Shown piece after piece: positions 1 to 64,000 of a DNA stretch of 64,000 nt. The translations under genes were made by a program, and so were the position numbers. How positions within the stretch are numbered: the first letter of the stretch is position 1; every line of letters starts with the position of its first letter. The stretch comes from Escherichia phage vB_EcoM_NBG1, in sequence record MH243438.1. One strand, 5' to 3'. The notes below the pieces were generated by a model. That model saw only the letters and a list, made by a program, of their open reading frames with translations, was not told the origin of the DNA and did not search any database.

Positions 1-2
1 AC

Positions 3-692
3 GTATTTGCCGTAACAAGAATTATAAGAACAAATGTTGGCTCTATTACTTCAATGGATGGTAATGCAACTTATCCATGGTTCACTGATTTCCTTTTAGG
101 AATGGCTGGTGTTTCAGGTGGTATGGGTAGTAATTGTGGTAAATTCTACGGCCCGAACGCTTTTGGCGCAGACCTTGGGTATTATTCTCAATTAGTATCT
201 TATATGGGTATGCTTCAAGATATGATTGCTCCTCTTCCAGATTTTTGGTTTAACTCTGCAAACGAGCAATTAAAAGTAATGGGTAACTTTAGACAGAAAG
301 ATGTCATTATCGTTGAATCATATGTTCGCTCTTATATCGAGACCCATAAGATGGTAGGAAATACAGTAGGGTACGGACAGGTCGGTCCTCGTGATTCATG
401 GTCTATTTCTGAACGTTATGATAATCCAGACCATAATTTGGTCGGACGACGAGTTGGTGAAGATCCTGCAACTAAACAAGGCGCATACAACAACCGCTGG
501 GTTAAAGATTATGCAACTGCATTAGCTAAAGAGCTTAATGGACAAATTCTTGCTAAACATCAAGGTATGATGTTACCGGGTGGCGTCACTGTTGATGGTG
601 TTCGATTAATTGAAGAAGCTCGTTTAGAGAAAGAAGCTTTACGAGAAGAGTTATATTTACTGGACCCTCCTGCAGGTATTTTGGTAGGTTAA
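3..692 (+). CDS. 13: neck protein gp13 (head completion), 5'-truncated at window edge
   Basis: Stop-free frame from window start to stop at 690-692; lies directly upstream of 14-15-16-17 as in T4. Confidence 0.8.
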
Positions 693-693
693 T

Positions 694-1458
694 ATGGCAA
701 CTTATGATAAAAATCTTTTCGCCAAGCTAGAAAATCGTGGTGGGTATTCTCAGACAAATGAGACCGAAATCCTCAATCCATTTGTCAATTTTAATAACTA
801 TGAGAATAGTCAGACATTAGCCGATGTTCTAGTGGCAGAAAGCATACAGATGCGCGGTATTGAATGTTTTTATGTTCCACGTGAATATGTTGCCGTGGAC
901 CTTATCTTTGGTGAGGACCTTAAAAATAAATTTACTAAAGCATGGAAATTTGCTGCATATCTGAACTCTTTTGAAGGTTATGAAGGAGCGAAATCGTTCT
1001 TTAGCAACTTCGGAATGCAAGTTCAAGACGAAGTTACATTATCTATTAACCCGGGTCTTTTCAAACACCAGGTCAACAATCAGGAGCCTAAGGAAGGTGA
1101 TTTAATATACTTCCCAATGGACAACAGTTTGTTTGAGATTAACTGGGTTGAACCATATGACCCATTCTATCAAGTAGGTAAAAATGCGATTCGTAAAATT
1201 ACCGCAGGCAAGTTTATTTACTCTGGCGAAGAAATCAATCCGGTGCTTCAGAAAAATGAAGGTATCAATATACCTGAATTTAGTGACTTGGAACTTAACC
1301 CTGTTAGAAATCTTGACGGTATCCATGACATTAATATCGATGAGTATTCTGAAGTTGAGCAAATCAATTCAGAGGCAAGTGAATACGTTGAGCCGTATGT
1401 AGTAGTTAACAACCGTGGTAGACAAAATTCACCATTTGACGATGGGTTTATGAATTAA
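694..1458 (+). CDS. 14: neck protein gp14
   Basis: 254 aa ORF, ATG at 694 one nt after gp13 stop; size and position match T4 gp14. Confidence 0.85.
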
Positions 1459-1481
1459 TAAATAGATAAGATAAAGCAAAC

Positions 1482-1499
1482 ACCGGTCGAAAGGCCGGT
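1482..1499 (+). other. GNRA-tetraloop hairpin (ACCGGUC-GAAA-GGCCGGU) immediately 5' of gene 15 RBS
   Basis: Inverted repeat read directly; no U-tract follows, so more likely an RNA stability or processing structure than a terminator. Confidence 0.4.
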
Positions 1500-1510
1500 T
1501 AGGAGAAATG

Positions 1511-2332
1511 ATGTTTGGTTATTTTTACAACTCGTCGTTCAGGCGATATATCACAATGATGGGCGATTTGTTTTCAAATATCCAAGTTAACCGTCAATTG
1601 TCTACAGGCAATAAATTAATTAGAGTTCCTATTACGTATGCATCTAAAGAGCACTTTATGATGAAACTTAATAAATGGACCTCTATAAACTCACAAGAAG
1701 ATGTGGCTAAAGTCGAAACTATTCTACCACGTATAAATCTCCAAATGGTAGATTTCGTTTATAACCCAACGTTTAAAACGAATATATTGAATAACTCTCT
1801 TTTGAGTAAATCGACTAAGGATATTGTAGACCAATACAACCCATCACCAATTAAAATGATTTTTGAACTGAGCATCTTTACTCGTTATGAAGATGATATG
1901 TTCCAAATCGTTGAGCAAATTATTCCATATTTTCAGCCGCATTTTAATACGACTATGATTGAGCAATATGGGCAGGATATTCCATTTGAAAGGGATATTA
2001 AAGTCGTATGGATGGCAGCAGCAATGGATGAACAAATAGACGGTGATAATTTATCCCGTCGACGTTTAGAGTGGTCATTAACATTTGAAGTAAATGGATG
2101 GATGTATCCTCCGGTAGGCGCAGCTGAAGGCCTTATTAAAACGACTTATCTTGATTTTCATGCTAATGAACGAGACCTTCAAACAGCCGCCAGTGTTTTT
2201 GAATCAGTTGATACAGAAATTAAACCGAGAGACGTTGAAGCACAAGATTGGAATGGTGAAGTTGAACAAACTTATACTCATGATATTCCAATCCCGACTC
2301 CACCAACCCCTCCTGGTCCTAGAAAACAATAA
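1511..2332 (+). CDS. 15: tail sheath stabilizer / tail completion protein gp15
   Basis: N-terminus MFGYFYNSSFRRY matches T4 gp15; tandem ATGATG, second ATG chosen (track start 1508); AGGAGA RBS upstream. Confidence 0.85.
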   Translation: MFGYFYNSSFRRYITMMGDLFSNIQVNRQLSTGNKLIRVPITYASKEHFMMKLNKWTSINSQEDVAKVETILPRINLQMVDFVYNPTFKTNILNNSLLSKSTKDIVDQYNPSPIKMIFELSIFTRYEDDMFQIVEQIIPYFQPHFNTTMIEQYGQDIPFERDIKVVWMAAAMDEQIDGDNLSRRRLEWSLTFEVNGWMYPPVGAAEGLIKTTYLDFHANERDLQTAASVFESVDTEIKPRDVEAQDWNGEVEQTYTHDIPIPTPPTPPGPRKQ

Positions 2333-2341
2333 GAGGTAAAT

Positions 2342-4658
<2,317 letters not shown>

Positions 4659-4685
4659 AAATAAAGCAAATTAAGAGGAATTAAA

Positions 4686-6668
4686 ATGGCACTTCTCTCT
4701 CCGGGCGTTGAGCTCAAAGAAACTACCGTACAGAGTACTGTAGTTAATAACTCCACTGGTACTGCTGCCCTGGCTGGAAAATTCCAATGGGGACCTGCAT
4801 TCCAGATTAAACAAATCACTGATGAAGTTGCATTGGTTGATATGTTTGGTACTCCTAATACAGATACAGCAGATTATTTCATGTCTGCTATGAACTTCCT
4901 TCAATATGGTAATGACCTTCGTGTTGTACGCGCAGTTGATCGTGATACTGCTAAGAACTCATCTCCTGTAGCAGGCAATATTGAATTCACAATCTCTGCT
5001 GCTGGTAGTAACTATGCAGTTGGTGATAAAATTATCGTTAAGTATTTGACCGAAACTGTTGAAGCAGATGGTTATGTCACTTCAGTTGATGTCGATGGTA
5101 AAATTCTTAACATTTATATCCCAACCGGTAAAATTATTGCTCGTGCAAAAGAAATTAATGAATATCCGGCATTGGGTTCTAACTGGACCGCCGAAGTTGC
5201 CAGTTCTTCTTCTGGACTCTCTGGCGTTATTACAATTGGTTCTATCGTAACCGATTCAGGTATTCTGTTAACTGAAGTTGAAACTTCTGAAGAAGCTATT
5301 ACTTCTCTAACTTTCCAAGAATCTATTAAAAAATATGGTGTCCCAGGCGTAGTTGCTCTTTATCCTGGTGAACTTGGCGACCAGCTCGAAATTGAAATCG
5401 TATCTAAAGCAGACTATGACAAAGGTGCTTCAGCCCAGTTAAAAATTTATCCTGATGGTGGTACTCGTGCATCTACGGCTAAAGCAATCTTTGGGTATGG
5501 CCCACAAACTGATGACCAATATGCAATTATCGTTCGTCGTAACGATGCTGTAGTTCAGAGCGTAATTCTTTCTACTAAACGCGGTGAACGCGATATTTAT
5601 GGTAGTAATATCTTTATTGATGATTTCTTTGCTAAAGGCGCAAGCAATTATATTTTCGCTACGGCACAAGGTTGGCCAAAAGGTTTCTCTGGCGTAATCA
5701 AACTGGGTGGTGGCTTATCATCTAATGAAACGGTTGACGCTGGTGATTTAATGGAAGCTTGGGATTTGTTTGCTGACCGCGAATCTGTTAATGCGCAGTT
5801 GTTTATTGCCGGTTCTTGTGCAGGTGAATCTTTAGAAGTTGCTTCTACAGTTCAGAAACATGTTGTAGCAATTGGTGATTCTCGCCAAGATTGCTTGGTT
5901 CTTTGCTCACCGCCACGTGCAACTATAGTCGGTATTCCTGTTAATCGTGCAGTTGATAATCTGGTTGATTGGCGTACTGCATCAGGAACTTACACTGATA
6001 ATAACTTTAATGTAAGTTCTACTTATGCTGCTATTGACGGTAACTATAAATATCAATATGACAAATATAATGACGTGAATCGTTGGGTTCCGTTAGCTGC
6101 TGATATTGCAGGTCTTTGTGCTCGCACAGACAATATTTCTCAGCCTTGGATGTCTCCGGCTGGTTATAACCGTGGACAAATTCTTAACGTTATTAAGCTT
6201 GCAATTGAAACTCGTCAACCACAACGTGATCGTTTGTATCAGGAAGCTATTAACCCTGTTACTGGTACCGGTGGCGATGGATATGTTCTGTATGGTGATA
6301 AAACTGCCACTTCCGTTCCTTCACCATTTGACCGTATTAACGTTCGTCGTTTGTTCAATATGGTTAAAACGAACATTGGTTCAGCATCTAAATATCGCCT
6401 GTTTGAATTGAACAACGCATTTACCCGTTCTTCTTTCCGTACAGAGACTTCTCAATATCTACAGGGTATTAAAGCTCTCGGTGGTGTATATAACTTTAAA
6501 GTTGTTTGTGATACTACCAATAACACCCCAGCAGTTATCGACCGTAATGAATTTGTAGCTACTTTCTACTTACAACCTGCCCGCTCGATAAATTATATTA
6601 CGTTGAACTTTGTAGCAACAGCAACTGGTGCCGATTTCGACGAACTGATTGGTGCTGTAGGTGGTTAA
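4686..6668 (+). CDS. 18: tail sheath protein gp18
   Basis: 660 aa; N-terminus MALLSPGVELKETT typical of T4 gp18; AAGAGGAA RBS. Confidence 0.9.
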   Translation: MALLSPGVELKETTVQSTVVNNSTGTAALAGKFQWGPAFQIKQITDEVALVDMFGTPNTDTADYFMSAMNFLQYGNDLRVVRAVDRDTAKNSSPVAGNIEFTISAAGSNYAVGDKIIVKYLTETVEADGYVTSVDVDGKILNIYIPTGKIIARAKEINEYPALGSNWTAEVASSSSGLSGVITIGSIVTDSGILLTEVETSEEAITSLTFQESIKKYGVPGVVALYPGELGDQLEIEIVSKADYDKGASAQLKIYPDGGTRASTAKAIFGYGPQTDDQYAIIVRRNDAVVQSVILSTKRGERDIYGSNIFIDDFFAKGASNYIFATAQGWPKGFSGVIKLGGGLSSNETVDAGDLMEAWDLFADRESVNAQLFIAGSCAGESLEVASTVQKHVVAIGDSRQDCLVLCSPPRATIVGIPVNRAVDNLVDWRTASGTYTDNNFNVSSTYAAIDGNYKYQYDKYNDVNRWVPLAADIAGLCARTDNISQPWMSPAGYNRGQILNVIKLAIETRQPQRDRLYQEAINPVTGTGGDGYVLYGDKTATSVPSPFDRINVRRLFNMVKTNIGSASKYRLFELNNAFTRSSFRTETSQYLQGIKALGGVYNFKVVCDTTNNTPAVIDRNEFVATFYLQPARSINYITLNFVATATGADFDELIGAVGG

Positions 6669-6680
6669 TAAGACGCCTGA

Positions 6681-6700
6681 TGGGCTATTTCGGTAGCCCA
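6681..6700 (+). terminator. stem-loop after gene 18 (UGGGCUA-UUUCGG-UAGCCCA)
   Basis: Perfect 7-bp inverted repeat 13 nt after gp18 stop; abuts the gene 19 late promoter. Confidence 0.45.
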
Positions 6701-6708
6701 TATAAATA
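6701..6708 (+). promoter_or_regulatory. late promoter TATAAATA for gene 19
   Basis: Exact TATAAATA upstream of gene 19. Confidence 0.55.
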
Positions 6709-6780
6709 TACTATATCGTTTAAAAATTAATTCTATGGGCATCCGGTTAATCCTAAGCCCATATTACTACAGAGGCTAAT

Positions 6781-7272
6781 ATGTTTGTAGATGACGTAAC
6801 TCGTGCCTTCGAATCTGGTGATTTCGCTCGCCCTAACCTGTTCGAAGTAGAAATCTCTTATCTTGGGCAAAACTTTAGCTTCCAGTGTCGTGCTACGGCT
6901 CTTCCTGCTGCAATCGTTGAAAAGGTTCCTGTTTCTTATATGAACCGTAAAATTAACGTGGCCGGTGACCGTACATTCGATGATTGGACTATTACAGTAA
7001 TGAACGATGATGCCCATAGCATTCGTCAGAAATTTGTTGATTGGCAAGGTATTGCAGCAGGTCAAGGTAATGAAATTACCGGTGGTAAACCTGCTGAATA
7101 TAAAAAGACTGCTATCGTTCGTCAATTTGCTCGTGATGCTAAAACGGTCACTAAAGAAGTTGAAATTGTCGGCTTGTGGCCTACTAACGTTGGTGAAGTA
7201 TCTCTTGACTGGGACAGTAATAACGAGATTGAAACGTTCGAAGTAACTCTTGCTCTTGATTGGTGGGAATAA
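6781..7272 (+). CDS. 19: tail tube protein gp19
   Basis: 163 aa, same length as T4 gp19; N-terminus MFVDDVTRAFESGDF. Confidence 0.9.
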   Translation: MFVDDVTRAFESGDFARPNLFEVEISYLGQNFSFQCRATALPAAIVEKVPVSYMNRKINVAGDRTFDDWTITVMNDDAHSIRQKFVDWQGIAAGQGNEITGGKPAEYKKTAIVRQFARDAKTVTKEVEIVGLWPTNVGEVSLDWDSNNEIETFEVTLALDWWE

Positions 7273-7279
7273 TCTGGTT

Positions 7280-7293
7280 GGGGAGAAATCCCC
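7280..7293 (+). terminator. GNRA hairpin (GGGGA-GAAA-UCCCC) after gene 19
   Basis: Inverted repeat 8 nt after gp19 stop; may attenuate rather than terminate. Confidence 0.4.
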
Positions 7294-7320
7294 AGCTTCC
7301 CGTGATGACGGAGAAGTCCA

Positions 7321-7328
7321 TATAAATA
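7321..7328 (+). promoter_or_regulatory. late promoter TATAAATA for gene 20
   Basis: Exact TATAAATA 29 nt upstream of gene 20 ATG. Confidence 0.6.
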
Positions 7329-7356
7329 TAACTATAATTCCCATTCGGAGAATACA

Positions 7357-8928
7357 ATGAAATTTAATATCTTAAGTTTGTTTGCTCCATGGGCAAAAAT
7401 GGACGAACGTGATTACAAAGACCAAGAAAAAGAAAATTTAGAATCTATCACCGCACCAAAATTGGACGACGGCGCTAAAGAATACGAAGTATCTGAAAAT
7501 GAAGCACAGCAAACATATAATGCTATGTTTCAGAGAATGTTCGGTAGTCAAGAACCAGGGCTCAAATCAACCCGTGAATTAATCGATACGTATCGAAATT
7601 TGATGACAAACTATGAAGTGGATAATGCAGTCTCTGAAATAGTTTCCGATGCTATCGTATATGAAGATGATACAGAAGTCGTTTCTATAAATTTAGACAA
7701 CACAAAATTTAGTCCAAATATCAAATCAATGATGTTGGATGAATTTAACGAAGTGTTGAATCATTTATCTTTCCAACGTAAAGGTTCAGATCATTTTAGA
7801 CGTTGGTATGTGGATTCTCGAATTTTCTTCCATAAAATTATTGACCCTAAACGCCCTAAAGAAGGTATTAAAGAGCTTCGTCGTTTAGACCCACGTCAAG
7901 TTCAATATGTCCGTGAAGTTATTACAACCACTGAAGCCGGTGTTAAAATAGTCAAGGGTTATAAAGAATATTTCATTTATGACACATCACACGAATCTTA
8001 TGCTTGTGATGGACGCATATATGAAGCTGGCACAAAAATAAAAATCCCTAAAGCTGCGATTGTTTATGCCCATTCTGGTTTAGTTGATTGTTGTGGTAAA
8101 AATATCATCGGTTATTTGCATCGGGCTATTAAGCCAGCGAACCAATTAAAACTTCTTGAAGATGCTGTCGTAATTTATCGTATTACTCGTGCTCCCGATC
8201 GTCGTGTATGGTACGTTGATACAGGTAATATGCCTTCAAGAAAAGCAGCAGAACATATGCAACATGTTATGAATACGATGAAAAACCGTATTGCATATGA
8301 TGCTACTACAGGCAAGATTAAAAACCAGCAGCATATTATGTCGATGACCGAAGATTATTGGTTACAACGACGTGATGGTAAAGCAGTAACAGAAGTTGAC
8401 ACATTACCAGGTGCAGATAATACTGGAAATATGGAAGATGTACGTTGGTTCCGTAATGCGCTTTATATGGCTTTACGTATTCCTATTACCCGTATTCCAA
8501 GTGACCAAGGTGGTATACAGTTTGATGCTGGTACTTCTATTACACGAGATGAATTATCATTTGGTAAATTTATTCGTGAGCTGCAACATAAATTTGAAGA
8601 GATATTCCTAGACCCGCTTAAAACTAATTTAATTCTTAAAGGAATTATTACAGAAGATGAGTGGAATGATGAAATAAATAATATTAAGATAAAATTTCAT
8701 CGGGATAGTTATTTCTCGGAATTAAAGGATGCTGAGATTCTGGAGCGTCGCATTAATATGCTTCAGATGGCCGAACCATTTATTGGTAAATATATTTCTC
8801 ACAGAACAGCTATGAAAGATATTCTTCAGATGTCTGACGAGGAAATTGAACAAGAGGCTAAGCAAATTGAAGAAGAGTCGAAAGAGGCTCGTTTCCAAGA
8901 CCCCGACCAAGAACAAGAGGATTTTTAA
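7357..8928 (+). CDS. 20: portal vertex protein gp20
   Basis: 523 aa; N-terminus [18 protein letters not shown] as in T4 gp20. Confidence 0.9.
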
Positions 8929-9164
8929 TGGACGATTTAATTCAAGCTATTAAATCAAACGACCTCGTTGCTACTCGAAAGTTTTTTGAAAGTGCAATGG
9001 CAGAAAAAACGGTTCGTTTGATTGAAGCACGCAAAGCAGAAATCGCTTCTCAATTTTTGATTGAAGGCGAAGAACCTGAAGAAGAAAAGAAAGCTAAAGC
9101 TTCGGAAGACGACGCTGATGAAGGCGATGACGACGAAGACGATGATGATGAGGACGATGAATAA
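8928..9164 (+). CDS. 67: prohead core protein gp67 with poly-acidic C-terminus
   Basis: 78 aa, TAATG overlap with gene 20 stop; C-terminal [18 protein letters not shown] run; position between 20 and 68. Confidence 0.75.
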
Positions 9165-9589
9165 TGTATCTTATCCCTGAATCTTATGAATTGGTACTCG
9201 AAAATGTCGAAGCACTTATTCCTGAAGCACAGGGCCGAATCGATGCATTGTCTTCTGCTCTCGATATTGACGATATAAATACTATTATCGAGAACATGCT
9301 TGAAACTGAAACGGATTTAGCTGTTGCAATGGCTTCCATTATTAATGAAGAACAGTTAAATGAGTTTATCGTTAAACATGTTTCTTCTCGTGGTGAAGTC
9401 ACCCGCACTAAAGACCGTAAAACTCGTGAACGTAACGCGTTCCAAACAACTGGTCTTTCTAAAGCAAAACGTAGACAAATCGCTCGTAAGGTCGTTAAAG
9501 CTAAAAAAGCTAACCCTTCAGGCCAAGTTAAAGGCTTGCGTAAGCGTAAAAAGGCTCTTAAACGTCGTAAAGCATTAGGATTAAGCTAA
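9164..9589 (+). CDS. 68: prohead core protein gp68
   Basis: 141 aa (same as T4 gp68); TAATG overlap with gp67; basic C-terminus. Confidence 0.75.
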
Positions 9590-10230
9590 TGAATAAACCC
9601 GAGTTACTTATTGAAACTTGGGGTCAACCCGGTGAGATTATTGATGGCGTTCCAATGTTGGAATCTCATGATGGAAAAGATTCTGGCTTAAAACCAGGGC
9701 TTTATATAGAAGGTATTTTTCTTCAGGCAGAGGTTGTTAACCGAAATAAACGTTTATATCCTAAACGCGTTTTGGAAAAAGCAGTAAGTGACTATATTAA
9801 AGAACAAGTCGCAACCAAACAAGCCCTTGGAGAATTAAACCATCCACCTCGTGCAAATGTTGACCCTATGCAAGCCGCTATCATTATTGAAGATATGTGG
9901 TGGAAAGGAAACGATGTATATGGACGTGCTAGAATTATTGAAGGCGACCATGGTCCCGGCGATAAATTAGCTGCTAATATACGAGCTGGTTGGATTCCAG
10001 GTGTTTCCTCTCGTGGTCTTGGTTCTTTAACCGACACCAATAAAGGGTACCGTATCGTGAACGAAGGATTTAAATTAACCGTCGGCGTAGATGCCGTATG
10101 GGGACCTTCTGCTCCAGATGCTTGGGTTACTCCTAAACAAATATCAGAATCAGAAAATTCGGTGGAAACCACCAAAAACAGTGCTGATGAAGCATTTAAA
10201 GCTCTCGCAGAGAGTTTAAAAGCATTATAA
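9589..10230 (+). CDS. 21: prohead core scaffold and protease gp21
   Basis: 213 aa; N-terminus [20 protein letters not shown] matches T4 gp21; TAATG overlap with gp68. Confidence 0.9.
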   Translation: MNKPELLIETWGQPGEIIDGVPMLESHDGKDSGLKPGLYIEGIFLQAEVVNRNKRLYPKRVLEKAVSDYIKEQVATKQALGELNHPPRANVDPMQAAIIIEDMWWKGNDVYGRARIIEGDHGPGDKLAANIRAGWIPGVSSRGLGSLTDTNKGYRIVNEGFKLTVGVDAVWGPSAPDAWVTPKQISESENSVETTKNSADEAFKALAESLKAL

Positions 10231-10263
10231 ATAATAATGTAATCTAAACCACAGGACACTAAA

Positions 10264-11076
10264 ATGATCAAAGAACAACTTTTGAAAGAAGCTCAGAACA
10301 TCGAGACTTCAGTTGCTCTTAATAGTGTTTTCGAATCAGTAGAACTGTCTCCGGACGTTAAAGCTAATTTCAGCACTGTATTCGAAGCCACCGTTAAGCA
10401 GGAAGCAGTCAAGCTGGCTGAATCTCATATCAAAGCCATCGCCGAAAAAGCCGAAGAAGAAGTTGAAAAGGCTAAAGAAGATGCTGAAGAGAAAGCTGAT
10501 AAAAAATTGGCTGAACAAGCTTCTAAATTCCTAGACCATCTTGCAAAAGAATGGCTCGCAGAAAACCAAATCGCAGTTGATAAAGGCATTAAAGCTGATT
10601 TGTTCGAATCCATGCTTGGTGGTCTGAAAGAACTGTTTGTTGAACATAACGTTGTTGTTCCAGAAGAATCTGTAGATGTTGTAGCAGAAATGGAAGAAGA
10701 GCTGGCCGAACATAAAGAAGAAACCGCTCGTTTGTTCGAAGAAGTTACCAAACGTGATGCATATATCAATTACGTTCAGCGTGAAACCGCTATTAATGAA
10801 AGCGTAAAAGACCTGACTGAATCTCAGAAAGAAAAAGTTATTGGCCTAGTTGAAGGTATGGATTATTCTGACGCATTTGGTACTAAGTTAACTGCTATTG
10901 TAGAAATGGTTAAAGGTTCTACTAAAGAAGAAGCCGCTATTACCGAAAGTATAAATACAGTTGACAATGACGCTGCCGGTCTTAATTTTGTTGCCGAAGC
11001 AGTTGACACTACCACAACTCAGGTAGAACAGAATTCTAATGTAAGTTTATATGCGAAAGTCGCATCTCGTTTCTAA
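10264..11076 (+). CDS. 22: major prohead scaffolding core protein gp22
   Basis: 270 aa, acidic coiled-coil-like; N-terminus MIKEQLLKEAQN. Confidence 0.9.
   Translation: MIKEQLLKEAQNIETSVALNSVFESVELSPDVKANFSTVFEATVKQEAVKLAESHIKAIAEKAEEEVEKAKEDAEEKADKKLAEQASKFLDHLAKEWLAENQIAVDKGIKADLFESMLGGLKELFVEHNVVVPEESVDVVAEMEEELAEHKEETARLFEEVTKRDAYINYVQRETAINESVKDLTESQKEKVIGLVEGMDYSDAFGTKLTAIVEMVKGSTKEEAAITESINTVDNDAAGLNFVAEAVDTTTTQVEQNSNVSLYAKVASRF
10950..10957 (+). promoter_or_regulatory. candidate late promoter TATAAATA inside 3' end of gene 22
   Basis: Exact TATAAATA about 137 nt upstream of gene 23 ATG; the distance is long, so uncertain. Confidence 0.35.
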
Positions 11077-11093
11077 TTTAAAGGTTAACACAA

Positions 11094-12662
11094 ATGACTA
11101 CTATCAAAACTAAAGCTCAGCTCGTAGACAAATGGAAAGAACTGCTGGAAGGTGAAGGCCTGCCGGAAATCGCTAATAGCAAGCAGGCTATTATCGCTAA
11201 AATCTTCGAAAACCAGGAAAAAGATTTCGAAGTATCCCCTGAATATAAAGACGAGAAAATCGCTCAGGCATTTGGTTCTTTCTTGACCGAAGCTGAAATT
11301 GGTGGTGACCATGGTTATAATGCTCAGAACATCGCAGCGGGTCAAACCTCTGGTGCAGTAACCCAAATTGGGCCGGCAGTTATGGGTATGGTTCGTCGTG
11401 CTATTCCTAATCTGATCGCTTTTGATATTTGTGGTGTTCAGCCTATGAACAGCCCGACCGGTCAGGTATTTGCTCTCCGTGCAGTATATGGTAAAGACCC
11501 TATCGCTGCTGGCGCTAAAGAAGCTTTCCATCCGATGTATGCTCCAGATGCGATGTTCTCTGGTCAGGGTGCTGCTAAGAAATTCCCAGCTCTGGCTGCT
11601 GACACTACTACTGTTGTAGGTGATATCTATACTCACTTCTTCCAAGAAACTGGTACTGTATATCTGCAAGCTTCTGCTGTCGTAACACTTGATTCTGGTG
11701 CAACTGATGCAGCTAAATTAGATGCAGAAGTTAAGAAACAAATGGAAGCTGGTGCACTGGTAGAAATCGCTGAAGGTATGGCTACTTCTATCGCTGAACT
11801 CCAGGAAGGTTTCAACGGTTCTACCGATAACCCATGGAATGAAATGGGCTTCCGTATCGATAAACAAGTTATTGAAGCTAAATCTCGCCAGCTGAAAGCT
11901 GCTTACTCTATCGAATTAGCACAAGACCTCCGTGCAGTACACGGTATGGATGCTGATGCTGAACTGAGCGGTATTCTTGCTACTGAAATTATGCTGGAAA
12001 TCAACCGTGAAGTTGTTGATTGGATTAACTACTCGGCACAGGTTGGTAAATCTGGTATGACCCTGACTCCGGGTTCTAAAGCTGGTGTATTTGACTTCCA
12101 GGACCCGATTGATATCCGTGGTGCTCGTTGGGCCGGTGAAAGCTTTAAATCTCTGTTGTTCCAGATTGATAAAGAAGCAGTTGAAATTGCTCGTCAAACC
12201 GGTCGTGGTGAAGGTAACTTCATTATCGCTTCCCGTAACGTAGTTAACGTACTGGCTTCAGTTGATACTGGTATTTCTTACGCTGCACAGGGTCTGGCTT
12301 CTGGTTTTAATACCGACACTACTAAGTCTGTATTTGCCGGTGTACTTGGTGGTAAATACCGCGTATACATCGACCAGTATGCTAAACAGGATTACTTCAC
12401 CGTTGGTTACAAAGGCGCTAACGAAATGGATGCAGGTATTTACTATGCTCCTTACGTTGCACTTACCCCACTGCGTGGTTCTGATCCTAAGAACTTCCAG
12501 CCGGTAATGGGCTTTAAAACTCGTTACGGTATCGGTGTTAACCCGTTTGCTGAAAGTTCCCTGCAGGCTCCAGGTGCTCGCATCCAGTCCGGTATGCCGT
12601 CTATCCTGAACAGCCTTGGTAAGAACGCTTACTTCCGCCGTGTATATGTAAAAGGCATCTAA
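11094..12662 (+). CDS. 23: major capsid protein gp23
   Basis: 522 aa; very high identity to remembered T4 gp23 along its whole length. Confidence 0.95.
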   Translation: MTTIKTKAQLVDKWKELLEGEGLPEIANSKQAIIAKIFENQEKDFEVSPEYKDEKIAQAFGSFLTEAEIGGDHGYNAQNIAAGQTSGAVTQIGPAVMGMVRRAIPNLIAFDICGVQPMNSPTGQVFALRAVYGKDPIAAGAKEAFHPMYAPDAMFSGQGAAKKFPALAADTTTVVGDIYTHFFQETGTVYLQASAVVTLDSGATDAAKLDAEVKKQMEAGALVEIAEGMATSIAELQEGFNGSTDNPWNEMGFRIDKQVIEAKSRQLKAAYSIELAQDLRAVHGMDADAELSGILATEIMLEINREVVDWINYSAQVGKSGMTLTPGSKAGVFDFQDPIDIRGARWAGESFKSLLFQIDKEAVEIARQTGRGEGNFIIASRNVVNVLASVDTGISYAAQGLASGFNTDTTKSVFAGVLGGKYRVYIDQYAKQDYFTVGYKGANEMDAGIYYAPYVALTPLRGSDPKNFQPVMGFKTRYGIGVNPFAESSLQAPGARIQSGMPSILNSLGKNAYFRRVYVKGI

Positions 12663-12686
12663 TCTTAATTGATTAAATCTTATTTT

Positions 12687-12710
12687 GGGAGACTTCGGTC
12701 TCCCATTTTT
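12687..12710 (+). terminator. intrinsic terminator after gene 23 (GGGAGAC-UUCG-GUCUCCC plus U-tract)
   Basis: Perfect 7-bp stem, UUCG tetraloop, followed by AUUUUU. Confidence 0.8.
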
Positions 12711-12714
12711 GGTT

Positions 12715-12984
12715 TTATTTCTGTGCAATTTCGATGTAAGTTTTCAAAATATTTTGCCAATTAGGCATACCTTCTTGGACATATGCTGGAGAACCGTCTT
12801 TGTTTTTGAATGATGCAAGTTTATCAGTGGCCCAATAACCTTTAGCTCGAGCTTCAGAATCAACTTTCATCCATACTTTGTTGAAGGCATTACCATTAAC
12901 TTTTGCACCGTATTTTTCTACTAACTTAACTGCTTCAGCTTCCAGAACTTTTAAAGTATCTCGTAAGAAACGTGCTTTAGTCAT
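12715..12984 (-). CDS. hypothetical early protein (89 aa) between genes 23 and 24
   Basis: ATG at 12984 with GAGGAG RBS; early-type promoter directly upstream; occupies the 23/24 gap where I recall T4 carrying segD. Confidence 0.6.
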   Translation of the reverse strand: MTKARFLRDTLKVLEAEAVKLVEKYGAKVNGNAFNKVWMKVDSEARAKGYWATDKLASFKNKDGSPAYVQEGMPNWQNILKTYIEIAQK

Positions 12985-13007
12985 TTTGTTTACTCCTCTG
13001 TAGTTGA

Positions 13008-13046
13008 TAAGTCTATAGTATCACATACCAAATACGTTGTAAACAA
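13008..13046 (-). promoter_or_regulatory. early promoter (GTTTAC -35, extended -10 TGTGATACTATAGAC)
   Basis: Read on minus strand; about 17-nt spacer; drives ORF 12715-12984. Confidence 0.6.
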
Positions 13047-13050
13047 TCTT

Positions 13051-13058
13051 TATAAATA
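13051..13058 (+). promoter_or_regulatory. late promoter TATAAATA for gene 24
   Basis: Exact TATAAATA 28 nt upstream of gene 24 ATG. Confidence 0.6.
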
Positions 13059-13085
13059 ATCTATATCACATAAGGAAAAAATGCA

Positions 13086-14369
13086 ATGAGTAAAATCCAA
13101 AAATTATTGCGTGAATCTACAACGTCTACTAGCAACTCAATCGGTCGCCCAAATCTCGTTGCTTTGACTCGCGCTACGACTAAATTAATATATTCTGACA
13201 TTGTAGCAACACAAAGAACTAATCAACCTGTTGCTGCTTTTTATGGTATCAAATATCTTAACCCAGACAACGAATTAACATTTAAAACTGGTGCTACTTA
13301 TGCAGGTGAAGCTGGATATGTAGACCGAGAAAAAATTACCGAACTCACAGAAGAATCAAAAGTCACATTAAATAAAGGCGATTTTTTCAAATATAATAAT
13401 ATCGTCTATAAAGTGTTAGAAGATACGCCATTTGCAGATATTCAAGAAAGTGATCTAGAATTAGCTCTTCAGATTGCAGTCGTTCATTTAAAGGTACGGT
13501 TATTTTCAGATGCAGCGGTAACAAGCAAATTTGAAAGCTCTGGTAGCGAAATTTCTGATGCAAGATTCCAGATTAATAAATGGCAAACTTCAGTCAAATC
13601 TCGTAAACTTAAAACCGGCCTCACGGTTGAATTAGCGCAAGATTTGGAAGCGAATGGATTTGATGCCCCTAACTTCTTAGAAGATTTGCTTGCTACTGAA
13701 ATGGCTGATGAAATTAATAAAGATATTCTTCAGTCTTTAATTACTGTATCGAAACGTTATAAAGTTACTGGAATTACTGATACCGGATTTATTGACTTGA
13801 GCTATGCGTCTGCTCCAGAAGCAGGTCGTTCATTATACCGAATGGTATGCGAAATGGTTTCGCATATCCAAAAAGAGTCAACTTATACTGCAACGTTTTG
13901 CGTAGCCTCAGCTCGTGCAGCTGCTATTCTTGCTGCTTCTGGTTGGTTAAAACATAAGCCAGAAGATGACAAGTATCTTTCACAAAATGCTTATGGATTC
14001 TTGGCAAATGGATTACCTCTTTACTGCGATACCAACAGTCCGTTAGATTATGTTATTGTGGGTGTTGTAGAAAATATCGGCGAAAAAGAAATTGTAGGGT
14101 CCATCTTTTATGCTCCATACACTGAAGGAGTAGATTTAGATGACCCGGAACATGTTGGTGCATTTAAAGTTGTAGTTGATCCAGAAAGCTTGCAACCGTC
14201 TATCGGATTATTGGTTAGATATGCTTTATCAGCAAATCCTTACACAGTAGCAAAAGACGAAAAAGAAGCGAGAGTAATTGATGGCGGGGACATGGATAAA
14301 ATGGCAGGACGTTCAGACTTGTCTGTTTTACTCGGTGTTAAATTGCCTAAAATTATTATAGATGAATAA
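13086..14369 (+). CDS. 24: capsid vertex protein gp24
   Basis: 427 aa (same as T4); near-identical to remembered T4 gp24. Confidence 0.9.
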   Translation: MSKIQKLLRESTTSTSNSIGRPNLVALTRATTKLIYSDIVATQRTNQPVAAFYGIKYLNPDNELTFKTGATYAGEAGYVDREKITELTEESKVTLNKGDFFKYNNIVYKVLEDTPFADIQESDLELALQIAVVHLKVRLFSDAAVTSKFESSGSEISDARFQINKWQTSVKSRKLKTGLTVELAQDLEANGFDAPNFLEDLLATEMADEINKDILQSLITVSKRYKVTGITDTGFIDLSYASAPEAGRSLYRMVCEMVSHIQKESTYTATFCVASARAAAILAASGWLKHKPEDDKYLSQNAYGFLANGLPLYCDTNSPLDYVIVGVVENIGEKEIVGSIFYAPYTEGVDLDDPEHVGAFKVVVDPESLQPSIGLLVRYALSANPYTVAKDEKEARVIDGGDMDKMAGRSDLSVLLGVKLPKIIIDE

Positions 14370-14372
14370 ACG

Positions 14373-14398
14373 AAAAAGGGACCGTAAGGTCCCTTTTT
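14373..14398. terminator. bidirectional terminator (A-tract, GGGACC-GUAA-GGUCCC, T-tract) between convergent genes 24 and rnlB
   Basis: Hairpin flanked by AAAAA and TTTTT, lying between two convergent stop codons. Confidence 0.75.
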
Positions 14399-14400
14399 CG

Positions 14401-15399
14401 TTATGATACTAATTCAATCCATGCAGGACGCAGAACATCTTGCACCATTCGGACTAATTCTTTCTTAACAAGATTCGGATTATCGGATGATGTTAATACA
14501 ATACCTTCACGAGAAGTTTCTTCCAGAATATCTTGAACAGTCAATCCCATCACTTTGCCAAAATCTTTTGGCGTTACAGTCCCAATCTTAGAAATCACAT
14601 TATTAACACGATTTAATGTAACATAACAAGCTAGAACATCAAGCAAGTTTTTGTCAATTTCGGTTAATGGAACCTGAGTTTTAATAGGCTTATCAGACTT
14701 TTTCTTTTCACTGAATTTAGAGTTCTTGCACTTAATAGCTACACGAGTACCGTTTGGCAGCCATTTAGGGAAACAAGGCTTCAGAACATAACCTTCTGCT
14801 GTATTATCGCCAATAACATTAGCATCAAATACACAATTATTTGCTTCTACAAGGTCTTCTGACGCAGTAGCATTATAAGCGGCTAAGACGGAATCAAGGT
14901 CATTTGGAATCGTGATAAGAGCATCGAATGTTCCACGACCGAGCATTGGTGCCATTTTAAAACCGAATTCATTACAGAAATCTTGCATTTCGTAATCGGT
15001 CAAATACGTATTATCACCACTTTCTGTATTGATAAGGATATCGAACACATAAAAATCTTTTTCACCGTAGTCAACACCTTTCTGGATTCCACCACCAGCG
15101 AATTCACCGAATACTTGATATGATACGGCTCGAGCTGTGTACATGAATTCCTGAACGGCTTTAATAGCTTTATCATACTTCTTAAGTACGATTTCATAAC
15201 CATAAAAATCTTCTGCTGGAAGAATAGGGCCTGTGCGCTTGGCGCATGTGACGTTGTCACGTTCAATTATTAACGAGAAGTTAGTCCCATGGATTTTCTC
15301 ACGTGCTACCCAAACACCAGTAGTCAAACCATTAGTGTAGAGTTTTTCAATAACCTTAGAGTTGTAGTGGTTTTCAAGACTGCTGTATTTCTTAAACAT
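14401..15399 (-). CDS. rnlB: RNA ligase 2 (Rnl2)
   Basis: 332 aa; N-terminus [15 protein letters not shown] and KIHGTN adenylation motif as in T4 Rnl2. Confidence 0.85.
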
Positions 15400-15488
15400 A
15401 AATCACCATTATAAATAATAATATCAAAATAATTAGCAGAGACTCTATCTCCGACCCGATGTTTAATTTGAATGGATAGAACCTAGAT

Positions 15489-15518
15489 TCATTATACCAT
15501 CAAAAAATGTAAAGCATA
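15489..15518 (-). promoter_or_regulatory. candidate MotA-dependent middle promoter for rnlB
   Basis: Minus strand reads ATGCTTTAC, 13 nt, TATAAT. Confidence 0.35.
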
Positions 15519-15770
15519 TTAGAACTTGATTTCTATCCAATGACCATCACGCTGGTCGTGATTAATTTTGTACTGAAAGCCGTTATCACGAAGCCATTGA
15601 CCGACTTGTTCAGTTATAGTTAAATCGTTCTTTGACGGGTAGTACGTGAATTGTGTCTGGCCTTTGTCAGCGGCTTTCTCTGCCATCACAGAGAAGTTAG
15701 TAATAAAATCACTCAACAAATTAGCTTTAGTGGCCAGTGCCCTTTCTCTTAATTCCTGTGCAAAACTCAT
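15519..15770 (-). CDS. hypothetical protein (24.2-position)
   Basis: 83 aa ORF with ATG start between hoc and rnlB. Confidence 0.5.
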   Translation of the reverse strand: MSFAQELRERALATKANLLSDFITNFSVMAEKAADKGQTQFTYYPSKNDLTITEQVGQWLRDNGFQYKINHDQRDGHWIEIKF

Positions 15771-15961
15771 TTCTTCACCTTTTTGTTAATCAAACGTTTA
15801 CGGTATACAACTTTTTCTTTTGCTTTAAACTTTGACCGAGCTGTCTCGGCTTTAGTCCATAGTAATCCAACTTCTTTAGGTTGTAAACCAATTTTTTGAG
15901 CAATTTCTACGAATGAAAATCCCGCCTCATGTAATGTATAAACTTCAACTTCAGCTCTCAT
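15767..15961 (-). CDS. hypothetical small basic protein with putative helix-turn-helix (24.3-position)
   Basis: Track start is TTG; first ATG at 15961 gives 64 aa; FSFVEIAQKIGLQPKEV resembles an HTH; Lys-rich C-terminus. Confidence 0.45.
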   Translation of the reverse strand: MRAEVEVYTLHEAGFSFVEIAQKIGLQPKEVGLLWTKAETARSKFKAKEKVVYRKRLINKKVKK

Positions 15962-16030
15962 AATCAATCCCGTATTATTTGGTTTGTGCCATTATATACA
16001 TCAATCTCAAGTTGTGTTTTGTATGCTTTA

Positions 16031-16056
16031 AAAACGAAGAAAGGGGCCGAAGCCCC
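16031..16056 (-). terminator. terminator after hoc (GGGGC-UUCG-GCCCC plus U-rich tract on minus strand)
   Basis: Hairpin 7 nt downstream of hoc stop. Confidence 0.6.
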
Positions 16057-16062
16057 TTACGA

Positions 16063-17193
16063 TTATGGATATGTATAGATGATACCAGTTTCCAAAGCAG
16101 TTTTATGGATGATGTATCCATTACGTGATTCTTGAACATCAACTTCCGGATAGTCTTTCATCATCTTCTGAAGAGTGTAACGATGCAGGTAGTATTTACT
16201 ATCTGGATCTTCAGTTTTCCAATCTTTACCTTCTTCAGTCATTTTTTGGATTTCATCCATAACCCACCATCCGCACCAGATGTAAGCTGAAGTACGATGT
16301 GGAAGAGGATGAACATAAGGTAATTCACCTTCTGGTTCCGGAGCAACTTTATCAGTTACCTGAACTTGACCTTCTGCTGTAATAGTTTTGCTATCGTAAT
16401 CAGTTGCAGTAATAGTTGCAGTAACTTCAATAGTTTGACTTCCAATAGACGAGGTATCAACGGTATATACATTAGTTGACCCTTCTACAGGAGAAGAATC
16501 TTTCTTCCATGAATACGCAATTTGCGCTTCTTCTGGAGCATCAGTGACATTAGCGGTAAATGTAGCCGAAGCATCTTGCTGAACGTTAATAGAAGGAGGA
16601 GTCAATGTAACCTGTGGATTCATTGTCTTCTTATTAACCGTTAATGATACTTCATTCGAAGTAACTTCCTTTGCATCATAATCTGTCGCGGTTACTTGGG
16701 CTACACATTTAATTCTTTTTACTCCACTTGCAGTTGGAGTATAGCTAAATGTAGAGTTAGTTTCTCCACCAACCTGTGAATCATCTACATACCACTGATA
16801 CGTAGCAGATGCGCCTGATGGCTGCGAAGCCAAAGCAGCGGTAAATTCAACAGCTGTTCCAATCACTCCAGCCGCAGGACTAGCAGGAGTTACGGCTAAG
16901 GTAGTCGTCTGTGTCTTATTTTGAACTGTGATAGTCGTAGTAATTTCTGCTGTTTCAGCGTCAGTATCAGGAATAGTATTTGTTGCAACAACTTTAATTG
17001 TTTTTGTTCCAGCAGGTCCTTTTAACACGTAATCAAAAGTTTCTGCCGATCCTACTTGAGGAGCATCGTCTACACTCCATGCATAGGTAATAGTTCCACC
17101 TTCAGTTTGACCACTGGGTGCAGCAGTAAACTGCTTAGTCTCATCTATAACTCCAGTAGGTGTTTTAGGAGTTATATCAACTGTAAAAGCCAT
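16063..17193 (-). CDS. hoc: head outer capsid protein Hoc (Ig-like repeats)
   Basis: 376 aa (same as T4 Hoc); Thr/Val-rich repeats with recurring TATDYD motifs. Confidence 0.85.
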   Translation of the reverse strand: MAFTVDITPKTPTGVIDETKQFTAAPSGQTEGGTITYAWSVDDAPQVGSAETFDYVLKGPAGTKTIKVVATNTIPDTDAETAEITTTITVQNKTQTTTLAVTPASPAAGVIGTAVEFTAALASQPSGASATYQWYVDDSQVGGETNSTFSYTPTASGVKRIKCVAQVTATDYDAKEVTSNEVSLTVNKKTMNPQVTLTPPSINVQQDASATFTANVTDAPEEAQIAYSWKKDSSPVEGSTNVYTVDTSSIGSQTIEVTATITATDYDSKTITAEGQVQVTDKVAPEPEGELPYVHPLPHRTSAYIWCGWWVMDEIQKMTEEGKDWKTEDPDSKYYLHRYTLQKMMKDYPEVDVQESRNGYIIHKTALETGIIYTYP

Positions 17194-17202
17194 AAGTTAT
17201 CC

Positions 17203-17871
17203 TTATTTTAATGTTACGAAAGAAGAATTACGAGTTTCACGAATTAGAACTGATCCATCGCGATTAATATAATAAATTAAGCTAAATAATGTTTGGTGAG
17301 CAGAAGCGTGCACAAAACTGGTTGGGCGAGATTTCCAATCTGGGGTTTCGGCTATCCATTGATAAATCCACCAAGGAACAGTAACATATCCTGGGCCTTT
17401 GCCTAATTTAATGAGTGTAGGACTAAAATTTTCAGGCAGAACAAATTTTACTTCTTTATTTACCTCTGGCTCAGGTTCTTTTTCAGATTCAACAACCTGA
17501 GTAATTGCTTCTTCGAATTTATCATGGTCGAATTCTTTTTCTTGTTCGACAACTTCTAATACTTCAGCTTGTTCTGTTGGAGAATCAAACAACAGAATAG
17601 CTTCTTCTTTAACTTCTTCGTTGGTGAAATTAACACCGTCCACATCATCTGCGGCAGTAATTAAATCGGTGATAGATAATCCATCAGTTTCAGGTAATGG
17701 TTCATCAGCCAGTGCGTTAAGAGCTTCTTCGATATCAATAACAATATTATCGAATGATTTTGTTTTCTTAACACTAATGCCAAATTGTTCCGCATATTCA
17801 AACAGTTTAGCTTTGGCTTCCTTTTTATCAGAAAGAGCACGTAACTCTTCAATATAGTCTTTATCGATCAT
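17203..17871 (-). CDS. inh: Inh, inhibitor of prohead protease
   Basis: 222 aa acidic protein between hoc and the seg gene/uvsW, as in T4. Confidence 0.7.
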   Translation of the reverse strand: MIDKDYIEELRALSDKKEAKAKLFEYAEQFGISVKKTKSFDNIVIDIEEALNALADEPLPETDGLSITDLITAADDVDGVNFTNEEVKEEAILLFDSPTEQAEVLEVVEQEKEFDHDKFEEAITQVVESEKEPEPEVNKEVKFVLPENFSPTLIKLGKGPGYVTVPWWIYQWIAETPDWKSRPTSFVHASAHQTLFSLIYYINRDGSVLIRETRNSSFVTLK

Positions 17872-17884
17872 GATATTTCCTCAT

Positions 17885-17892
17885 TATAAATA
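17885..17892 (+). promoter_or_regulatory. late promoter TATAAATA upstream of the homing endonuclease gene
   Basis: Exact TATAAATA; the long track ORF starts upstream of this promoter, which supports a downstream ATG. Confidence 0.5.
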
Positions 17893-17920
17893 TAACTATA
17901 TTTATTACATGGAAAAGAGT

Positions 17921-18652
17921 ATGTATCACTTTGTTTATGAGACCGTAAATTTAATCAATGGTAAAAAGTACATTGGCAAACATTCTACAGAAAATTTAAA
18001 TGATTCGTATCTAGGGTCAGGTGTTGCCTTAAATCGCGCTATCAAAAAATACGGAGAAGAATCATTTAAACGTTCAATAATTAAACAATTTGAAACTTCC
18101 GCTGAAGCTTTAGAATACGAAGCTCAGTTAGTAACAGAGGATTTGGTCAAATCTAACGAGTATTATAATATGCGCCAAGGCGGTGAAGGTGGAAGGTATA
18201 AGTACACCGAAGCTGATAAGACTAAAATGTCTAATAGTGCTAAAGAACGAATAAAGAGGCTTGGTCATAATCTTTTAGGAAAACACAGATCGGAAGAAAC
18301 AAAAAGAAAACTATCTGAAACAAATAAACGTCGATACTCTGAAGACCCAACATGCCACGGGCGGTATGGTACAGGAAAGCCAAAGATTGATAAAATTAAA
18401 GGTCCTAAAAATCCTACAACTCTAAATAAAATTTGTGTTAACAACGGTAAAGAAAACAGATTTATATCAGCTGAGGACCCGATGCCTGAAGGATTTGTAA
18501 AAGGAATGGTCCAACTTAATAGAAAATCTAGAAAGGGCTGTGAAGTAAAACCTACGACCACCGGCAGAATATGGGTAAATAACGGGGCTATAAATAAATT
18601 AGTAAATCCGTTATCCATCCCAGATGGATATGTTAAAGGCCGTTTAAGGTAA
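17921..18652 (+). CDS. GIY-YIG homing endonuclease (Seg-like, segE position)
   Basis: N-terminal HFVYETVNLINGKKYIGKHS GIY-YIG-type motif; C-terminal repeated WVNNG...PDGYVKG DNA-binding repeats; in-frame alternative ATGs at 17870 and 17909. Confidence 0.75.
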   Translation: MYHFVYETVNLINGKKYIGKHSTENLNDSYLGSGVALNRAIKKYGEESFKRSIIKQFETSAEALEYEAQLVTEDLVKSNEYYNMRQGGEGGRYKYTEADKTKMSNSAKERIKRLGHNLLGKHRSEETKRKLSETNKRRYSEDPTCHGRYGTGKPKIDKIKGPKNPTTLNKICVNNGKENRFISAEDPMPEGFVKGMVQLNRKSRKGCEVKPTTTGRIWVNNGAINKLVNPLSIPDGYVKGRLR

Positions 18653-18657
18653 TTATT

Positions 18658-20172
18658 ATGACAGATATTAAAGTACATTTTCATGATTTTAGCCATGTAA
18701 GAATTGAATGCGACGAAAGCGTGTTCTATGAATTACGCGACTTTTTTAGCTTTGAAGCCGATGGGTACAAATTCAACCCGCGTTACAAATATGGGAACTG
18801 GGATGGTAGAATTAGACTTTTAGATTACAACCGTTTGTTACCATATGGACTTGTAGGACAAATAAAAAAGTTCTGTAGCAATATGAGTTATTCTGTATGG
18901 ATTGACCCTAAAATCTTTGAGACCGAAGACCTTACCAGGGAAGATTTTGACGCATGGCTTTCTAAACAAGAAATTTATTCAGGCAACGCCAAAATCGAAC
19001 CACATTGGTATCAAAAAGATGCAGTATATGAAGGACTAGTTAATCGTCGTCGAATTTTAAACCTTCCGACATCAGCAGGTAAATCACTAATCCAAGCACT
19101 TTTAGCTCGGTATTATCTAGAGAACTATGAAGGTAAAATTCTCATTATCGTCCCTACAACAGCATTGACAACCCAGATGGCTAATGATTTTGTTGATTAT
19201 CGCTTGTTTAGTCATTCGATGATTAAGAAAATTGGCGGTGGTGCTGATAAAGCAGACAAATCTAAAAACGACGCTCCAATTATTGTTGGCACATGGCAAA
19301 CGGTAGTTAAGCAGCCTAAAGAATGGTTCTCTCAGTTCGGTATGATGATGAACGATGAATGCCACTTAGCAACAGGCAAAAGTATTTCTTCAATCATCGC
19401 AGGATTAAATAATTGTATGTTTAAATTCGGTTTATCTGGCTCATTAAGAGACGGAAAGGCCAATGTAATGCAGTACGTAGGTATGTTCGGCGAAATCTTC
19501 CGTCCTGTTAGCACGTCTAAATTAATGGAAGATGGACAGGTAACTGAGCTTAAGATTAATAGTATTTTCCTTCGTTATCCAGACGAATTCGCCACCAAAT
19601 TAAAAGGTAAAACATACCAAGAAGAAGTTAAAATTATTACCGGACTAAAACGACGTACAAAGTGGATTGCTCAACTTTCAGTCAAATTGGCTAAGAAAGA
19701 CGAGAACGCCTTTGTAATGTTTAAACACGTTACACACGGTAAAGAAATATTTGAAGCTATTAAAGAGCTTGGATACGAAAAAGTTTATTACGTATCAGGC
19801 GAAGTTGATACTGAAACACGTAACGCGCTTAAAGTCATGGCAGAAAATGGTAAAGGCATTATTATTGTCGCATCATATGGAGTATTCTCTACCGGTATTT
19901 CAGTCAAGAATCTTCATCATGTTATTTTTGCCCATGGTGTTAAATCAAAAATTATCGTACTTCAAACAGTAGGTCGTGTGCTTCGTAAGCATGGTTCTAA
20001 AGCTGTTGCTACAGTTTGGGATCTCATCGATGACGCAGGTGTAAAACCTAAATCATTAAATACTAAAAAGAAGTATACTCATCTTAATTACTTGTTAAAA
20101 CACGGTATTGATCGTATCCAACGTTACGCTGATGAGAAATTTAACTATGTAATGAAAACAATTAATTTATAA
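18658..20172 (+). CDS. uvsW: UvsW DNA/RNA helicase (SF2)
   Basis: 504 aa; Walker A PTSAGKS and DECH box. Confidence 0.9.
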   Translation: MTDIKVHFHDFSHVRIECDESVFYELRDFFSFEADGYKFNPRYKYGNWDGRIRLLDYNRLLPYGLVGQIKKFCSNMSYSVWIDPKIFETEDLTREDFDAWLSKQEIYSGNAKIEPHWYQKDAVYEGLVNRRRILNLPTSAGKSLIQALLARYYLENYEGKILIIVPTTALTTQMANDFVDYRLFSHSMIKKIGGGADKADKSKNDAPIIVGTWQTVVKQPKEWFSQFGMMMNDECHLATGKSISSIIAGLNNCMFKFGLSGSLRDGKANVMQYVGMFGEIFRPVSTSKLMEDGQVTELKINSIFLRYPDEFATKLKGKTYQEEVKIITGLKRRTKWIAQLSVKLAKKDENAFVMFKHVTHGKEIFEAIKELGYEKVYYVSGEVDTETRNALKVMAENGKGIIIVASYGVFSTGISVKNLHHVIFAHGVKSKIIVLQTVGRVLRKHGSKAVATVWDLIDDAGVKPKSLNTKKKYTHLNYLLKHGIDRIQRYADEKFNYVMKTINL

Positions 20173-20185
20173 GGGCTTCGGCCCT
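20172..20185 (+). other. UUCG hairpin (AGGGC-UUCG-GCCCU) overlapping uvsW stop and preceding the uvsW.1 RBS
   Basis: Inverted repeat; no U-tract, followed by AGGAG and the uvsW.1 ATG. Confidence 0.45.
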
Positions 20186-20197
20186 TAGGAGATAAAA

Positions 20198-20428
20198 ATG
20201 GTACTTGAATTTAAACAATTTTTATACGAAGCATCTATTGACGAATTCATGGGTAAAATTGCTAGTTGTCATACCCTAGAAGGGCTTGAAGAATTGGAAG
20301 CTTATTATAAGAAACGTATAAAAGAAACGGAATTAAAAGATACAGATGATATTTCTGTCAGGGATGCCTTAGCAGGTAAGCGTGCCGAACTTGAAGGCGA
20401 TGATGAGGATGTGGAAGAAGACTTCTAA
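20198..20428 (+). CDS. uvsW.1: UvsW.1, small acidic protein downstream of uvsW
   Basis: 76 aa, same length and position as T4 uvsW.1. Confidence 0.7.
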   Translation: MVLEFKQFLYEASIDEFMGKIASCHTLEGLEELEAYYKKRIKETELKDTDDISVRDALAGKRAELEGDDEDVEEDF

Positions 20429-20430
20429 TT

Positions 20431-20461
20431 AAAAAAAAGGCCCGACCTTTTTGGAAGGGCC
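20431..20461 (-). terminator. hairpin GGCCC...GGGCC with U8 on the minus strand
   Basis: Minus transcript reads the hairpin followed by UUUUUUUU; sits between uvsW.1 and the leftward small ORF. Confidence 0.5.
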
Positions 20462-20487
20462 AAAAACCATAGGCAAAAAAGGTAACA

Positions 20488-20655
20488 CTATAGTAAAAGT
20501 TGGGTTTCGTTCAATTGCTCTTCTGAACTTTCTGAAACCGGCAATTGTTGTACATAATTATAACAAGGACCAGGATGTGCTGGGCCTTTGTCTGTTTCAA
20601 CAACCAATGCAGAATCGATTGGAGTTTTACAGACAACACAAATCTTATCTGACAT
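20488..20655 (-). CDS. small Cys-containing protein (55 aa; uvsY.-2 position), not in ORF track
   Basis: Hand-translated MSDKICVVCKTPIDS...; AGGAGG RBS and TATAAATA late promoter upstream. Confidence 0.5.
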   Translation of the reverse strand: MSDKICVVCKTPIDSALVVETDKGPAHPGPCYNYVQQLPVSESSEEQLNETQLLL

Positions 20656-20684
20656 GATTGCCTCCTAAGTTGAAATTACATATC

Positions 20685-20692
20685 TATTTATA
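20685..20692 (-). promoter_or_regulatory. late promoter TATAAATA (minus strand) for the 55-aa ORF
   Basis: Exact TATAAATA on minus strand, then AGGAGG, then ATG at 20655. Confidence 0.5.
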
Positions 20693-20912
20693 CAACTCTC
20701 ATATGCATATCAATGCCCATATCTTTAGAATAAAAATATTCATCAAGATATCCGGCAAATTTTCCTTTAATATAAAGGACATCTTCACCACACGGATGGT
20801 CTGCCAGGATACGAATATCCTGACGACGTAGACGATACTTTTCCATTAGGAATTTAATTTCAGTTTCAAATTCTTCGTCATTATTAAAGGCATCTTCAAT
20901 TGAATAACGCAT
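20688..20912 (-). CDS. uvsY.-1: hypothetical protein uvsY.-1
   Basis: 74 aa; TAATG-coupled to the uvsY stop. Confidence 0.6.
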   Translation of the reverse strand: MRYSIEDAFNNDEEFETEIKFLMEKYRLRRQDIRILADHPCGEDVLYIKGKFAGYLDEYFYSKDMGIDMHMRVV

Positions 20913-21325
20913 TATTGCCCCGCTTCAAATTCTCGCATATCCTGGATATGTTTAAGTGCAAAACTACGAGACTTAACTGCGTCAAGTGCACCACTACAGA
21001 ACTCAAGTAAAATTCCCCAGTATTGTAAAGTAGTCTCTATTTTAAGCACATCTTTATCTGCAGCCAGGACAGTTTTCATTTCAGATTTCTCGTATCGGTC
21101 CATACTGAATTCATCACCGTCACCTCGTCCCGAGTAGTAGTCTAATCTTGCTTTTAGAGCAGTTTTCTTCTGAGTCTCTATACGCAACATTTCTTTACGA
21201 ATAAATGAGTGCTTACGTAGCCATTTGCTGTATAACTTAACATTATTCGCTGTCTCATATTGCAACTTTGTTGTATCAATAGCTAAGTCTGCGTCTAACT
21301 CTTCCTGTAAATCTTCCAGCTTCAT
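20912..21325 (-). CDS. uvsY: UvsY recombination mediator
   Basis: 137 aa from internal ATG (MKLEDLQEEL...), matching the T4 UvsY length and sequence; the longer track ORF is an upstream extension. Confidence 0.85.
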   Translation of the reverse strand: MKLEDLQEELDADLAIDTTKLQYETANNVKLYSKWLRKHSFIRKEMLRIETQKKTALKARLDYYSGRGDGDEFSMDRYEKSEMKTVLAADKDVLKIETTLQYWGILLEFCSGALDAVKSRSFALKHIQDMREFEAGQ

Positions 21326-21377
21326 AATATTCTCTCTTTTACTAATAATCTCCCGGCTGTATCGGAAGGACCTAAAA

Positions 21378-21407
21378 CCATTATACATAGGTTGCCTTGA
21401 AGCATTA
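21378..21407 (-). promoter_or_regulatory. MotA-dependent middle promoter for uvsY
   Basis: Minus strand reads AATGCTTCA, 12 nt, TATAAT; the MotA box overlaps the gene 25 stop. Confidence 0.5.
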
Positions 21408-21803
21408 CACTCTATTGCTTGACGCTAACTGAAGTTTAATTTGTTCAATATCGTCAGGGTTGTCTACGACCGAAAATCTAATCTCTACTATAACCGTATA
21501 GTCATCATATACTGGCGTTACACTTACAGAAAGTTTGTCGATGCGTGGCTCATAGTTACGGACAGCTGCCTGGATATTACGCTCAATCGTATCGGCTGTA
21601 AGTGGTGTCATGTTCTCGAAAAGTTCGTCGACCAAATCACATCCAAATTCAGGGTCGAAGGGGCGTGAGCCTTTTCTAGTTGTCACTATGCCAAGAAGAC
21701 TATTTTTAATAGAACGAAGTCCTACAGAACGAGCAACGTCCTTGTTCCAATCCATACGCATTTCTGGGTCGATATCTGAATAAAGTTTATTGATATTAGA
21801 CAT
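21405..21803 (-). CDS. 25: baseplate wedge protein gp25
   Basis: 132 aa (same as T4 gp25). Confidence 0.85.
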   Translation of the reverse strand: MSNINKLYSDIDPEMRMDWNKDVARSVGLRSIKNSLLGIVTTRKGSRPFDPEFGCDLVDELFENMTPLTADTIERNIQAAVRNYEPRIDKLSVSVTPVYDDYTVIVEIRFSVVDNPDDIEQIKLQLASSNRV

Positions 21804-22429
21804 TATAGTAACTCAAAGAATTCTTTGAGGCCTCGTATTGTGTGAACGTGTGACGCCCCACATTTGGGACATTTAATAGGGGTTGCCAGATAAATCGATG
21901 GCGATACCAAAAGATTTTTAATATTGATCATGTCATCTTCTGTTATAAGGCCGTAAAGGTCGTTTATTTCTGCTTCAGTTAAATCTTCAACAGGGATGGA
22001 CTCTCCATTGACAAAAACGGCCTCAATACATGAAGCAATCATTAATGCGATATTTTTATCGTCAAATAATTTAGGTTGACGGAACTTAATTTTAATACCA
22101 CTAAACGAATACCAGGGATCGGCCTGTTCATCTAATTGAGTGTGCAATAAATTCATATAGACTTGAAATGAATGCCCACAGGAACAATTCCAGGTGTGTT
22201 CTTGATTCACTTCACCTAATGAATGGGCCCACAGATTTACCAACAATAACTCGGCTTCTTGTTTAGTCAAGTTTTTAGCATTAGAGCAATTAGTGATAAT
22301 ATTGTTCACTGCTGATTCAATAGTACCGGTAGCCCGCGCACCTATGAGTCCTAAATATTCTTTTAAAGTAAAGGCTCTACAATTCACTTCTTTATCGCCT
22401 AAACGTACTGTAAACGTATATTTGTACAT
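21803..22429 (-). CDS. 26: baseplate hub protein gp26
   Basis: 208 aa (same as T4 gp26); TAATG-coupled to gene 25. Confidence 0.8.
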   Translation of the reverse strand: MYKYTFTVRLGDKEVNCRAFTLKEYLGLIGARATGTIESAVNNIITNCSNAKNLTKQEAELLLVNLWAHSLGEVNQEHTWNCSCGHSFQVYMNLLHTQLDEQADPWYSFSGIKIKFRQPKLFDDKNIALMIASCIEAVFVNGESIPVEDLTEAEINDLYGLITEDDMINIKNLLVSPSIYLATPIKCPKCGASHVHTIRGLKEFFELL

Positions 22430-22447
22430 GTTAACTCCTTTATTGTG

Positions 22448-22459
22448 TATTTATAAATA
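22448..22459. promoter_or_regulatory. divergent late promoter pair TATTTATAAATA (minus TATAAATA 22448-22455 for gene 26; plus TATAAATA 22452-22459 for gene 51)
   Basis: Two overlapping exact late-promoter octamers in opposite orientation between divergent genes 26 and 51. Confidence 0.55.
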
Positions 22460-22476
22460 ATAGAAAAGGAGTAATT

Positions 22477-23229
22477 ATGGCTAATATAATTCGTTGTAAA
22501 TTACCGGATGGTGTTCATCGTTTTAAGCCGTTCACCGTAGCGGATTATAGAGACTTTTTACTAGTTAGAAATGATATCGAACATCGTTCGCCACAAGAAC
22601 AAAAAGAAATAATTGCCGATCTGATTGATGATTATTTTGGCGAGTACCCTAAAACATGGCAACCATTTATATTCCTGCAAGTTTTTGCAGGCTCTATAGG
22701 TAAAACAAAAGTTCCCGTTATTTTCACTTGCCCTAAATGCTCTAAAGAAAAAACTGCACCATTTGAGATATATCAAAAAGAACTAGTCGAACCTGAACTT
22801 GATGTTGCTGGTATAAAAATACGTTTTTCTTTCCCTGAAAAGTTTTATGACAATAAAGCATTAATGATAAGTGAAAACATAAAAGAAATATATTATAATG
22901 ATGAATGGTACCCATGGAATGATTTGACTGAAGAGAACCAAATCCAAGTAATAGAAGCAATAGACATTGACTCGCTCGAGAAGGTTATTGCTTCTATGAA
23001 TCCTATTAATTTGACCCTTAGATTAGGTTGTTGTGAACGACATGTTAAAACATATACTGATATCTTAGAGGTTTTTAAATTGTTAGTTAACCCTGATGAG
23101 ATTTTTACATTCTATCAGATAAACCATTCACTGGTAAAGAGTCAATACACATTGGATTCTATTATGCAAATGATTCCTGTTGAACGTGGTATTGCTTTAA
23201 CATTAGTAGAAAAGGACCATAAAAAATGA
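22477..23229 (+). CDS. 51: baseplate hub assembly catalyst gp51
   Basis: 250 aa; position and size as in T4. Confidence 0.8.
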
Positions 23230-24398
23230 AAGTATTCCAACGTCCAGGATATCCTAACTTAAGCGTTAAATTATACCAAGATTATTCGGCTTGGCAAGAA
23301 AATAGATACGTTGAACTCGCGGCAACAATAACAACTTTAACCATGCGAGATTCGCTATATGGAAGAAATGAAGGGATTCTTCAATTTTATGACACTAAAA
23401 ACATCCACACTAAAATGGACGGTAGACAGATAGTTCAAATCTCTGTTTCAAATTCAAACACACCTCTCCAAGTTAGAACTCGAATTTATGGATGTAGACA
23501 TTATTCTGTGTCTGTGGACTCAAAAGGTGACAATATTATTGCAATTGAGCTTGGAACAATACATTCTATAGAGAACCTTAAATTTGGGCGACCATTCTTC
23601 CCGGACGCAGGCGAATCTATACGTGAAATGTTAGGTGTCATATACAAAGACCGTGCGTTAATTACTCCGCCAATAAACACTATTAATGCTTATGTTCCTG
23701 ATATCCCTTGGACAAGCACATTTGATGATTATTTGGCATATGTCAGAGAATTAGGACTTGCTACAGCGAGTGATAAGTTCGTATTCGTATGGCAAGATAT
23801 TTTAGGCGTAAACATGATTGACTACGATACTCTTATTGGTCAGGAAGGCATTAAGATGATTGTAGGTGAGCCAAATACTGTAGGTCAGTATATTCAAGAG
23901 CTTGAGTATCCATTAGTATGGGATTTCACCTGGATGACTAAAGCTAACCAATTTACACGAGACCCTATTAAAAACGCTACGATATTCGCTCATTCATTTT
24001 TAGATACATCTATTCCGGTTATTGTTACAGGCGATGGTGATAATGCTATTCTTGTGTCAAGATCCGGTGGATATTCCGAAATGACCTATCGTAATGGATT
24101 TGAAGAAGCAAGTCGTCTTCAGACAATGGCTCAATATGACGGATATGCTAAATGCACTACTACAGGTAATTTTAACATAACGCCTGCTACTAAAATTATA
24201 TTTGTTGACCAAAAGAACCAATTCAAATCCGAATTTTACGTGGATGAAGTTATTCACGAGTTATCAAATAACAACTCACAAACTCATCTGTACATGTTTA
24301 CCAACTCAATGGTGTTAGAACCTGTTAACCCAGTTAAGGTTAAAAATGAACTTAAATCTGATTCTACCTCTAAAGAAAATAATTCTACCACAGTCTAA
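23226..24398 (+). CDS. 27: baseplate hub protein gp27
   Basis: 390 aa; ATGA overlap with gene 51. Confidence 0.85.
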
Positions 24399-24879
24399 TA
24401 AAAAGGTAATGATTCCTAAATTAGGGCTTAAACATTATAATCTTTTAAAGGACGTTAAAGGTCCTGATGAAAACATGAAAATCTTAGCTGATTCTATTTG
24501 TAAAAATATGAGTCCCGCAGATTTTGATTTTGCATGTCTACATATATTGGAATTTAATAACAAACTTAAGTCTGAAGTTGAAAAAGACGGATTCACATAT
24601 AAACTAGATGACGTCTATGTATGCCAACGAACAGAATTCCAATTCCAAGGCAATACTTTTTATTTTAGACCTCCAGGCAAATTTGAACAATTCGCTACAA
24701 TCAGTGAAATGCTATCAAATTGCTTAATAAAAGTTAATGACGAAGAGAAAGAAATTTCTTTCCTTGAGATGCCTGCTTTTGTAATCAAATGGGCAGAAGA
24801 CCTTTCGACAACTATTGCTATTCCAGGCCCTAATGGTCCTATTAAGGGTATAGCAGAAATTATTGGATTGCTTGAATGA
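24346..24879 (+). CDS. 28: baseplate hub distal subunit gp28
   Basis: 177 aa; N-terminus [11 protein letters not shown] as in T4 gp28; starts within the 3' end of gene 27. Confidence 0.8.
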
Positions 24880-26648
24880 AACCTGAAGAAATGAAATCCA
24901 TGCGTAGAAATAAGGTCATTGCCGATAATAAACCACAAAAAGTAGCTGCAACAGCAGCTACCGATTCATTAGAAGCATTGAATGACATTTCATCAAAACT
25001 AGACGATGTCCAAGCCGCGTCTGAACTCACATCACAAAGTGTAGAAGATAAAGGCAATGGAATTATTGAATCAATTGGAGACTTAAAGAATTCGACAGAT
25101 AATACTGCTGAAGGCACAGAGCTTATCGCAGAAGTTATTGAAAAACAAACTGAAGTCACTAAAAGTATAAACGAAGTTTCTAGTGCAATAAGCTCTAAGT
25201 TAGACCGATTAGCTACATTATTAGAGCAAAAATTACAAACATCTACCGCTATTCAAAATACAGGAGGCACCTCTCTTGAAGTAATTGAGAACGCAATACC
25301 TGTTAAAGTGGTTGAGAATGAAACTTCTGATGAGTTGTTTAAAGCATTCCCTACACCTGAAAAGATTGATAATAAGCCAGACGAAGATTTCTTTCCAGTC
25401 CCGGTTCAAGAAAGTGCTAATTCTACTTCCGATTCTAAAGGCGGAATTAGCTTTAAATTGAGCGATAAAATTGCAATGCTCACCAAAACAGTTCAAACCG
25501 GGTTTAATAAATCAATATCCATTTCAGACAGAATTGCTGGAATGCTTTTCAAATACACTATAACGGCTGCTATTGAAGCAGCAAAAATGGCCGCACTTAT
25601 TCTTGGTATTGTTATCGGTATTGATTTATTGATAGTCCATTTCAAATATTGGACAGACAAGTTCACTTCTGCCTGGGATTTATTTGATGAAAACTTTACT
25701 AAATTCTCCGACGAAGCTAAAGAGTGGGGTAAATTCTTAAGTGATATATTCACTTCTATTGACTCGATAAAACAATTGTGGGAAGCTGGAGACTGGGGTG
25801 GTTTAACCGTTGCTATTGTCAAAGGTGTAGGAACAGCATTAATGAACTTAGGTGAACTAATTCAATTAGGAATGGCTAAACTCTCCGCGTCTATATTGCG
25901 TGCTATAGGTTTTGGTGATACCGCAGACGAAATAGAAGGACGTGCTTTAGAAGGATTCCAAGAAACTACTGGGAACAAATTAAAGAAAGAAGACCAAGAG
26001 AAAGTCGCTAAATATCAAATGAAACGTGACGATGGGGAATTAGGAACCGTTTCTAAAGGTCTTGATATGTTACAACGCGGCAAAACATTCGTTACTAACT
26101 GGGTTCGTGGTAATGACAATAAAGAAGAGTTTAGTACAAGTGATGAGCGCGCTGCGGAATCAGCAAAATTAAAAGAGTTACCTGAAGAGGAACGTAAAGA
26201 GGCGTACATAAAAGCGAATGAAACTCGTGCTGCACTGGTTAGATTTGAGGATTATATCGATAAAATCGATATGACTAATCCAGAAAATGCTAAAAACGTC
26301 GAGAAGTCTTATGCTGATTTAAGTAAACTTATTAAAGACCCTGAACTTAATAAAACTCCTGTTGTTAAAAAGGAAATAGATGCTAGATTTGAAAAGCTAA
26401 ATAATAAAATGGCTGAAGCCAAAAAGGCTCAGACTACAGTTAAGCCTGAATCTTCGTCTAAATCTCCGGAAGCAAAACAAGTTCAGTCAATAGAGAAAGG
26501 ACGTGCTTCTGAATCTAAACAACAGCAACCGGTAGCGGCGATTAGTAACACAAATAATGTCGTCAAAAAGAATACCGTAGTCCAGAATATGACCCCTGTA
26601 ACAAGTACAACGGCTCCTGGAATTTTCCATGCCACCGGTGTTAATTAA
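24876..26648 (+). CDS. 29: baseplate hub / tail-length determinator gp29
   Basis: 590 aa (same as T4 gp29); ATGA overlap with gene 28. Confidence 0.85.
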   Translation: MKPEEMKSMRRNKVIADNKPQKVAATAATDSLEALNDISSKLDDVQAASELTSQSVEDKGNGIIESIGDLKNSTDNTAEGTELIAEVIEKQTEVTKSINEVSSAISSKLDRLATLLEQKLQTSTAIQNTGGTSLEVIENAIPVKVVENETSDELFKAFPTPEKIDNKPDEDFFPVPVQESANSTSDSKGGISFKLSDKIAMLTKTVQTGFNKSISISDRIAGMLFKYTITAAIEAAKMAALILGIVIGIDLLIVHFKYWTDKFTSAWDLFDENFTKFSDEAKEWGKFLSDIFTSIDSIKQLWEAGDWGGLTVAIVKGVGTALMNLGELIQLGMAKLSASILRAIGFGDTADEIEGRALEGFQETTGNKLKKEDQEKVAKYQMKRDDGELGTVSKGLDMLQRGKTFVTNWVRGNDNKEEFSTSDERAAESAKLKELPEEERKEAYIKANETRAALVRFEDYIDKIDMTNPENAKNVEKSYADLSKLIKDPELNKTPVVKKEIDARFEKLNNKMAEAKKAQTTVKPESSSKSPEAKQVQSIEKGRASESKQQQPVAAISNTNNVVKKNTVVQNMTPVTSTTAPGIFHATGVN

Positions 26649-26656
26649 GGATTATT

Positions 26657-27766
26657 ATGATTAGTGTAAAAGAAATAGTAGTAGATGCAAAGGATTTAAA
26701 TAAAGCAATCCCAGTCTCAGAAAGTGCTGGGCAAAGCACTAAAACCGAAACAACTACTAAAACTTATGTTGCTCAATTTCCTACAGGAAGAGCAGCCGGA
26801 AATGACTCCACAGGAGACTTCCAGGTAACAGACCTTTATAAGAATGGATTATTATTTACCGCGTACAATATGTCTGCACGCGATTCAGGATCCCTCAGGA
26901 ATTTACGTCCGGCATATGCCGGTACTTCATCTAATGGTATCATATCAGATTTAACTGATAATGTGAAAGATGCAGTGACTAAATTCTCTAATGGATTGCT
27001 TCCTGCCGGGGCTAATAAATCTACTATAAATAAAACTCCTGTTGCTAATATACTTTTGCCACGTTCCAAATCTGACGTCGATACAACTTCACATCGTTTT
27101 AATGATATCGGTGATAGCCTTATTACTAAAGGTGGAGGTACTGCTACGGGTGTTTTAAGTAACATTGCTTCTACTGCAGTCTTTGGTGCATTAGATTCTA
27201 TTACTCAAGGGCTTATGGCTGATAATAACGAACAGATTTATACGACTTCTCGTAGTATGTACGGTGGTGCTGAGAACCGTACCAAAGTCTTTACATGGGA
27301 TTTAACTCCACGTTCAACTGAAGACCTTATGGCTATTATAAACATTTACCAGTATTTTAACTATTTCTCTTATGGTGAGACTGGTAAATCACAGTATGCC
27401 CAAGAGATTAAAAGTTATTTAGACGAATGGTACCGTTCAACGTTTATTGAGCCTATGACGCCGGATGATGCAGTAAAAAATAAGACATTGTTTGAAAAGA
27501 TTACTGCGTCATTAACAAATGTATTAGTTGTAAGCAACCCTACAATTTGGATGGTTAAAAACTTTGGTTATACGTCTAAATTTGATGGATTAACTGACGT
27601 ATTTGGTCCATGCCAAATACAAAGCGTACGTTTTGATAAAACTCCAAATGGACAATTTAATGGTCTTGCTGTTGCTCCTAACTTACCATCAACATTTACG
27701 TTAGAGATAACAATGCGAGAAATTATTACATTAAACCGTTCTTCACTTTATGCGGGGACTTTCTAA
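26657..27766 (+). CDS. 48: baseplate tail-tube cap gp48
   Basis: 369 aa; synteny 29-48-54. Confidence 0.85.
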   Translation: MISVKEIVVDAKDLNKAIPVSESAGQSTKTETTTKTYVAQFPTGRAAGNDSTGDFQVTDLYKNGLLFTAYNMSARDSGSLRNLRPAYAGTSSNGIISDLTDNVKDAVTKFSNGLLPAGANKSTINKTPVANILLPRSKSDVDTTSHRFNDIGDSLITKGGGTATGVLSNIASTAVFGALDSITQGLMADNNEQIYTTSRSMYGGAENRTKVFTWDLTPRSTEDLMAIINIYQYFNYFSYGETGKSQYAQEIKSYLDEWYRSTFIEPMTPDDAVKNKTLFEKITASLTNVLVVSNPTIWMVKNFGYTSKFDGLTDVFGPCQIQSVRFDKTPNGQFNGLAVAPNLPSTFTLEITMREIITLNRSSLYAGTF

Positions 27767-28728
27767 TGTACTCTTTAGAAGAATTTAATAACCAAGCTAT
27801 AAATGCAGATTTCCAACGAAACAATATGTTTAGTTGTGTATTTGCTACTACACCATCAACCAAATCGTCTTCACTAATTTCGTCAATTGGTAGTTTTGCT
27901 TATAATAACTTAGGGTTGGATTCAGATTGGCTAGGATTGTCTCAAGGTGATATCAATCAGGGCGTAACAACCCTGATTACAGCAGGAACACAGAAATTAA
28001 TTCGAAAATCAGGTATAAGTAAATATCTGATTGGAGCAATGAGTCAACGTACGGTACAAAGCTTGTTAGGTGAGTTCACAGTAGGAGCTTATCTGATAGA
28101 CTTCTTCAATATGGCATATAATAATACAGGTTTAATGATTTATTCTGTAAAAATGCCTGAGAACCGATTATCTTATGAAACGGATTTCAACTATAACTCC
28201 CCGAACATCCGAATTACCGGCCGAGAAATGGACCCATTAGTAATAAGCTTTAGAATGGATTCCGAAGCATCTAACTTTAGAGCAATGCAAGACTGGGTAA
28301 ACTCAGTCCAAGACCCTGTAACAGGTCTTCGTGCTTTACCACAAGACGTCGAAGCAGATATTCAGGTTAATTTACACGCACGAAATGGTTTACCACATAC
28401 CGCTGTCATGTTCACAGGATGTATTCCTGTTAGTGTCTCTTCTCCTGAGTTAACGTATGATGGTGATAATCAGATAACAGTTTTTGATGTAACATTTGCT
28501 TATCGCGTTATGCAATCAGGTGCTGTAAATAGGCAGGCTGCTTTAGAATGGCTGGAATCAGGACTTATTAGTAGTGTTTCAGGAATGTTTGGAAATAATC
28601 AGAATGATTCTGGGCTAGGAAGTGCAGTATCAAGACTTTCTAGATTAGGTGGGACTGCTGGAGGTGTGTCTAATATAAACACATTGACAGGTGTGGTGAA
28701 TTCTGCGTCAAGAGTTTTAGGACTATAA
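27766..28728 (+). CDS. 54: baseplate tail-tube initiator gp54
   Basis: 320 aa (same as T4 gp54); start overlaps gene 48 stop. Confidence 0.85.
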   Translation: MYSLEEFNNQAINADFQRNNMFSCVFATTPSTKSSSLISSIGSFAYNNLGLDSDWLGLSQGDINQGVTTLITAGTQKLIRKSGISKYLIGAMSQRTVQSLLGEFTVGAYLIDFFNMAYNNTGLMIYSVKMPENRLSYETDFNYNSPNIRITGREMDPLVISFRMDSEASNFRAMQDWVNSVQDPVTGLRALPQDVEADIQVNLHARNGLPHTAVMFTGCIPVSVSSPELTYDGDNQITVFDVTFAYRVMQSGAVNRQAALEWLESGLISSVSGMFGNNQNDSGLGSAVSRLSRLGGTAGGVSNINTLTGVVNSASRVLGL

Positions 28729-28729
28729 G

Positions 28730-28754
28730 AAAAAGGGAGACGTTGTCTCCCTTT
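28730..28754. terminator. bidirectional terminator (GGGAGAC-GUU-GUCUCCC flanked by A- and T-tracts)
   Basis: Between convergent gene 54 and a leftward small gene. Confidence 0.7.
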
Positions 28755-28760
28755 AGGGGT

Positions 28761-29054
28761 TTATTTACGGAATGAAAGGAATGCTGGTGCTCGGAATGGA
28801 GTATCATCTTTAGAGTATTTAACTAATACGACCATTGGTACCTCTGTTTCTAAATGACCTGTCACTACACCGATAAAAATTTGATCAGTGTGCTCAGGGT
28901 CACGAAAGTTTTTAAGAGGTTCCATAGCAATATGGAATGCACCTGGGAATACTCGATTCAATTCGTCAATCACAGCTTCGTTAAAAACATCATCCGCTGG
29001 GATAGCATCTTCAACTACTAGTTCTTGACCATTAAAGCGAAGCATAGATTTCAT
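28761..29054 (-). CDS. hypothetical early protein (97 aa) downstream of alt
   Basis: Track start is GTG at 29093 inside the promoter; ATG at 29054 with GAGGAAAA RBS preferred. Confidence 0.5.
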   Translation of the reverse strand: MKSMLRFNGQELVVEDAIPADDVFNEAVIDELNRVFPGAFHIAMEPLKNFRDPEHTDQIFIGVVTGHLETEVPMVVLVKYSKDDTPFRAPAFLSFRK

Positions 29055-29080
29055 AACGTTTTCCTCATGTTGTTGATGGG

Positions 29081-29113
29081 ATGATAGTATCACACATCCA
29101 TGTGTTTGTAAAC
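29081..29113 (-). promoter_or_regulatory. early promoter (GTTTAC, 17 nt, TGTGTGATACTAT)
   Basis: Read on minus strand; the -35 overlaps the alt stop codon. Confidence 0.6.
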
Positions 29114-31200
29114 TATCCTTGGATAAATTTAAACGGAACTGATTCTAAATCCATTAAAGATGCTAACAATTTCAAACCTTTAGGTGCACTAGTTTTTTCT
29201 ACAAATGAGGCAAAAGATACCGGCTCATCTGATTCGATTTCACCCGTCATAGCAACTACCTCGCCTGTTTCCATGAGAACATCACCATCGTAAATGACAG
29301 CTTCGTCCAACTGGTCCGAGGACATGACTTCAGCTTGAATAAATTTAAGGTTGGATTCTAAACCTGCACCAGTGTCAGATGACGCATCTGTAATTTTATT
29401 TATCTGCAAGAGAATGCCTCTAGGCAAAATAATTTCTTGCTCATTAGGGTGATTACTCAACTGTCCCGGATAAATCACGTTAACTTTATGGGCGCCATCA
29501 ATAGCCCATCCAACGTTAACACGGATTTGTTCTGGTGCATGCATAGCTGTTCTTACTTGACTAGGAGAAATAGTAACACCTTCGTCGTTATTGTCAATGT
29601 TAAGCTCTTTGCGAACTTCTTCAGGAGCAAGTCCAAGGGCAACGTTCTCTTTAAACCCACCGAAAATAATAGGAGCTAGTGAAGTGGAAACATAGTTTCT
29701 GAAATAGAATACCTTATTTTTAACCATTGCTTCGTAAATAGGCATTCTGATAGACTGAGCTCTATATAACGTTAGTCCTTCAGGTAAACGGTCTCCATTT
29801 AAAAACGCCGAATCAAGACCATCAATAGCGCGTTTAACTTCATCTTCATCCGCAACATCGTAAAAATCTGGTTTATAACGACCTAACAACATATTATTGA
29901 TATCTGTATATGCAGAAGAGGCATATTCACGAATAGCTCGTTTTTCAGAAACAGAGTATTGTTTAGGGTCCCGATTCATTGTTATATTAAAGGTGCCTCT
30001 AGCCGATTCTCGGGCATAAGTATACATCACATTAGACAAGAACGCTGATTTACGTTGTTTCCAAGTTCTTTCAGATACTTCAGCTAAAACGTCGTCAGGC
30101 AGTTGGAAATTATCACGTCTAAAATCTTCAAACCATTCGTCTTTAATAGAGTCTGCAATTTCATTTGCAGCTTCAACAAAAGCAGCTAATGCTTTAACAG
30201 ATGTTGTTTTTTCGGTTTTAATTTTCTTAGCAAACTTTTCTAAAGTCGGCTTAATAACACCACCATAAGAAACTTCATCAGCAAATTTAAAGGATTCATC
30301 AATACGATTATAAATCTTATTTTCGATATCAGCAACTAAAGTGCCTTTTGCTGTGGATGATGCTTGGGCTAGTACGATTTCATATGCTTCAGGAAGTAAT
30401 TCGGCTGTAGCCGGGCCACTAACTTCTTTAGCAGAATTTTCGTATTTCTGGAATAACTCACCTTCTTGGCGGTCAGCTTCTAAAGATTGACTTGCTGCAA
30501 TAGCACGACGAGAAATTTTAGTACGAGCAATAACAGGCTTATCTTTACGTTTTTCTTCTACAGCAGCAATAGAACCAGCGATAGCCGTTTCTTTGGTGAC
30601 CTTTTCGCCAGTCTTTTTACTCACATAAACTTCGCCAACATCAGAATCTACTTTCGTGTACAACTCTGTGTTAATGTTAGGGATGCCTTTAATATCTTCA
30701 ATGTTGGCATTTTTACGAACCATCATCACATAGGTGTGTTTACCTGTGAATTGATACATTGCCGACAATACTTTAAAACGACCACCGGTTTTAGTAGAAA
30801 CTAAACGAGCAAGAAGAGTTTGAAGCTGTTGTCCACGTCCTTTCAATTTCTTGGTAGGGAATCGGAACAGAACTGCATCCATACGAAGAGCTTTAACTTG
30901 TTCATATACTGTATTGAAAATGGTGTTGATTGCATCAATAGGAGCAGGACCAAGGCCATTTTTCAATTCAGCGAGATTACCCTTTTCAGACAGACTCATA
31001 ATAACAACATGAGCGTATTTGTCGCCGAGTTTAACTTGTTTTACAGCATCGCCTTCGGAAAGGTAAGAGAATAAACGAACTACAATATTTGTATCGATAT
31101 CACCAATTTTCCAGACTTGTGGAACTTTAGCTTTAGGGTTCAAATTGACGACAGGAAGACTGCCTTCAGATTCAAACACTTCATTTAATTGTTCAGACAT
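29113..31200 (-). CDS. alt: Alt ADP-ribosyltransferase (packaged, modifies host RNA polymerase)
   Basis: 695 aa; C-terminal region carries YRAQS and FVSTSL (R-S-E-type ART motifs); position between 54 and 30. Confidence 0.85.
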   Translation of the reverse strand: MSEQLNEVFESEGSLPVVNLNPKAKVPQVWKIGDIDTNIVVRLFSYLSEGDAVKQVKLGDKYAHVVIMSLSEKGNLAELKNGLGPAPIDAINTIFNTVYEQVKALRMDAVLFRFPTKKLKGRGQQLQTLLARLVSTKTGGRFKVLSAMYQFTGKHTYVMMVRKNANIEDIKGIPNINTELYTKVDSDVGEVYVSKKTGEKVTKETAIAGSIAAVEEKRKDKPVIARTKISRRAIAASQSLEADRQEGELFQKYENSAKEVSGPATAELLPEAYEIVLAQASSTAKGTLVADIENKIYNRIDESFKFADEVSYGGVIKPTLEKFAKKIKTEKTTSVKALAAFVEAANEIADSIKDEWFEDFRRDNFQLPDDVLAEVSERTWKQRKSAFLSNVMYTYARESARGTFNITMNRDPKQYSVSEKRAIREYASSAYTDINNMLLGRYKPDFYDVADEDEVKRAIDGLDSAFLNGDRLPEGLTLYRAQSIRMPIYEAMVKNKVFYFRNYVSTSLAPIIFGGFKENVALGLAPEEVRKELNIDNNDEGVTISPSQVRTAMHAPEQIRVNVGWAIDGAHKVNVIYPGQLSNHPNEQEIILPRGILLQINKITDASSDTGAGLESNLKFIQAEVMSSDQLDEAVIYDGDVLMETGEVVAMTGEIESDEPVSFASFVEKTSAPKGLKLLASLMDLESVPFKFIQG

Positions 31201-31235
31201 AGTGTTTTCCTTTTAGTAATAATTTATATTTATGC

Positions 31236-31256
31236 CAAAAAGAGCCCGAAGGCTCT
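31236..31256 (-). terminator. terminator (AGAGCC-UUCG-GGCUCU plus UUUUG) upstream of alt
   Basis: Hairpin overlaps the last nt of the upstream ORF stop; a near-consensus late promoter (TATAAATT, 31221-31228) lies between it and the alt ATG. Confidence 0.55.
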
Positions 31257-31444
31257 TAATCCACAATCGGAAGCAAAGTACGATAAACTTCAAAATTAGA
31301 GCCTTTTTCGTACTTATCGAAATTGTCCATAAAAATATGATAGGAATCGTTATTAGGAAAATCTAATATAATCTGAGAGCAAGAGGTGGAAACATCTCCA
31401 CCATCCTTCTTAGCTACAATAACTGTTTCTAAATAAGCTTTCAT
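31256..31444 (-). CDS. hypothetical small protein (62 aa) between gene 30 and alt
   Basis: ATG at 31444 in TAATGA overlap with gene 30 stop; track start is an upstream GTG. Confidence 0.4.
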   Translation of the reverse strand: MKAYLETVIVAKKDGGDVSTSCSQIILDFPNNDSYHIFMDNFDKYEKGSNFEVYRTLLPIVD

Positions 31445-32937
31445 TATAAACCTGTCTGGGACCACGGTCCAAATACGTCTTCAAACGAATCCGCTTCTGT
31501 TTTATCAAAACGGAACCCTTTAATAATTGGAAGGAAAATACCTACAGTACCTTCACGGCCTTTAGAATGAACCCAACCATTACATTCACAATCAGCGATA
31601 CGTCCAATTAATTTACCTTCACGAGCTTCGGTCATTAATCGTTCACGGTCTAAATCATGACGCTCGTCTAAAGGAATAAGAACCTTTACACCGTCAACTG
31701 TTTTATGAGTTGTATCTTTAAAACCTGACCCACAATCGGTTGTAATACGACGACAACGTGATACGAGTTCGACACCACCTAATTTGTTAGGGTCTTTAGA
31801 GTGTTCATAGTATCCTACAACTTCTAAAGCGATATCAATAACTTCTTTAAATTTAATTAGGTTCTTAGAGCGTTTGTTTTCCCAATATGAATCACGGTTT
31901 TTAAGAATAATACCTTCAAGACCTTGGTCAACATATTTTTTATAAACCACTTTAGCTTCGTCAAGATTACGAACTAACTGATTTTCAATTGGCTCAATTC
32001 GCTTAAAGCCTTCAGCCATATTTTCAAGAGCAGCAAAACGAACATCGTATTTCTGACCTTTAATTTTGCCATCAGAATAGACTTCATCTAAAGGAACATA
32101 GTCCCAGGCTTGAAGAACCATACCTTCAGCTTCTTTAGGAGAAATAGTCCCTTGAAGAGATTTATTTGCTAAACCGTTTGAAGTGCTACGGTCCGCAACT
32201 TGTACTTCTTCGGATTCTTCATTATCACCAAATAAGAACGACAGGTCATTTCCTGAGCTCACAGCCTTTTTAATATCAAATGAATGGTAAACTAATTCAC
32301 CGTCGATTAAAACCCCATTAGGGTGTCTTTCACGAGCTTCTTTAGTCATTTCCATTAGTTCATCCGCTAATAGAGTAAGACCATGATATTCGTTGCCGGC
32401 ACGAGAAAAGAATTGAACACCATCATCGCGAACTTCAGCGAAACAACGAGCACCATCGGCTTTTAATTGAGCAAATGCAGGCCATTTAATATTTTTAGTA
32501 ATCAATTTCTCATCATATGCAGATGCTAACATCTGTGGTTGCAATTGAATAAGTCCAGGCCACACCTTATTCGCGATAGACACTGAAGCACCTACTTCAA
32601 GGTCGCGCATCATTACACGACGAAGGACTTCTACATCATCAGGTTTACCGTCAGCGATATAACCCATGAGCTCTTTAATTGCAGCATTACCAGTGAGTTT
32701 ACGAGTGGCTAATGTGAACTCAATAAAATCCAACATGTCATCTAATTCAAGAAGACCATACGCTTGAGACCTTTCACCTGGTCCTGGCCATTTCTTAATA
32801 TAATACTGGATACCACGTGCATATGTTAAACGATACACACGTTCAAGTAATTTGTTGTCCTTATTTTTCTTAAGGATTTCCTGTTTTGTTTTAGTAGAAC
32901 CGATCGCAGCTATTTGGTTTAAAATATCTAAAATCAT
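31444..32937 (-). CDS. 30: ATP-dependent DNA ligase gp30
   Basis: 497 aa; N-terminus MILDILNQIAAIGSTK; KADGAR adenylation motif. Confidence 0.9.
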   Translation of the reverse strand: MILDILNQIAAIGSTKTKQEILKKNKDNKLLERVYRLTYARGIQYYIKKWPGPGERSQAYGLLELDDMLDFIEFTLATRKLTGNAAIKELMGYIADGKPDDVEVLRRVMMRDLEVGASVSIANKVWPGLIQLQPQMLASAYDEKLITKNIKWPAFAQLKADGARCFAEVRDDGVQFFSRAGNEYHGLTLLADELMEMTKEARERHPNGVLIDGELVYHSFDIKKAVSSGNDLSFLFGDNEESEEVQVADRSTSNGLANKSLQGTISPKEAEGMVLQAWDYVPLDEVYSDGKIKGQKYDVRFAALENMAEGFKRIEPIENQLVRNLDEAKVVYKKYVDQGLEGIILKNRDSYWENKRSKNLIKFKEVIDIALEVVGYYEHSKDPNKLGGVELVSRCRRITTDCGSGFKDTTHKTVDGVKVLIPLDERHDLDRERLMTEAREGKLIGRIADCECNGWVHSKGREGTVGIFLPIIKGFRFDKTEADSFEDVFGPWSQTGL

Positions 32938-33203
32938 TTGATGTCCTCGATTTTGGTTACGGTTCTATTATAAGCCACTTCATCTAGAAGCGATTTCAGC
33001 GTTTTCTGATAAGTTGTAATCCATTTACCGAGTCCTTCAACATAGTATTCTGAAATGTAGATGAACCCTTGTTCAACACACTCTTTAAATATTTCTGTGT
33101 CTTTTACTGAACGAAACAATGGCCAGTCTCGAAAGAACATGTTAACGTGACCGTAGTCACGTGTGGTATTTTTGCCATCTGTAATATCATGAACTACAAA
33201 CAT
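32934..33203 (-). CDS. hypothetical protein (30.1 position)
   Basis: 89 aa; ATGA overlap with gene 30 start. Confidence 0.5.
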   Translation of the reverse strand: MFVVHDITDGKNTTRDYGHVNMFFRDWPLFRSVKDTEIFKECVEQGFIYISEYYVEGLGKWITTYQKTLKSLLDEVAYNRTVTKIEDIK

Positions 33204-33212
33204 AATTAACCC

Positions 33213-34037
33213 TTAACAATTTATAGACCAAGTCCATTTAGACGAATCTAAAGGAAAGTTTTGAATCGTCCACCACGGCTGCATATCAGTTGGTCCTGGG
33301 GTTCGCCAGGTATATGGAGTACGTGTTGTCGAGGGGCCACCAATTTGATTAGGCCATGCACCTGGACTTGTTGCACCAGATTCTTTAAGCAAATCCGCCA
33401 ATCGTTTTAAAAGGTCTTCACGATCTGAATCTGAATTATTCTTAGGCAGAACCAAACGAGATTCAATATCATCCCACGTGTGTACACGTTGTGCAGTACG
33501 AGGAATGGCATCACGTTCACCACGAGCCAACCAATAAATCGGTACATTAAGAATTTCTGCCGCATGGTCACAATGATGAGCTAAATCGTCAACGTAACAA
33601 ATTACGTTATATTTTGTTTTAGCTAGTTCGAATAATTGTTCCTTTGAAGAATCATGACCACACATCATTACTTCAGAGAAAGCGCCTGGGAACAAAGCAT
33701 TCAAATTAAATTGTCTATTCAATCGAGCATCAATTGAATCACCTAGCGCCGTCACGGCTACAAAATTATAGTCTTCTTTTAGTTTATTGATAACTCGAAG
33801 AGCATCAGAATAAGGCGCTAAGTAACGAATAAAATCAGAGCTATTATATTTTTCTATTAATTGTTTACCAAGGTTATCGTCGGTATTGAACAGTTTACCA
33901 GGAGAAATAAATTTTTCGTCCTGAATCATTTTTAAAATATGTTCTAATGGAAGGTTATATTTTTGGGCAAAATAAGGAAGTCCAGATTGCCAGCTTAAAC
34001 ATACACCATCAATATCAGTCAAAATAGTAGGCTTCAT
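33213..34037 (-). CDS. HAD-like hydrolase candidate (30.2 position)
   Basis: 274 aa; N-terminal ILTDIDGV resembles HAD motif I (DxDG); function unassigned. Confidence 0.5.
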   Translation of the reverse strand: MKPTILTDIDGVCLSWQSGLPYFAQKYNLPLEHILKMIQDEKFISPGKLFNTDDNLGKQLIEKYNSSDFIRYLAPYSDALRVINKLKEDYNFVAVTALGDSIDARLNRQFNLNALFPGAFSEVMMCGHDSSKEQLFELAKTKYNVICYVDDLAHHCDHAAEILNVPIYWLARGERDAIPRTAQRVHTWDDIESRLVLPKNNSDSDREDLLKRLADLLKESGATSPGAWPNQIGGPSTTRTPYTWRTPGPTDMQPWWTIQNFPLDSSKWTWSINC

Positions 34038-34492
34038 AAAGAGTCTCTTAGTAGGTTTAACACGTCAATAAATTCATCTTCAGTTAGTATTGTATCATCT
34101 TTTGTTAGATGGCTGGCCATGCTGTGCTTCAAAATTTTTCCTTTAGAGGCTTGTAAGGCATCACGAAACCCCTTGTTTTGGATCGCGGCTTCAAAATATG
34201 CATTTGTGTATAATTCTTTCCACGCTTCGGAGTATCTTGAAAATGGAACTCCTAACCAGAAGAGAGTCCCACGGTCCTGAGCTCTTGCGTAAGACCTTCC
34301 AGCTTGCTGTGCAGCCAATCCAGACAACCCAAATATACGTCTTTGCTGTTCAACATTTTTCACCTTACATCCTTGGAGAAATCCTTCAAGACCTCCGAAT
34401 TGAATACCATCCATAACAAAAGGCCATTGAGCAAAGTTACTTAATGCACATGACGGCCACTTGAAATTACTTCTTATTTCTAATTCAGACAT
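34034..34492 (-). CDS. NADAR-domain-like protein (30.3 position)
   Basis: LSNFAQWPF...DG...EGFLQGCK resembles the YbiA/NADAR N-terminal signature (FSNFA.WP...DG...E..FQA.K); ATG at 34492 preferred over track GTG at 34501. Confidence 0.5.
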   Translation of the reverse strand: MSELEIRSNFKWPSCALSNFAQWPFVMDGIQFGGLEGFLQGCKVKNVEQQRRIFGLSGLAAQQAGRSYARAQDRGTLFWLGVPFSRYSEAWKELYTNAYFEAAIQNKGFRDALQASKGKILKHSMASHLTKDDTILTEDEFIDVLNLLRDSL

Positions 34493-34703
34493 CTTTAACA
34501 CTTATAATTTCAACATCCGCCCAATGTCCGTATCCAGGTATACGGTCTTCGATAGATAAATTTCTGTCATTTTTAGGCATTTTAATTGACGTAACGTATG
34601 GTTCTAAACGGTTTTCCGCGTAATATGGAAAAACGTCGGTTACACGATAAGTAACTTCAATCATTTCCGTACCAAACAATTTCTGGATTAATTTATTCAA
34701 CAT
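34485..34703 (-). CDS. hypothetical protein (72 aa)
   Basis: ATG start; tightly packed in the 30.x cluster. Confidence 0.45.
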   Translation of the reverse strand: MLNKLIQKLFGTEMIEVTYRVTDVFPYYAENRLEPYVTSIKMPKNDRNLSIEDRIPGYGHWADVEIISVKDV

Positions 34704-34890
34704 GTTTCAACCCTTTAATAGGAGATAACTCTTTACCCATACGTATGTCAGAAGTCCAATCAACCCATTGAACAGCATACGCTTCATTGATAATTCCAGC
34801 AGCGGTTTTAAATTCAGGGAGAACTTTAAAAATCACCCCAGGAATTCCAACACCTTTTAATTGGACTGTTTGTGCTATTAAAAATTTCAT
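34693..34890 (-). CDS. hypothetical protein (65 aa)
   Basis: ATG start; overlaps neighbour by 11 nt. Confidence 0.45.
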   Translation of the reverse strand: MKFLIAQTVQLKGVGIPGVIFKVLPEFKTAAGIINEAYAVQWVDWTSDIRMGKELSPIKGLKHVE

Positions 34891-34944
34891 ATTTTTCCAC
34901 TTACTAAAGAAATCATTATACTCTAATCCGTCCTTGGATGTAAA

Positions 34945-35559
34945 CTACTTAATGAAATTAATTTCTACCGGATGAACAACAGGTTGAGCAGTGATATATT
35001 GAGTAATTGCTTTCATGACTAGAGCTTCAGAACCAGGATTTTTCTCAACGAATTCACGTGCTTGGTTATGAGCTTCAAGTTCACTTAGTAAACCACTTCG
35101 TTGACATCCACGGTCTTGAGTACCCTGTTCAGATAAAAAGGCGACGATGTATTTTTCATCGTCATACGGTTTAGACGGTTGAGCAAATGTTCCTTTACTT
35201 CCAAAAGGAGAGTTATGACGCCACATCACGCCGTGAGGAGTTTCAACCTTCGTGTATTCATGCGGTCCATTTTTCTTAGTTTCTTTCCATGGAACTTCAT
35301 GGACCTTAGGGTTAGGACATTCAATAAAATGCTCATCTAAATCGGTCGAGAATATTAAAGTAAAACAATTACTGAATTTACCAACACCTGCCTGATAAAT
35401 TTTACCTTCAGAAGTTCTAATTTCACAAACTGAGCCAGCATCAGTAACTTCTAAAACTTCAAAAGGCTCGATAAGGTCATATGAGAACATGTTTTTAAGG
35501 CGTGGAGTAATATCCCCATTTTTAAAATTCATTTTATAAAAAGTATTAACTTTAAACAT
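34945..35559 (-). CDS. hypothetical protein (204 aa; 30.6 position)
   Basis: ATG with GAGGAAA RBS. Confidence 0.5.
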   Translation of the reverse strand: MFKVNTFYKMNFKNGDITPRLKNMFSYDLIEPFEVLEVTDAGSVCEIRTSEGKIYQAGVGKFSNCFTLIFSTDLDEHFIECPNPKVHEVPWKETKKNGPHEYTKVETPHGVMWRHNSPFGSKGTFAQPSKPYDDEKYIVAFLSEQGTQDRGCQRSGLLSELEAHNQAREFVEKNPGSEALVMKAITQYITAQPVVHPVEINFIK

Positions 35560-35571
35560 AATTTCCTCAAT

Positions 35572-35587
35572 GGGAGCCGAAGCTCCC
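35572..35587 (-). other. UUCG hairpin (GGGAGC-UUCG-GCUCCC) between 30.7 and 30.6
   Basis: No U-tract; immediately 5' of the 30.6 RBS. Confidence 0.45.
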
Positions 35588-35594
35588 AGTTAAA

Positions 35595-35960
35595 TTAGAT
35601 ATCAAATTCGTTAAGAACTACATCAAAGATTGCTTCGAGATGTTCATGTTTAGCTCGGTTACTCAGGATATGACGAATCCAAGTTTTAACCAGAAGTTTA
35701 CGATTAACACCGTTCCAGCAAGGATGAGTACCTAAATCACGCTGACGGAAATCATCATCTAATGCAATTTTGAAGTTGGAACCTTCCATTGTGATTGAAA
35801 CCGTGATGCCATTTTCAAATCGCATATAAACATAATTAGGAGTCATGCACTGCTCAATTTCACATACTGAACCATTTTTATGCTTCCACAAACAAACCAT
35901 ATCGATAGAACCAGCGATACCGTTAGAAACATATTTGCGTTCGAAGTTGGTGTAGTTCAT
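35595..35960 (-). CDS. hypothetical protein (121 aa; 30.7 position)
   Basis: ATG start; own early promoter upstream. Confidence 0.5.
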   Translation of the reverse strand: MNYTNFERKYVSNGIAGSIDMVCLWKHKNGSVCEIEQCMTPNYVYMRFENGITVSITMEGSNFKIALDDDFRQRDLGTHPCWNGVNRKLLVKTWIRHILSNRAKHEHLEAIFDVVLNEFDI

Positions 35961-35995
35961 TTTATTCTCCAGATGTTTAAGTTGTTTGTTGGTAC

Positions 35996-36032
35996 AGGTC
36001 TATAATAACATAACCTGTACCAAAGTAAACTG
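35996..36032 (-). promoter_or_regulatory. early promoter (GTTTAC, spacer, GGTTATGTTATTATAGAC)
   Basis: Read on minus strand upstream of ORF 35595-35960. Confidence 0.55.
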
Positions 36033-36034
36033 TT

Positions 36035-36403
36035 TTATGCAACTTTAATCCAATTGTCTAAATTTAAAACACCTTTGGCTTTCATTTTTTCGATCAGGTT
36101 ATCTGCTGTAATGCGTCCATTTTGATACCATGTAACATCTTCAGAGTAACCAGTTTCTTCGTCAACATATGTTTCTGAACGAATTTTACCGGTAATAATA
36201 GTTTTTAATTCGTATGTGTCACCTGTGAAAAAGTTTGCTAACACAATTTTCCAAGAGAAATCATCTGAAGGACCTTCAGGGGTCATACAACCTACGAACT
36301 CAAATTGCTCTTTGTATAACATCCACTGGAATTCTTTAATTTCGATAGCTTTATAACCGTCGTGGTCTTTACATTTGATGTATGAGTTCAGATTGATTTT
36401 CAT
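36035..36403 (-). CDS. hypothetical protein (122 aa; 30.8 position)
   Basis: ATG start; own early promoter. Confidence 0.5.
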   Translation of the reverse strand: MKINLNSYIKCKDHDGYKAIEIKEFQWMLYKEQFEFVGCMTPEGPSDDFSWKIVLANFFTGDTYELKTIITGKIRSETYVDEETGYSEDVTWYQNGRITADNLIEKMKAKGVLNLDNWIKVA

Positions 36404-36438
36404 TTTATTCTCCGATTGTTTTATTGATTAGGTGGTAC

Positions 36439-36475
36439 AAGTCTATAGTAACACATCCTACAGGAGAGTAAACAT
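36439..36475 (-). promoter_or_regulatory. early promoter (GTTTAC, spacer, TGTGTTACTATAGAC)
   Basis: Read on minus strand upstream of ORF 36035-36403. Confidence 0.6.
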
Positions 36476-36506
36476 CTTTTTTTAAACTTTTTCTGCCCTA
36501 AACGCA

Positions 36507-36529
36507 CAAAAGGGAGACCGAAGTCTCCC
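36507..36529 (-). terminator. terminator GGGAGAC-UUCG-GUCUCCC plus UUUUG (same 18-nt hairpin as after gene 23)
   Basis: Identical hairpin sequence in the transcript orientation. Confidence 0.7.
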
Positions 36530-36534
36530 TAAAA

Positions 36535-36714
36535 TTATGCAACAACCTTTCCAAAACGAGAAGCATCATCTCGAAGAACTGCACGTGCTCTGCGCATGAT
36601 CTTCTCAACGGTTTGATTAATACGAGAGTTCGACCCACGCTTGTATCCAGCGCGTTTAGAGGTACCATCAACTTTCTTTTCAACTGCTTTCTTTGCTTTA
36701 GCTTGTTTTGCCAT
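36535..36714 (-). CDS. small basic protein (59 aa, MAKQAKAKKAVEKK...; 30.9 position), not in ORF track
   Basis: Hand-translated; ATG at 36714, TAA at 36535; Lys/Arg-rich; the track ORF 36498-36683 is in another frame and looks spurious. Confidence 0.5.
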   Translation of the reverse strand: MAKQAKAKKAVEKKVDGTSKRAGYKRGSNSRINQTVEKIMRRARAVLRDDASRFGKVVA

Positions 36715-36877
36715 TATAAATTCTCTTTAAATGAAAATGCAGGACTTATTGACATTGCCTGCGCAAGCCCTCAACGGGAACATAGGTTTTGGATATTTAA
36801 CGACAGGATAACCATAAACCCGTCATCATACCTACCATGACTTACACAGCTAACCTTTTGCTGACGCATGATAGCAA

Positions 36878-37126
36878 TTATTTCAAAGTAATAACAAAAT
36901 GACGAACTGCTTTGCGTGCTGCAGAAGCCAGAGGCTTAGCATATTTCAATTCATCTTTAGCTTCCAGTTCAGAAGCCAGAGTAGCCTGAGCAGGATTCAG
37001 GTGTTTGAAATAACGCAGGATTTCCAGTGCTTCGGCTTCAACATCAATTGACGCACCGTAGTTTTCGTGACCGTTATTCCATGCGTTGCGTTGCAGTTCA
37101 AGAGCGTGTTGTAATTGTTTAATCAT
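36878..37126 (-). CDS. rIII: rIII lysis-inhibition accessory protein
   Basis: 82 aa (same as T4 rIII); position between 30.x and 31. Confidence 0.75.
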   Translation of the reverse strand: MIKQLQHALELQRNAWNNGHENYGASIDVEAEALEILRYFKHLNPAQATLASELEAKDELKYAKPLASAARKAVRHFVITLK

Positions 37127-37242
37127 TTTAAATTCTCAATTCGAGATAATATTTAGTAGCCACGTTCGTCTGAATTTCACCTTCTTTCGACAAGTCTCTC
37201 AGTTGTAGGCTACCGCTTAGAAGAGTGTTCTCTTCATATAGT

Positions 37243-37250
37243 TATTTATA
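37243..37250 (-). promoter_or_regulatory. late promoter TATAAATA (minus strand) abutting gene 31 stop
   Basis: Exact octamer on minus strand about 120 nt upstream of rIII. Confidence 0.4.
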
Positions 37251-37583
37251 TCACTTATAAAGACACGGAATAGCTTTATAGTGGCATGTTACGAATTTCT
37301 GTTTAATTTCTTTAGGTTGTTTAAGTCCCAAAGCCACAAATGGATGTGGAACATTTCGAATTTGTCCAACTGGCAGTGGAGTCAAATCACCGACTTCAAC
37401 AAAACCTTTAGGAACATCAGGACCTACAGAATGAACTACACATAGTTCAGGAACTTCACCTTGAACACGTTTACCAATCACAAGTCCTGATTCGGTAACT
37501 TCTTCATCACCTGCTTGAGCGGGTTCAGAAACCAGAATGACATATTCACCAACAGCACGAATTGGGAGTTGTACTTCAGACAT
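37251..37583 (-). CDS. 31: co-chaperonin gp31 (GroES analogue)
   Basis: 110 aa; near-identical to remembered T4 gp31. Confidence 0.9.
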
Positions 37584-37611
37584 CTTATTTCCTTGTTGTT
37601 TGACGATAGAT

Positions 37612-37640
37612 TAATAATACCATACTATTCGTAAAGCATA
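37612..37640 (-). promoter_or_regulatory. candidate MotA-dependent middle promoter for gene 31
   Basis: Minus strand reads ATGCTTTAC, 12 nt, TATTAT. Confidence 0.4.
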
Positions 37641-37937
37641 TTACATAAGAAGCAAACGTTCTACCGGAGTACCATCAACCGAAATTACTTTATCAAGGCG
37701 GAAAGAACGCCACTGACCTAACTTGGTATCGAATGCTCGAACTGATTCACGAGGTTCAGAACGAACTTCTGTCGATGGGTTACTATTTTCATATTTTACT
37801 TCAAGTTCATCACGGGAGGCAAGCATCGTACGAACATCACCATTAGCCTTTTCAAATACAACACAATGAACGCCTACAGACAGAATAGTTTTAATACGTT
37901 CACGAAGAACCATAGTTTCTTGTTCAGTTAAAATCAT
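37641..37937 (-). CDS. hypothetical protein (31.1 position)
   Basis: Track start is GTG at 37949; ATG at 37937 gives 98 aa starting just after the cd stop. Confidence 0.5.
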   Translation of the reverse strand: MILTEQETMVLRERIKTILSVGVHCVVFEKANGDVRTMLASRDELEVKYENSNPSTEVRSEPRESVRAFDTKLGQWRSFRLDKVISVDGTPVERLLLM

Positions 37938-37938
37938 A

Positions 37939-38520
37939 TTATTCACCACAAAAGTTTCGAATTTGTTCCCAATTCAGAGAACGAAGATTATTACGAGAGT
38001 ACTGAATTACTTCAATACCAGCTTGTTTAAGAATGTCTGCCCAATTTTCAGGAGATCTGTCATATAATTCCGCGTATACAACCTTTTTAATACCTGACTG
38101 CGTAATAGCTTTAGTGCAATCAGGACACGGAGAAAGCGTAGTATATAACGTAGCACCTTCAATAGAATTACCTTTACGAGCTGCAAACAAAATTGCATTC
38201 AGTTCCGCATGGATTTCGTTATTGGCAGACCAGGCACTATGAGCGGCCCGATGTTCTTTAGCCAAAACAAAATTATCTGCCCGTCCAAATGCTGTAGTGC
38301 CTTCTTTATGTCCAGCAATGATGACCGGTCTTGGATTATTCTTCAACCAGCCATTTTCGGATGCATGTTCGCAACAGTTAACACCACCTGAAGGAGAGCC
38401 ATTATAACCTGTAGAAATAATGCGTCCATCTTTTTCAATGACGGCACCAACTTTCCATGAACAACATTTTGATTCTTGAGAAATCAGATATGCAATCTGA
38501 AGGTATGTGCTAGCTTTCAT
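37939..38520 (-). CDS. cd: dCMP deaminase
   Basis: 193 aa (same as T4 Cd); HAELNAI and PCPDC zinc-binding motifs. Confidence 0.9.
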   Translation of the reverse strand: MKASTYLQIAYLISQESKCCSWKVGAVIEKDGRIISTGYNGSPSGGVNCCEHASENGWLKNNPRPVIIAGHKEGTTAFGRADNFVLAKEHRAAHSAWSANNEIHAELNAILFAARKGNSIEGATLYTTLSPCPDCTKAITQSGIKKVVYAELYDRSPENWADILKQAGIEVIQYSRNNLRSLNWEQIRNFCGE

Positions 38521-39512
38521 TATTGAACCTTATTAATATAAGTTAACAGCTCTTTAGTTTGTTCCCAACTGATGCACGCATCGGTAACGGAAACGCCATA
38601 GGACATATTATCAGAAATTTTTTGATTTCCTTCATGTAGGAACGATTCTATCATAATTCCTTTGACCAAATCATTAGCTGCTAAATTTTTACCAATACCA
38701 ATTTGATTGCTATAATGCCCATCAGCGTTTGCATGGCTACAGTCAACCATTACATAATGATTCAGACCTACTGCCCTTGCTTTGTTAGAAGCTTCTTGAA
38801 TATCAGAAGAATGATAGTTCGGGCCGTTGGTCCCGCCACGCAATACGATATGCGTATTCTGATTACCTTCAGCTTCAACAATGCCTACAGTACCATCGAC
38901 GTCCATACCCATATACCGATGAGGCCAGGCGGCACTATACATCGCGTCTGTAGCTACTTTAATAGAACCATTGGTTGCGTTCTTGAAGCCTACGCACATC
39001 GGTAGACCTGAAGCAATTTCACGATGTGTCTGACTTTCAGTCGTACGGGCGCCAATAGCAACCCATGAGAAAATACCAGAAAGATACTTAATCGTGAACG
39101 GGTCTAATACTTCAGTTGCTAATGGAAGTCCCATACGTAGAAGTTTACGACACAATGTTCGTGCAACTATAAGACCGTGGTTCATATCAAAACTTCCGTC
39201 AAGATATGGATCATTTACAAGACCTTTCCAACCTACGGTAGTTCGAGGCTTTTCAAAATAAACGCGCATCACTAACAGAACATTAGGAAGACGAGTTTGA
39301 AGTTCAGCCAAACGTTTGCCGTATTCAACAGCAGCAATAGGGTCATGAATTGAACAAGGACCTACAACAATAAGTTTGCGTGGGTCTTCACCGTTCATAA
39401 TCGAATTAACTTGTTCGCGATGAGAAGCCACTTGTGATGCGTAAGCTTCCGACAAAGGAATAATCTCAGCCAGTTCTTTTGGAGAAATAAGTTTTCTGAT
39501 GACAGGTAACAT
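38520..39512 (-). CDS. class I 3-deoxy-D-arabino-heptulosonate-7-phosphate (DAHP) synthase, AroG/F/H-like
   Basis: 330 aa with VVGPCSIHD, EKPRTTVGWKG, GARTTESQ, DCSHAN, ESFLHEGNQ, TDACISWEQ motifs collinear with E. coli AroG; AAGGA RBS; stop overlaps cd ATG (TAATG). Confidence 0.85.
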   Translation of the reverse strand: MLPVIRKLISPKELAEIIPLSEAYASQVASHREQVNSIMNGEDPRKLIVVGPCSIHDPIAAVEYGKRLAELQTRLPNVLLVMRVYFEKPRTTVGWKGLVNDPYLDGSFDMNHGLIVARTLCRKLLRMGLPLATEVLDPFTIKYLSGIFSWVAIGARTTESQTHREIASGLPMCVGFKNATNGSIKVATDAMYSAAWPHRYMGMDVDGTVGIVEAEGNQNTHIVLRGGTNGPNYHSSDIQEASNKARAVGLNHYVMVDCSHANADGHYSNQIGIGKNLAANDLVKGIMIESFLHEGNQKISDNMSYGVSVTDACISWEQTKELLTYINKVQ

Positions 39513-39632
39513 AACAATCCTTAGGAGATATAAACAGATTCTGATTCAACAATACCTTTAACCGGATTAGACAGGCTAAGTTGGTAGTGCTCAGATTTAT
39601 GACCATTCTCGATAGTAATGAGATAGCTCTCA

Positions 39633-39869
39633 TTATAGTGTTCCATATACTCGAGTTGCTTCAACAAGACCATCACTGCCTAATTTAAGATTAGTAATTT
39701 GGTCACCATCTTTAGGATTAACGATTATGAGAAAAGAACGTGGAGATTCTTGAATAACTCGTAATGTTGCATCTTGGAAACGTTCAGACACTTTATTGAT
39801 GAGTGCTTGAGCAAATTCTTTTACTTTAATCTGAAATTCGTGTACTGTAATTGGGTTTTCACTTAGCAT
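39633..39869 (-). CDS. hypothetical protein (78 aa)
   Basis: ATG start; early promoter upstream. Confidence 0.45.
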   Translation of the reverse strand: MLSENPITVHEFQIKVKEFAQALINKVSERFQDATLRVIQESPRSFLIIVNPKDGDQITNLKLGSDGLVEATRVYGTL

Positions 39870-39891
39870 TTCTATTTCCTCATTTGTTGGT

Positions 39892-39929
39892 AGAGTTATA
39901 GTATCACAACTCCACCATGTTGTAAACCA
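39892..39929 (-). promoter_or_regulatory. early promoter (GTTTAC, spacer, GTTGTGATACTATAAC)
   Basis: Read on minus strand upstream of ORF 39633-39869. Confidence 0.6.
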
Positions 39930-40205
39930 TTAAATTGCTTTGCATTCAATTTTTTGTGTACCGAAATTGATATCACACTGGATAACTAAATCACCATCAA
40001 GATCAAATACCACTATGACGTGCGCAGACCCAGGGAGAAGAGTAATAGCAATAGAATCTACTTGGTCTGGGAGCAAAGTATTGAGTACATGAGTTAGTTG
40101 AGCATGAACTCTGAGTTCGGCTGCATTATCAAGCACTTCAAACATATTATTAGCAATAATCTGACTGAAGACTACCTTTACAATTTCAGAATAAGTTGGG
40201 AACAT
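39930..40205 (-). CDS. hypothetical protein (91 aa)
   Basis: ATG start; in the cd-pseT accessory cluster. Confidence 0.45.
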   Translation of the reverse strand: MFPTYSEIVKVVFSQIIANNMFEVLDNAAELRVHAQLTHVLNTLLPDQVDSIAITLLPGSAHVIVVFDLDGDLVIQCDINFGTQKIECKAI

Positions 40206-40212
40206 AATTACC

Positions 40213-40437
40213 TCAGTGTACAGTATTTACTTTAACTCGAACAACAAATCGCTCGGTCGGTTCACCTACAGGAACAAACTCTACATGATATTCGCCTTTG
40301 TAACGAGTATTCAGATCATTACGAATTCCTGCGAGTTTGTTTATTAATGTAGGACTCATATTAAGTCCCACTAGTTCACGAAGCATTTTGTATGCTTCAT
40401 CTTCGATTTCATGATGTTTATCGTACATAGTTTTCAT
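40213..40437 (-). CDS. hypothetical protein (74 aa)
   Basis: ATG start. Confidence 0.45.
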   Translation of the reverse strand: MKTMYDKHHEIEDEAYKMLRELVGLNMSPTLINKLAGIRNDLNTRYKGEYHVEFVPVGEPTERFVVRVKVNTVH

Positions 40438-40608
40438 TTAACCATTCAATTGCCTGGTCGACGTTATCAAATATACCGCCGTCCAAACGTTCTTCATGCT
40501 CATAGTCCAGCACATCAATACCGAACTGCCCATTTACTAAAGGCCAGGCTACAAACAAATATTCTTTATGCTGTTCGATGGCCTCAATCACTTCATATAA
40601 TCGTTTCA

Positions 40609-40609
<1 letters not shown>
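40418..40609 (-). CDS. hypothetical acidic protein (63 aa)
   Basis: ATG overlaps pseT stop (TAATG). Confidence 0.45.
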
Positions 40610-41695
<1,086 letters not shown>

Positions 41696-41696
<1 letters not shown>

Positions 41697-41995
41697 TATT
41701 TTATTCCTAAGAAAATTTCAAGAATACGAATGTTATGCTCGCGCCGGTCTTTATTAATTTCAGCAACGTTTTTATTAATTGACTTACTTCTAACGTTTGA
41801 AGAAATAAATTTAATCATATGACTTTTGAGTTGTTGCAAATCCATTCCTTTTTCTTTAGCAGCTTTACGAAGAGCTTTACCTGCTTCATCTAGGGCCTTT
41901 GCTGCATCTTTGTCATAATTGTCAAGTGACATTCCACGGCAGATATCAATATACTCATCAGACCGTTTGATGTAATTCTCTAGTAATGTTTTCAT
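41696..41995 (-). CDS. hypothetical protein (99 aa)
   Basis: ATG start; early promoter upstream. Confidence 0.45.
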
Positions 41996-42019
41996 TTAGA
42001 TTTCCTCAATTATCCATAG

Positions 42020-42055
42020 GAGCATTATACTCTGCTCCTGAGAGTTTGTAAACTA
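42020..42055 (-). promoter_or_regulatory. early promoter (GTTTAC, spacer, GAGTATAATGC)
   Basis: Read on minus strand. Confidence 0.55.
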
Positions 42056-42277
42056 TTTTACTAAAGATTCAATATACTCGTGAAGAGCTTTAGTCGCTAC
42101 TGCCCACTTATTCTGATATTCATTTTTAAGATTAGCACGAGACTGAACTAACAATCGGTCATTAGTCGGAGGCAAAGATTCTAATCGTTGAATCTGGCGC
42201 CCATAAATCATAGCCGCCATTTCAGATTCATAGATAAGCCCTTTAATGTATTCATACTGTTCTTTAGTCATTGGCAT
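42053..42277 (-). CDS. hypothetical protein (74 aa)
   Basis: ATG start. Confidence 0.45.
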   Translation of the reverse strand: MPMTKEQYEYIKGLIYESEMAAMIYGRQIQRLESLPPTNDRLLVQSRANLKNEYQNKWAVATKALHEYIESLVK

Positions 42278-42558
42278 TTTTCCTCTTTTAAACTACTACG
42301 ATAATAACATAACATAGTCTTCTGGTCATGTACATATCTTTTTACGTCGTTTAACCAGATACGAAATTCTTGAGAGTCTTCAAATGGCATTCCAACCCAC
42401 GGATTACCATCAATAACCTTTACTTGCCATTTCTGGTTATATTCAACAATAGATTCAGGCCATGGCGGATGTAAAGTTTCTTTAGGGCTTAAGAGCACAT
42501 CCTGGGCACATCCAGCCAAAATGCCAATAGATAATACAACTGCGGTTAATTTAATCAT
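42268..42558 (-). CDS. o-spanin (outer-membrane lipoprotein; pseT.2 position)
   Basis: N-terminal signal with lipobox LAGC; 96 aa; directly downstream of the i-spanin candidate. Confidence 0.65.
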   Translation of the reverse strand: MIKLTAVVLSIGILAGCAQDVLLSPKETLHPPWPESIVEYNQKWQVKVIDGNPWVGMPFEDSQEFRIWLNDVKRYVHDQKTMLCYYRSSLKEEKCQ

Positions 42559-42911
42559 TCTGAGAGCTTCCTGAGGTCTTCTGCAAAGGAATCGAAGGAC
42601 CTGTTGATTTGTTTTTCGACCAATCCTGGCTTACTTGCCACCACGTTCTTCTTCTTCGAATCCTTACGGAGCTTTTCATTTTCGGCCTTAAGTTGGTCAA
42701 CTAAAACACGGTTCTTATAAGTCATTTCTTCGATTGACTGATATTGAACCTTGAAGTCGTCTAATACTTTAGCATTGTTTTTAGCAGCCTCTTTGACAGA
42801 AGCTAATTCAGTATTCAACGAATCAACTTTGTTGTTTAAGACAACTATTGTTACCGTAGAAACTAGAGCAAAAGCTGCTACTATAGCATAAATCGGATTT
42901 ACTTTAAGCAT
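42555..42911 (-). CDS. i-spanin (pseT.3 position)
   Basis: 118 aa; N-terminal transmembrane segment followed by a charged coiled-coil-like region. Confidence 0.65.
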   Translation of the reverse strand: MLKVNPIYAIVAAFALVSTVTIVVLNNKVDSLNTELASVKEAAKNNAKVLDDFKVQYQSIEEMTYKNRVLVDQLKAENEKLRKDSKKKNVVASKPGLVEKQINRSFDSFAEDLRKLSE

Positions 42912-43399
42912 GTTTTAATAATCTCAATGATTTCATCTCGGGATAATCCATTGATAAGAACTGTTTTAGGCCCGTCAGTTTGGATTTTGTATGATTCAAA
43001 CAATACACACAACTCTTCTGCTGTATGATATGGGCTTGAGATTCCGAGACGGTTGAATTTGTCGGTAAGAGGGTCGCAAATAATATAGAATTTGATACCT
43101 GCGATATGTACGTTTGGTTGACTAATATTAATGAACACATTAGCGTCATATTTAGTCAAATTGTTTTGAAGAAATTCTACCATAGCATTAACTGCTTCTG
43201 GCATCGCTTCGCGTTTCTCTTCAGCGTATCGGGTTGAATACTCTTTTTGTTTTACTTTCTTTTTAAGATTTTTGGCCAGTGTAACACGTAGGTCAGTAAG
43301 ATAACCAACTGGACGTCCTTTCTTAAAGACTCGGATTCCGTCAGTTGTGTCTCCAAAAGCGGTTACGACCATATCGTTAGTAATCAATTGCATATTCAT
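42899..43399 (-). CDS. alc: Alc candidate (positional assignment)
   Basis: 166 aa from ATG at 43399 with GAGGAG RBS (track ORF extends to 43462 through the promoter); between spanins and rnlA as alc is in T4. Confidence 0.5.
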   Translation of the reverse strand: MNMQLITNDMVVTAFGDTTDGIRVFKKGRPVGYLTDLRVTLAKNLKKKVKQKEYSTRYAEEKREAMPEAVNAMVEFLQNNLTKYDANVFINISQPNVHIAGIKFYIICDPLTDKFNRLGISSPYHTAEELCVLFESYKIQTDGPKTVLINGLSRDEIIEIIKTCLK

Positions 43400-43424
43400 A
43401 ATTTTCTCCTCGTGTTGTTGATAA

Positions 43425-43461
43425 AAGCCATAGTAACACCTTCCTTGGTGTTTGTAAACCA
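43425..43461 (-). promoter_or_regulatory. early promoter (GTTTAC, spacer, GGTGTTACTATGGC)
   Basis: Read on minus strand upstream of the alc candidate. Confidence 0.55.
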
Positions 43462-44595
<1,134 letters not shown>

Positions 44596-44610
44596 TCAGT
44601 TAGTTTTTTT

Positions 44611-44644
44611 AAATTGTACCACAATCCTTGTGGTATGTAAACTA
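44611..44644 (-). promoter_or_regulatory. early promoter (GTTTAC, spacer, TGTGGTACAAT)
   Basis: Read on minus strand upstream of rnlA. Confidence 0.55.
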
Positions 44645-45052
44645 CTTTTTCTTATGTTGGATATTCCAAGGCGGGTTGAACTTTTTGATAAAAAGTGGTT
44701 CTTCAAGGTCCATTGTTGCGATGGTCATTGAACCAAGTTCGTTGGTGACTGAAAGGTCAAAACATTGGCGGGCCCAGAATTCAACCTTTTTACCTTGCAT
44801 TAAGGCATCCAAAATCATAAGTGATTTTCTTGAATCTGAAGTCTGGTCTTTTCGATTTATGGCTGTTCGATAATAGTTAATGCGTTTCTTTAAATTCTTG
44901 GTTTTACCAATATACACAAGTTCGTCATCTATAGCAATAGCATATATGACATTTTTCTTATTAGGGACATCAACTGTTTTAATTGTTGCATCTTCTAATA
45001 GCTCCAATTCTGTATATTTAATAAAGGAATATTCGGCGGCGATATCTTTCAT
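44642..45052 (-). CDS. denA: endonuclease II (DenA)
   Basis: 136 aa (same as T4); GIY-YIG-like VYIGKTKNLKKRI motif. Confidence 0.85.
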   Translation of the reverse strand: MKDIAAEYSFIKYTELELLEDATIKTVDVPNKKNVIYAIAIDDELVYIGKTKNLKKRINYYRTAINRKDQTSDSRKSLMILDALMQGKKVEFWARQCFDLSVTNELGSMTIATMDLEEPLFIKKFNPPWNIQHKKK

Positions 45053-45060
45053 AATAAAGT

Positions 45061-45074
45061 GGGACCGAAGTCCC
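45061..45074 (-). other. UUCG hairpin (GGGAC-UUCG-GUCCC) between nrdB and denA
   Basis: Inverted repeat read directly; short U-rich stretch follows. Confidence 0.45.
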
Positions 45075-45078
45075 GTCC

Positions 45079-46257
45079 TTAGAAATATTTTTTGTATGAA
45101 TTGATTACATTTTGGTCTACATCATTATCAATTTGTGCGACAAGATAAGAACTGATTTCAACTTCTTGTGGGGCTGCTTGAACCAAATCAGAGTTCAAAT
45201 ACTCACGAATCCATGGAATAGGATGACGAGTTGATACGTCTTTAAGAGGACATGGCAGACCACAACTACGCATACGAGACACGGTAAGATAATCCACAAA
45301 TTCACTTAGGATTTTAACATTTAGACCTGGAAGAGCACCATCTTTAAACAAGTGTTCAGCCCATTCTTTTTCTTGAGCGTTAACTTCCATGAAAATATCA
45401 ACTGCTTCTTGTTCACACTCTTGAGCAATTTTGACCCATTCATCACCGTCTTCGCCATCTTGTAAAGCATGAATAATATATTGAGTGCCCTTGAGGTGGA
45501 GCTGTTCATCACGAGCAATGAACTTCATAATCTTGGCATTACCTTCCATGATTTCCATATTCTTGTGGAAGTTAAAGGTGCATGCGAAAGATACATAAAA
45601 ACGAATAGCTTCTAAGGCATTAATAACGTGCAAACAGAGGTAAAGAGATTTCATTAGCTCACGCTTCCAATATGTCTCATGCTCAATAGCATCTTCAATA
45701 ACGTCTTCGTCTGCATTAATTTCTTTTTGGTATTCGATATCAGCTTTAGCGTTTTCCCAATAACGAGTTTTAATCAGAACATCATCATAATAACGTCCAA
45801 TGGATTCAGCACGTTTCATAATAGCTTCATCTAATACAATCTCATCAAACACCTTCGATGGATCTGTATAAAGATTTCGCATAATATGAGTATATGAACG
45901 AGAGTGAATAGTTTCACTGAAAGTCCATGTAGCAACCCATGTATCTAATGAAGGGTCTGAAAGCAATGACATAAGTACCGCAGATGGTGCTCTACCTTGG
46001 ATAGAATCTAATAATGATTGATACTTAAGGTTGTTGGTAAAGATGTCCTGTTGGAACTGTGGAAGCTTATTAAACTGGGCCGAATCCAACATCAAGTTTA
46101 CTTCCTCGGGACGCCAAAAGAACGAGAGCTGCTTTTCGATAAGCTCTTCAAAAACTTTATGACGCTGAATATCATACCGTGCGAGGCCAAGACCAGAACC
46201 AAAGAACATCGGTTCATTCAAAACATCGACTTGTTGTGTGTTAAAAACTGTACTCAT
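45079..46257 (-). CDS. nrdB: ribonucleotide reductase small subunit NrdB, uninterrupted
   Basis: ATG at 46257 (MSTVFNT... as in T4; track start is an upstream GTG); continuous ORF with no intron. Confidence 0.9.
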   Translation of the reverse strand: MSTVFNTQQVDVLNEPMFFGSGLGLARYDIQRHKVFEELIEKQLSFFWRPEEVNLMLDSAQFNKLPQFQQDIFTNNLKYQSLLDSIQGRAPSAVLMSLLSDPSLDTWVATWTFSETIHSRSYTHIMRNLYTDPSKVFDEIVLDEAIMKRAESIGRYYDDVLIKTRYWENAKADIEYQKEINADEDVIEDAIEHETYWKRELMKSLYLCLHVINALEAIRFYVSFACTFNFHKNMEIMEGNAKIMKFIARDEQLHLKGTQYIIHALQDGEDGDEWVKIAQECEQEAVDIFMEVNAQEKEWAEHLFKDGALPGLNVKILSEFVDYLTVSRMRSCGLPCPLKDVSTRHPIPWIREYLNSDLVQAAPQEVEISSYLVAQIDNDVDQNVINSYKKYF

Positions 46258-46311
46258 TATATTTCTCACTTAGTTATTAACTCATCCATGAGTAAATTAT
46301 AATAAAAAGTC

Positions 46312-48567
46312 TTAAAGCTTACAAGCAGAACAATCTTCTGCTTTAGGTGTTTCTAATTCATAGTCGTCTGTACCAGACCCATCACGAGTGTTATGATAGT
46401 AGAGGTTTTTTCCGCCAAAGTACCAGAAGTAAAGCAGATCATCAAGCATCACTGACATTGGCACTTTACCTTTCTCAAATACTGCAGGGTCATAGTAAGT
46501 ATTGGCAGAAGCAGATTGGCACACCCATTTCAACATGATAGCAACTTGGGTCAAATAAGGTTTATTACCTTTCTTAGCAAGTTTCCACGCATAGTCGTAA
46601 AGACTCATGTTATGTTCGATATTAGGAACAACCTGTCGGAAGTTGCCTTCTTTAGATTCTTTAATACTTACTGGACCGCGCGGAGGCTCAATCCCGTTTG
46701 TAGAGTTCGATACTTGACTGCTTGACTCACAAGGCATGAGTGCAGACAACGTTGAGTTACGAATTCCATGTTCTTTGAGTTCAGCTCGAAGTTCTTCCCA
46801 GTCACAGACGTAGTTCGGGGCTGCGATTTGGTCAATCTTTTTATTGTACCAGTCGATAGGTAATTCGCCTCTAGACCATTTAGTGTCTGAATAATACTCA
46901 CAAGGTCCTTTTTCTTTGGCGAGTTTGATTGAAGCTTTGATAAGGCCATATTGCAATCTCTCAAACAATTCATGAGTCAAATCGTTAGCGTCTTCATATG
47001 AAGCAAAGTTAGAAGCTAACCATGCAGCATAGTTCGTAACACCAACACCAAGATTACGACGCTTTTTAGCTTTTAAAGCTTCTGGGACCGGATAATCCTG
47101 ATAGTCTAACAGGTTATCAAGTGCACGTACTTGTACTTCAGCAAGTTCATTAATTTTATCTTGGTCTTGCCAATCAAATTTATCTAATACAAAAGCAGAT
47201 AATGTGCATAAACCAATTTCAGCATCAGGACCGTTCACATCATTAGTTGGAATAGCTATTTCACAACATAAGTTACTCTGACGAATTGGAGCTTTTTCAC
47301 GAATAAATGGAGTGTAGTTATTCGTGTTATCAACAAACTGTGGATAAATTCGAGCAGTGCCAGAACGTTCAGTCATGAACAATTCAAAGAGTTCTAGTGC
47401 TTTGATTCTTTTCTTTCTGATTGTTGGGTCTTTTTCAGCTTTCTCATAAAGCTCACGGAATTTATCTTGATCTTCAAAGAACGAGTAATACAGTTCGCCT
47501 GACATTTCGTGAGGGCTAAATAAAGTAATATAATCATTTTTACCAAGGCGTTCCATCATAAGGTCATTAATCTGAATTCCGTAGTCCATATGTCGAATAC
47601 GGTTTTCATCCACGCCTTTGTTATTTTTCAGAACTAATAGGTTCTCTACTTCTAAGTGCCACATCGGATAATACGCTGTAGCAGCACCACCACGAATACC
47701 ACCTTGAGAACAAGATTTTACTGCAGTTTGGAAATGTTTCCAGAATGGAATAACGCCCGTATGTCGAACTTCACCCATACCGATCTTAGAACCTTCTGCA
47801 CGAAGCATACCAACGTTGATACCAATACCAGCTCGTTTAGAAATATATTCAATAATTGATGCTGAAGTTTTGTTAATAGATTTTAACGAATCACCGGCTT
47901 CAATAACTACACAACTAGAGAACTGGCGAGTTGGAGTACGAGCACCTGCCATAATTGGAGTAGGCAATGAAACTTGATGAGTAGAAACGGCATCGTAAAA
48001 ACGAATAATATGTTTCAAACGGTCATGAGTTTCGTCTTGGTGTAAGGCCATGCCAATAGCCATGATAGCAAACTGTGGAGTTTCATAAATCTTCCCAGTT
48101 GTTTTATCTTTAACTAGATATTTTTCTTTAAGCTGCATAGCACCAGCATAAGTCAGGTCAAAGTCTCGTTCATGTTTAATCTGTGAATCGAGATAAATGA
48201 TTTCTTCTGCTGAATATTGAGACAACAGCTCAGGGTCATATTTGCCTTCATTAACACAGTAAGAAATATGGTCGATAAAAGCAGGCGGTTCAAACTGCCC
48301 ATATACATCTTTACGAAGTGCAAACATTAGCCCTTTGGCGGCGACATATTGATAATCAGGTTCTTCGACAGAAATCGAGTTAGCTGCAACTTTAATACAA
48401 ATCTTCTGGATATCTTTGGTGCTCATCCCGTCGACAAGATGGGTCTTAATTTCTTCGTACAATTCATATGGGTCAATTTGTGTTCCTTCACATTGCCAAG
48501 TTAAGACTTGAATAATTTTCTGTGCATCAAAATTTTGGGATACACCACTGCTCTTAGTTACTTGCAT
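46312..48567 (-). CDS. nrdA: ribonucleotide reductase large subunit NrdA
   Basis: 751 aa; high identity to remembered T4 NrdA; C-terminal CxxC. Confidence 0.9.
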   Translation of the reverse strand: MQVTKSSGVSQNFDAQKIIQVLTWQCEGTQIDPYELYEEIKTHLVDGMSTKDIQKICIKVAANSISVEEPDYQYVAAKGLMFALRKDVYGQFEPPAFIDHISYCVNEGKYDPELLSQYSAEEIIYLDSQIKHERDFDLTYAGAMQLKEKYLVKDKTTGKIYETPQFAIMAIGMALHQDETHDRLKHIIRFYDAVSTHQVSLPTPIMAGARTPTRQFSSCVVIEAGDSLKSINKTSASIIEYISKRAGIGINVGMLRAEGSKIGMGEVRHTGVIPFWKHFQTAVKSCSQGGIRGGAATAYYPMWHLEVENLLVLKNNKGVDENRIRHMDYGIQINDLMMERLGKNDYITLFSPHEMSGELYYSFFEDQDKFRELYEKAEKDPTIRKKRIKALELFELFMTERSGTARIYPQFVDNTNNYTPFIREKAPIRQSNLCCEIAIPTNDVNGPDAEIGLCTLSAFVLDKFDWQDQDKINELAEVQVRALDNLLDYQDYPVPEALKAKKRRNLGVGVTNYAAWLASNFASYEDANDLTHELFERLQYGLIKASIKLAKEKGPCEYYSDTKWSRGELPIDWYNKKIDQIAAPNYVCDWEELRAELKEHGIRNSTLSALMPCESSSQVSNSTNGIEPPRGPVSIKESKEGNFRQVVPNIEHNMSLYDYAWKLAKKGNKPYLTQVAIMLKWVCQSASANTYYDPAVFEKGKVPMSVMLDDLLYFWYFGGKNLYYHNTRDGSGTDDYELETPKAEDCSACKL

Positions 48568-48654
48568 ATATTCCTCAGTATAGGTTGATAGACATTACTC
48601 CAAACGGGATAGTATTTATCCCGTTAATTTATTATACACTTTTAAACTGAAGCG

Positions 48655-48909
48655 TTAATTATCCTCAGCAATAATTTCTTCATATTCTTTAGGTGTCAAG
48701 ACTGTGATATTGAAATAAACCAACGGTTCTTTTTCTATACCGAATCCACCACAGAATTCACGATATTCATAAATTCGTTCGTGTGAATAGCAAATGAATC
48801 GTTCACCTTTAACTGTGATTTCACTATTCGGTGAAGGGATATCCAGTTCGGTAGGATTTTTCATTTCAAAAATTGTGGTGCCATATGAATTAATAAAACG
48901 TAAAATCAT
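48655..48909 (-). CDS. hypothetical protein (84 aa) between td and nrdA
   Basis: ATG start; stop-start abutment with td. Confidence 0.5.
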   Translation of the reverse strand: MILRFINSYGTTIFEMKNPTELDIPSPNSEITVKGERFICYSHERIYEYREFCGGFGIEKEPLVYFNITVLTPKEYEEIIAEDN

Positions 48910-48910
48910 T

Positions 48911-49771
48911 TTATACCGCCATTTTAGCTTTGATAGCTGGATGTGATTCGTAATTTTTAAGAACGAAATCAGAATGTGTCATTGTTCCAGTAACCCAGTC
49001 CATTTGGATTTTTGTAGGCCAATTCTCAAAATTACTAGGCCAATTAATTTCAAGAGAACATAACTCTTTAGGTTCACGTCGAAGAACTTCTTTGCATTGT
49101 TCTACATGATTGCTGTAGATATGCGTATTGCCGCCTGAGAACACTAAATCACCTGGGATAAGGTTACACATCTTAGCCACAATATATGTCAAGGCAGCGT
49201 ACGAGGCAATGTTGAACGGCAGGCCCAAGAAAACATCTACACTGCGTTGATACCATTGTAAATCAAGATGACCATTACGCACATTGAACTGATAGAACAT
49301 ATGACAAGGAGGAAGAGCCATTTGGTCAATTTCAGCTGGATTCCAGGCAGAAACAATTTGACGACGATCGGTTGGTATTTTTTTAATACGGTCGATTGTT
49401 TCAACTAATTGGTCTACACCACCAAAATCACGCCATTGCTTACCATAAATAGGACCAAGTTCACCACTATGATATCCAAGGTCTTTTGCCTGATTTTCAT
49501 AGTTGTCGTCCCAAATAGTTTTACCTTGAATAAGACTACCATGAGTACGAATACGCAAATCATTAACATTGGTAGAACCAGACATGAACCACAGTAGTTC
49601 GGCAATACAAGCTTTCCATGCTAATTTCTTAGTTGTTACTGCAGGGAATCCTTTAGACAGATCCCAACGTAATTTAGTTCCGAACACGGCAATTGTTCCT
49701 GTGCCTGTACGGTCGTCTGTTTCATAACCATTTTCTAGGATATCATTAATCAGGTATTGGTATTGTTTCAT
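48911..49771 (-). CDS. td: thymidylate synthase, uninterrupted
   Basis: 286 aa continuous ORF; N-terminus MKQYQ...; no group I intron. Confidence 0.9.
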   Translation of the reverse strand: MKQYQYLINDILENGYETDDRTGTGTIAVFGTKLRWDLSKGFPAVTTKKLAWKACIAELLWFMSGSTNVNDLRIRTHGSLIQGKTIWDDNYENQAKDLGYHSGELGPIYGKQWRDFGGVDQLVETIDRIKKIPTDRRQIVSAWNPAEIDQMALPPCHMFYQFNVRNGHLDLQWYQRSVDVFLGLPFNIASYAALTYIVAKMCNLIPGDLVFSGGNTHIYSNHVEQCKEVLRREPKELCSLEINWPSNFENWPTKIQMDWVTGTMTHSDFVLKNYESHPAIKAKMAV

Positions 49772-50355
49772 TTATATACGCTCTCAGTAATTTCGGTGAG
49801 TTCATCGATTCTGTAGTAATGAGATTCTACCATAGAACGTTGAAGCATAATATCCTGGACGAAATCTTTATCAAGTTGAACATCTGAATTAACACGACAT
49901 TTCTTAATGATTTTAGTCATCACGATTTCATCGGCATAAGGCAGTGCTTGTTTTAATAAAGCGGGGCCACCAATAACAGATACATCAACATGTTCAGTAG
50001 AAAGTTTAAACGGTACATCAGTTGCAGGGCTAAACAGGTTAATTTCACCGCCCATTAGCAAGGTAATAAATTCAGATTGGGTGATATAGAACCGTGCAAG
50101 TTCATCAGTTTTAGTCCTAGGCAGTTTTCTGGCCATATCAGTGACAACCACATGAGTACGATCTGGGAGTAGACGAGGTAATGATGCAAAAGTCTTAGCA
50201 CCCATAACCATTACAGTGTTTTTAGTGCGAGCAACAAAGTTACTCATATCTTGTTTGATATGCTTCCATGGAAGTCCATCACCTAATCCAAAAGCATATT
50301 CCAGTTTATCATCAACTGTTTTAGACGGTGCGCATGCGAATACTAATTTAAGCAT
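49768..50355 (-). CDS. frd: dihydrofolate reductase
   Basis: 195 aa from ATG at 50355 (MLKLVF...; track start is TTG at 50439); ATGA overlap with td. Confidence 0.85.
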   Translation of the reverse strand: MLKLVFACAPSKTVDDKLEYAFGLGDGLPWKHIKQDMSNFVARTKNTVMVMGAKTFASLPRLLPDRTHVVVTDMARKLPRTKTDELARFYITQSEFITLLMGGEINLFSPATDVPFKLSTEHVDVSVIGGPALLKQALPYADEIVMTKIIKKCRVNSDVQLDKDFVQDIMLQRSMVESHYYRIDELTEITESVYK

Positions 50356-50596
50356 TTTTAAGTCCTTTAATAACTTTTTGGATTTGTGATTTAGAAGAAA
50401 CCAAATCAGTCTGGATTTGACAACCATCGGTAGAGTCAAATACTATAACACAAACGCGAGGTTTTGTTGTGTATCGCCCAGACAAATCAAATGCGTCACC
50501 AATGAATTCGGCCAAATCCGGATGGTCTAAATTAACTGAAGTATAAACTTCATATCCGACATCAGCGCCTTGAGAGTATTCAACAACAACATTCAT
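50348..50596 (-). CDS. hypothetical protein (frd.1 position)
   Basis: 82 aa, ATG start. Confidence 0.5.
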   Translation of the reverse strand: MNVVVEYSQGADVGYEVYTSVNLDHPDLAEFIGDAFDLSGRYTTKPRVCVIVFDSTDGCQIQTDLVSSKSQIQKVIKGLKNA

Positions 50597-50598
50597 AA

Positions 50599-50847
50599 TT
50601 ATTTCCTCAGATTTTTCTTAACAACTTTCCAATCGGCTTTGAACGATTCAACATCAGAGTGGTGAATCCAGAATCCTGCACTTTCACCATCTTCGTAGAG
50701 TGGACATCCATCACATTCTTCGTTCCAACCCATTTCACGTAAAGCTTCTTCAGCTTGTTCAAGGAGTTCAGCGTCTTTACCAACGATGTTGAAGTACCAT
50801 TTACCTCTAACTTCAGAATCTTTGATGCTCTGGCGTTGTAATCTCAT
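50599..50847 (-). CDS. hypothetical protein (frd.2 position)
   Basis: 82 aa, ATG start, early promoter upstream. Confidence 0.5.
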   Translation of the reverse strand: MRLQRQSIKDSEVRGKWYFNIVGKDAELLEQAEEALREMGWNEECDGCPLYEDGESAGFWIHHSDVESFKADWKVVKKNLRK

Positions 50848-50878
50848 TTTATTCTCCGCTTCACCTTTAATTTGATAG

Positions 50879-50914
50879 GGCTACTATAACATAACCCTAT
50901 CTGATTGTACACTA
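50879..50914 (-). promoter_or_regulatory. early promoter (GTGTAC variant -35, spacer, GGTTATGTTATAGTAG)
   Basis: Read on minus strand. Confidence 0.45.
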
Positions 50915-51304
50915 CTTTTTAAAAGTGTTTTGCAAAAGTTTGATGATTTCGTCGACGTTGGTTTCATCTACGATACAATGGATTTTTGTTACACCTAAAG
51001 TTACACCTTCGTTAGTAGGTTGAGGCTTTACTAAATCTACCTCGGTAAAGTATTTGAACTCGTCAGGATAAATCTCAAAATAAGTTTCAATTTCACCACC
51101 GGCAGAACATACAGTACCATCTTCCATAGTTACACTTACTACGTTTGACATATCGCTATCATAATCAGGTTCCATTCCGTTTACAACAAAACTAGGCCCG
51201 TGGAGTTCAATCAATTTTAACATCTTAGCGTTATTGTGTGGTGCTTCTTGAACAAAGTCATCTTTAAATAAAGGGTTAATGATATAAGATTTTCCGATTT
51301 CCAT
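50912..51304 (-). CDS. hypothetical protein (frd.3 position)
   Basis: 130 aa, ATG start, early promoter upstream. Confidence 0.5.
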   Translation of the reverse strand: MEIGKSYIINPLFKDDFVQEAPHNNAKMLKLIELHGPSFVVNGMEPDYDSDMSNVVSVTMEDGTVCSAGGEIETYFEIYPDEFKYFTEVDLVKPQPTNEGVTLGVTKIHCIVDETNVDEIIKLLQNTFKK

Positions 51305-51328
51305 TTTGATTTCCTCATGTTGTTGATA

Positions 51329-51364
51329 GGTCTATACTAACACATCCAGGGAAGAAGTAAACAA
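51329..51364 (-). promoter_or_regulatory. early promoter (GTTTAC, spacer, TGTGTTAGTATAGA)
   Basis: Read on minus strand. Confidence 0.55.
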
Positions 51365-51386
51365 CTTTTTCGGCAATTTACAGATA

Positions 51387-51411
51387 CTCAAAAGGGAGAC
51401 CGAAGTCTCCC
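51387..51411 (-). terminator. gene 32 terminator GGGAGAC-UUCG-GUCUCCC plus UUUUG
   Basis: Same 18-nt hairpin as after gene 23, 6 nt after the gene 32 stop. Confidence 0.7.
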
Positions 51412-51417
51412 AATTTA

Positions 51418-52317
51418 TTATAGACCAGCTAACAGGTCATCGAGGTCGCTATCGTCAGAAGACGAGGAACTCATGAAGTCATCTTCAGTTTTTGCAGAAC
51501 TAAAGGCTTCCATGTCTTTATCAAAATCGTCAAGGTCAGAAGCAACTTTATCTGCAACAGAAGCTGCGGCAGCTGCTGCACCACCAAGAGCGGCAGTACC
51601 AAGAACTTGATTAAATTTAGTATTCAATTCTTCAAACGATTTGAACTTATCTTTAGAAGTCATTTCAGAAAGGTCAACCATTTGTTCGAACAATTCTTTC
51701 TGGAAAGATTCATCATCAATGTTTGGAATCGCAGATTGATTCAGGAATTTAGATTCGTCGTAGTTACTGAAACCAGAAACCTGTTTAACTTTCAGCACAA
51801 AGTTAGCACCTTCCCACGGGCAAGTTACATCAACCGGAGTTTCACCCATTTCGGTATCAACTGCAATCATTGCATTGATTTTGTCCCAAATCTTTTTACC
51901 AAAACGGTATTTGAATACTTTACCTTCATTATCTGGAGCTTGTGGGTCTTTAACAACCAGGATATTAGCCCAATAAGAAGTTTTACGTTTCAGTTGAGAA
52001 TATTCTGTTTTGTTTGTATTGTACAGGTCATTTTTACTAATGTACTGGCATACCGGACAAGAGTCATAATCGCCGTGTGTAGATGAACAGGTTTCAATAT
52101 ACCATTTGCCATTTTTCTTGAAACCGTGGTTAACAAGAATTGTAAACGGAAGTGCGTCATCTGTTTTTGCCGGCAGGAAACGAATTACCGCTTGACCATT
52201 ACCGGATGCATCGAGTTTCAGCTTCCATTCACCTTTATCTTCTGAAGAGAAACCTTTGTTACCATTCAGTTTAGCCATCTGAGCTGCGAGGTCTGCGGTA
52301 CTTTTACGTTTAAACAT
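51418..52317 (-). CDS. 32: single-stranded DNA-binding protein gp32
   Basis: 299 aa; N-terminus [19 protein letters not shown] as in T4 gp32; acidic C-terminus. Confidence 0.95.
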
Positions 52318-52405
52318 TTTATTTGCCTTTATTTAGATTATTAATTAAATTTTACAGTTGGTTGCTACGACACTTATACCTCGTAGCTGGTATGATTTAT
52401 TTATA
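52318..52405 (-). promoter_or_regulatory. gene 32 leader: late promoter TATAAATA (52398-52405), stem/pseudoknot-like element (GCUACGA...UCGUAGC), and A/U-rich operator
   Basis: Inverted repeat 52363-52369 / 52381-52387 followed by an A/U-rich unstructured tract before the ATG. Confidence 0.55.
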
Positions 52406-52434
52406 AAGTAATTTTAACACACAAGAAATAAAGC

Positions 52435-53088
52435 TTAATACTTACATGATTTGATTGTTTCTATGAACAATTTCTTAGCAGCATTTCCATCGATTTGAAG
52501 TATTTTTCGATATGCCTTTAATTTGGTAGAATAATTTTGCCAGACTAAGTTATCGGTGAGTTCGTCGTGCTTATCTATAATATTCAAAAATGAGTCCAAC
52601 AATAAGAAAGTCTCAAATGAAATTATATTGCTTTGTAGCAATTTGAATATGTAGCTCGACTGAACGTTGTTATTATAATCAAATATCTCTTGAAGCGCAC
52701 TAACTTCAACTTTCTTACTGAAATAGTAGATGTTACGTACGTCTTCAGCAAACGTCTCCTTGGCTTGTTTGAGACGTCCAATATATTCCCTATAGAAAAC
52801 TAATGCATCAGCGTCTGATATCTCACCAATCCATGCGTCTTGGTTAGCAACTAAGTTGCTTATGAATATCAAGGTGAGTTCCTTCAATTTATATTTCTCT
52901 GCTAGTTTTTCAAAGAAATATTTATCTCGGCGTTTTTGATACGCATTATCCGAAACACGCATGCACCAGTTATATTTGATTACGTCATACCGACCATTAA
53001 AATGTTGTTTGCACATCAAGTATAGTTTGTATACCGATTTTCCGTTAATATAACGTTCTCCATCAGGAGGCATGCGTATTTTAATCAT
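52435..53088 (-). CDS. 59: helicase loader gp59
   Basis: 217 aa (same as T4 gp59). Confidence 0.85.
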   Translation of the reverse strand: MIKIRMPPDGERYINGKSVYKLYLMCKQHFNGRYDVIKYNWCMRVSDNAYQKRRDKYFFEKLAEKYKLKELTLIFISNLVANQDAWIGEISDADALVFYREYIGRLKQAKETFAEDVRNIYYFSKKVEVSALQEIFDYNNNVQSSYIFKLLQSNIISFETFLLLDSFLNIIDKHDELTDNLVWQNYSTKLKAYRKILQIDGNAAKKLFIETIKSCKY

Positions 53089-53423
53089 AATAAGAAATCT
53101 AGCGTATTAGTTTTTTCACCACGAGCAACTGATGGGCGAAGCATGTTTTCGTCAATTGCTTCGCTTGTAATTTTTTCAACAATTCCTGTAGGAATAAATT
53201 TAGCAAATTGTGTTTCTGGAATAGAATTTTCTTCCAAGAAAGCAGTTGTTGCTTCTAAATAAGACATACCAAATTGTTCAACCATGGATTCGATAATGAA
53301 TCCGTTTTCTTGTCGGTCAAGCAATTTAGCGATATCATCTTTATCGTGTTTTACTGCTAATTCTTGTTCAGATAAACCGGCCTCATCAACCGGTTTAATA
53401 TCACTTAGTGAAAACTGTGTCAT
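53085..53423 (-). CDS. 33: late transcription co-activator gp33
   Basis: 112 aa (same as T4 gp33); ATGA overlap with gene 59. Confidence 0.8.
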   Translation of the reverse strand: MTQFSLSDIKPVDEAGLSEQELAVKHDKDDIAKLLDRQENGFIIESMVEQFGMSYLEATTAFLEENSIPETQFAKFIPTGIVEKITSEAIDENMLRPSVARGEKTNTLDFLL

Positions 53424-53670
53424 AAAGCTCGACTACCTCTTCGTTTTCAGCTTCAAATTGGTCACGAGCGTCTTTATGATAAAGAGCTAACAAACGATTA
53501 AACATTTTTCCATCGACGCCAAGCTCTTCTTTAGCACGAGTACGAATGTCTTTAATCAGTTCATTATAACCAGAAATTTTAAGTTTGTTATCGGAAGCTT
53601 CCTTAACTAGTTTAGCCAGTTCTTCACCATGCACATCTTGATTAAATTCAACTGCTTCTTTCTTAGCCAT
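53401..53670 (-). CDS. dsbA: DsbA, double-stranded DNA-binding protein
   Basis: 89 aa from ATG at 53670 with GAGG RBS (track ORF starts at an upstream ATG without SD). Confidence 0.7.
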   Translation of the reverse strand: MAKKEAVEFNQDVHGEELAKLVKEASDNKLKISGYNELIKDIRTRAKEELGVDGKMFNRLLALYHKDARDQFEAENEEVVELYDTVFTK

Positions 53671-53677
53671 GTTTACC

Positions 53678-54595
53678 TCAGAATTCATTAATTACACTTG
53701 TTAATTTAGAAAGACCAGATTTTACAAAGTATGAATAAATCTTGCCTTTAGGTTGTTGTTTATATGAGTTATAATACTCTATAATGGTTGAAGCAATATT
53801 ATCAGGGATATAATCAAAATCAATGAGAACCAAATTTTCTTGATACCGTTTATATTCTTCTGCACTTAATAATACTTCAGCTTGAGAACGGTCGTTAGCA
53901 ATTGCTTCAATAATTGATGTTTTCATGCTTGGAGTTCGTTCACCATCAACTCTGGTAAACCAGAAGTCGCCACGAACTCGAACAGATGCAACGCCGTCTT
54001 TACGGTCACCTTTAAGAATTTTAGTCATACAATCAATTTCAGCAGAACCGTTCTTAATTTTAACCCATTTTTTCTGTGGTGGCGACCACTGTTTAACGTT
54101 AGGATATTTGTGTAATTGTGTAAAGTCACCATCAGATGCAACAATACATACTTTATGTCCGGCTAATGACAAATATTTAGTTAATACACCGATATGGTCA
54201 TCCGCTTCATACTTGTCAATATCCATTACAACGTATGGCATGTATTTCTTAATCTCATCAACAACTTGATGGAGTGCAGTAAAATATCCTTCCCAATCCC
54301 ATTTTGAAGCTTCACGATCGGTTTTACGATTTTTCTTGTAATAGTAAGCAAAGTCACGACGCCAATAACCTGAAGTAGCATTATCCATACACAACACAAA
54401 TTTTGTATAGCCTTGCTTACGGAACATCACTACGTTTTTACGAATTGAATTCAAGATTACATGGCGAACCATTGGAATCGTAATTTTATCGCCATCTTCA
54501 AAGTTGTTTAATGCTGCTGCCAATGCAATGTTACTAAAGTCGGCAAGTGCAATACCTTCTTTGTAATCTTCATCTAACATCATTTCTAAATCCAT
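53678..54595 (-). CDS. rnh: RNase H / 5'-3' exonuclease
   Basis: 305 aa; N-terminus MDLEMMLDEDYKEGI as in T4 RNase H. Confidence 0.9.
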   Translation of the reverse strand: MDLEMMLDEDYKEGIALADFSNIALAAALNNFEDGDKITIPMVRHVILNSIRKNVVMFRKQGYTKFVLCMDNATSGYWRRDFAYYYKKNRKTDREASKWDWEGYFTALHQVVDEIKKYMPYVVMDIDKYEADDHIGVLTKYLSLAGHKVCIVASDGDFTQLHKYPNVKQWSPPQKKWVKIKNGSAEIDCMTKILKGDRKDGVASVRVRGDFWFTRVDGERTPSMKTSIIEAIANDRSQAEVLLSAEEYKRYQENLVLIDFDYIPDNIASTIIEYYNSYKQQPKGKIYSYFVKSGLSKLTSVINEF

Positions 54596-54621
54596 ATGAA
54601 CCTCTTGTTCAGTTAGTCAAC

Positions 54622-54659
54622 TTGTCTATAGTAACACACTCATTTGAAAGCGTAAACTG
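54622..54659 (-). promoter_or_regulatory. early promoter for rnh (GTTTAC, spacer, TGTGTTACTATAGAC)
   Basis: Read on minus strand; back-to-back with the gene 34 late promoter. Confidence 0.6.
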
Positions 54660-54660
54660 G

Positions 54661-54668
54661 TATAAATA
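54661..54668 (+). promoter_or_regulatory. late promoter TATAAATA for gene 34
   Basis: Exact octamer 30 nt upstream of gene 34 ATG. Confidence 0.6.
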
Positions 54669-54698
54669 AGTATTATTGAAACAATAAAGGAAAAACGA

Positions 54699-57600
54699 AT
54701 GGCCGACATCAAACGTAAGTTCAGAGCCGAAGACGGTCTGGACGCCGGTGGCGACAAGATTGTTAACGTAGCATTAGCCGACCGTACAGTAGGTACTGAT
54801 GGCGTAAACGTTGACTTCCTGGTACAAGAAAACACCGTTCAAGTATATGATTCTACGCGTGGATATAACAAAGGATTTGTTGTTCTTTATGACAATCGTT
54901 TATATCAAGCAATAAATGATATCGTGTCTCCTTCCGGGGCATTTAACCTTTTACAATGGCGTGCAGTTCGTACTGATGCACAATGGATAACTGTAGCTTC
55001 TGGGACTTATCAACTTTCTTCAGGTGAATCGATTTCTGTTAACACTGGTGCCGGCAATGATATGGTTTTCACGTTGCCGAATACGCCGGTTGATGGCGAT
55101 ACTGTTGTTTTGGCTGATATTGGTGGAAGAACCGGGACAGTTAAAGTACAGATTAACGCGTCTGTGCAGAGTATTTTAAACTTTAGAGGTGAACAAGTTC
55201 GTACAGTTTTAATGACGCGCCCACGTTCACAACTATTGTTTGTGTTTAGTAATCGTTTGTGGCAGATGTATATTACCGATTATGGTAAAGAATCAATCAC
55301 TGTTACACCTGCGACACCATATCAAGCACAAGCAAATGATTTTATCGTTCGTCGTTTTACTAGTGCAGCACCAATCAACATTACACTTCCACGTAATGCT
55401 AACAATGGTGATATAATCAGCCTAGTCGATTTAGATAAATTAAACCCACTGTATCATACAATTGTTAAAACATTTGATGATACAACGTCTATTGGTGAAG
55501 TCGGGACTCATATTGCCGAAGGCAGAAATGACTCTGACGCGTTTTTTGTTTTTGATGCTGCAAGTAGTTTATGGCGTATATGGGAAGGCGACCAGAAATC
55601 GCGTCTTCGTATTATCCGTGCGGATTCAAATATTCGACCAAATGAAGAAGTTCTTATTTTTGGCACAAATAACGCTACAACCGGAACTATTAATCTTACG
55701 CTGCCTACAGGAATTTTGAGTGGTGACACTGTTAAAATTTCAATGAACTACATGCGTAAAGGCCAAACAGTAAAAATTAAAGCTGCCGAAGGTGATACAA
55801 TTGCTTCTTCTGTCGCATTACTTCAGTTCCCTAAACGTTCTGAATATCCACCTGATGCTCAATGGGTCTCTGTTACTGAACTAGAATTCAATGGCACTAC
55901 TTCATATGTTCCTGTATTAGAATTAGCGTATATCGAAGACACCGATTCTGACACTCATTATTGGGTTGTGCAACAGAATGTCCCTACGGTAGAACGTGTC
56001 GATGCTGGAACTGATGCTACACGAGCTCGTTTAGGTGTTATTGCTCTTGCTACTCAAGCGCAAGCAAATGTTGATTTAGAGAATACTCCAGCTAAAGAAG
56101 TGGCTATTACTCCTGAAACATTGGCAAATCGTACAGCAACTGAAGCTCGACGTGGTATCGCTAAAATTGCTACAACAGCACAAGTTAACCAGAATTCCAC
56201 AGCATCATTTGTGGACGATACTATTGTTACGCCTAAAAAACTAAATGAGCGTACAGCAACTGAAACTCGTCGCGGTCTTGCTGAAATTGCTACTCAGGCT
56301 GAAACAGATGCTGGTCTTGATGACACAACGATTATTACACCTAAGAAATTGCAGGCACGTCAGGGCTCTGAAACACTGTCCGGTATAGTTAAATATGTAT
56401 CAACTACTTCTGCTACTCCGGCTGCATCTCGTGGAACTGCAGGTACTAATGTTTATAATAAAGACACAACCACGTTAACTATTTCTCCTAAAGCCCTTGA
56501 CCAATATAAAGCAACTTATGCTCAACAAGGTGCAGTAATTTTAGCTGTTGATAGTGAAGTAATTGCTGGTCAATCTCAAGCAGGTTATTCTCACGCTGTA
56601 GTAACTCCTGAAACACTACATAAGAAAACTTCTACTGATGGACGTATTGGTTTAATTGAAATTGCTACGCAAGCAGAAACTAATGCTGGGACTGATTATA
56701 CACGTGCAGTAACGCCTAAGACGTTAAATGATAGGAGAGCGACGGAAGGATTATCCGGCATAGCCGAACTTGCTACGCAAGTCGAATTTGATACTGGAAC
56801 TGATGATACTCGTATCTCGACTCCACTGAAAATTAAAACTCATTTTGATTCTTCTGACCGTACCAGTGTTAATTCTGATTCCGGACTTATTGAAGAAGGA
56901 ACCTTGTGGAACCATTATACTCTTGATATTTCTAAAGCAAATGAAACACAACGTGGTACACTTCGCGTAGCGACCCAGGCAGAATCTAATGCAGGAACTT
57001 TAGATGATGTTCTTATTACTCCTAAAAAGCTTTTAGGGACTAAGTCCACTGAAACGTCTGAAGGTGTAATCAAGGTTGCTACTCGGGCTGAAACTGTAAC
57101 AGGAACTTCTGCTAATACAGCTGTATCGCCTAAGAATTTAAAATGGATTGTCCAGTCTGAACCAACATGGGCTGCTACTACGGCGATAAGAGGTTTTGTT
57201 AAAACTTCATCCGGTTCAATTACGTTCGTTGGTAATGATACAGTCGGTTCAACACAACCTTTAGAATCATATGAAAAAAATAGCTATGCTATATCTCCAT
57301 ATGAATTAAACCGTGTACTTGCTAACTATTTGCCATTGAAAGCTAAAGCCGTAGATAGTAATTTATTAGATGGCCTAGATTCATCTCAGTTCATTCGTAG
57401 GGACATTGCACAGACGGTTAATGGTTCACTAACCTTAACCCAACAAACGAATCTGAGTGCCCCTCTTGTATCATCTAGTACTGCTACGTTTGGTGGGTCA
57501 GTTTCGGCAAATAGTACATTAACTATTTCTAACTCCGGAACAGCTACTCGTCTGATTTTTGAAAAAGGACCTCAAACTGGAACTAATCCAGCACAGACGA

Positions 57601-58574
57601 TGACTATCAGAGTTTGGGGAAATCAGTTTGGTGGCGGATCAGATACAACACGTTCTACTGTATTTGAAGTTGGTGATGAAACGTCTAATCATTTTTATTC
57701 TCAACGTAATAAAGATGGGAATATAGCGTTTAGCATTAGTGGTACTGTGATGCCAATAAACATTAATGCTTCCGGTTTGATGAATGTTAATGGCGTTGCA
57801 ACATTCGGTCGTTCAGTTACTGCTAATGGCGAATTCATTAGTAAGTCTGCAAATGCTTTCAGAGCAATTAGTGGTGATTACGGATTCTTTATTCGTAATG
57901 ACGCTGCTAATACCTATTTTATGCTCACTGCATCAGGCGATCAGACCGGCGGATTTAACGGATTACGTCCTTTAGCTATTAATAATGCATCCGGCCAAGT
58001 AACGATTGGTGAAGGCTTAATCATTGCCAAAGGTGCTACTATAAATTCAGGTGGTTTGACTGTTAACTCTAGAATTCGTTCTCAGGGTAATAAAACATCT
58101 GATTTATATACCCGTGCGCCAACATCTGATAATGTAGGATTCTGGTCAATTGATATTAACGATTCAGCCACTTATAACCAGTTCCCAGGTTATTTTAAAA
58201 TGGTTGAAAAAACTAATGAAGTGACTGGGCTTCCATACTTAGAACGTGGCGAAGAAGTTAAATCTCCTGGTACATTGACTCAGTTTGGTAACACACTTGA
58301 TTCACTTTACCAAGATTGGATTACTTATCCAACAACCCCAGAAGCACGTACAACCCGTTGGACACGTACATGGCAGAAAACTAAAAATTCTTGGTCAAGT
58401 TTTGTTCAGGTGTTTGATGGCGGAAACCCTCCTCAACCTTCTGATATTGGCGCTTTACCTTCTGATAATGCAACAATCGGAAACTTGACAATAAGGGATT
58501 TCTTAAGGATTGGTAATGTCCGCATTATTCCAGACCCTGTGAATAAATCTGTTAAATTCGAGTGGATTGAATAA
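54699..58574 (+). CDS. 34: long tail fibre proximal subunit gp34
   Basis: 1291 aa; N-terminus MADIKRKFRAEDGLDAGGDKIVNVALAD. Confidence 0.9.
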   Translation: MADIKRKFRAEDGLDAGGDKIVNVALADRTVGTDGVNVDFLVQENTVQVYDSTRGYNKGFVVLYDNRLYQAINDIVSPSGAFNLLQWRAVRTDAQWITVASGTYQLSSGESISVNTGAGNDMVFTLPNTPVDGDTVVLADIGGRTGTVKVQINASVQSILNFRGEQVRTVLMTRPRSQLLFVFSNRLWQMYITDYGKESITVTPATPYQAQANDFIVRRFTSAAPINITLPRNANNGDIISLVDLDKLNPLYHTIVKTFDDTTSIGEVGTHIAEGRNDSDAFFVFDAASSLWRIWEGDQKSRLRIIRADSNIRPNEEVLIFGTNNATTGTINLTLPTGILSGDTVKISMNYMRKGQTVKIKAAEGDTIASSVALLQFPKRSEYPPDAQWVSVTELEFNGTTSYVPVLELAYIEDTDSDTHYWVVQQNVPTVERVDAGTDATRARLGVIALATQAQANVDLENTPAKEVAITPETLANRTATEARRGIAKIATTAQVNQNSTASFVDDTIVTPKKLNERTATETRRGLAEIATQAETDAGLDDTTIITPKKLQARQGSETLSGIVKYVSTTSATPAASRGTAGTNVYNKDTTTLTISPKALDQYKATYAQQGAVILAVDSEVIAGQSQAGYSHAVVTPETLHKKTSTDGRIGLIEIATQAETNAGTDYTRAVTPKTLNDRRATEGLSGIAELATQVEFDTGTDDTRISTPLKIKTHFDSSDRTSVNSDSGLIEEGTLWNHYTLDISKANETQRGTLRVATQAESNAGTLDDVLITPKKLLGTKSTETSEGVIKVATRAETVTGTSANTAVSPKNLKWIVQSEPTWAATTAIRGFVKTSSGSITFVGNDTVGSTQPLESYEKNSYAISPYELNRVLANYLPLKAKAVDSNLLDGLDSSQFIRRDIAQTVNGSLTLTQQTNLSAPLVSSSTATFGGSVSANSTLTISNSGTATRLIFEKGPQTGTNPAQTMTIRVWGNQFGGGSDTTRSTVFEVGDETSNHFYSQRNKDGNIAFSISGTVMPININASGLMNVNGVATFGRSVTANGEFISKSANAFRAISGDYGFFIRNDAANTYFMLTASGDQTGGFNGLRPLAINNASGQVTIGEGLIIAKGATINSGGLTVNSRIRSQGNKTSDLYTRAPTSDNVGFWSIDINDSATYNQFPGYFKMVEKTNEVTGLPYLERGEEVKSPGTLTQFGNTLDSLYQDWITYPTTPEARTTRWTRTWQKTKNSWSSFVQVFDGGNPPQPSDIGALPSDNATIGNLTIRDFLRIGNVRIIPDPVNKSVKFEWIE

Positions 58575-58582
58575 GAGGTATT

Positions 58583-59710
58583 ATGGAAAAATTTATGGCT
58601 AAGTTTGGACAAGGATACGTCCAAACGCCATTTTTATCGGAAAGCAATTCAGTACGATTTAAATTAAGCATAGCGGGCTCTTGTCCGCTATCAACATCTC
58701 CTGCTTATATTAAGTTTCAAGATAATCCACTTGGGTCTCAGGTTTTTTCCGTTGGATTAAACGTTCGTGTAATAAATCCTACAACAGGTGCAGTAGTTGA
58801 ATCTAAGACATATAATTTCTCTACTGAAAACGACGCCACGTCAAGTGCATTTGTTACTTTCATGGACACATATGCTTCAAATTTTATATTTGCTCTTGTT
58901 ACTAACGCTAAAACAAACTTTCCACCTGAAGTTCTTGCATGGTTTACTAAAGCTGGGAGTTCTGCTATTCCATTAGCTCAACAAGTTTTAAATATAGTGG
59001 ACATTTCTTATTCTGCATTTTATATTTCTGGTAAGAATGCTATAGCACTAGAACATATTAAGTATAGTAATAAGAAAACTTCAACCGACTATAGTACACC
59101 ACTTGATGTTGTGTATGACACTATCGATGATATTGGTGCTACCGGCTTCCCTAGACGTACGTATGAATCGTCAGACACATTTTTATCTGCCATTGGAGGT
59201 ACTAATAATGAAATTAAAAGGATGCCTACAACATCCATTATTACACCTCTCGCTGGGTATAAATTGAAGCCTGGAGATTTCCTTTATATGAAATTCCAAC
59301 TAATGGCCGATGCTGATTTGTTAGCACAAGGGACGACACGACTTTCTATTCGTTTCTTTAAATCTCCTTCTACTTCACCTATTTCATTTAAGGATATAAA
59401 CTTTGACGGGGGTGCAGGTGAATGGAAGATATATGAAGACTACATAGAAATTCCTTCTGGTGCTGACGGGTTCACGATTTATTGTTATCGTACAGCTCCA
59501 GTCGGGCAAGGTGGATTAAGAAACGTTATATTCACTGAAGTATCATGTAATGGAAGCGTTTCAAAACCTGCTGAGTTTGGTATAAATGGTATTCGTGTAA
59601 ATTATGTTTCAGAATCTTTAAGTGCTCCAGACATAATGACATTACCTACTCAATCTTCAACTGATACTGGTAAGGTATTTGGACAAGAATTTAAAGAAGC
59701 ATCAGAATAA
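58583..59710 (+). CDS. 35: long tail fibre hinge protein gp35
   Basis: 375 aa; N-terminus MEKFMAKFGQGYVQTPFLSESNSVR as in T4 gp35. Confidence 0.9.
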   Translation: MEKFMAKFGQGYVQTPFLSESNSVRFKLSIAGSCPLSTSPAYIKFQDNPLGSQVFSVGLNVRVINPTTGAVVESKTYNFSTENDATSSAFVTFMDTYASNFIFALVTNAKTNFPPEVLAWFTKAGSSAIPLAQQVLNIVDISYSAFYISGKNAIALEHIKYSNKKTSTDYSTPLDVVYDTIDDIGATGFPRRTYESSDTFLSAIGGTNNEIKRMPTTSIITPLAGYKLKPGDFLYMKFQLMADADLLAQGTTRLSIRFFKSPSTSPISFKDINFDGGAGEWKIYEDYIEIPSGADGFTIYCYRTAPVGQGGLRNVIFTEVSCNGSVSKPAEFGINGIRVNYVSESLSAPDIMTLPTQSSTDTGKVFGQEFKEASE

Positions 59711-59715
59711 ATTTA

Positions 59716-59739
59716 GGGAGACTTCGGTCTCCCATTTTT
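59716..59739 (+). terminator. terminator GGGAGAC-UUCG-GUCUCCC plus AUUUUUG after gene 35
   Basis: Same 18-nt hairpin as after gene 23. Confidence 0.75.
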
Positions 59740-59740
59740 G

Positions 59741-59748
59741 TATAAATA
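59741..59748 (+). promoter_or_regulatory. late promoter TATAAATA for gene 36
   Basis: Exact octamer 24 nt upstream of gene 36 ATG; AAGGAGA RBS. Confidence 0.6.
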
Positions 59749-59772
59749 TGGTATACATATAAGGAGACAACT

Positions 59773-60438
59773 ATGGCCGATTTAAAAGCTGGTAGTACAA
59801 CTGGCGGTGCTGTCATATGGCATCAAGGTAATTTCCCTTTAATGCCAGCAGGTGATGACGTCCTGTATAAAACGTTTAAACTCTATTCAGAATATAATAA
59901 ACCACAAGCTGCTGATAACGATTTCGTTTCTAAAGCTAATGGTGGTACTTACGCTTCAAAGGTAACATTTAACAGTGGCGTGCAAATACCATATGCTATA
60001 AACAATACAAACCAAAGCGGTATTTTTCCTGGTAACGGTGATGCAGCTACTTTTGTTACAGCAAATATTGATATTGTTTCATGGTACGGTATTGGTTTTA
60101 AATCATCACAAGGAACAGCTGGTAGAACTGTAGTAATCAATACACGTAATGGTGATATTAATACAAAAGGCGTTGTGTCGGCAGCTGGTCAAGTAAGAAG
60201 CGATATGACTGCTCCGGTTGCAGCAAATGATCTCACAAGAAAAGATTATGTTGATGGAAGAATAAATATTGTTACGGATAACGCAAATTCCCGTGTATTG
60301 CGTTCTGGCGATACCATGACTGGTACTTTAACAGCACCAAACTTTTTCTCACAGAATCCGGCGTCTGAGGCTAATCATGTTCCTCGTTTCGACCAGATTG
60401 TAATTAAAGATTCTGTTCAAGATTTCGGCTATTATTAA
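59773..60438 (+). CDS. 36: long tail fibre distal connector gp36
   Basis: 221 aa (same as T4 gp36). Confidence 0.85.
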
Positions 60439-60446
60439 GAGGACTT

Positions 60447-63400
60447 ATGGCTACATTAAAACAGATACAATTTAAAAGAAGCAAAGTAGCAGGAGTTAAT
60501 CCTACTGCAGCACAATTAGCCGAAGGCGAATTAGCGATAAACTTAAAAGATCGAACTCTTTTTACCAAAGATGACCTCGGTAATATTATTAGCCTAGGCT
60601 TTGCTAAGGGCGGGGATATTAACGGTAATGTAACTCATGTAGGTAACTATACTCAGACAGGTACATTTAATTTAATAGGCTCACAAAATGTTGCATCTGG
60701 TGGATATATCGAATTTGCTTATAAGGCCACCGGAGTTGGTTCTTGGGCTGGTCAACACACGGCAAAAGCCCCTATTTTCATGGATATTTCCGCATCAACC
60801 GCTACTTCAGAATATAACCCGTTAATTAAGCAACGTTATAAAGATGGTACTTTCTCATTAGGGACCTTAGTTAATGAAGGCTCAATGAAGATGCATTATA
60901 TTGATGAAACAGGCACTTCGAAATATTGGACCTTTAACCGTAATGGTAATTTTCAAGTTGATTCCGGAAATTTATTAGTAGCTAATGGATATTTAGTTAC
61001 TCAAAGTAATATTGAAACTAAAGCTGGTTCTTTAATTGGTCCTAAAGTTATTACCAAAAATATCAATGTGAGCACTAAATCTTGGGACACTAATATTGAT
61101 ACTGCATATGATTTAGTTTCATTACCGACTTGGCAGTATACTCCAACCGAAACGGATTTGGATACTAATGGTATAAACTACCTTCGTAAATTCCGCGGAC
61201 ATGTTTCTTCTGCTATTTTCCATGAAATTGCTGATGCTCGTTCAGGTAAACCACAGAATATTTCATATTGGACTGGACGCAATGCTGAAGTTTATCAATG
61301 GTCTTATACCACCGACGGGCGTATGTCTGTTGCTAATTCGATAGGTGTAGGTCTTGCCGATGTCGGCTCCCAAGGGCGTTATCCTTTGGCAACATTTGGT
61401 AAAGGTATTGCAATTGGTGATAATGACACTGGTGTTAAATGGGTTCGTGACGGTGTTATTGATTTGGTTGCTAATGGCATTTCGGCGGGTACAATAAACA
61501 GCAATGGTATTAACAGTACTAAAAAATTGATGGTTGGTTATAGCCGTGATTCCGGAACTACATGGGATTACCCAAATAACAACCAAGCAATGTTTACTGC
61601 GCGTACCGATGTTGATGGTAATAATAATGGTGATGGTCAAACTCATATCGGTTATAGCAGTAATTCTAAAATGTATCACTATTTCCGTGGCACGGGTCGT
61701 ATGTCCATTAGTATGGGTGATGGGCTTCTTGTTGAGCCTGGCATTTTAGATATTAAAACCGGTTCAAATTCGTTAAATTTGCGTGCTGATGGTACCATCG
61801 CTTCTGTTCAAACATTAAAACTTAATAATGGATTATATTTTAATGGTGATGGAACTAATGCTTCTCTAGTTTTTAAAGCAGCTTCAGGTATTGATGGCAC
61901 TAAGCAAATTTTGTGGGAAGGCGGTACTCGTGCTGGTCAGAATAAAAGCTATGTAACTGTTAAAGCATGGGGTAATTCATTTAACGCATCTGGCGATCGT
62001 AATCGTGAAACGGTTTTTGAAGTATCAGATGGGCAAGGATATTATTTTTATTCACAGCGTGTGGCTCCAAGTGGCTCTGAAACTACTGGGCCTGTTGTAA
62101 CGCAGTTCAATGGACAAGTTAATGCTAGAGGAAGTATTATTACTGACGGAAGTTTTAAAGTTAATGGATTAAGCACTTTAAATGGTGCAGTTACCATGAG
62201 CAATGGACTTAATTTAACAGGCGGTTCTTCTATCACAGGTCAAGTTAAAATTGGTGGAACAGCCGATGCATTAAGAATTTGGGATGCTGAATATGGTGCT
62301 ATTTTCCGTCGTTCTGAAGATAAATTTTATATAATTCCGACCCCAAAGGACGCTGGCGGAACTGGTGGTATTTCCAACCTTCGTCCATTTACCATGACTC
62401 TTAGTACTGGTAAAATGGAATTTAAACATGATGTTGGACTTGGTGATAACGGCTCCGGCGGAAGCATATTATTTGTAGATAACACTAACAAAGCCACTAC
62501 TAATAATGGTCGTTTATACGTTAATATGTCAAGTGATGCTATAGTGCTTAATGCTCCTACACAAGAAACATCTAACTTTATCCAAGGACGCAAAGCTAAC
62601 GTCACTAAATGGTATGTTGGTATTGGCGACAGCGGTGATTCTGTTCGTATGCATAGTTATGCATATTCCCACGGCTTGGTATTAAGTGCTAACTCCGTTG
62701 ATATTACTAAACCTCTTAAAGTCGGAAATGCTCAATTCGGTACTGATGGTAATATCACCGGTGGTTCTGGTAATTTTGCTAACTTGAATACCACAATAAA
62801 TAACCTTAAGACAGATATTGTCTCAAGTTATCCTATTGGTGCTCCGATTCCTTGGCCTACTGATACACCTCCTGAAGGTTATGCCATAATGGAAGGTCAA
62901 ACTTTTGATGTTGGCTTGTATCCTAAGTTAGCGGCGGTGTATCCTTCCGGCGCTCTGCCTGATATGCGTGGTCAAACTATCAAGGGTAAACCGAGTGGTC
63001 GTGCAGTGTTGAGTGCAGAAGCTGATGGTGTTAAGTCACATAGCCATAGTGCAAGTGCATCAAGCACAGATTTGGGTACTAAGACCACTTCTAGTTTTGA
63101 TTACGGTACTAAAACATCTTCAAGCTTTGATTATGGTACTAAGACCAGTAATACCACTGGCAACCATAACCATACAGTGAGTGGTAATACTGGTTCCGCT
63201 GGTGCGCACCAACACGCACGTTCAGGCCCTCAGATACAAGGCGGCGTACCCACTAGCATATTCTATGATGGATACAATAGTGCGGGACCAAACTTCAACG
63301 CTAAAATCACTGGATCCGTGAGCGGTGCTACTGCATCGTCGAATATGGCCAAAACTTCTTCAGATGGTGCCCACACTCATAGTTGGTCAGGAACTACAAG

Positions 63401-63584
63401 TACCACAGGTAACCATGCCCACACCGTTGGTATTGGTGCCCATACACATACTGTAGGTATTGGTGCCCACTCTCATTCGGTAGCGATTGGTTCTCATGGC
63501 CATACTATCACTGTAAATAGTACAGGTAATACAGAAAACACGGTTAAAAACATTGCTTTTAACTATATCGTTCGTTTAGCATAA
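60447..63584 (+). CDS. 37: long tail fibre distal subunit gp37 (receptor-binding tip)
   Basis: 1045 aa; C-terminal cluster of HxH motifs and a short tandem repeat ([10 protein letters not shown]). Confidence 0.9.
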
Positions 63585-63590
63585 GGAGAA

Positions 63591-63610
63591 GGGACTTCGG
63601 TCCCTTTTTA
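63591..63610 (+). terminator. hairpin GGGAC-UUCG-GUCCC plus UUUUUA after gene 37, inside the gene 38 initiation region
   Basis: Lies between the AAGGAG (63583-63588) and the gene 38 ATG (63615). Confidence 0.6.
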
Positions 63611-63614
63611 TAAT

Positions 63615-64000
63615 ATGAAACTCTATCATTATTATTTTGACACTAAAGAATTTTACAAAGAAGAAAATTATAAACCATTAAAAGGCGTAGGATTTCCGGC
63701 TCATTCGACACCAAAAAAACCTTTAGACCCTAAAGAAGGCTATGCTGTTGTATTTGATGAACGCGAACAAGAATGGGTATATGTTGAAGACCATCGTGGA
63801 AAAACAGTATGGACTTATGATAAGCAAAAAATTGTTATTGACACTCCAGGTGCTCTTCAAAATGTTACTACAGAAGAACCTGGTGAATTTGACATTTGGA
63901 CCGACGACGGGTGGAAGGAAGATGAAGCATATAAACGTGTAGTTCAACGTGATAAGAAAATTCATGAACTCTATAAATTATTCAGTGTTTTAAGTTCTCT
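63615..64000 (+). CDS. 38: tail fibre assembly chaperone gp38, 3'-truncated at window edge
   Basis: Hand-translated MKLYHYYFDTKEFYKEENYKPLKG..., open to the window end; matches the T4-type gp38 N-terminus. Confidence 0.75.
   Translation, partial: MKLYHYYFDTKEFYKEENYKPLKGVGFPAHSTPKKPLDPKEGYAVVFDEREQEWVYVEDHRGKTVWTYDKQKIVIDTPGALQNVTTEEPGEFDIWTDDGWKEDEAYKRVVQRDKKIHELYKLFSVLSS

Follow-up and report, generated by a model that had tools for sequence, protein, structure and literature searches.

A probable free-standing SegE-family homing endonuclease gene inserted between inh and uvsW in Mosigvirus phages

The window analysed here, a stretch of 64,000 nucleotides, derives from a Mosigvirus, an RB69/JS09-like T-even phage of the Tevenvirinae, and its segment 17203-18700 is 98.4-99.4% identical to the corresponding DNA of ten GenBank Mosigvirus genomes. 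The gene order is hoc (16063-17193, minus strand), inh (17203-17871, minus strand; also named hoc.1), annotated in near-identical GenBank records as the prohead protease inhibitor, then an open reading frame (ORF) of the SegE type on the plus strand, uvsW (18658-20172, plus strand), whose product is a helicase recognised by Pfam UvsW_N (9.2e-46) together with helicase domains and which is the presumed target gene, and uvsW.1. The longest frame of the ORF extends from 17870 to 18652 (plus strand) and would encode 260 aa, with further in-frame ATG codons at 17909 and 17921. A previous sequence-only reading had placed the real start downstream of a late promoter motif, at either of these two ATGs, and only the second holds up: the N-terminus beginning at 17921 (MYHFVYE) is common to the homologues of Tequatrovirus AR1, Serratia phage WSPA (Muldoonvirus) and Erwinia phage Gravdalen (Winklervirus). 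The GenBank coding sequences of p000y and KAW3E185 start at 17921 as well, and that of NRG-P0074 at 17909. We dismissed ATG 17909, given that AR1 has CTCGG at the position of CATGG in the window, and thus no equivalent ATG, that Mosigviruses with an empty site also have this codon as flank DNA, in a 3-codon frame (ATG GTA ATT TGA), and that the late transcript is expected to begin a mere 11 nt or so away. The 260-aa frame from 17870 was likewise dismissed, its extension overlapping inh, including the promoter and showing no conservation. On this comparison we take ATG 17921 as the true start, which gives a gene of 243 codons plus stop (17921-18652, plus strand); the ribosome-binding site (RBS) upstream of it is weak (GGAAAAGAGT). 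The exact 243-aa protein was returned by a public protein search as an existing NCBI entry, 'GIY-YIG nuclease family protein' (P0001). The earlier description of inh and the endonuclease gene as having essentially no spacer is true only of the non-conserved longest frame, since a start at 17921 leaves a 49-bp spacer.

The N-terminal GIY-YIG-type motif that had been read from the DNA is present (VYETVNLINGKKYIGKHS), and Pfam, PHROG and the predicted fold agree on it. The protein scores above the Pfam cut-offs for both SegE_GIY-YIG (PF19835, 29.7 bits against 25) and GIY-YIG (PF01541, 25.8 bits against 22.6), and matches PHROG 314, 'homing endonuclease', at 5.9e-43. Its identity to the homologues is 62% for AR1 SegE (205 aa), in a match that runs over both protein ends, 61% for WSPA and 56% for Gravdalen, and all three are encoded at the same inh/uvsW junction. 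The proposal that the ORF occupies the position held by segE in T4 is therefore borne out by SegE homologues at that very junction, with 60-62% identity to T4-type SegE, and so is the proposal that it is longer (243 versus 205 aa). A distant DNA search added 174 records at 60-80% identity, mostly of T4-like phages; the T4-like records listed in it align in two pieces at 73-74% identity, and one of them, phage AR1, is annotated as segE. T4 SegE itself was described by Kadyrov et al. 1997, as summarised in two later papers (PMC2330249, PMC2988022), as a free-standing GIY-YIG homing endonuclease encoded between inh/hoc.1 and uvsW, and a T4 review tabulates segE with inh/uvsW as its location and uvsW as its target, and mentions embedded promoters (PMC2988022). 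In the AlphaFold model of the window protein (mean pLDDT 81.9, residues 1-80 at 97-98), the top Foldseek matches are the I-TevI catalytic domain structures 1MK0 and 1LN0, with a probability of 1.00, a target TM of 0.62-0.63 and 94-96 aligned columns; a single-sequence search of the PDB gave chance matches only, and I-TevI was reached by a profile search. Motifs, catalytic Glu and Asn, fold, score and location place the protein in the GIY-YIG nuclease superfamily and in the SegE family (PF19835). An intron-encoded endonuclease was considered as well, since the protein gives a partial match to TIGR01453, 'group I intron endonuclease', the annotation chosen for the KAW3E185 gene in GenBank. However, at 53.3 bits this match misses the curated threshold (56.05), the inserted DNA is intergenic, and an Rfam search of 17000-20500 at E<=1 found neither a group I intron nor any other RNA family, so that the intron reading was ruled out and has a practically negligible probability. 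Elsewhere in the window, a further GIY-YIG-like motif occurs at 44642-45052, lying between an rnlA-like ORF and a 396-aa ORF interpreted as nrdB; by size, motif and neighbours this ORF looks like the core gene denA and not like a mobile element.

The catalytic domain comprises aa 1-92 (17921-18196, plus strand), as delimited by Pfam, by a profile alignment to I-TevI (1LN0/1MK0), by conservation among 47 sequences and by the model with Foldseek. Both signature motifs are present (HFVY(6)...KKY(17)IG), their Tyr residues some 10 residues apart on strands beta1 and beta2, and in the I-TevI alignment, for which the profile was built from 50 family members, Y6, Y17, E67 and N83 correspond to Y6, Y17, E75 and N90 of I-TevI. 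Thirteen residues are invariant in the 47 family members in which conservation was counted (Y6, N10, Y17, G19, Y30, G32, G34, K43, F49, E67, N83, G87 and G88). Of the catalytic Arg and Glu by which the sequence-only reading proposed to judge its assignment, the Glu is found on alignment (E67, equivalent to I-TevI E75) but the Arg is not. I-TevI R27 belongs to a 6-residue stretch that I-TevI has in excess of the family profile, which leaves it without an aligned partner in all 47 sequences, including the 205-aa T4-type SegE; no Arg is invariant among them, conservation of H21 is 94%, and 79% have an Arg or Lys at position 51. The predicted structure proceeds from beta1 and beta2 through an 11-residue loop (aa 24-34) to a helix at 35-44, and helix alpha1 of I-TevI is missing from the model because that loop stands in its place. 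Since the lack of the Arg is shared with T4-type SegE, and T4 SegE has been shown experimentally to cut DNA and to home (PMC2330249), it does not refute activity; as judged from the alignment, it argues for a variant active site, not for inactivity. It is possible that SegE-family enzymes, this one included, use a GIY-YIG active site lacking helix alpha1 and the canonical Arg, in which the role of R27 may have been taken over by the invariant Y30-x-G-S-G loop with K43 or H21.

Downstream of the nuclease, the linker (18209-18343, plus strand) contains two predicted helices, at aa 97-114 and 125-141, which are NUMOD3-like according to the model, segment identities and Pfam matches of 17.1 and 13 bits that remain below the cut-off of 20.4. 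About half of this linker is missing from T4-type SegE, and the extra length of the window protein over T4 SegE is explained by these missing residues (approximately 48). In the model, a disordered spacer separates the linker helices from two beta-hairpin modules, CVNNGKENRFISAEDPMPEGFVKG (aa 172-195) and WVNNGAINKLVNPLSIPDGYVKG (aa 218-241). The first corresponds to C-terminal repeat 1 (ICVNNGKENRFISAEDPMPEGFVKG; 18431-18508, plus strand), a predicted beta-hairpin and presumed DNA-binding unit by the model and the repeat comparison, which is kept in T4-type SegE and missing from the WSPA and Gravdalen homologues. The second corresponds to repeat 2 (IWVNNGAINKLVNPLSIPDGYVKGRLR; 18569-18649, plus strand), identified by the repeat comparison and by phrog_10820, whose PHROG annotation is phage HNH endonuclease and which matches aa 212-242 (E=1.4e-8). 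A duplicated WVNNG...PDGYVKG repeat had been claimed here. The duplication is supported by 11/25 identities between ICVNNGKENRFISAEDPMPEGFVKG and IWVNNGAINKLVNPLSIPDGYVKG (E=1e-6 in a single comparison), but the wording does not fit the first copy, which reads CVNNG...PEGFVKG. When the C-terminal half alone was compared with Pfam, the repeats matched no family, and in the Foldseek search with the model they had no structural match. Presumably, linker and repeats together bind DNA. The window protein combines more of these modules than the AR1, WSPA or Gravdalen proteins, and the 243-aa Mosigvirus form may represent the full-length ancestral build, in which two NUMOD3-like helices and a pair of hairpin repeats follow the nuclease; T4 SegE, having lost a helix, and the Serratia and Erwinia phage versions, having lost a repeat, may be deletion derivatives of it. 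We propose this ancestry jointly with the variant active site of the family, and only tentatively, as the odds are somewhat against the two together.

The gene is a precise insertion. Junction alignment with JS09 and WFbE185, and a multiple alignment of five filled and five empty genomes, delimit the inserted DNA to 17913-18649 (plus strand), 737 bp with a 2-nt GG junction ambiguity, consisting of an 8-nt leader and the 243 codons, while the stop codon TAA (18650-18652) aligns with the flank of the empty site. In JS09 and WFbE185 the inh-uvsW gap is 50 bp and the empty site is intact, reading ...TTATTACATGG/TAATTTGAC ATG ACT GAC ATT..., whereas the filled site reads ...TTATTACATGG/AAAAGAGT ATG ... 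TTA AGG/TAATTATT ATG ACA GAT ATT..., the slashes marking the junctions. The insert sits in the intergenic spacer and interrupts no gene, and segE of AR1 is inserted at the identical point, after a conserved ...TATATTTATTAC box. Homing endonucleases typically have a conserved target sequence, and between genera no local stretch is better conserved than the empty junction, with 90-94% identity against 66-80% in the adjoining intervals.

The arrangement of late promoter motifs around and within the insert suggests how the neighbouring genes could remain expressed. A T4-type late promoter motif, TATAAATA, is found at 17885-17892 (plus strand); this motif is enriched in the window, with 19 copies versus 7.7 expected, a number reached in 0/100 shuffles. 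As previously described, it lies inside the longest frame, but it is not part of the element, for the identical motif is present in the empty sites of JS09, WFbE185, AV109 and RB68, the last a Tequatrovirus. Nor does it overlap the start of inh, as had been thought, since 13 nt separate it from that gene's start codon (17869-17871). It stands 28 nt upstream of the seg ATG at 17921 and, in empty-site phages, 29 nt upstream of the uvsW ATG, and expression of T4 UvsW from a late promoter has been reported (PMC3016281). By its position and conservation, we regard this motif as the resident late promoter of uvsW in phages without the insert, behind which the endonuclease gene now comes first, because only 28 nt separate the motif from its ATG. 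A near-consensus motif read on the minus strand, AATAAATA (17899-17906), precedes the inh ATG by 27 nt and is followed by a GAGGAA RBS; its counterpart in WSPA and Gravdalen is a perfect minus-strand TATAAATA, and it is probably the promoter of inh, intact despite the insertion. A feature absent from the sequence-only reading is a second perfect TATAAATA embedded in the gene itself (18589-18596, plus strand), within the codons GCT-ATA-AAT-AAA for A-I-N-K of repeat 2 and 61 nt before the uvsW ATG. The same place is occupied by a perfect TATAAATA in WSPA and Gravdalen and by AATAAATA in AR1, and the embedded motif is probably a replacement late promoter that restores the late transcription of uvsW. 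If the 243-aa form is indeed ancestral, a late promoter within the I-N-K codons of the last repeat would have served as a retention device across genera. A scan of 17700-18800 for sigma-70 promoters and terminators gave nothing above chance, which leaves early transcription or a terminator between seg and uvsW unsupported.

The distribution of the gene is sporadic. Our census took in the Mosigvirus records, approximately 151, with >=90% identity to 17400-19150. Ten of them (approximately 7%) carry the gene, and about 141 are in the empty state, their alignment being split into two pieces over 1015 bp. Both states are found within one species, Mosigvirus mar005p1, in which p000y is filled and WFbE185 is empty, and in Tequatrovirus segE occurs in 159 of about 501 records. 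The previous suggestion of a mobile insertion is thus well founded, considering its absence from this locus in approximately 141/151 close relatives, the precise 737-bp insert and the flank haplotypes linked to it; presence in few genomes beside an intact empty site, with junctions resolved within 2 nt, is the pattern of a homing gene. The ten Mosigvirus copies are 99.4-99.9% identical over 725 bp, yet the genomes that carry them differ, as in NRG-P0074, whose hoc allele is strongly divergent. One could argue that such a rare gene (10/~151), whose canonical catalytic Arg cannot be aligned, is an inactive or decaying remnant of a homing endonuclease, kept in place since the embedded late promoter of uvsW (18589-18596) and the RBS would be lost with it, a form of retention for which the T4 review argues (PMC2988022). 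Because the ten copies are nearly identical, purifying selection on the ORF, which might speak to this, is not measurable. However, all ten genomes have an intact ORF, 13/13 family-invariant residues are retained, the Arg is equally missing from T4-type SegE while T4 SegE is active (PMC2330249), and the different flank backgrounds point to recent spread, all of which make a remnant improbable.

The flanks of the insert differ between filled and empty genomes on the uvsW side. In a table of SNPs from five filled and five empty genomes compared base by base, the fixed differences are limited to 17 bp beside the insert (18650-18666, plus strand), covering the spacer, TAATTATT in filled and TAATTTGAC in empty sites, and uvsW codons 2-3, with the changes ACT to ACA and GAC to GAT, both synonymous. 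Across four genera, the start of uvsW contains GATATT in 9/9 filled alleles and GACATT in 10/10 empty ones; a pattern scan of IMG/VR, with only five relevant loci, was consistent with GAT in filled and GAC in empty sites and added little power. These 17 bp are a candidate remnant of the recognition or cleavage site, altered in a manner that would make the carrier resistant. Further into uvsW, the multiple alignment and the SNP table reveal a divergent 5' haplotype block with 27 variable sites (18693-18798, plus strand), common to four of the five aligned filled genomes and linked to the insert in 9/10 filled genomes. The exception, BEU50, has donor bases only up to 18666 and bases of the empty AV109-type allele at 18693-18738. 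Over 18658-18830, identity is 98.3% or higher in nine of the ten filled genomes and lies between 94.8% and 83.2% in empty ones. To the left of the insert, no difference was linked to it in the five filled and five empty genomes. The block is a probable co-conversion tract whose length depends on the genome, and co-conversion of flanking markers is thereby visible in population evidence as opposed to a cross.

We read the one-sided tracts of variable length, the 17 bp of fixed changes and the synonymous nature of the codon changes as the product of conversion initiated by a break that a homing endonuclease made. A single entry into Mosigvirus, followed by descent and ordinary homologous recombination in which the gene's own nuclease took no part, would account for the single, nearly identical insert haplotype, and T-even phages do recombine heavily, as their mosaic hoc and uvsW segments attest. 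On the other hand, the divergent block adjoins the insert on the uvsW side only and varies in length, which is the signature of break-initiated repair; the same arrangement recurs in four genera, Tequatrovirus is polymorphic for it too (159/~501), and T4 SegE drives its own inheritance (PMC2330249). Such passive spread is therefore very improbable as the full account. Recent descent and ordinary recombination could in themselves yield part of the distribution.

Taken as a whole, the locus is best explained by a free-standing SegE-family homing endonuclease gene carried by Mosigvirus, a reading to which we assign a probability of roughly 90%. For T4 SegE, site-specific cleavage has been demonstrated in the hoc.1-uvsW region of both RB30 and RB52, and preferential inheritance in mixed infection has been demonstrated in crosses with RB30; homing is almost 100% efficient and co-converts the flanks (PMC2330249). 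By analogy with those experiments, we envisage that the Mosigvirus protein, built as an N-terminal GIY-YIG nuclease, a NUMOD3-like helical linker and two beta-hairpin repeats (xVNNG...P-x-G-x-VKG), would be produced late in infection from the resident promoter at 17885-17892, formerly that of uvsW, and that uvsW expression would be kept by the promoter at 18589-18596 in the 3' end of the gene. In co-infection with a relative lacking the gene, the enzyme would cleave either the unoccupied junction between inh and uvsW or the 5' end of uvsW itself, and the break would be repaired by recombination with the carrier genome as template, so that the recipient would acquire the gene (737 bp) along with a portion of the uvsW 5' region that varies in length. 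The site of the carrier would be protected, being split by the insert and altered by the linked base changes at 18650-18666.

The Mosigvirus gene is an ordinary selfish gene of a well-known kind, which several GenBank records already call a homing endonuclease, and its importance beyond bookkeeping is small. Nevertheless, it would show that homing of the SegE type into the inh-uvsW junction is not confined to T4-like phages but reaches Mosigvirus and two or more other genera. It would also be a clear case, in nature, of a homing gene that appropriates the late promoter already present at its site while carrying a substitute within its own coding sequence. Several GenBank records that read 'hypothetical protein' or 'group I intron endonuclease' should be reannotated as SegE-like homing endonuclease. 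In therapeutic cocktails of Mosigvirus phages, carriers may convert the inh-uvsW region of co-infecting relatives.

Among known systems, the closest is T4 SegE, which shares with the Mosigvirus protein the PF19835 family (62% identity for the AR1 copy), the insertion point, the orientation and a resident late promoter upstream. T4-type SegE also has both C-terminal repeats, joined to a nearly identical basic linker (RKSRKGC-VKPTTTG), and its presence is likewise polymorphic within the genus. However, at 205 aa it is missing some 48 linker residues, namely the second NUMOD3-like helix and the spacer after it, and the embedded promoter motif of AR1 SegE is AATAAATA instead of the perfect TATAAATA of the Mosigvirus gene; the host genus also differs, the Mosigvirus protein being known here through its sequence. 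The WSPA and Gravdalen homologues (61% and 56% identity) have the same junction and orientation, linker regions identical at 41/55 and 37/55 positions, respectively, and a perfect embedded TATAAATA on I-N-K codons, but they possess a single C-terminal repeat, have no basic linker, and their genes overlap the start of uvsW. More distantly, I-TevI from the td intron of T4 (1MK0, 1LN0) resembles the Mosigvirus protein in its GIY-YIG fold, in the aligned Y6, Y17, E75 and N90, and in a modular design in which a catalytic domain is joined by a flexible linker to a DNA-binding region. The two are only about 21% identical, I-TevI having a helix alpha1 with R27 where the SegE family has a loop with the invariant Y-x-G-S-G, and I-TevI is encoded within an intron, whereas the Mosigvirus gene is free-standing.

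The codons for the conserved A/T/I-I-N-K residues of the last DNA-binding repeat, itself a putative assignment, spell the T4-type late-promoter motif TATAAATA within SegE-like genes, at 18589-18596 (+) in the window, at 2785-2792 in Serratia phage WSPA (L005) and at 3576-3583 in Erwinia phage Gravdalen (L006). The embedded motif is exact in three genera, and the segE of the T4-like Tequatrovirus AR1 (L004) carries the variant AATAAATA at about 2022-2029. Judging from the sequence, these bases apparently serve a dual role, as coding sequence and as a promoter for uvsW. The spacer between inh and uvsW also holds two late-promoter motifs arranged back-to-back. Of these, the minus-strand motif (17899-17906 in the window, 2187-2194 in L005 and 2977-2984 in L006, all on the minus strand) departs from the consensus by one mismatch in Mosigvirus and Tequatrovirus but is exact in the Serratia and Erwinia phages, and it is probably the promoter for inh.

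Where the endonuclease gene is missing, the empty inh-uvsW junction is 90-94% identical between Tequatrovirus and Mosigvirus (RB68, L013, 651-750 vs JS09, L002, 3644-3804), an identity that extends to the synonymous sites of uvsW codons 1-14; the adjoining 50-bp intervals have 66-80% identity, and the inh 3' end is likewise high, at 80-92%. This conservation may stem either from selection acting on promoters and on the start of translation or from exchange across the two genera.

Elsewhere in the window, exact copies of TATAAATA at 22448-22455 (-) and 22452-22459 (+) overlap on opposite strands at the point from which opposite-strand ORFs diverge, and this arrangement suggests a compact divergent late-promoter pair at 22448-22459. 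A GIY-YIG motif also occurs in a second ORF (VIYAIAIDDELVYIGKTKNLKKR; 44642-45052, minus strand, 136 aa), which is flanked by a 374-aa ORF (putative rnlA) and a 396-aa ORF (putative nrdB); the size, motif and location of this second ORF suggest that it is the core gene denA, encoding endonuclease II, and not a mobile element. The hoc gene (16063-17193, minus strand) varies strongly among otherwise close Mosigviruses, and the allele of NRG-P0074 (L001, 1075-2491), which is annotated as two CDS, has more than 100 differing sites per 250 bp.

In GenBank, the SegE-like gene is present in KAW3E185 (L008, 3522-4253), p000y (L007, 3522-4253) and NRG-P0074 (3207-3950), records that conflict in the product name ('group I intron endonuclease', 'hypothetical protein' and 'homing endonuclease') and also in the start codon, placed at the equivalent of either 17921 or 17909. 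When the SegE-type family is aligned, the helix bearing the canonical catalytic Arg of I-TevI is absent (window 17921-18196; protein residues 21-43). In its place, the family has an invariant Y-x-G-S-G loop, together with an invariant K43 and an H21 that is 94% conserved.

Follow-up and report, generated by a model that had tools for sequence, protein, structure and literature searches.

The gene 30.3 locus

The DNA analyzed here, referred to as the window, is a stretch of 64,000 nucleotides from Escherichia phage vB_EcoM_NBG1 (MH243438.1). Gene 30.3, here called adfN, is located on its minus strand (Table 1). The ATG is at 34492 and the TGA stop at 34036-34034. A GTG at 34501, three codons further upstream, is given as the start in the program-made list of open reading frames. 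It was dropped for the ATG, which agrees with the annotated 30.3 starts of both T4 and RB69.

The gene order in this part of the window is alt, alt.1, 30 (DNA ligase), 30.1, 30.2, 30.3, 30.4, 30.5 and, further on, 31 and cd. Genes 30 through 30.5 are all on the minus strand. The location of adfN between 30.2 and 30.4, downstream of the ligase gene, is that of Tevenvirinae synteny. The original prediction had assigned the gene to the 30.x cluster of a phage that also encodes the Alt ADP-ribosyltransferase, and both statements hold: the ligase gene and 30.1-30.5 are found in order, and Alt is located at 29113-31200 on the minus strand (PF03496, E=5.5e-28).

The coding sequences of 30.4, adfN and 30.2 are tightly packed. 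The final 8 nt of 30.4 overlap the start of adfN, and the ATG of 30.2 overlaps the adfN stop in an ATGA junction. Given these overlaps at starts and stops, translation of the three genes is probably coupled. A sigma-70-like site upstream of 30.5 is a candidate early promoter for 30.5-30.4-adfN-30.2, in a region where the total number of such sites is not above that in shuffled sequences.

Table 1. Features of the adfN locus, with positions in the window
Feature	Position	Strand	Remarks
adfN (gene 30.3) coding sequence	34034..34492	minus	152 aa + stop; predicted NADAR-fold DNA ADP-ribosylglycohydrolase
N-terminal NADAR motif LSNFAQWPFVMDGIQFGGLEGFLQGCK, residues 17-43	34364..34444	minus	contains predicted catalytic E36, K43
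E36 codon	34385-34387	minus	
K43 codon	34364-34366	minus	
H123 codon, histidine of last β-strand	34124..34126	minus	invariant in 60/60 homologs
C-terminal α-helix, residues 138-152	34037..34081	minus	AlphaFold2 model: helix 138-151
Gene 30.4, 72 aa, phrog_2042	34485..34703	minus	open reading frame list; T4/RB69 synteny
Gene 30.2, 274 aa, phrog_420	33213..34037	minus	DxDGV-type N-terminus, weak HAD-like match
Sigma-70-like consensus match TTTACA-18-TATAAT, 11/12	34915..34944	minus	upstream of 30.5; consensus scan; candidate promoter

Judged by sequence, the phage is an RB69-like Mosigvirus. Several Escherichia and Shigella T4-like phages match the region at 97.5% identity, and Escherichia phage FL18, a Mosigvirus (the genus of RB69), encodes exactly the same adfN protein (100% identity).

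Directly adjoining the dCMP deaminase gene (cd), a DAHP synthase of 330 residues is encoded at 38520-39512 on the minus strand (PF00793, E=5e-75). DAHP synthase catalyzes the first step of the shikimate/aromatic amino-acid pathway. The gene is absent from T4 and RB69 at the corresponding position. Homologs are found in 212 phage records, from Escherichia, Klebsiella, Proteus, Serratia and other T4-like phages. A full-text literature search for DAHP synthase in T4-like bacteriophages found no paper, and the gene may be an unstudied auxiliary metabolic gene.

The adfN product is predicted to adopt a NADAR fold

The adfN protein matches the Pfam family PF08010 (Phage_30_3) over the entire profile (positions 1-138 of 138, E=2.1e-69, 232.1 bits versus a cutoff of 36). 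In PHROGs it belongs to phrog_652, a family without an assigned function. Neither NCBIfam nor PADLOC gave a match for it, and neither did a search of PDB sequences with the single sequence.

The original prediction was that the N-terminal segment carries the YbiA/NADAR signature, to be verified by an HMM search against the Pfam NADAR family. For the single adfN sequence, no match to this family (PF08719) was found at E<=1. This is misleading as a refutation, because Pfam has a family of its own for gp30.3, PF08010. We collected 82 homologs, all of which match PF08010, and aligned the 60 full-length ones as a family profile. Among these 60, 23 individually match PF08719, with a best E of 1.5e-7, so the proposed search succeeds at the level of the family and fails for the single sequence. 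Some of the 82 homologs are named 'YbiA (DUF1768 family)' by JGI.

Searches with the family profile point to NADAR as well. In a search of all PDB sequences, the only match is E. coli YbiA (E=0.0089), and it covers the proposed motif, which corresponds to residues 17-43. Alignment of the family with E. coli YbiA by hhalign extends over residues 15-122, with a probability of 93.2% and E=2.9e-7. An AlphaFold2 model was built from the 60-sequence alignment, with a pLDDT of 92.8 and a pTM of 0.88. The top three Foldseek matches of the model in the PDB are all NADAR structures: YbiA (2B3W, E=6.9e-5), a Phytophthora NADAR with ADP-ribose (8BAU) and the DarT1-associated NADAR from Geobacter lovleyi (8BAT). 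The remaining matches are noise. The comparison of a predicted structure with YbiA, which had been suggested as a check, therefore came out in favor of the NADAR assignment. On the basis of the profile, hhalign and AlphaFold2/Foldseek results, the predicted fold and the homology are established independently of the literature.

Conserved residues and the C-terminal helix

Eleven positions are invariant in all 60 homologs: S18, N19, F20, E36, G37, F38, Q40, K43, H123, L136 and T137. In the hhalign alignment, E36 is paired with E48 of YbiA and K43 with K55. The catalytic Glu and Lys of the N-terminal motif, which contact ADP-ribose in NADARs, are therefore both present. In T4 AdfN, the substitutions E36A and K43A impair function (PMC11825919).

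H123 is located in the last β-strand of the AlphaFold2 model (residues 120-123), and one column beyond the end of the hhalign alignment it comes to lie opposite E125 of YbiA. Published comparisons indicate that the residue at this position distinguishes NADAR subfamilies, with a Glu in the YbiA family, an Asp in the DarG1/BC4488 family and a His in the phage gp30.3 subfamily (PMC11125620, PMC11543638). The NBG1 protein has neither the Asp of the DarG1 type nor the Glu of the YbiA type. The protein retains its full length of 152 residues, and its C-terminal helix is intact. This helix is needed for full AdfN activity, and the phenotype of its truncation is known (PMC11825919).

The T4 ortholog and the proposed function

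The T4 ortholog of the protein has been characterized. The DarTG1 resistance of T-even phages was mapped to gene 30.3, which was renamed adfN, and its product gp30.3 was named AdfN, for "anti-DarT factor NADAR" (Johannesman et al., Nat Commun 2025, PMC11825919). During infection by T-even phages, T4 adfN is both required for DarTG1 resistance and enough to confer it. Purified AdfN strips ADP-ribose from DNA modified by DarT1, and this removal of guanine ADP-ribosylation rescues phage replication. AdfN of T4 does not bind DarT1, does not act against DarTG2, and does not relieve DarT1 toxicity outside T-even infection (PMC11825919). It does not neutralize DarT1 in uninfected cells, and phages other than T-even ones are not fully rescued (PMC11825919, PMC11125620).

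T4 gp30.3 hydrolyzes guanine-ADPr in vitro and is inactive on thymine-ADPr (Cihlova et al., Toxins 2024, PMC11125620). The Methods of that paper give the gp30.3 construct as 'residues 1-208', which does not match the 152-residue gene. The NADAR mechanism had been established earlier, and the His in phage NADARs was noted in the same study (Schuller et al., Mol Cell 2023, PMC11543638). In the HIDEN-SEQ transposon screen, insertions in adfN were lost only when DarTG1 was present. On E. coli K-12, T4 can do without adfN unless DarTG1 is present, in which case the gene is essential, and a separate macrodomain factor, tk.4/AdfM, counters DarTG2 (preprint 10.1101/2025.11.20.689424).

The adfN product of NBG1 is very probably an early-expressed, orphan-antitoxin-like NADAR that hydrolyzes guanine-ADP-ribose on phage DNA and neutralizes DarTG1. 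The enzymatic activity, the anti-DarTG1 phenotype, the specificity for guanine rather than thymine (and so for DarTG1 rather than DarTG2) and the T-even context are carried over from the 96%-identical ortholog, and we infer that the NBG1 allele acts like T4 AdfN. In the proposed mechanism, a small stand-alone glycohydrolase with the NADAR fold would be made from the early 30.x cluster. During infection of a cell with DarTG1, DarT1 would ADP-ribosylate guanines in the phage DNA, and replication would be blocked. AdfN would then hydrolyze the N-glycosidic bond between ADP-ribose and guanine, which would restore the DNA and allow replication to continue. It would behave as an 'orphan antitoxin' that copies the NADAR antitoxin DarG1 of the host. 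Catalysis is expected to involve the Glu/Lys pair E36 and K43 together with H123, the subfamily-specific His of the last strand, and the C-terminal helix would be required for full activity. The original prediction had proposed a counter-defense role through reversal of the guanine ADP-ribosylation made by DarT-type toxins. This is what has been shown for T4 gp30.3/AdfN (PMC11825919; PMC11125620; 10.1101/2025.11.20.689424).

Conservation of adfN and of its neighbors

The gene is much better conserved than the sequences around it. Between NBG1 and T4, 30.3 has a nucleotide identity of 88.9% and an amino acid identity of 96.1%, and the codon differences comprise 39 synonymous and 6 non-synonymous changes. 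Amino acid identities are only 63% for 30.2, 51% for 30.4, 64% for the ligase and 55% for 30.1. The 39:6 ratio and the far more diverged flanks indicate that adfN is under strong purifying selection at the sequence level. Conservation similar to that of adfN is seen for gp31 (95.5%), rIII (92.7%) and 30.7 (93.4%). Recent horizontal transfer was considered as a cause of the high conservation and rejected. A ratio of 39:6 at 89% nucleotide identity favors long-term purifying selection, and gp31, rIII and 30.7 behave alike.

The cluster as a whole (31444-37583) is sharply mosaic relative to T4. Amino acid identity is 93-96% for the products of 30.3, 30.7, rIII and 31, and 38-64% for those of 30, 30.1, 30.2, 30.4, 30.5 and 30.8. 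The 30.8 product is only 56% identical to that of RB69 despite the same genus. At 34945-35559 on the minus strand, an open reading frame of 204 residues (phrog_17531, no Pfam match) takes the place of the 95-residue 30.6 of T4 and RB69. A homolog of it is found within 5 kb of 30.3 in 1 of 80 related loci. By sequence comparison, this is a replacement specific to the lineage, within a 30.x cluster that is hypervariable.

Across the family, the gene is not tied to this neighborhood. Of 80 related IMG/VR loci, 21 have 30.2 within 5 kb of the gp30.3 homolog and 20 have the ligase gene at that distance, and the loci with these neighbors are all Tevenvirinae-like. In 59 of the 80 loci, the homolog is located away from the ligase region. 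Most homologs of ~40% identity are placed in other neighborhoods. Since most of these diverged homologs have other neighbors, adfN behaves, in these sequence comparisons, like a module of its own, and 30.2 is no general partner of the family. The 30.2 product has a HAD-type N-terminal motif (LTDIDGV), a match to HAD_2 that is below the Pfam cutoff (E=0.014) and a Trp/Pro-rich tail. Because it looks HAD-like and its start overlaps the adfN stop, it was considered as the T-even cofactor. As an obligate partner of the family it was rejected, since 30.2 is near the gp30.3 homolog in those 21 loci only. The HAD match is below threshold, and HIDEN-SEQ names adfN alone as conditionally essential with DarTG1. 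A lineage-specific helper role of 30.2 is possible but unsupported.

The conservation raises the question of whether AdfN does more than counter DarTG1. Such a role was considered because adfN is conserved like an essential gene, because the flanking 30.2 and 30.4 are at 51-63%, and because AdfN is fully functional only inside T-even infection. AdfN might be recruited by an essential T-even protein, for example a component of the replisome or of recombination, or might remove other guanine adducts. If so, it would be better described as a phage-specific module for DNA repair than as an anti-defense gene with a single purpose. We consider this extension unlikely.

The NBG1 allele compared to T4 and RB69

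T4 AdfN is encoded by the same gene by synteny, has the same length of 152 residues, and is 96% (96.1%) identical in amino acids. E36, K43, H123, the intact C-terminal helix and the predicted NADAR fold are common to the two proteins. T4 is a Tequatrovirus, whereas the NBG1 genome is that of a Mosigvirus. Six substitutions separate the proteins (NBG1 to T4): K11R, E89P, I120V, M125I, H128G and D139A.

RB69 gp30.3 is the closest in DNA (95.9% nucleotide identity) and comes from the same genus. It shares K11, E89, I120 and M125 with NBG1, whose H128 and D139 are found in neither T4 nor RB69. RB69 is sensitive to DarTG1 because a T inserted at nt 411 costs its protein the final 15 residues, which form the C-terminal helix (PMC11825919). 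Our DNA alignment showed that this single extra T, which causes the frameshift and the loss of the 15 residues, is absent from NBG1. The truncated 30.3 spans 10268-10681 of the compared RB69 sequence.

We searched 50,697 phage records for the junction created by the insertion. It is found only in the two RB69 records, and the insertion-free junction is found in 59. In IMG/VR, the junction with the insertion occurs 0 times and that without it 4 times. By these counts, the intact sequence of the NBG1 gene is the normal one, and the defect is peculiar to the RB69 strain. Because the frameshift is confined to the RB69 records, the DarTG1 sensitivity of RB69 is a peculiarity of the strain rather than a trait of Mosigvirus. 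Our analysis of the NBG1 gene itself establishes the open reading frame, the predicted fold and the family to which the protein belongs, and shows that its key residues are conserved, that the allele is intact and that purifying selection on it is strong.

T4 has an annotated internal out-of-frame gene, 30.3', of 75 residues. In NBG1, this frame is interrupted. The equivalent region, at 34129-34356 on the minus strand (6403-6630 of the compared T4 sequence), has a stop codon after 34 codons. Because of this stop, 30.3' was ruled out as a conserved gene, and it is probably not a real gene.

An intact allele could still be weakened or shifted in specificity, for example tuned to another DarT1 homolog. 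The NBG1 protein differs from T4 AdfN at six positions. At two of them, H128 and D139, RB69 does not share the NBG1 residue either, and D139 starts the C-terminal helix. However, all six are located among the most variable columns of the 60-homolog alignment. The identical or nearly identical protein is also common in isolates, with at least 99% identity in 64 phage records. The purifying selection on adfN argues against a weakened allele as well. In addition, published RB69 x T2 chimeras with the RB69-type N-terminal part are resistant to DarTG1. A weakened or retuned NBG1 allele is thus very unlikely.

Comparison with other NADARs and anti-DarT factors

The proposed function of AdfN resembles that of DarG1, but the two proteins differ in several respects. 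DarG1 is a NADAR of the BC4488 family, represented by those of E. coli C7 and Geobacter lovleyi (8BAT). It has an Asp on the last strand where AdfN has a His, consists of 219 residues compared to 152, and is encoded beside darT1. DarG1 relieves DarT1 toxicity in uninfected cells, whereas T4 AdfN does not. The adfN gene is not in an operon with DarT1, as its neighbors are 30.2 and 30.4. PADLOC gave no matches for 30.2 either. The sole ADP-ribosyltransferase nearby is Alt, a member of another family (PF03496) encoded at a distance of about 3 kb.

AdfN-Bas32 and AdfN-Bas60, two further phage NADARs, and AdfM/Tk.4 follow the same counter-defense logic, that of a phage-borne, orphan antitoxin-like ADP-ribosylglycohydrolase. 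The Bas32 and Bas60 proteins come from different NADAR clades and do not depend on T-even infection. AdfM, with its macrodomain fold, acts on thymine-ADPr and counters DarTG2. The NBG1 gene is none of the three.

YbiA is established as an N-glycosidase of riboflavin intermediates. A metabolite-repair enzyme of this type, acting on reactive intermediates of the riboflavin pathway, would be an alternative to a DNA de-ADP-ribosylase, as YbiA is the best Foldseek match and the sole PDB sequence match, and the N-terminal motif is common to both. However, YbiA (2B3W) and the Phytophthora PnNADAR (8BAU), both in the YbiA family (PF08719), are only 18-20% identical to AdfN. The D..WG segment that follows the last-strand Glu in YbiA is missing from gp30.3. 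That Glu, which defines the YbiA family, is an invariant His in gp30.3 (PMC11125620). The T4 ortholog hydrolyzes guanine-ADPr on DNA, its only known phenotype depends on DarTG1, and the neighborhood contains no riboflavin-related genes. We therefore regard a YbiA-type function as highly improbable.

The adfN product might instead reverse or edit the ADP-ribosylation or RNAylation made by the phage's own Alt, ModA and ModB. Alt is on the same strand as adfN and close to it, and adfN is as conserved as essential genes (96% versus 95.5% of amino acids for gp31), which could hint at a role beyond one defense system. The Alt/Mod enzymes, however, modify arginines in proteins. Given that all NADARs tested are specific for guanine-ADPr (PMC11125620, PMC11543638), that T4 adfN is dispensable on E. 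coli K-12 and essential only with DarTG1, and that the gene is away from the ligase region in 59 of the 80 loci, we attach almost no weight to this explanation, and the processing of Alt-made ADP-ribosylation suggested in the original prediction finds no support.

Implications

Hydrolysis of guanine-ADP-ribose on phage DNA, which would counter DarTG1, thus accounts best for the adfN product of NBG1. For the T4 ortholog, papers from 2023 to 2025 had already described the family, the fold, the catalytic residues, the activity and the anti-DarTG1 role. Public entries for phages of this group, that of the identical FL18 protein among them, still say 'hypothetical protein'. The practical value of our analysis is in the annotation: the gene can be named adfN and its product a NADAR DNA ADP-ribosylglycohydrolase. 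Because the adfN allele is intact, this Mosigvirus, unlike its relative RB69, is predicted to be resistant to DarTG1.

Follow-up and report, generated by a model that had tools for sequence, protein, structure and literature searches.

The closest described relatives of the gene studied here are the three Escherichia coli DAHP synthase (DAHPS) isoenzymes, AroF, AroG and AroH, and the DAHPS genes recorded in other T4-like phages. In AroG, the P150L substitution and variants of Gln151 are feedback-resistant, with Q151 contacting the main chain of the inhibitor. S180F is feedback-resistant as well, and the Ser180 side chain touches the same main chain, while F209A and F209S also give resistance and the D155 salt bridge stabilises the region (PMC9529685). 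Two papers discuss the phage gene as an auxiliary metabolic one (PMC11845039; PMC8022965). For the orthologue in Kanagawavirus KLB31, where an auxiliary-gene screen found DAHPS alone, an auxiliary role in the aromatic pathway was already proposed in a 2025 paper (PMC11845039). Our literature search returned passing mentions only (PMC8022965, PMC11845039) and no functional study (activity, inhibition, expression) of any member.

The phage enzymes form a family of their own, PHROG 5045, whose members are named ‘phospho-2-dehydro-3-deoxyheptonate aldolase’ in JS09, PhAPEC2, Shf125875 (‘AroG’), phiC120, FP43, Mizar, PEi20, CIP9, EcS1, X20 and others. A homologue is present in 212 phage records and a protein at least 95% identical in 139, mainly of the genus Mosigvirus; the identical protein (100%) is annotated in six, and FP43, F2, AV117, JQD51 and Mizar are among its carriers. 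An earlier reading of this DNA, made from the sequence only, had held that its claim to novelty would fall if the gene were already common and annotated in T4-like genomes, which is the case. The phage DAHPS gene is not new: among T4-like phages it is an ordinary gene, already catalogued as auxiliary metabolic, and the hypothesis of the sequence-only reading is already in print for an orthologue.

The window analysed here is the whole stretch of 64,000 nucleotides from Escherichia phage vB_EcoM_NBG1 (MH243438.1). The elements of the locus are as follows, in coordinates of the window.

37939..38520, minus strand: cd, dCMP deaminase, 193 aa (Pfam dCMP_cyt_deam_1, E = 3e-26; annotation of near-identical phages)
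38518..38522, minus strand: TAATG junction, in which the DAHPS stop (TAA 38522..38520) and the cd start (ATG 38520..38518) share one base
38520..39512, minus strand: DAHP synthase CDS, type I-alpha, phage clade (PHROG 5045); a single ORF of 330 aa plus stop with an ATG start
39518..39523, minus strand: Shine-Dalgarno sequence TAAGGA of DAHPS, 5 nt 5' of the ATG
39521..39676, minus strand: 51-aa ORF (GTG start) that lies between DAHPS and cd.2 and overlaps the 3' end of the latter (hypothetical protein in Mizar)
39633..39869, minus strand: cd.2 homologue, DUF7320, upstream of DAHPS (Pfam and PHROG matches; T4 and RB69 annotation)
39898..39926, minus strand: candidate promoter of the sigma-70/T4-early type in the cd.3/cd.2 gap, GTTTACA, 17 nt, TG-n-TACTAT (consensus scan)
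39930..40205, minus strand: cd.3 homologue, DUF7355, upstream of DAHPS (Pfam and PHROG matches; T4 and RB69 annotation)
40609..41508, minus strand: pseT polynucleotide kinase/phosphatase, which bounds the interval on the upstream side (Pfam HAD_PNKP, E = 4e-58, and AAA_33)

T4 has no DAHPS gene; its order is cd, cd.1, cd.2, cd.3, cd.4, cd.5, pseT, which agrees with the earlier statement that this interval in T4 contains only small cd.x ORFs. The overlap of the DAHPS stop with the cd start, also noted earlier, is real and amounts to the one shared base: the minus strand reads ...CAATAATG at the junction, and the cd Shine-Dalgarno sequence (AAGG) is located inside the final DAHPS codons. The Shine-Dalgarno sequence of DAHPS itself, in the context CTCCTAAGGATTGTT-ATG, includes the stop codon of the upstream 51-aa ORF, and the annotation of phage Mizar has a ribosome-binding site there too. 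Such an overlap is no peculiarity of DAHPS, because in RB69, which is without the gene, the same one-base overlap joins cd.2 and cd. In four genera DAHPS and cd are separated by a cd.1-sized ORF or a homing endonuclease. Translational coupling to cd is hence uninformative as a functional clue. Placement of the gene inside a nucleotide-metabolism operon (nrdAB, td, frd, cd) was overstated: nrdB is upstream of DAHPS at a distance of ~6.6 kb, the more than 12 genes that intervene include denA, rnlA, alc, those of the spanins, pseT and a number of small ORFs, and the promoter candidate stands between cd.3 and cd.2, in the same gap as the T4 early promoter Pe133295. No MotA-type middle promoter is found directly 5' of DAHPS; the nearest matches are inside pseT (40892-40916) and upstream of gene 31. 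Position in T4-like genomes is a weak guide to function, and the cd-pseT interval is a plastic region of small ORFs.

By profile, catalytic residues and predicted fold, the ORF belongs to the class I (type I-alpha, AroF/G/H-type) DAHP synthases. Its translation contains all six motifs VVGPCSIHD, EKPRTTVGWKG, GARTTESQ, DCSHAN, ESFLHEGNQ and TDACISWEQ. The protein is matched, far more strongly than chance would allow, by Pfam PF00793 (DAHP_synth_1; E = 5e-75, 252 bits, threshold 25.5), by NCBIfam TIGR00034 (aroFGH; 428.5 bits, cut-off 173.2) and by the phrog_5045 profile (E = 2.5e-182 across 330 of 341 positions). All four of its NCBIfam matches are DAHPS models. Among them the subfamily model PRK12755 is above cut-off (455.9 bits, cut-off 343), whereas the AroG model NF006723 (364.5 bits, cut-off 568) and the AroH model NF009396 (386.7 bits, cut-off 463) stay below theirs, and the matches include no AroF-specific equivalog model. 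Alignment is end-to-end with E. coli AroF, AroG and AroH at 51, 47 and 44% identity, respectively, and the closest solved sequence is that of E. coli AroF, 6AGM (E = 4e-105). The catalytic metal ligands are encoded as follows.

39354..39356, minus strand: codon of Cys53, metal ligand (AroG Cys61), invariant in 24/24 phage-clade sequences and 99/99 other homologues
38733-38735, minus strand: codon of His260, metal ligand (AroG His268)
38646-38648, minus strand: codon of Glu289, metal ligand (AroG Glu302)
38580-38582, minus strand: codon of Asp311, metal ligand (AroG Asp326)

All 24 phage-clade sequences keep the four ligands (C61, H268, E302 and D326 in AroG numbering), and the residues binding PEP and erythrose-4-phosphate (E4P), namely R92, K97 and R99/T100 of the KPRT motif, R165, K186 and R234, are likewise present in 24/24. 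The AlphaFold2 model (pLDDT 85.6, pTM 0.88) is superimposed by Foldseek on solved DAHP synthases (4HSO, 1KFL, 8E0Z and others, N. meningitidis and E. coli structures included) with TM 0.92-0.95 and rmsd 1.8-2.0 Å, and comprises a (beta/alpha)8 barrel with the beta6a/6b hairpin (strands 209-214 and 220-224). Its lowest confidence falls exactly at a remodelled loop, residues 136-145, where pLDDT is below 50. The assignment to class I with a metal-binding Cys, proposed earlier, is thereby borne out by profile match, catalytic residues and fold comparison; so are the collinearity with E. coli AroG, the expected DAHP_synth_1 match and the conservation of the active-site Cys, His, Glu and Asp.

Their sequences place the phage proteins in one old, syntenic clade under purifying selection. 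The 25 phage-type sequences are monophyletic in the NJ tree, dN/dS is 0.16-0.23, and the locus between cd.2 and cd is shared with seven other phages from six genera; it recurs in Kanagawavirus, Kagamiyamavirus, Winklervirus, Gualtarvirus, Bragavirus and a Klebsiella phage. This phage-specific clade is long settled between cd.2 and cd in many Straboviridae genera. Recent capture from a host is ruled out by the identity to enterobacterial AroF (~51-53%) and to bacterial homologues in general (at most ~55%), by the monophyly and by the GC content of the gene, which matches that of the phage (41%; window 38%).

What distinguishes the clade is the region of the feedback site. Residues were counted in 24 phage-clade sequences and in 99 other homologues, the closest bacterial ones, in AroG numbering. 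Only seven of 350 positions carry clade-defining substitutions: P150I, Q151K, D155G, L156I, S180P, F209Y and T223A. Five of these seven are among the 11 AroG positions linked to feedback resistance in the literature (list taken from PMC9529685; hypergeometric p = 2e-7). The corresponding features of the gene are given below.

39087..39092, minus strand: codons of Ile141-Lys142 at the inhibitor site (AroG Pro150-Gln151, AroF Pro151-Gln152); I in 23/24 and K in 23/24 phage sequences, P in 91/99 and Q in 98/99 bacterial ones
39075-39077, minus strand: codon of Gly146 (AroG Asp155), clade-defining
39000..39002, minus strand: codon of Pro171 (AroG Ser180, AroF Ser181); P in 24/24 phage-clade sequences, S in 97/99 bacterial ones
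38913..38915, minus strand: codon of Tyr200 (AroG Phe209), clade-defining
38871-38873, minus strand: codon of Ala214 (AroG Thr223), clade-defining
39483..39512, minus strand: short N-terminus, 10 residues before the conserved Pro (AroG Pro19)

The conserved Pro is preceded by 8-12 residues in the phage clade, by 17-19 in the E. coli isoenzymes and by 16-53 in bacterial homologues; at least 16 are present in 98/99 of the other homologues, a Providencia phage protein (P0030) being the sole exception. The phage protein has no equivalents of AroG Asp6/Asp7 and AroF Asn8. It thus misses the N-terminal segment of the feedback-regulated AroG, AroF and AroH, and has Ile, Lys, Pro and Tyr in place of their Pro150, Gln151, Ser180 and Phe209. 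The ordinary PQ, GLS.P and F.G motifs persist in the other viral DAHPS copies of IMG/VR. The universality of the ‘bacterial’ pocket residues is weakened by 150 diverse representatives, among which they vary more than among the closest homologues: S180 is found in 97 and P in 22, F209 in 114 and Y in 19, and P150 and Q151 in 84 each. Pro180 with Tyr209 occurs in cellular lineages of this sample too, and none of the 150 has more than two of the six phage-type states.

These clade-defining changes at feedback-resistance positions, together with the short N-terminus, lend support at the level of sequence to evasion of host feedback control, raised earlier as a secondary idea. We suggest that the phage enzyme is probably deregulated, working regardless of the end-product brakes of the host.

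Hence, the reading that we favour, with moderate confidence, is a catalytically competent and feedback-insensitive phage DAHP synthase that would be expressed early in infection. The gene is on the prereplicative strand, downstream of the T4-early-type promoter candidate, and therefore the enzyme is probably made early, after the shutoff of host transcription. As a metal-dependent DAHP synthase it would convert PEP and erythrose-4-phosphate to DAHP and phosphate. Of the shikimate pathway it would supply the committing, flux-controlling step alone, and the remaining six steps to chorismate would be carried out by host enzymes already in the cell. The clade has lost the N-terminal regulatory segment and carries other residues at the positions that contact the main chain of the inhibitor (Gln151, now Lys; Ser180, now Pro) and at those lining the pocket (Pro150, now Ile; Phe209, now Tyr; Asp155, now Gly); with both the segment and the inhibitor residues gone, the enzyme is predicted to ignore feedback by Phe, Tyr and Trp. 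Synthesis of chorismate would then go on in spite of plentiful aromatic amino acids. The benefit that this suggests must be conditional, because RB69 does without the gene. Also weighing against the favoured reading are the greater variability of the pocket among the 150 diverse representatives, the conservation of the new pocket residues (see below) and the low model confidence at the remodelled loop.

Chorismate products of possible relevance are aromatic amino acids, folate/pABA and quinones. As to the demand for aromatic residues, Phe makes up 4.2%, Tyr 4.0% and Trp 1.3% of the large ORFs in the window; Tyr seems above its content in E. coli (roughly 2.8%), which we take as a hint only.

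An ordinary feedback-regulated isoenzyme, AroF-like and Tyr-sensitive, would do no more than add enzyme copies once host aro transcription stops. The nearest solved and curated relatives of the phage protein, AroF and PRK12755, are consistent with this, as are the Gly at the position of AroG 211, like that of Tyr-type enzymes, the retained beta6a/6b hairpin of the regulatory site and the name ‘Tyr-sensitive’ in many deposited records. However, these labels are transferred names rather than assays, the N-terminal segment is absent, and Q151, S180, P150 and F209 are all replaced, single AroG substitutions at each of which abolish inhibition. We therefore consider such an isoenzyme unlikely.

The sequence-only reading had proposed that DAHPS keeps the flow from chorismate through pABA to folate for thymidylate and hydroxymethyl-dCMP synthesis, which would explain its place beside cd. 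In its favour, the td and gp42 reactions, on which T-even phages rely heavily, depend on folate, several genera preserve the place of the gene next to cd, and on the IMG/VR contig L026 DAHPS adjoins thymidylate kinase. Against this, the interval is plastic, with the intervening ORF or homing endonuclease of the four genera mentioned above, and no pab or fol biosynthetic gene accompanies DAHPS, which was the single result of the KLB31 screen. Folate is moreover catalytic, so that small amounts suffice, and on the putative giant-virus contigs the fusion of DAHPS to prephenate dehydratase points to phenylalanine rather than folate. No observation made here favours folate over the other products of chorismate. 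Taken together, a role centred on folate looks quite unlikely.

Unregulated DAHPS might also serve as a carbon sink, which irreversibly uses E4P (and PEP) and pulls the transketolase/transaldolase equilibria to pentose phosphates, so that more ribose-5-phosphate is available for nucleotide synthesis and the shikimate products are incidental. This fits a deregulated enzyme surrounded by nucleotide-metabolism genes, and cyanophages carry pentose-phosphate auxiliary genes such as talC. The sequence, however, does not tell a carbon sink from a pathway role, DAHP would build up or pass through host AroB anyway, and one PEP is spent per turnover; we see a slim chance for such a sink.

The rebuilt pocket deserves separate consideration. 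Its new residues vary less than the remainder of the protein (mean entropy 0.55 vs 0.95), and the substituted Ile, Lys, Gly, Pro, Tyr and Ala are fixed across phages whose proteins are 56-77% identical. Drift would be expected after simple loss of the site, and since the pocket is conserved, it may keep some function. It could be a new regulatory site, controlled by another ligand or partner, e.g. a metabolite of the nucleotide pool or a phage protein, although we give this little credence. If true, the flux of shikimate or E4P would thereby be linked to the synthesis of phage DNA.

Last, an altered substrate (arabinose-5-phosphate, as in KDO8P synthase) or a decaying, non-catalytic passenger is hardly credible: PF00793 spans both DAHPS and KDO8PS and Mosigvirus phages arabinosylate their own DNA to arabinosyl-hmC (PMC6024577), but every DAHPS-specific residue is there, with the KPRT motif and the metal Cys among them, the top curated matches are equivalog and subfamily models of DAHPS, RB69, the source of the ara-hmC discovery, is without the gene, and decay is at odds with the low dN/dS and the invariant catalytic residues. 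The protein has no KdsA-type (KDO8P synthase) NCBIfam match and contains the KPRTTVGWKG motif. A link to arabinosyl-hmC was suggested by the joint occurrence of DAHPS and this modification in Mosigvirus, Winklervirus and some Acinetobacter phages, and by the use of arabinose-5-phosphate by KDO8PS, a relative of DAHPS; it is ruled out by RB69 and by the DAHPS-specific motifs.

For the favoured reading, a deregulated phage DAHP synthase, the sequence pattern suggests that phages naturally reached the solution by which metabolic engineers deregulate the shikimate pathway. Confirmation would make it a clear case of a virus overriding the end-product control of its host, beyond merely adding enzyme, and would provide a naturally optimised feedback-resistant DAHPS for the production of aromatic compounds. 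RB69, without the gene, and most other Mosigvirus phages, with it, offer a natural comparison.

Compared with the known systems, the phage protein has in common with E. coli AroF (PDB 6AGM/6AGL), AroG and AroH the collinearity of the whole barrel, identical metal ligands and PEP/E4P residues and the same predicted fold. It differs from them in being ~9 residues shorter at the N-terminus and ~15 at the C-terminus, and in the inhibitor-site residues P150I, Q151K, D155G, S180P, P182C and F209Y (AroG numbering). From the other phage enzymes of PHROG 5045 there is no difference of substance, the gene and the locus being the same; Mosigvirus is without the cd.1-sized ORF that parts DAHPS from cd in Winklervirus, Kagamiyamavirus and Bragavirus. 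The type I DAHPS of giant-virus metagenome contigs (IMG/VR GVMAG, putatively viral) have intact catalytic residues like the phage enzyme, but are 41-48% identical, keep ordinary allosteric-site residues and reach ~650 aa with a fused prephenate dehydratase (PDT) domain; these fusions look like an independent acquisition. Engineered feedback-resistant enzymes (AroG P150L, S180F, D146N and F209A; AroF N8K and P148L) are used for aromatic-compound production, and data on AroF N8K and delta-Ile11 are reportedly those of Weaver & Herrmann 1990 and Jossek et al. 2001. The phage changes resemble them at positions 150, 151, 180 and 209 and in the N-terminal segment. However, whereas the engineered enzymes carry single laboratory substitutions, the phage clade has a fixed and conserved combination of natural substitutions with a deletion, of which the predicted effect is the same release from feedback.

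The window protein is a type I-alpha DAHP synthase (DAHPS) on every test run. It is encoded by one ORF of 330 aa with an ATG start (38520..39512, minus strand, in the ORF listing of the window), and the six DAHP synthase motifs quoted in the sequence-only reading are all found in its translation. The profile search proposed there gives a Pfam DAHP_synth_1 match with E = 5e-75. The score is 428 bits for NCBIfam TIGR00034 (aroFGH equivalog; cut-off 173) and 456 bits for the PRK12755 subfamily model (cut-off 343); for the AroG- and AroH-specific NCBIfam models the scores lie below the cut-offs. Among solved structures E. coli AroF (6AGM, E = 4e-105) is nearest in sequence, and identity to the E. 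coli enzymes is 51% for AroF, 47% for AroG and 44% for AroH. Superposing the AlphaFold2 model (pLDDT 85.6, pTM 0.88) on DAHPS structures from N. meningitidis and E. coli gives TM 0.92-0.95 and rmsd 1.8-2.0 Å. In AroG numbering, the metal ligands C61, H268, E302 and D326, including the Cys singled out earlier, are kept in 24/24 phage-clade sequences, as are the PEP/E4P residues R92, K97, R99, T100, R165, K186 and R234. Profiles, catalytic residues and predicted fold thus bear out the assigned identity, and we predict with near certainty that the enzyme is active.

Only one feature merits follow-up: the allosteric site is remodelled throughout the phage clade. In an alignment of 24 phage-clade and 99 other DAHPS homologues, 8-12 residues precede the conserved Pro (AroG P19) in the phage clade and 16-53 in the others, with a single exception, the Providencia phage protein P0030. 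With so short an N-terminus, the equivalents of AroG D6/D7 are absent from the phage DAHPS. Clade-defining positions, with one consensus residue in bacteria (at least 85%) and another in phages (at least 90%), number only 7 of 350: P150I, Q151K, D155G, L156I, S180P, F209Y and T223A. Feedback resistance of AroG is conferred by D146N, M147I, P150L, L175D, L179A, S180F, A202T, F209A/S and V221A, and Gln151 is implicated too; Q151 and S180 bind the inhibitor main chain and D155 forms a stabilising salt bridge (review, PMC9529685). Of the seven clade-defining positions, five are among the 11 literature-linked ones (hypergeometric p = 2e-7). AlphaFold2 confidence is lowest at the remodelled loop, residues 136-145.

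Among the best 150 mutually diverse matches from a search of 1.84 billion representatives the pocket is less uniform. At position 180, 97 have Ser and 22 have Pro; at position 209, 114 have Phe and 19 have Tyr; P150 and Q151 are each retained in 84/150. These counts indicate that Pro180 with Tyr209 is found in some cellular lineages as well and is not confined to the phage clade. No more than two of six phage-type states occur in any of these 150, the alignment of divergent or fused proteins being less reliable, so the full combination appears specific to the phage clade. Within it the substituted pocket residues vary less than the protein does on average (entropy 0.55 vs 0.95). Plain loss explains this no better than a structural role or a new binding role would. 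By analogy with the E. coli AroG mutants, we lean slightly towards a feedback-insensitive phage DAHPS.

Phages have carried the DAHPS gene for a long time, and it evolves under purifying selection. The 25 phage-type sequences form a single clade with 0 bacterial members in a neighbour-joining tree; the nearest non-phage proteins show ~50-55% identity and are 341-388 aa long, against 319-343 aa in phages. GC content is 41% for the gene and 38% for the window, and comparison with orthologues gives a dN/dS of 0.16-0.23 at nearly saturated dS. Recent capture from a host is ruled out by the low non-phage identity, the phage-only clade, GC and dN/dS. The gene also lies in the cd-pseT interval of Kanagawavirus CIP9 and PEi20, Kagamiyamavirus EcS1, Winklervirus X20, Klebsiella phage kv_tblp8, Gualtarvirus PSTRCR_121 and Bragavirus SdyM_006. 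It directly abuts the dCMP deaminase gene cd in CIP9, PEi20 and kv_tblp8; an ORF of ~112 aa, the size of cd.1, intervenes in EcS1, X20 and SdyM_006, and a homing endonuclease in PSTRCR_121.

The gene is not new: many phage genomes have it in their annotation, and the role suggested for it has been published. PHROGs holds it as a family of its own, phrog_5045 ('phospho-2-dehydro-3-deoxyheptonate aldolase', category auxiliary metabolic gene), which the window protein matches with E = 2.5e-182. With tblastn, full-length homologues are found in 212 of 50,697 phage records, a count slightly inflated by database contaminants, and 139 of the 212 are at least 95% identical to the window DAHPS. The contaminants, which are not phage copies, are H37 (AGRM01000002.1), a 691-kb Salmonella enterica contig, and H38, a 2.4-kb 'Salmonella phage' record; in each the DAHPS is an ordinary bacterial one, with 52% and 45% identity respectively. 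The protein is 100% identical in 6 records from 5 phages: FP43, F2 (GenBank and RefSeq), AV117, JQD51 and Mizar. Homologues have been deposited under names such as 'AroG', 'aroF ... Tyr-sensitive' and 'DAHP synthetase'. FP43 and further phages share 98% identity with the window over a 5-kb region; their relatives JS09, PhAPEC2, ST0 and Shf125875 are Mosigvirus. Our literature search returned two papers that mention the gene and no functional study of a phage DAHPS. In the phiC120 genome paper, ORF 64 is described as having a DAHP synthetase domain (PMC8022965), and a 2025 Klebsiella phage study names the Kanagawavirus KLB31 orthologue an auxiliary metabolic gene, with a hypothesised part in producing aromatic amino acids or compounds derived from them (PMC11845039).

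The surroundings of the gene are as follows.

37641-37949, minus strand: 31.1 homologue, 102 aa, downstream of cd (Pfam WYL_2, Sm-like SH3 beta-barrel)
37939..38520, minus strand: cd, dCMP deaminase (Pfam dCMP_cyt_deam_1, E = 3e-26)
39521-39676, minus strand: putative gene, 51-aa ORF with GTG start between cd.2 and DAHPS (hypothetical protein in Mizar)
39926..39898, minus strand: candidate T4-early-type promoter, GTTTACA-17-TGaTACTAT, in the cd.3/cd.2 gap
37614-37638, minus strand: MotA-box-like site just upstream of gene 31 (pattern match)
40892-40916, minus strand: MotA-box-like site inside pseT (pattern match)

The DAHPS TAA (38522..38520) and the ATG of cd (38520..38518) have one base in common, and the junction reads ...CAATAATG. 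DAHPS has its own Shine-Dalgarno, TAAGGA, 5 bases 5' of its ATG. The putative 51-aa ORF is without counterpart there in RB69 and T4; it shares 44 bases with the 3' end of cd.2, and the DAHPS Shine-Dalgarno contains its stop codon. The 31.1 homologue, whose start overlaps the cd end by 11 bases, also has a weaker match to a PHROG named 'tail fiber protein'.

T4 has the order cd, cd.1, cd.2, [early promoter Pe133295], cd.3, cd.4, cd.5, pseT, with no DAHPS. RB69 (type Mosigvirus; L004, NC_004928, 13743-14503) has no DAHPS either, which shows that the gene is dispensable; there the one-base overlap with cd is made by cd.2. The RB69 cd is annotated with 169 aa, against 193 aa in the window and T4; this may reflect another start-codon call. 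Minus-strand transcription of the window runs through frd, td, nrdA, nrdB, denA, rnlA, alc, spanins, pseT, a cd.4-like gene, a 74-aa ORF, cd.3, cd.2, the 51-aa ORF, DAHPS, cd, 31.1, 31 and rIII. Since ~6.6 kb and over a dozen genes separate nrdB from DAHPS, placing the gene inside an nrdAB-td-frd-cd operon is too strong. The sequence-only reading is partly supported: the enzyme identity, its absence from T4 and the overlap with cd stand; the operon placement is overstated, and novelty falls by that reading's own measure, the presence of the gene in annotated T4-like genomes.

The candidate promoter has the same position as Pe133295. The MotA-box pattern TGCTTNA-N11-13-TANNNT of T4 middle promoters occurs 16 times in the window against 3.8 expected, 15/16 on the minus strand, and the scan of the window places none directly 5' of DAHPS. 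From this arrangement we infer that prereplicative expression is likely.

We suggest that the phage would make DAHP synthase early in infection for the committing step of the shikimate pathway, leaving the remaining steps to pre-existing host enzymes. When aromatic amino acids are abundant, host AroF/G/H are inhibited, with repression via TyrR/TrpR already before infection; the phage enzyme would keep running because its inhibitor site is rebuilt. The KLB31 auxiliary-gene screen reports no further shikimate enzyme (PMC11845039). The benefit may be aromatic amino acids (large ORFs of the window contain 4.0% Tyr and 4.2% Phe), folate/pABA, as proposed earlier, quinones, or E4P removal alone, pulling carbon into pentose phosphates.

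Last, other viral and related DAHPS can be compared. The top match in the 1.84-billion-protein library, P0121 (799 aa, 533 bits), aligns with the query in two stretches, which suggests a tandem/duplicated DAHPS or a gene-calling fusion. Fusions of DAHP_synth_1 with prephenate dehydratase (~650 aa) lie on putative giant-virus contigs (GVMAG), at L062:3980-5938, beside a PIF1-like helicase and a methyltransferase, and at ~15 other IMG/VR loci (L037, L045, L047, L055, L056, L060, L063, L064, L066, L068, L069, L072, L074, L075). Their catalytic and allosteric residues are ordinary; the fusions show that at least some viruses, the contigs being putatively viral, target phenylalanine synthesis. The L025/L026 lineage has an intermediate regulatory-site pattern: its 349-aa DAHPS (L026:3971-5020, on an IMG/VR contig of 261,788 bp, and L025) reads DPFTPNY / GLPMPI / YLG, and in L026 its neighbours are a eukaryote-type topoisomerase IB, a NUDIX protein and thymidylate kinase. 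It may stand midway between cellular DAHPS and that of T4-like phages, or form an independent lineage. Unlike the phage clade, the remaining IMG/VR viral DAHPS copies, mostly on giant-virus metagenome contigs, carry the ordinary PQ / GLS.P / F.G motifs.

Follow-up and report, generated by a model that had tools for sequence, protein, structure and literature searches.

An ordinary T4-type needle tip with eight predicted iron sites and a probable head exchange in gp37 of Escherichia phage vB_EcoM_NBG1

The long tail fibre protein gp37 of Escherichia phage vB_EcoM_NBG1 ends in a series of His-x-His (HxH) motifs accompanied by a short tandem peptide repeat, which raises the questions of what kind of tip this is, whether the repeat changes its length by slippage, and what the tip binds. 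NBG1 is a Mosigvirus-like relative of T4 that was isolated with a panel of 32 E. coli strains and propagated on BL21 (PMC6025944). We analyzed a 64,000-nt stretch of its genome (hereafter the window), near the end of which lies the gene concerned:

60447..63584, + strand: gene 37, long tail fibre distal subunit, a 3138-nt ORF encoding 1045 aa (ORF list, exact-sequence look-up, Pfam)

Gene 37, its neighbors and its domains

From the exact-sequence look-up, the protein was found to be the same as GenBank AWM11692.1 ('tail fiber protein', Escherichia phage vB_EcoM_NBG1). Its 5' neighbors are genes for gp34-, gp35-, and gp36-like proteins, and it aligns over its full length with T4 gp37 at 46% identity; the T4 protein, originally given as about 1026 residues, is indeed 1026 aa long. 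Pfam matches were obtained for gp37_trimer, Collar (PF07484, aa 798-845, E 4e-11), and Gp34_trimer. The phage tail fibre repeat PF03335, which most close homologues have in their precomputed domain annotation, is not among the matches of gp37 at E <= 0.01. The ORF list holds no ORF of 60 aa or more on the opposite strand under 63040-63530, and neither Rfam nor tRNA scans gave a match anywhere in the window.

The last 245 residues match the solved T4 tip (PDB 2XGF) with an E value of 1e-68, the collar and the C-terminal strand being nearly identical; 2XGF aligns at both ends of the tip, and the final 33 residues are identical to those of T4 gp37. The published limits of the T4 domains are residues 811-881 and 1010-1026 for the collar D10, 882-931 and 960-1009 for the stem, and 932-959 for the tip (PMC6957217, after Bartual et al. 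2010). When carried over by alignment, these limits divide the end of NBG1 gp37 as follows:

62823..63035, + strand: N-terminal part of the collar/knob domain D10, aa 793-863 (T4 811-881), from Pfam PF07484, the 2XGF alignment and the published T4 limits
63036..63215, + strand: outgoing (ascending) arm of the needle stem, aa 864-923, with HSH 865, HNH 907 and HQH 921 (aligned with T4 882-931)
63216..63353, + strand: distal head/tip subdomain, aa 924-969 (aligned with T4 932-959), the predicted receptor-contact surface
63354..63530, + strand: returning (descending) arm of the needle stem, aa 970-1028, with HTH 976, HAH 990, HTH 999, HSH 1008 and HGH 1017 (aligned with T4 960-1009)
63531..63581, + strand: C-terminal return strand of collar D10, aa 1029-1045 (protein identical to the T4 C-terminus)

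The collar of NBG1 gp37 is hence interrupted by the needle and the chain comes back to it at the C-terminus, as in the 2XGF fold, and 63040-63530 corresponds by alignment to domain D11 (stem and tip) of T4 gp37 to within one codon. Position 63040, from which the motif array was originally counted, falls 1 nt inside the first His codon, and 63530 is where the needle domain ends when the T4 limits are carried over. An AlphaFold2 monomer of the last 245 aa, built on a 33-sequence alignment, gave no usable fold (mean pLDDT 49.5, pTM 0.18), which is expected because the chain folds only as an intertwined trimer. The tip of NBG1 gp37 is an ordinary T4-type receptor-binding tip of a long tail fibre. 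Structures of this kind are well understood, and the protein has already been deposited publicly.

Whether gp37 or the product of the next gene contacts the receptor differs among T4 relatives, and the DNA downstream of gp37, which begins with a spacer of 30 nt, bears on this point:

63591..63604, + strand: hairpin GGGAC-UUCG-GUCCC, followed by U5, between the stop codon of gene 37 and the start codon of gene 38 (folding energy, conservation)
63615..64000, + strand: gene 38, T4-type tail-fibre assembly chaperone, its 3' part lying beyond the end of the window (similarity to T4 gp38)

The hairpin (minimum free energy -15.7 kcal/mol, z = -3.0) is kept in T4 and eight relatives, and both sides of its stem are altered in T4, moha, and AV117. 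The 128 aa of gp38 encoded up to the window end are 71% identical to T4 gp38 (E 1e-69) and had no Pfam match. At this identity, the product is a chaperone of the T4 type (lambda Tfa-like), which would stay outside the virion tip. The end of gp37 could conceivably serve to attach a gp38 adhesin as in T2 and T6, leaving receptor binding to the latter, an arrangement that is commoner in the T4 superfamily (PMC3157838) and occurs in the Mosigviruses AV109, AV111, AV114, and AV115 (PMC10844046). Such an adhesin would carry glycine-rich motifs and hypervariable segments. The downstream gene, however, has the stated similarity to a chaperone, and gp37 itself carries the complete T4-type module of collar, needle, head, and collar. 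We therefore regard a T2/T6-like arrangement as extremely improbable. With gp38 a folding chaperone and no adhesin, gp37 itself would bind the receptor.

Histidine motifs and the pairing of the two stem arms

We found exactly eight HxH motifs in gp37, the same list that had been read from the sequence originally, all of them within the last 181 residues (nt 63039-63503). Shuffling gave a mean of 0.6 motifs for the whole protein and 1.3 for the last 185 aa, and eight were reached in 0 of 5000 shuffles in either case. In T4, seven iron atoms are each held by the HxH motifs of three chains (PMC6957217, Islam et al.), and replacement of H929 or H931 by alanine is lethal (PMC6957217). All seven iron-ligand positions of T4 (883, 915, 929, 966, 980, 989, and 998) have an aligned HxH in gp37, at 865, 907, 921, 976, 990, 999, and 1017, respectively. 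The original expectation that the motifs correspond to the iron-binding ones of T4 thus holds, and so does the expectation of a tip that differs from T4: relative to the T4 needle, the outgoing arm is longer by 10 aa (one DYGTK unit), the returning arm by 9 aa (one His box), and the head by 18 aa. The 19 aa by which gp37 exceeds T4 gp37 are a net figure, made up of 37 aa gained in the needle and 18 aa fewer upstream of it. HSH 1008, which sits among the boxes with 9-aa spacing on the returning arm, is the additional motif without a T4 counterpart.

Both additions to the stem lie in tandem arrays:

63069..63158, + strand: three in-register 'A' units of 30 nt or 10 aa, T4 having two (repeat detection, copy comparison, a 10-aa gap in T4 on alignment)
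63414..63503, + strand: four HxH motifs at 9-aa spacing, giving three 'A' intervals, T4 having two (HxH positions, a 9-aa gap in T4 on alignment)

The tandem peptide repeat SFDYGTKTS, correctly placed by the original prediction within 63040-63530, spans aa 883-901 (nt 63093-63149) and was detected by TRF with period 30 and 2.4 copies. Relative to copy 1 of the 30-nt unit, copies 2 and 3 have 77% and 70% identity, respectively; between themselves they are about 63% identical by hand count, and the exact runs that they share, as read by eye, are only about 8-9 nt long. A second tandem array, not named before, has a 27-nt unit at 63429-63491 which encodes GIGAHxHxV, and a 14-nt exact repeat, GGTATTGGTGCCCA, recurs in successive His boxes.

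In homologous fibres, the chain doubles back at the head, giving six strands, and the number of HxH motifs varies with the length of the needle, as noted for phage Bas63 (PMC12609058). We then compared the two arms in a set of homologues made up of 120 sequences from a word-indexed search and 147 cluster representatives from an exhaustive search, splitting their C-termini at the head. The head was located by the sizes of the gaps between HxH motifs, the first gap being skipped, which left 238 usable sequences; two whose stem is aberrant (class 3,1,108,29) were excluded. The arms of these 238 homologues span from 61/47 to 100/84 aa and differ by only 13-17 aa (r = 0.996); those of NBG1 gp37, at 85 and 70 aa, differ by 15 and fall inside this range. 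In 238 of 238, the 10-aa DxGTK units that separate the first HxH from the second (A_up) are as numerous as the 9-aa HxH intervals on the returning arm (A_down), and the 14-aa HxH..SG..G intervals likewise agree in number between the arms (B_up = B_down). None of the 238 has arms with unequal unit counts. The A units number 1-4 and the B units 0-2, in seven architectures from A1B2 to A4B0, and the HxH count equals 3 + A + 2B; T4 is A2B1 with seven motifs, and NBG1 is A3B1 with eight (A_up = A_down = 3, B_up = B_down = 1). As the homologues are akin to each other, the effective basis of this pairing rule is seven architectures and not 238 independent cases. A chain that turns back like a hairpin within a six-stranded needle requires such equality, and changes in stem length evidently come as matched pairs.

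This observation bears directly on the slippage-driven length variation that had been suggested for the repeat, namely that SFDYGTKTS is a slippage-prone tract whose copy number changes often and thereby alters the length or specificity of the fibre. The repeat is arranged head to tail, and the number of units does range from 1 to 4 among homologues. Nevertheless, its copies have diverged to 63-77% identity with only short exact runs in common, all seven Mosigvirus relatives examined have three DYGTK units, and the unit number equals that of His boxes about 330 nt downstream in every one of the 238 homologues, so that a slip on one side would unbalance the arms. This part of the original prediction is not upheld, and slippage as the source of the repeat's variation is very improbable. 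Because unit counts are equal on both arms throughout, the SFDYGTKTS repeat is better described as one rung of a two-sided ladder than as a free-running slippage tract.

On the model of the homologous T4 crystal structure, each chain of NBG1 gp37 would run out from the collar, form the head, and double back, and three such chains, if they trimerize as in T4, would form a six-stranded needle. Each HxH, contributed by three chains, may then make up one axial His6 iron site, which predicts eight sites instead of the seven of T4. In an 'A' rung, the outgoing arm would contribute a 10-aa DxGTK unit and the returning arm a 9-aa GxGxHxHxV unit paired with it, and in a 'B' rung each arm would contribute a 14-aa HxH..SG..G unit; which particular units face each other is suggested by the antiparallel geometry. 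The third A rung would accordingly have the SFDYGTKTS repeat as its outgoing half and the eighth HxH as its returning half, with the stem extended by perhaps 3 nm relative to T4.

The eighth HxH may alternatively be no metal site at all, the needle holding seven irons as in T4 and the extra segments bulging or extending the head. The long fibre of Bas63 has six motifs, one of which is an irregular HHxH, so that the motif count need not equal the metal count (PMC12609058), and needles with eight motifs are known from sequence alone. The extra box is, however, a near-exact copy of its neighbors (GIGAHTHTV and GIGAHSHSV) which keeps the 9-aa period, and in every homologue such a box is accompanied by one more complete unit on the opposite arm. 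A seven-iron needle is thus improbable in our estimation, and eight predicted sites are the preferred reading.

The head cassette and the mosaic of gene 37

The head bears little resemblance to that of T4. Between HQH 921 and HTH 976 (aa 924-975), only 8 of 52 residues are identical to T4, and the similarity of the two heads is not significant, as 338 of 5000 shuffles reach the local-alignment score. Since the head has no significant similarity to that of T4, the contact residues determined in T4 (Islam et al.) are not transferable. A mapping of these residues obtained with BLAST and MAFFT (Y943-N951 against T4 W936-N944, placing F950 opposite the essential G943) was considered and rejected, as an alignment of the heads only takes another register. 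Close relatives of the NBG1 head are found among other phages, and the same allele is carried by 308Ecol101PP and AV113 (50 of 52 residues identical in each), JS09 (48 of 52), and moha (46 of 52). This head allele is common: with a 91-aa tip query, coverage of at least 80% was reached by about 80 phage records, of which 64 have an identity of 80% or higher, and the tip type is present in about 80 sequenced coliphages.

The DNA around the head has a different ancestry from the head itself. The closest whole gene is gp37 of vB_Eco_F27, at 98.8% DNA identity over 94% of the gene; NBG1 and F27 are identical over 63118-63191 and 63408-63493, and highly divergent between these two tracts:

63192..63407, + strand: recombination cassette carrying the head, 308Ecol101PP-like inside, with the gene outside it vB_Eco_F27-like (mismatch maps, identity runs)

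Over 63165-63499, NBG1 has four mismatches to 308Ecol101PP, and no phage record is more than 98.8% identical. The cassette is bounded by tracts that are identical in NBG1, F27, and 308Ecol101PP and that contain the HNH codons (63165-63173) on one side and the HAH/HTH/HSH boxes (63414-63476) on the other, and from the aligned sequences the crossovers must fall within these shared tracts, in His-box DNA. The last 84 nt of the gene (63501-63584) are 100% identical to T4 DNA, while Mosigvirus relatives differ there at up to nine sites; judging by this identity, the 3' end is a further small mosaic patch. Tetart and colleagues reportedly proposed, in 1996 and 1998, that conserved 'His box' DNA mediates the swapping of adhesins, and a cassette bounded by His boxes fits this older idea. 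The head may therefore be viewed as a separate cassette, for whose exchange the conserved His-box DNA on either side would have been the site of recombination.

Given these boundaries, the HxH boxes might act mainly as DNA linkers that promote head shuffling, with metal binding secondary or absent; both crossovers of the cassette lie in stretches with His-box codons, and the 14-nt repeat recurs from box to box. Against this stand the conservation of HxH in the proteins of distant homologues despite the divergence of their DNA, and the T4 counterparts, which hold iron and in which the loss of a single histidine is lethal as described above. As the main role of the boxes, DNA linkage is a distinctly improbable explanation. 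The two roles are compatible, and linkage at the DNA level complements the preferred reading of the boxes as iron sites in the needle.

One residue sets the NBG1 head apart from its closest relatives:

63294..63296, + strand: codon 950, TTC (Phe) (comparison with the closest heads)

Residue 950 is Gly in all eight of the closest heads examined (308Ecol101PP, moha, JS09, AV113, and four database proteins) and Phe in NBG1. 308Ecol101PP and AV113 differ from NBG1 at 63294-63295, where their codon would be GGC, and the exact 24-mer around codon 950 is absent from IMG/VR. Phe950 could be an adaptive mutation of the head or a sequence error.

The receptor and comparisons with known systems

We consider it highly probable that the NBG1 tip is a T4-type needle of architecture A3B1 with eight predicted iron sites and an exchanged head cassette, and that gp37 itself is the receptor binder. 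As both the head and the stem differ from those of T4, an altered receptor specificity, as originally proposed, is plausible. By analogy with other T4-type tips, NBG1 probably recognizes a porin (OmpC or OmpF), a truncated LPS core, or both. T4-type tips are associated with OmpC in the BASEL set; AV110, AV112, and AV113, with a T4-like gp37 and a variable head, are predicted OmpC binders (PMC10844046), and gp37 of the Yersinia phages TG1 and phiR1-RT is associated with OmpF (Yersinia phage review). Among the gp37 tips of Mosigviruses, dependence on OmpC was established by experiment only for AV117 and AV118 (PMC10844046), whose heads share 11-12 of 52 residues with that of NBG1. B strains of E. 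coli are without OmpC (PMC6957217), and since NBG1 grows on BL21, OmpC cannot be its sole receptor. In the AV phage paper, the BASEL paper, and the Yersinia phage review, we found no experimentally determined receptor for the NBG1 head allele.

A bolder extension would be that rungs are gained and lost only as matched pairs and hence only by cassette exchange, that the extra rung (about 3 nm) tunes the reach of the tip through LPS, that needle length is a quantised determinant of host range apart from the head, and that the change from Gly to Phe at residue 950 is an adaptive retargeting which arose from multi-host enrichment or from growth on OmpC-less BL21. We think this rather unlikely as a whole.

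[quoted passage not shown] For fibre engineering, the pairing rule says that stem length is changeable only on both arms together, and head swaps have natural splice points in the conserved His-box DNA. The rule and the cassette bounded by His boxes are tidy descriptive results rather than surprises.

Compared with known systems, NBG1 shares with the T4 tip (2XGF) the split collar, the seven T4 HxH motifs, DxGTK on the outgoing and GxGxHxH on the returning arm, the same return strand, and a gp38 chaperone, and differs from it in the extra A rung, the eighth HxH, and the longer head. The gp37 proteins of 308Ecol101PP, AV113, JS09, and moha have the same A3B1 needle and the same head allele; unlike NBG1, they have Gly950, whereas the shaft and collar of NBG1 are F27-like and its last 84 nt are those of T4. 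vB_Eco_F27 gp37 has the same A3B1 stem, and its DNA is identical to NBG1 outside 63192-63407 bar a few patches, but its head cassette is different (16 of 61 residues identical). The search for homologues returned 2582 database matches, mostly Stf proteins of lambdoid prophages and Felixounavirus-type fibres. These (e.g., Bas63) carry the same module of collar, needle, and head with HxH boxes, on other N-terminal shafts and with other heads and rung numbers (A1-A4, B0-B2).

Assortment of heads and short patches in gene 37

The distal head of gp37 (aa 924-975), the predicted receptor-contact part of its needle, belongs to the same family (ARSGPRMAAS...GYTSEGPN...) as that of the database protein P0007. 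In terms of the A and B rung types of the stem, the needle that carries this head family is A2B1 in P0007 but A3B1 in the gp37 of NBG1; therefore, heads and rung numbers assort independently. The final 84 nt of gene 37 (63501-63584) are a small T4-like mosaic patch, with 100% identity to T4; within 63494-63552, 8-9 sites are different in each of the Mosigvirus relatives F27, 308Ecol101PP, and AV113. Another short recombination patch lies in the collar region at 62993-63026, where 9 mismatches to the F27 gene, elsewhere identical, are clustered; this stretch encodes SAEADG in the window vs STEADG in F27 and is closer to T4 and AV113 than to F27.

Compared with heads of the same type, gp37 carries Gly950Phe (codon 63294-63296), and Phe950 was found in NBG1 alone among all same-type heads examined. 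The substitution appears to have arisen by two neighbouring G-to-T changes (GGC to TTC), and an exact 24-mer spanning the codon had no match in IMG/VR.

A conserved hairpin downstream of gene 37

One hairpin was located between the gene 37 stop and the start of the chaperone gene 38:

63591-63604, + strand, hairpin GGGAC-UUCG-GUCCC followed by U5

Folding computation gave an MFE of -15.7 kcal/mol (z -3.0), and the hairpin is kept in T4 and eight relatives, with both stem sides changed in the GGGGC/GCCCC-type stems of T4, moha, and AV117 and a UUCU loop in F27, 308Ecol101PP, and AV113. It was absent from the output of the consensus terminator scan. Across the whole window (1-64000), the Rfam scan found no family at the gathering threshold and the tRNA scan no tRNA gene; NBG1 is reported to have two tRNAs, which must therefore be elsewhere in its genome.

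Database proteins carrying the collar-needle module

Several E. coli proteins matching the gp37 tip (e.g., P0045, P0051-P0054, P0058, and P0064) terminate in the collar-needle module, yet their source records label them terminase large subunit, tape measure protein, ClpP-like head protease, or short-chain fatty acid transporter. Fused ORFs, mis-called ORFs, or propagated mis-annotation probably account for these names. Two 'Shigella sonnei/flexneri tail fiber proteins' (P0001 and P0002) have an NBG1-type head, with 94% and 86% identity. Their contigs, 113 kb and 166 kb long, look like T4-like phage genomes within bacterial assemblies. In both, the gp37 ORF appears to have been called short, at 450-455 aa.

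Follow-up and report, generated by a model that had tools for sequence, protein, structure and literature searches.

The junction between genes 37 and 38 in Escherichia phage vB_EcoM_NBG1 (MH243438.1), a Mosigvirus-like T-even phage, probably has a split (noncontiguous) translation initiation region orthologous to that of T4 gene 38, in which a hairpin lies between the Shine-Dalgarno (SD) sequence and the start codon. The window, which is the whole stretch of DNA analysed here, is 64,000 nt long and contains the junction close to its end. Read as the orthologue of an element described in T4, the gene 38 element is already known from that phage, and the finding opens no new question. The comparison does indicate that this textbook hairpin-bridged ribosome binding site (RBS) is kept in other T-even genera with its folded geometry preserved, which lends the model modest comparative support. 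That ribosomes use the folded geometry at gene 38 of this phage, we infer from the T4 literature on genes 38 and 25.

Anatomy and predicted fold of the gene 37/38 junction

The first 20 kb of the window share 98.6% identity with Escherichia phage p000y and 98.0-98.3% with Mosigvirus records, and the end of the window falls in the tail-fibre gene block. There, open reading frames (ORFs) of 1291, 375, 221, and 1045 aa at 54699-63584 fit genes 34, 35, 36, and 37 by size and order. Gene 37, the 1045 aa ORF at 60447..63584 (+ strand), encodes the distal long tail fibre subunit and includes Pfam gp37_trimer and Collar domains. It is followed on the same strand by the 5' part of gene 38 (63615..64000), which encodes a T4-type tail fibre assembly chaperone and leaves the window at its end. 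The 128 aa of the gene 38 product in the window share 71% identity with T4 gp38 (E = 3e-57) and 99-100% identity with gp38 of many coliphages. Altogether, the gp37 Pfam domains, the gp38 identity, and the alignment with T4 (below) make the junction orthologous in position: the gene 37 stop, then a T4-type gene 38.

The stop codon UAA of gene 37 (63582-63584) shares bases with the gene 38 SD sequence AAGGAG (63583..63588), and 26 nt (63589-63614) separate this SD from the A of the gene 38 AUG (63615-63617). The gap includes the core hairpin GGGAC-UUCG-GUCCC (63591..63604), which consists of 5 bp (arms 63591-63595 and 63600-63604) and a UUCG tetraloop (63596-63599). Its CUUCGG motif (63595-63600) joins the tetraloop to a C-G closing pair on a GC-rich, intergenic stem. 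The GC stem is followed by a run of five U (63605..63609), which gives it the look of an intrinsic terminator, and then by AUAAU. Re-reading the window confirmed that the initial annotation had placed the SD, the hairpin, and the AUG exactly. It had also called AAGGAG the only good SD, 26 nt upstream, and indeed there is no nearer one: the 10 nt before the gene 38 AUG (UUUUUAUAAU) contain no SD-like purine run. These 10 nt and the first codons of the gene are A/U-rich and weakly structured. An alternative in-frame start with a conventional SD, which the annotation had named as evidence that would speak against a split region, was looked for and is not present; no ATG, GTG, or TTG occurs in frame between the gene 37 TAA and the gene 38 ATG (codons GGA GAA GGG ACT TCG GTC CCT TTT TAT AAT). 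The AAGG at 63589-92 was considered as a conventional second SD and rejected for its position in the 5' arm of the stem, at a distance of 22 nt from the AUG. The 68 other ORFs of the window were scanned for SDs in a crude way: in most, the best SD is 3-10 nt away from the start, and the other clear outlier was the gp25 homologue, with a good SD about 26 nt away.

The gene 37/38 hairpin is beyond chance. The minimum free energy (MFE) of a 51-nt segment spanning the junction is -15.7 kcal/mol, at a z-score of -3.0, and of 200 dinucleotide shuffles not one folded equally well. With the SD and AUG held single-stranded, the hairpin is predicted to lie wholly inside the spacer between them, as a 7-bp stem at 63589..63606 (-10.7 kcal/mol). 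The RNA folding check proposed in the initial annotation has thus been run, and it predicts a stable hairpin between SD and AUG. The claim that this hairpin gives a functional spacing holds for the 7-bp form and not for the 14-nt core that had been named: removing the core alone leaves 12 nt before the AUG, and two further A-U pairs (63589/63606 and 63590/63605) bring the gap to 8 nt, so these two flanking pairs matter. The effective spacer that then remains, from the folded hairpin to the start codon, is UUUAUAAU (63607..63614). We define a split region as one with its SD more than about 15 nt from the start, no SD at a normal distance, and an enclosed hairpin that leaves a folded gap of about 5-9 nt; the gene 38 region has its hairpin enclosed between SD and AUG and a gap of 26 nt on linear RNA and 8 nt when folded.

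In free RNA, the stem is predicted to extend to 10 bp (63586..63609) by outer G·U and A-U pairs. This extension pairs GAG, the last three bases of the SD, and would cost about 3.6 kcal/mol to open. Because it masks part of the SD, the modelled structure could also reduce gene 38 initiation. The MFE folds of both the window and T4 include a further outer helix, CAUA/UAUG, which pairs the start codon. PhiZZ30 (CAUG) and TH58 (CCUA) break its pairing without compensation, and we therefore do not count this helix among the conserved features.

If the element works as proposed for T4, initiation at gene 38 would proceed as follows. Genes 36, 37, and 38 would be carried on one late mRNA, on which the gene 38 AUG would be 26 nt from the AAGGAG that shares bases with the gene 37 stop, too far for this SD to be of use on linear RNA. 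The very stable C(UUCG)G hairpin would take 18 nt out of the path and, folding fast and stably, would therefore leave about 8 nt between the upstream SD and the AUG. The 30S subunit could then hold the SD with the AUG in the P site and the hairpin looped out. The hairpin itself would be a gene-end element that has come to sit inside a tight junction. The overlap of stop and SD in UAAGGAG is compatible both with de novo initiation and with restart after translation of gene 37.

The T4 counterpart and conservation among relatives

The T4 gene 38 RBS is described as split by a hairpin in two reviews (PMC3014915 and PMC7297116, citing Gold 1988), where the spacing is given as 22 nt, folded to 5 nt. 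Even there, the role of the hairpin at gene 38 only "was suggested," and the mutational proof cited is for gene 25. The initial annotation had held that a split region described for T4 gene 38 is conserved in the window, and comparison with the T4 leader bears this out through the reviews, the alignment, and the 71% gp38 identity. The T4 junction reads UAAGGAG-AGGGGC-UUCG-GCCCU-UCUAAAU-AUG and aligns base for base with the window. The two share the gene 37 stop/gene 38 junction itself, the UAAGGAG overlap, a C(UUCG)G hairpin that follows the SD directly, a short A/U-rich tail (5-8 nt) leading up to the AUG, and a homologous downstream protein. They differ in the gap (26 nt in the window; 22 nt in the T4 reference sequence; 23 nt in most T4-group phages, T4 GT7 included) and in the stem, which is GGGAC/GUCCC in the window versus GGGGC/GCCCC, with one more A-U pair here. 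The tail also differs (UUUUUAUAAU here versus UUCUAAAU in T4), and the window has an added terminator-like U run.

The T4 reference has GCCC in the 3' arm (locus positions 4638-4641), and its 22-nt spacer is the number that appears in the reviews. Every other T4-group junction that was read, those of T4 GT7 and phage TuIb among them, has GCCCC or an equally long match, with 23 nt. The shorter arm of the T4 reference could reflect a difference between strains, or an old compression error.

T4 gene 25 is also called a split RBS in PMC7297116 (Nivinskas 1999), and direct mutational and probing evidence for it is cited in PMC3014915 (Nivinskas et al. 1999; Malys and Nivinskas 2009). The gene 26-25 junction works on the same principle, with an SD 27 nt upstream and an intervening hairpin that brings it to a functional distance. 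It differs from gene 38 in its unrelated sequence, its A/U-rich stem without a UUCG tetraloop, and the position of its SD, which falls within the coding region upstream, clear of the stop codon there. The window also encodes a gp25 homologue (132 aa, Pfam GPW_gp25), and at 21803-21850 (- strand) GAGG precedes the AUG at 21803 by 26 nt with the hairpin CUCAAAGAAUUCUUUGAG between them. Judged by its sequence, this element is the known T4 gene 26-25 split RBS, conserved here.

The gene 37/38 junction is present in 208 phage records, among them members of Tequatrovirus, Mosigvirus, Gaprivervirus, and Dhakavirus. For comparison, we used 25 phage records picked across the identity range, together with two IMG/VR contigs and four metagenome contigs. 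The overlapping stop and SD, UAAGGAG, are unchanged in all 30 related junctions, and the hairpin directly adjoins the SD in every variant. These junctions include 14 distinct spacers, with linear SD-AUG gaps of 22-27 nt; once the stem is excluded, the spacing is 6-9 nt in every one (26 computed at first, with the metagenome contigs added). That the folded spacing stays constant across insertions and deletions suggests selection on geometry.

Six core stem pairs are intact in all 14 spacer variants. The pair next to the loop-closing pair is G-C in nine variants (the T4 group), G·U in one (KAW3E185 and phage 55), and A-U in four (the window's group), a series that is, as the alignment stands, a compensatory change through a wobble intermediate. 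The loop occurs in five forms (UUCG, UUCU, UUAU, UUAG, and GUUA), and the tail 5' of the AUG varies as well (UUCUAAAU, UUCUGAAU, UUUAAUU, and UUUUUAUAAU). Since the loop and tail vary and the core pairs stay, substitutions collect outside the stem. The relatives are close, with a mean column identity of 85%, so conservation of the SD and stem is of limited weight, and the gene 38 stem has one truly covarying pair only. Stem conservation is therefore supportive of the model without being strong, the phages being near kin.

The invariance of UAAGGAG bears on whether the distant SD matters at all. The AUG at 63615 might instead be used in an S1-dependent, SD-independent manner through the A/U-rich UUUUUAUAAU, with the AAGGAG hexamer as a by-product of the stop context. 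The A/U-rich, weakly structured surroundings of the AUG would suit such initiation, and AAGGAG is not enriched in the window, with 10 copies on the + strand versus about 13 expected (an estimate from base composition). However, all 30 junctions keep UAAGGAG unchanged and vary in the AUG-proximal tail, no variant separates the hairpin from the SD, and the denA junction (below) has the same architecture with UAAGG(A/C). The T4 literature (PMC3014915 and PMC7297116) likewise gives the SD a role. We therefore consider an irrelevant SD very improbable.

Wider scans added few loci. In IMG/VR, a gp38 fragment matched two loci and a degenerate gene 38 start pattern matched one; a metagenome scan anchored on the junction flanks yielded four loci and no spacer variant beyond those already known. 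No Rfam family reached its gathering score in the window, and the surroundings of the junction gave chance-level matches only (E at least 0.37).

Some relatives have mosaic junctions. The gp38 proteins of JK45, JM17, and F2 are 91-96% identical to that of the window, yet their junction is of the T4 type (23 nt, GGGGC/GCCCC, UUCUAAAU), and slur08 combines a T4-type stem with a window-type U5-AUAAU tail. These junctions imply recombination within or beside the hairpin. Genes 37 and 38 are in the same frame in the window, with 33 nt from stop to start, and we considered a gp37-gp38 read-through fusion; it was rejected because relatives have spacers of 22, 24, 25, and 27 nt, in which the frame relation is lost.

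Automated annotation mishandles gene 37/38 junctions. The record of one relative puts a 3-nt "RBS" in the 3' arm of the hairpin, and another annotates the hairpin as a terminator. In E. coli O157 typing phage 6 (locus 344-363), a UUAU loop and an extra U create an in-frame AUG in the hairpin, 9 nt after the SD, and the record annotates gene 38 from this loop AUG.

Late transcription, termination, and hairpins at gene ends

Near the tail-fibre genes, exact matches to the late-promoter consensus TATAAATA occur on the + strand at 54661 and 59741 only. The latter (59741..59748), upstream of gene 36, is the last exact match before gene 38, with none between 59741 and 63615. Sites with one mismatch are found inside gene 37, for example TGTAAATA at 63512, and could conceivably act as weak promoters; none is exact. 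By this measure, genes 36, 37, and 38 appear to form a single late transcription unit. Gene 38, having no promoter of its own, would then be transcribed through the hairpin by read-through, which excludes an efficient terminator. In T4, gp38 is needed for fibre assembly. A required product encoded downstream without its own promoter likewise means that termination at the hairpin cannot be efficient.

The hairpin was labelled the gene 37 terminator in the initial annotation, and in outline it resembles intrinsic (Rho-independent) terminators, with its GC-rich stem and the U run behind it. It differs from them in its short stem, in having only five U, which end just 5 nt before the gene 38 AUG, in the absence of that run from the T4 group, and in a downstream gene that needs read-through. 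The U5 run is restricted to the window's lineage, and the T4 group has UUCU or UUUU-G in its place. By a rough terminator formula, the window variant scores marginally positive and the T4 group negative. The record of a related phage carries an ARNOLD terminator annotation on the hairpin (-11.2), and a consensus terminator scan of the window does not list the hairpin, probably because the stem absorbs the U run. Our literature search for terminators of T4 late transcripts found nothing relevant. Of the terminator label, then, at most partial termination stands; efficient termination is excluded by the missing gene 38 promoter, and the U5 run is lineage-specific.

The hairpin is also one of a class. 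C(UUCG)G hairpins were found in T4 mRNA in 1988, according to a later summary (PMC4371310), and those of the window share with them the same very stable tetraloop, the C-G closing pair, and a location between genes. The window includes ten such hairpins with at least 5 bp, versus 0.37 expected in shuffles, at 12686, 16058(-), 20170, 31257(-), 35588(-), 36530(-), 45074(-), 51411(-), 59716, and 63586, with stems of 5-10 bp. Relative to the stop codon of an ORF on their own strand, all ten begin between -3 and +23 nt, and half of them have the stem GGGAGAC/GUCUCCC. Most are not between an SD and an AUG; in the window, only the gene 38 and denA copies are. Where the next gene is no more than 11 nt from the hairpin, the SD comes after the hairpin at 20170 and 35588 and before it at 45074 (denA) and 63586 (gene 38). 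At the gene 35/36 junction (59716-59775), a hairpin, a late promoter, and a conventional RBS are arranged in series: GGGAGAC-UUCG-GUCUCCC and AUUUUU are followed by TATAAATA at 59741, UAAGGAG at 59760, and ATG at 59773.

With members of its class at ten gene ends, the gene 38 hairpin may have a primary role other than in translation, and the pattern at all ten sites makes leaky termination or 3'-end protection plausible; either is possible for this hairpin. The hairpin could thus be primarily a generic element of gene ends, acting as a leaky intrinsic terminator, as a shield of the gene 37 message against 3'-5' exonucleases, or as both, with the SD-AUG geometry a tolerated by-product rather than an enhancer of translation. 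Besides the excess of hairpins near same-strand stops, this explanation draws on the gene 35 hairpin that precedes a late promoter, on the even split of SD positions in tight junctions (twice after the hairpin, twice before), on the ARNOLD annotation in a relative, and on the GC stem with U5 in the window, with its marginally positive rough score. Against this, the U run is not conserved, with the UUCU of the T4 group scoring negative, and the terminator scan of the window omits the hairpin. The lack of a gene 38 promoter, with gp38 needed in T4, leaves no room for efficient termination, and a folded spacing of 6-9 nt is kept across insertions and deletions. We regard a primarily gene-end function as a real possibility, though not the expected one; it overlaps with the split-RBS explanation and is compatible with it.

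Both activities might also be combined in a two-in-one attenuator, in which the U5 hairpin would end some late transcripts and build the gene 38 ribosome site on the rest, and such a module might be a general coupling device of T-even phages. We think this unlikely; were it true, the gp37:gp38 ratio would be set at two levels.

A similar arrangement at the nrdB/denA junction

The design of the gene 37/38 junction recurs at nrdB/denA (45050-45085, - strand). The UAA (45081-79) overlaps AAGGA, and the spacer consists of a GGGAC-UUCG-GUCCC hairpin identical over its 14 nt to that of gene 38 and then the 8 nt ACUUUAUU before the AUG at 45052. The denA ORF of the window encodes a 136-aa GIY-YIG endonuclease.

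The nrdB/denA region is matched by 852 records. In six of six sequences compared, from five genera, UAAGG is followed by a hairpin and, 6-8 nt past the stem, by an AUG, and the SD-like motif, UAAGG(A/C), overlaps the stop in these six sequences. The stem is GGGCC-GCAA-GGCCC in T4 (Tequatrovirus), GAGGGC-UUUG-GCCCUC in Citrobacter NM4.3 (Moonvirus), GGGCC-UUCG-GGCCC in Entb_43 (Karamvirus), and GGGGC-UUCG-GCCCC in phiA85 (Jiaodavirus), so that the stems include several compensatory changes across the five genera. Altogether, this suggests that nrdB/denA is likely a third split RBS, and one with real covariation. We found no published description of a split design at nrdB/denA in our search, the older literature lying outside it. 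The recurrence here of the module of stop/SD overlap, tetraloop hairpin, 6-8 nt, and AUG is the reason that it could be a general T-even coupling device.

The stop/SD overlaps at both junctions raise the question of whether gene 38 is translated mainly by termination-reinitiation. Ribosomes that finish gene 37 would be kept by the overlapping SD and would restart 30 nt downstream once the hairpin refolds; if so, the chaperone gp38 would be made beside its client gp37. The UAAGGAG overlap in 30 of 30 gene 37/38 junctions, the UAAGG overlap at nrdB/denA in all six sequences from five genera, and the lack of a promoter or processing signal belonging to gene 38 count in favour of such coupling. 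However, stop/SD overlaps are frequent in tightly packed phage genomes and need not imply coupling, and the split-RBS model accounts for the same features. Reinitiation as the main route is doubtful in our view, and we retain the split initiation region as the preferred reading of the gene 38 element.

The comparison also touches the annotated start of denA. In the T4 RefSeq record (NC_000866), denA starts at a GUG right after the SD (locus positions 3450-3452, - strand), giving a product of 144 aa. The window has no GUG at this place, and the AUG 24 nt further downstream (136 aa) is common to six of six sequences; therefore, the RefSeq start of T4 denA is probably wrong.
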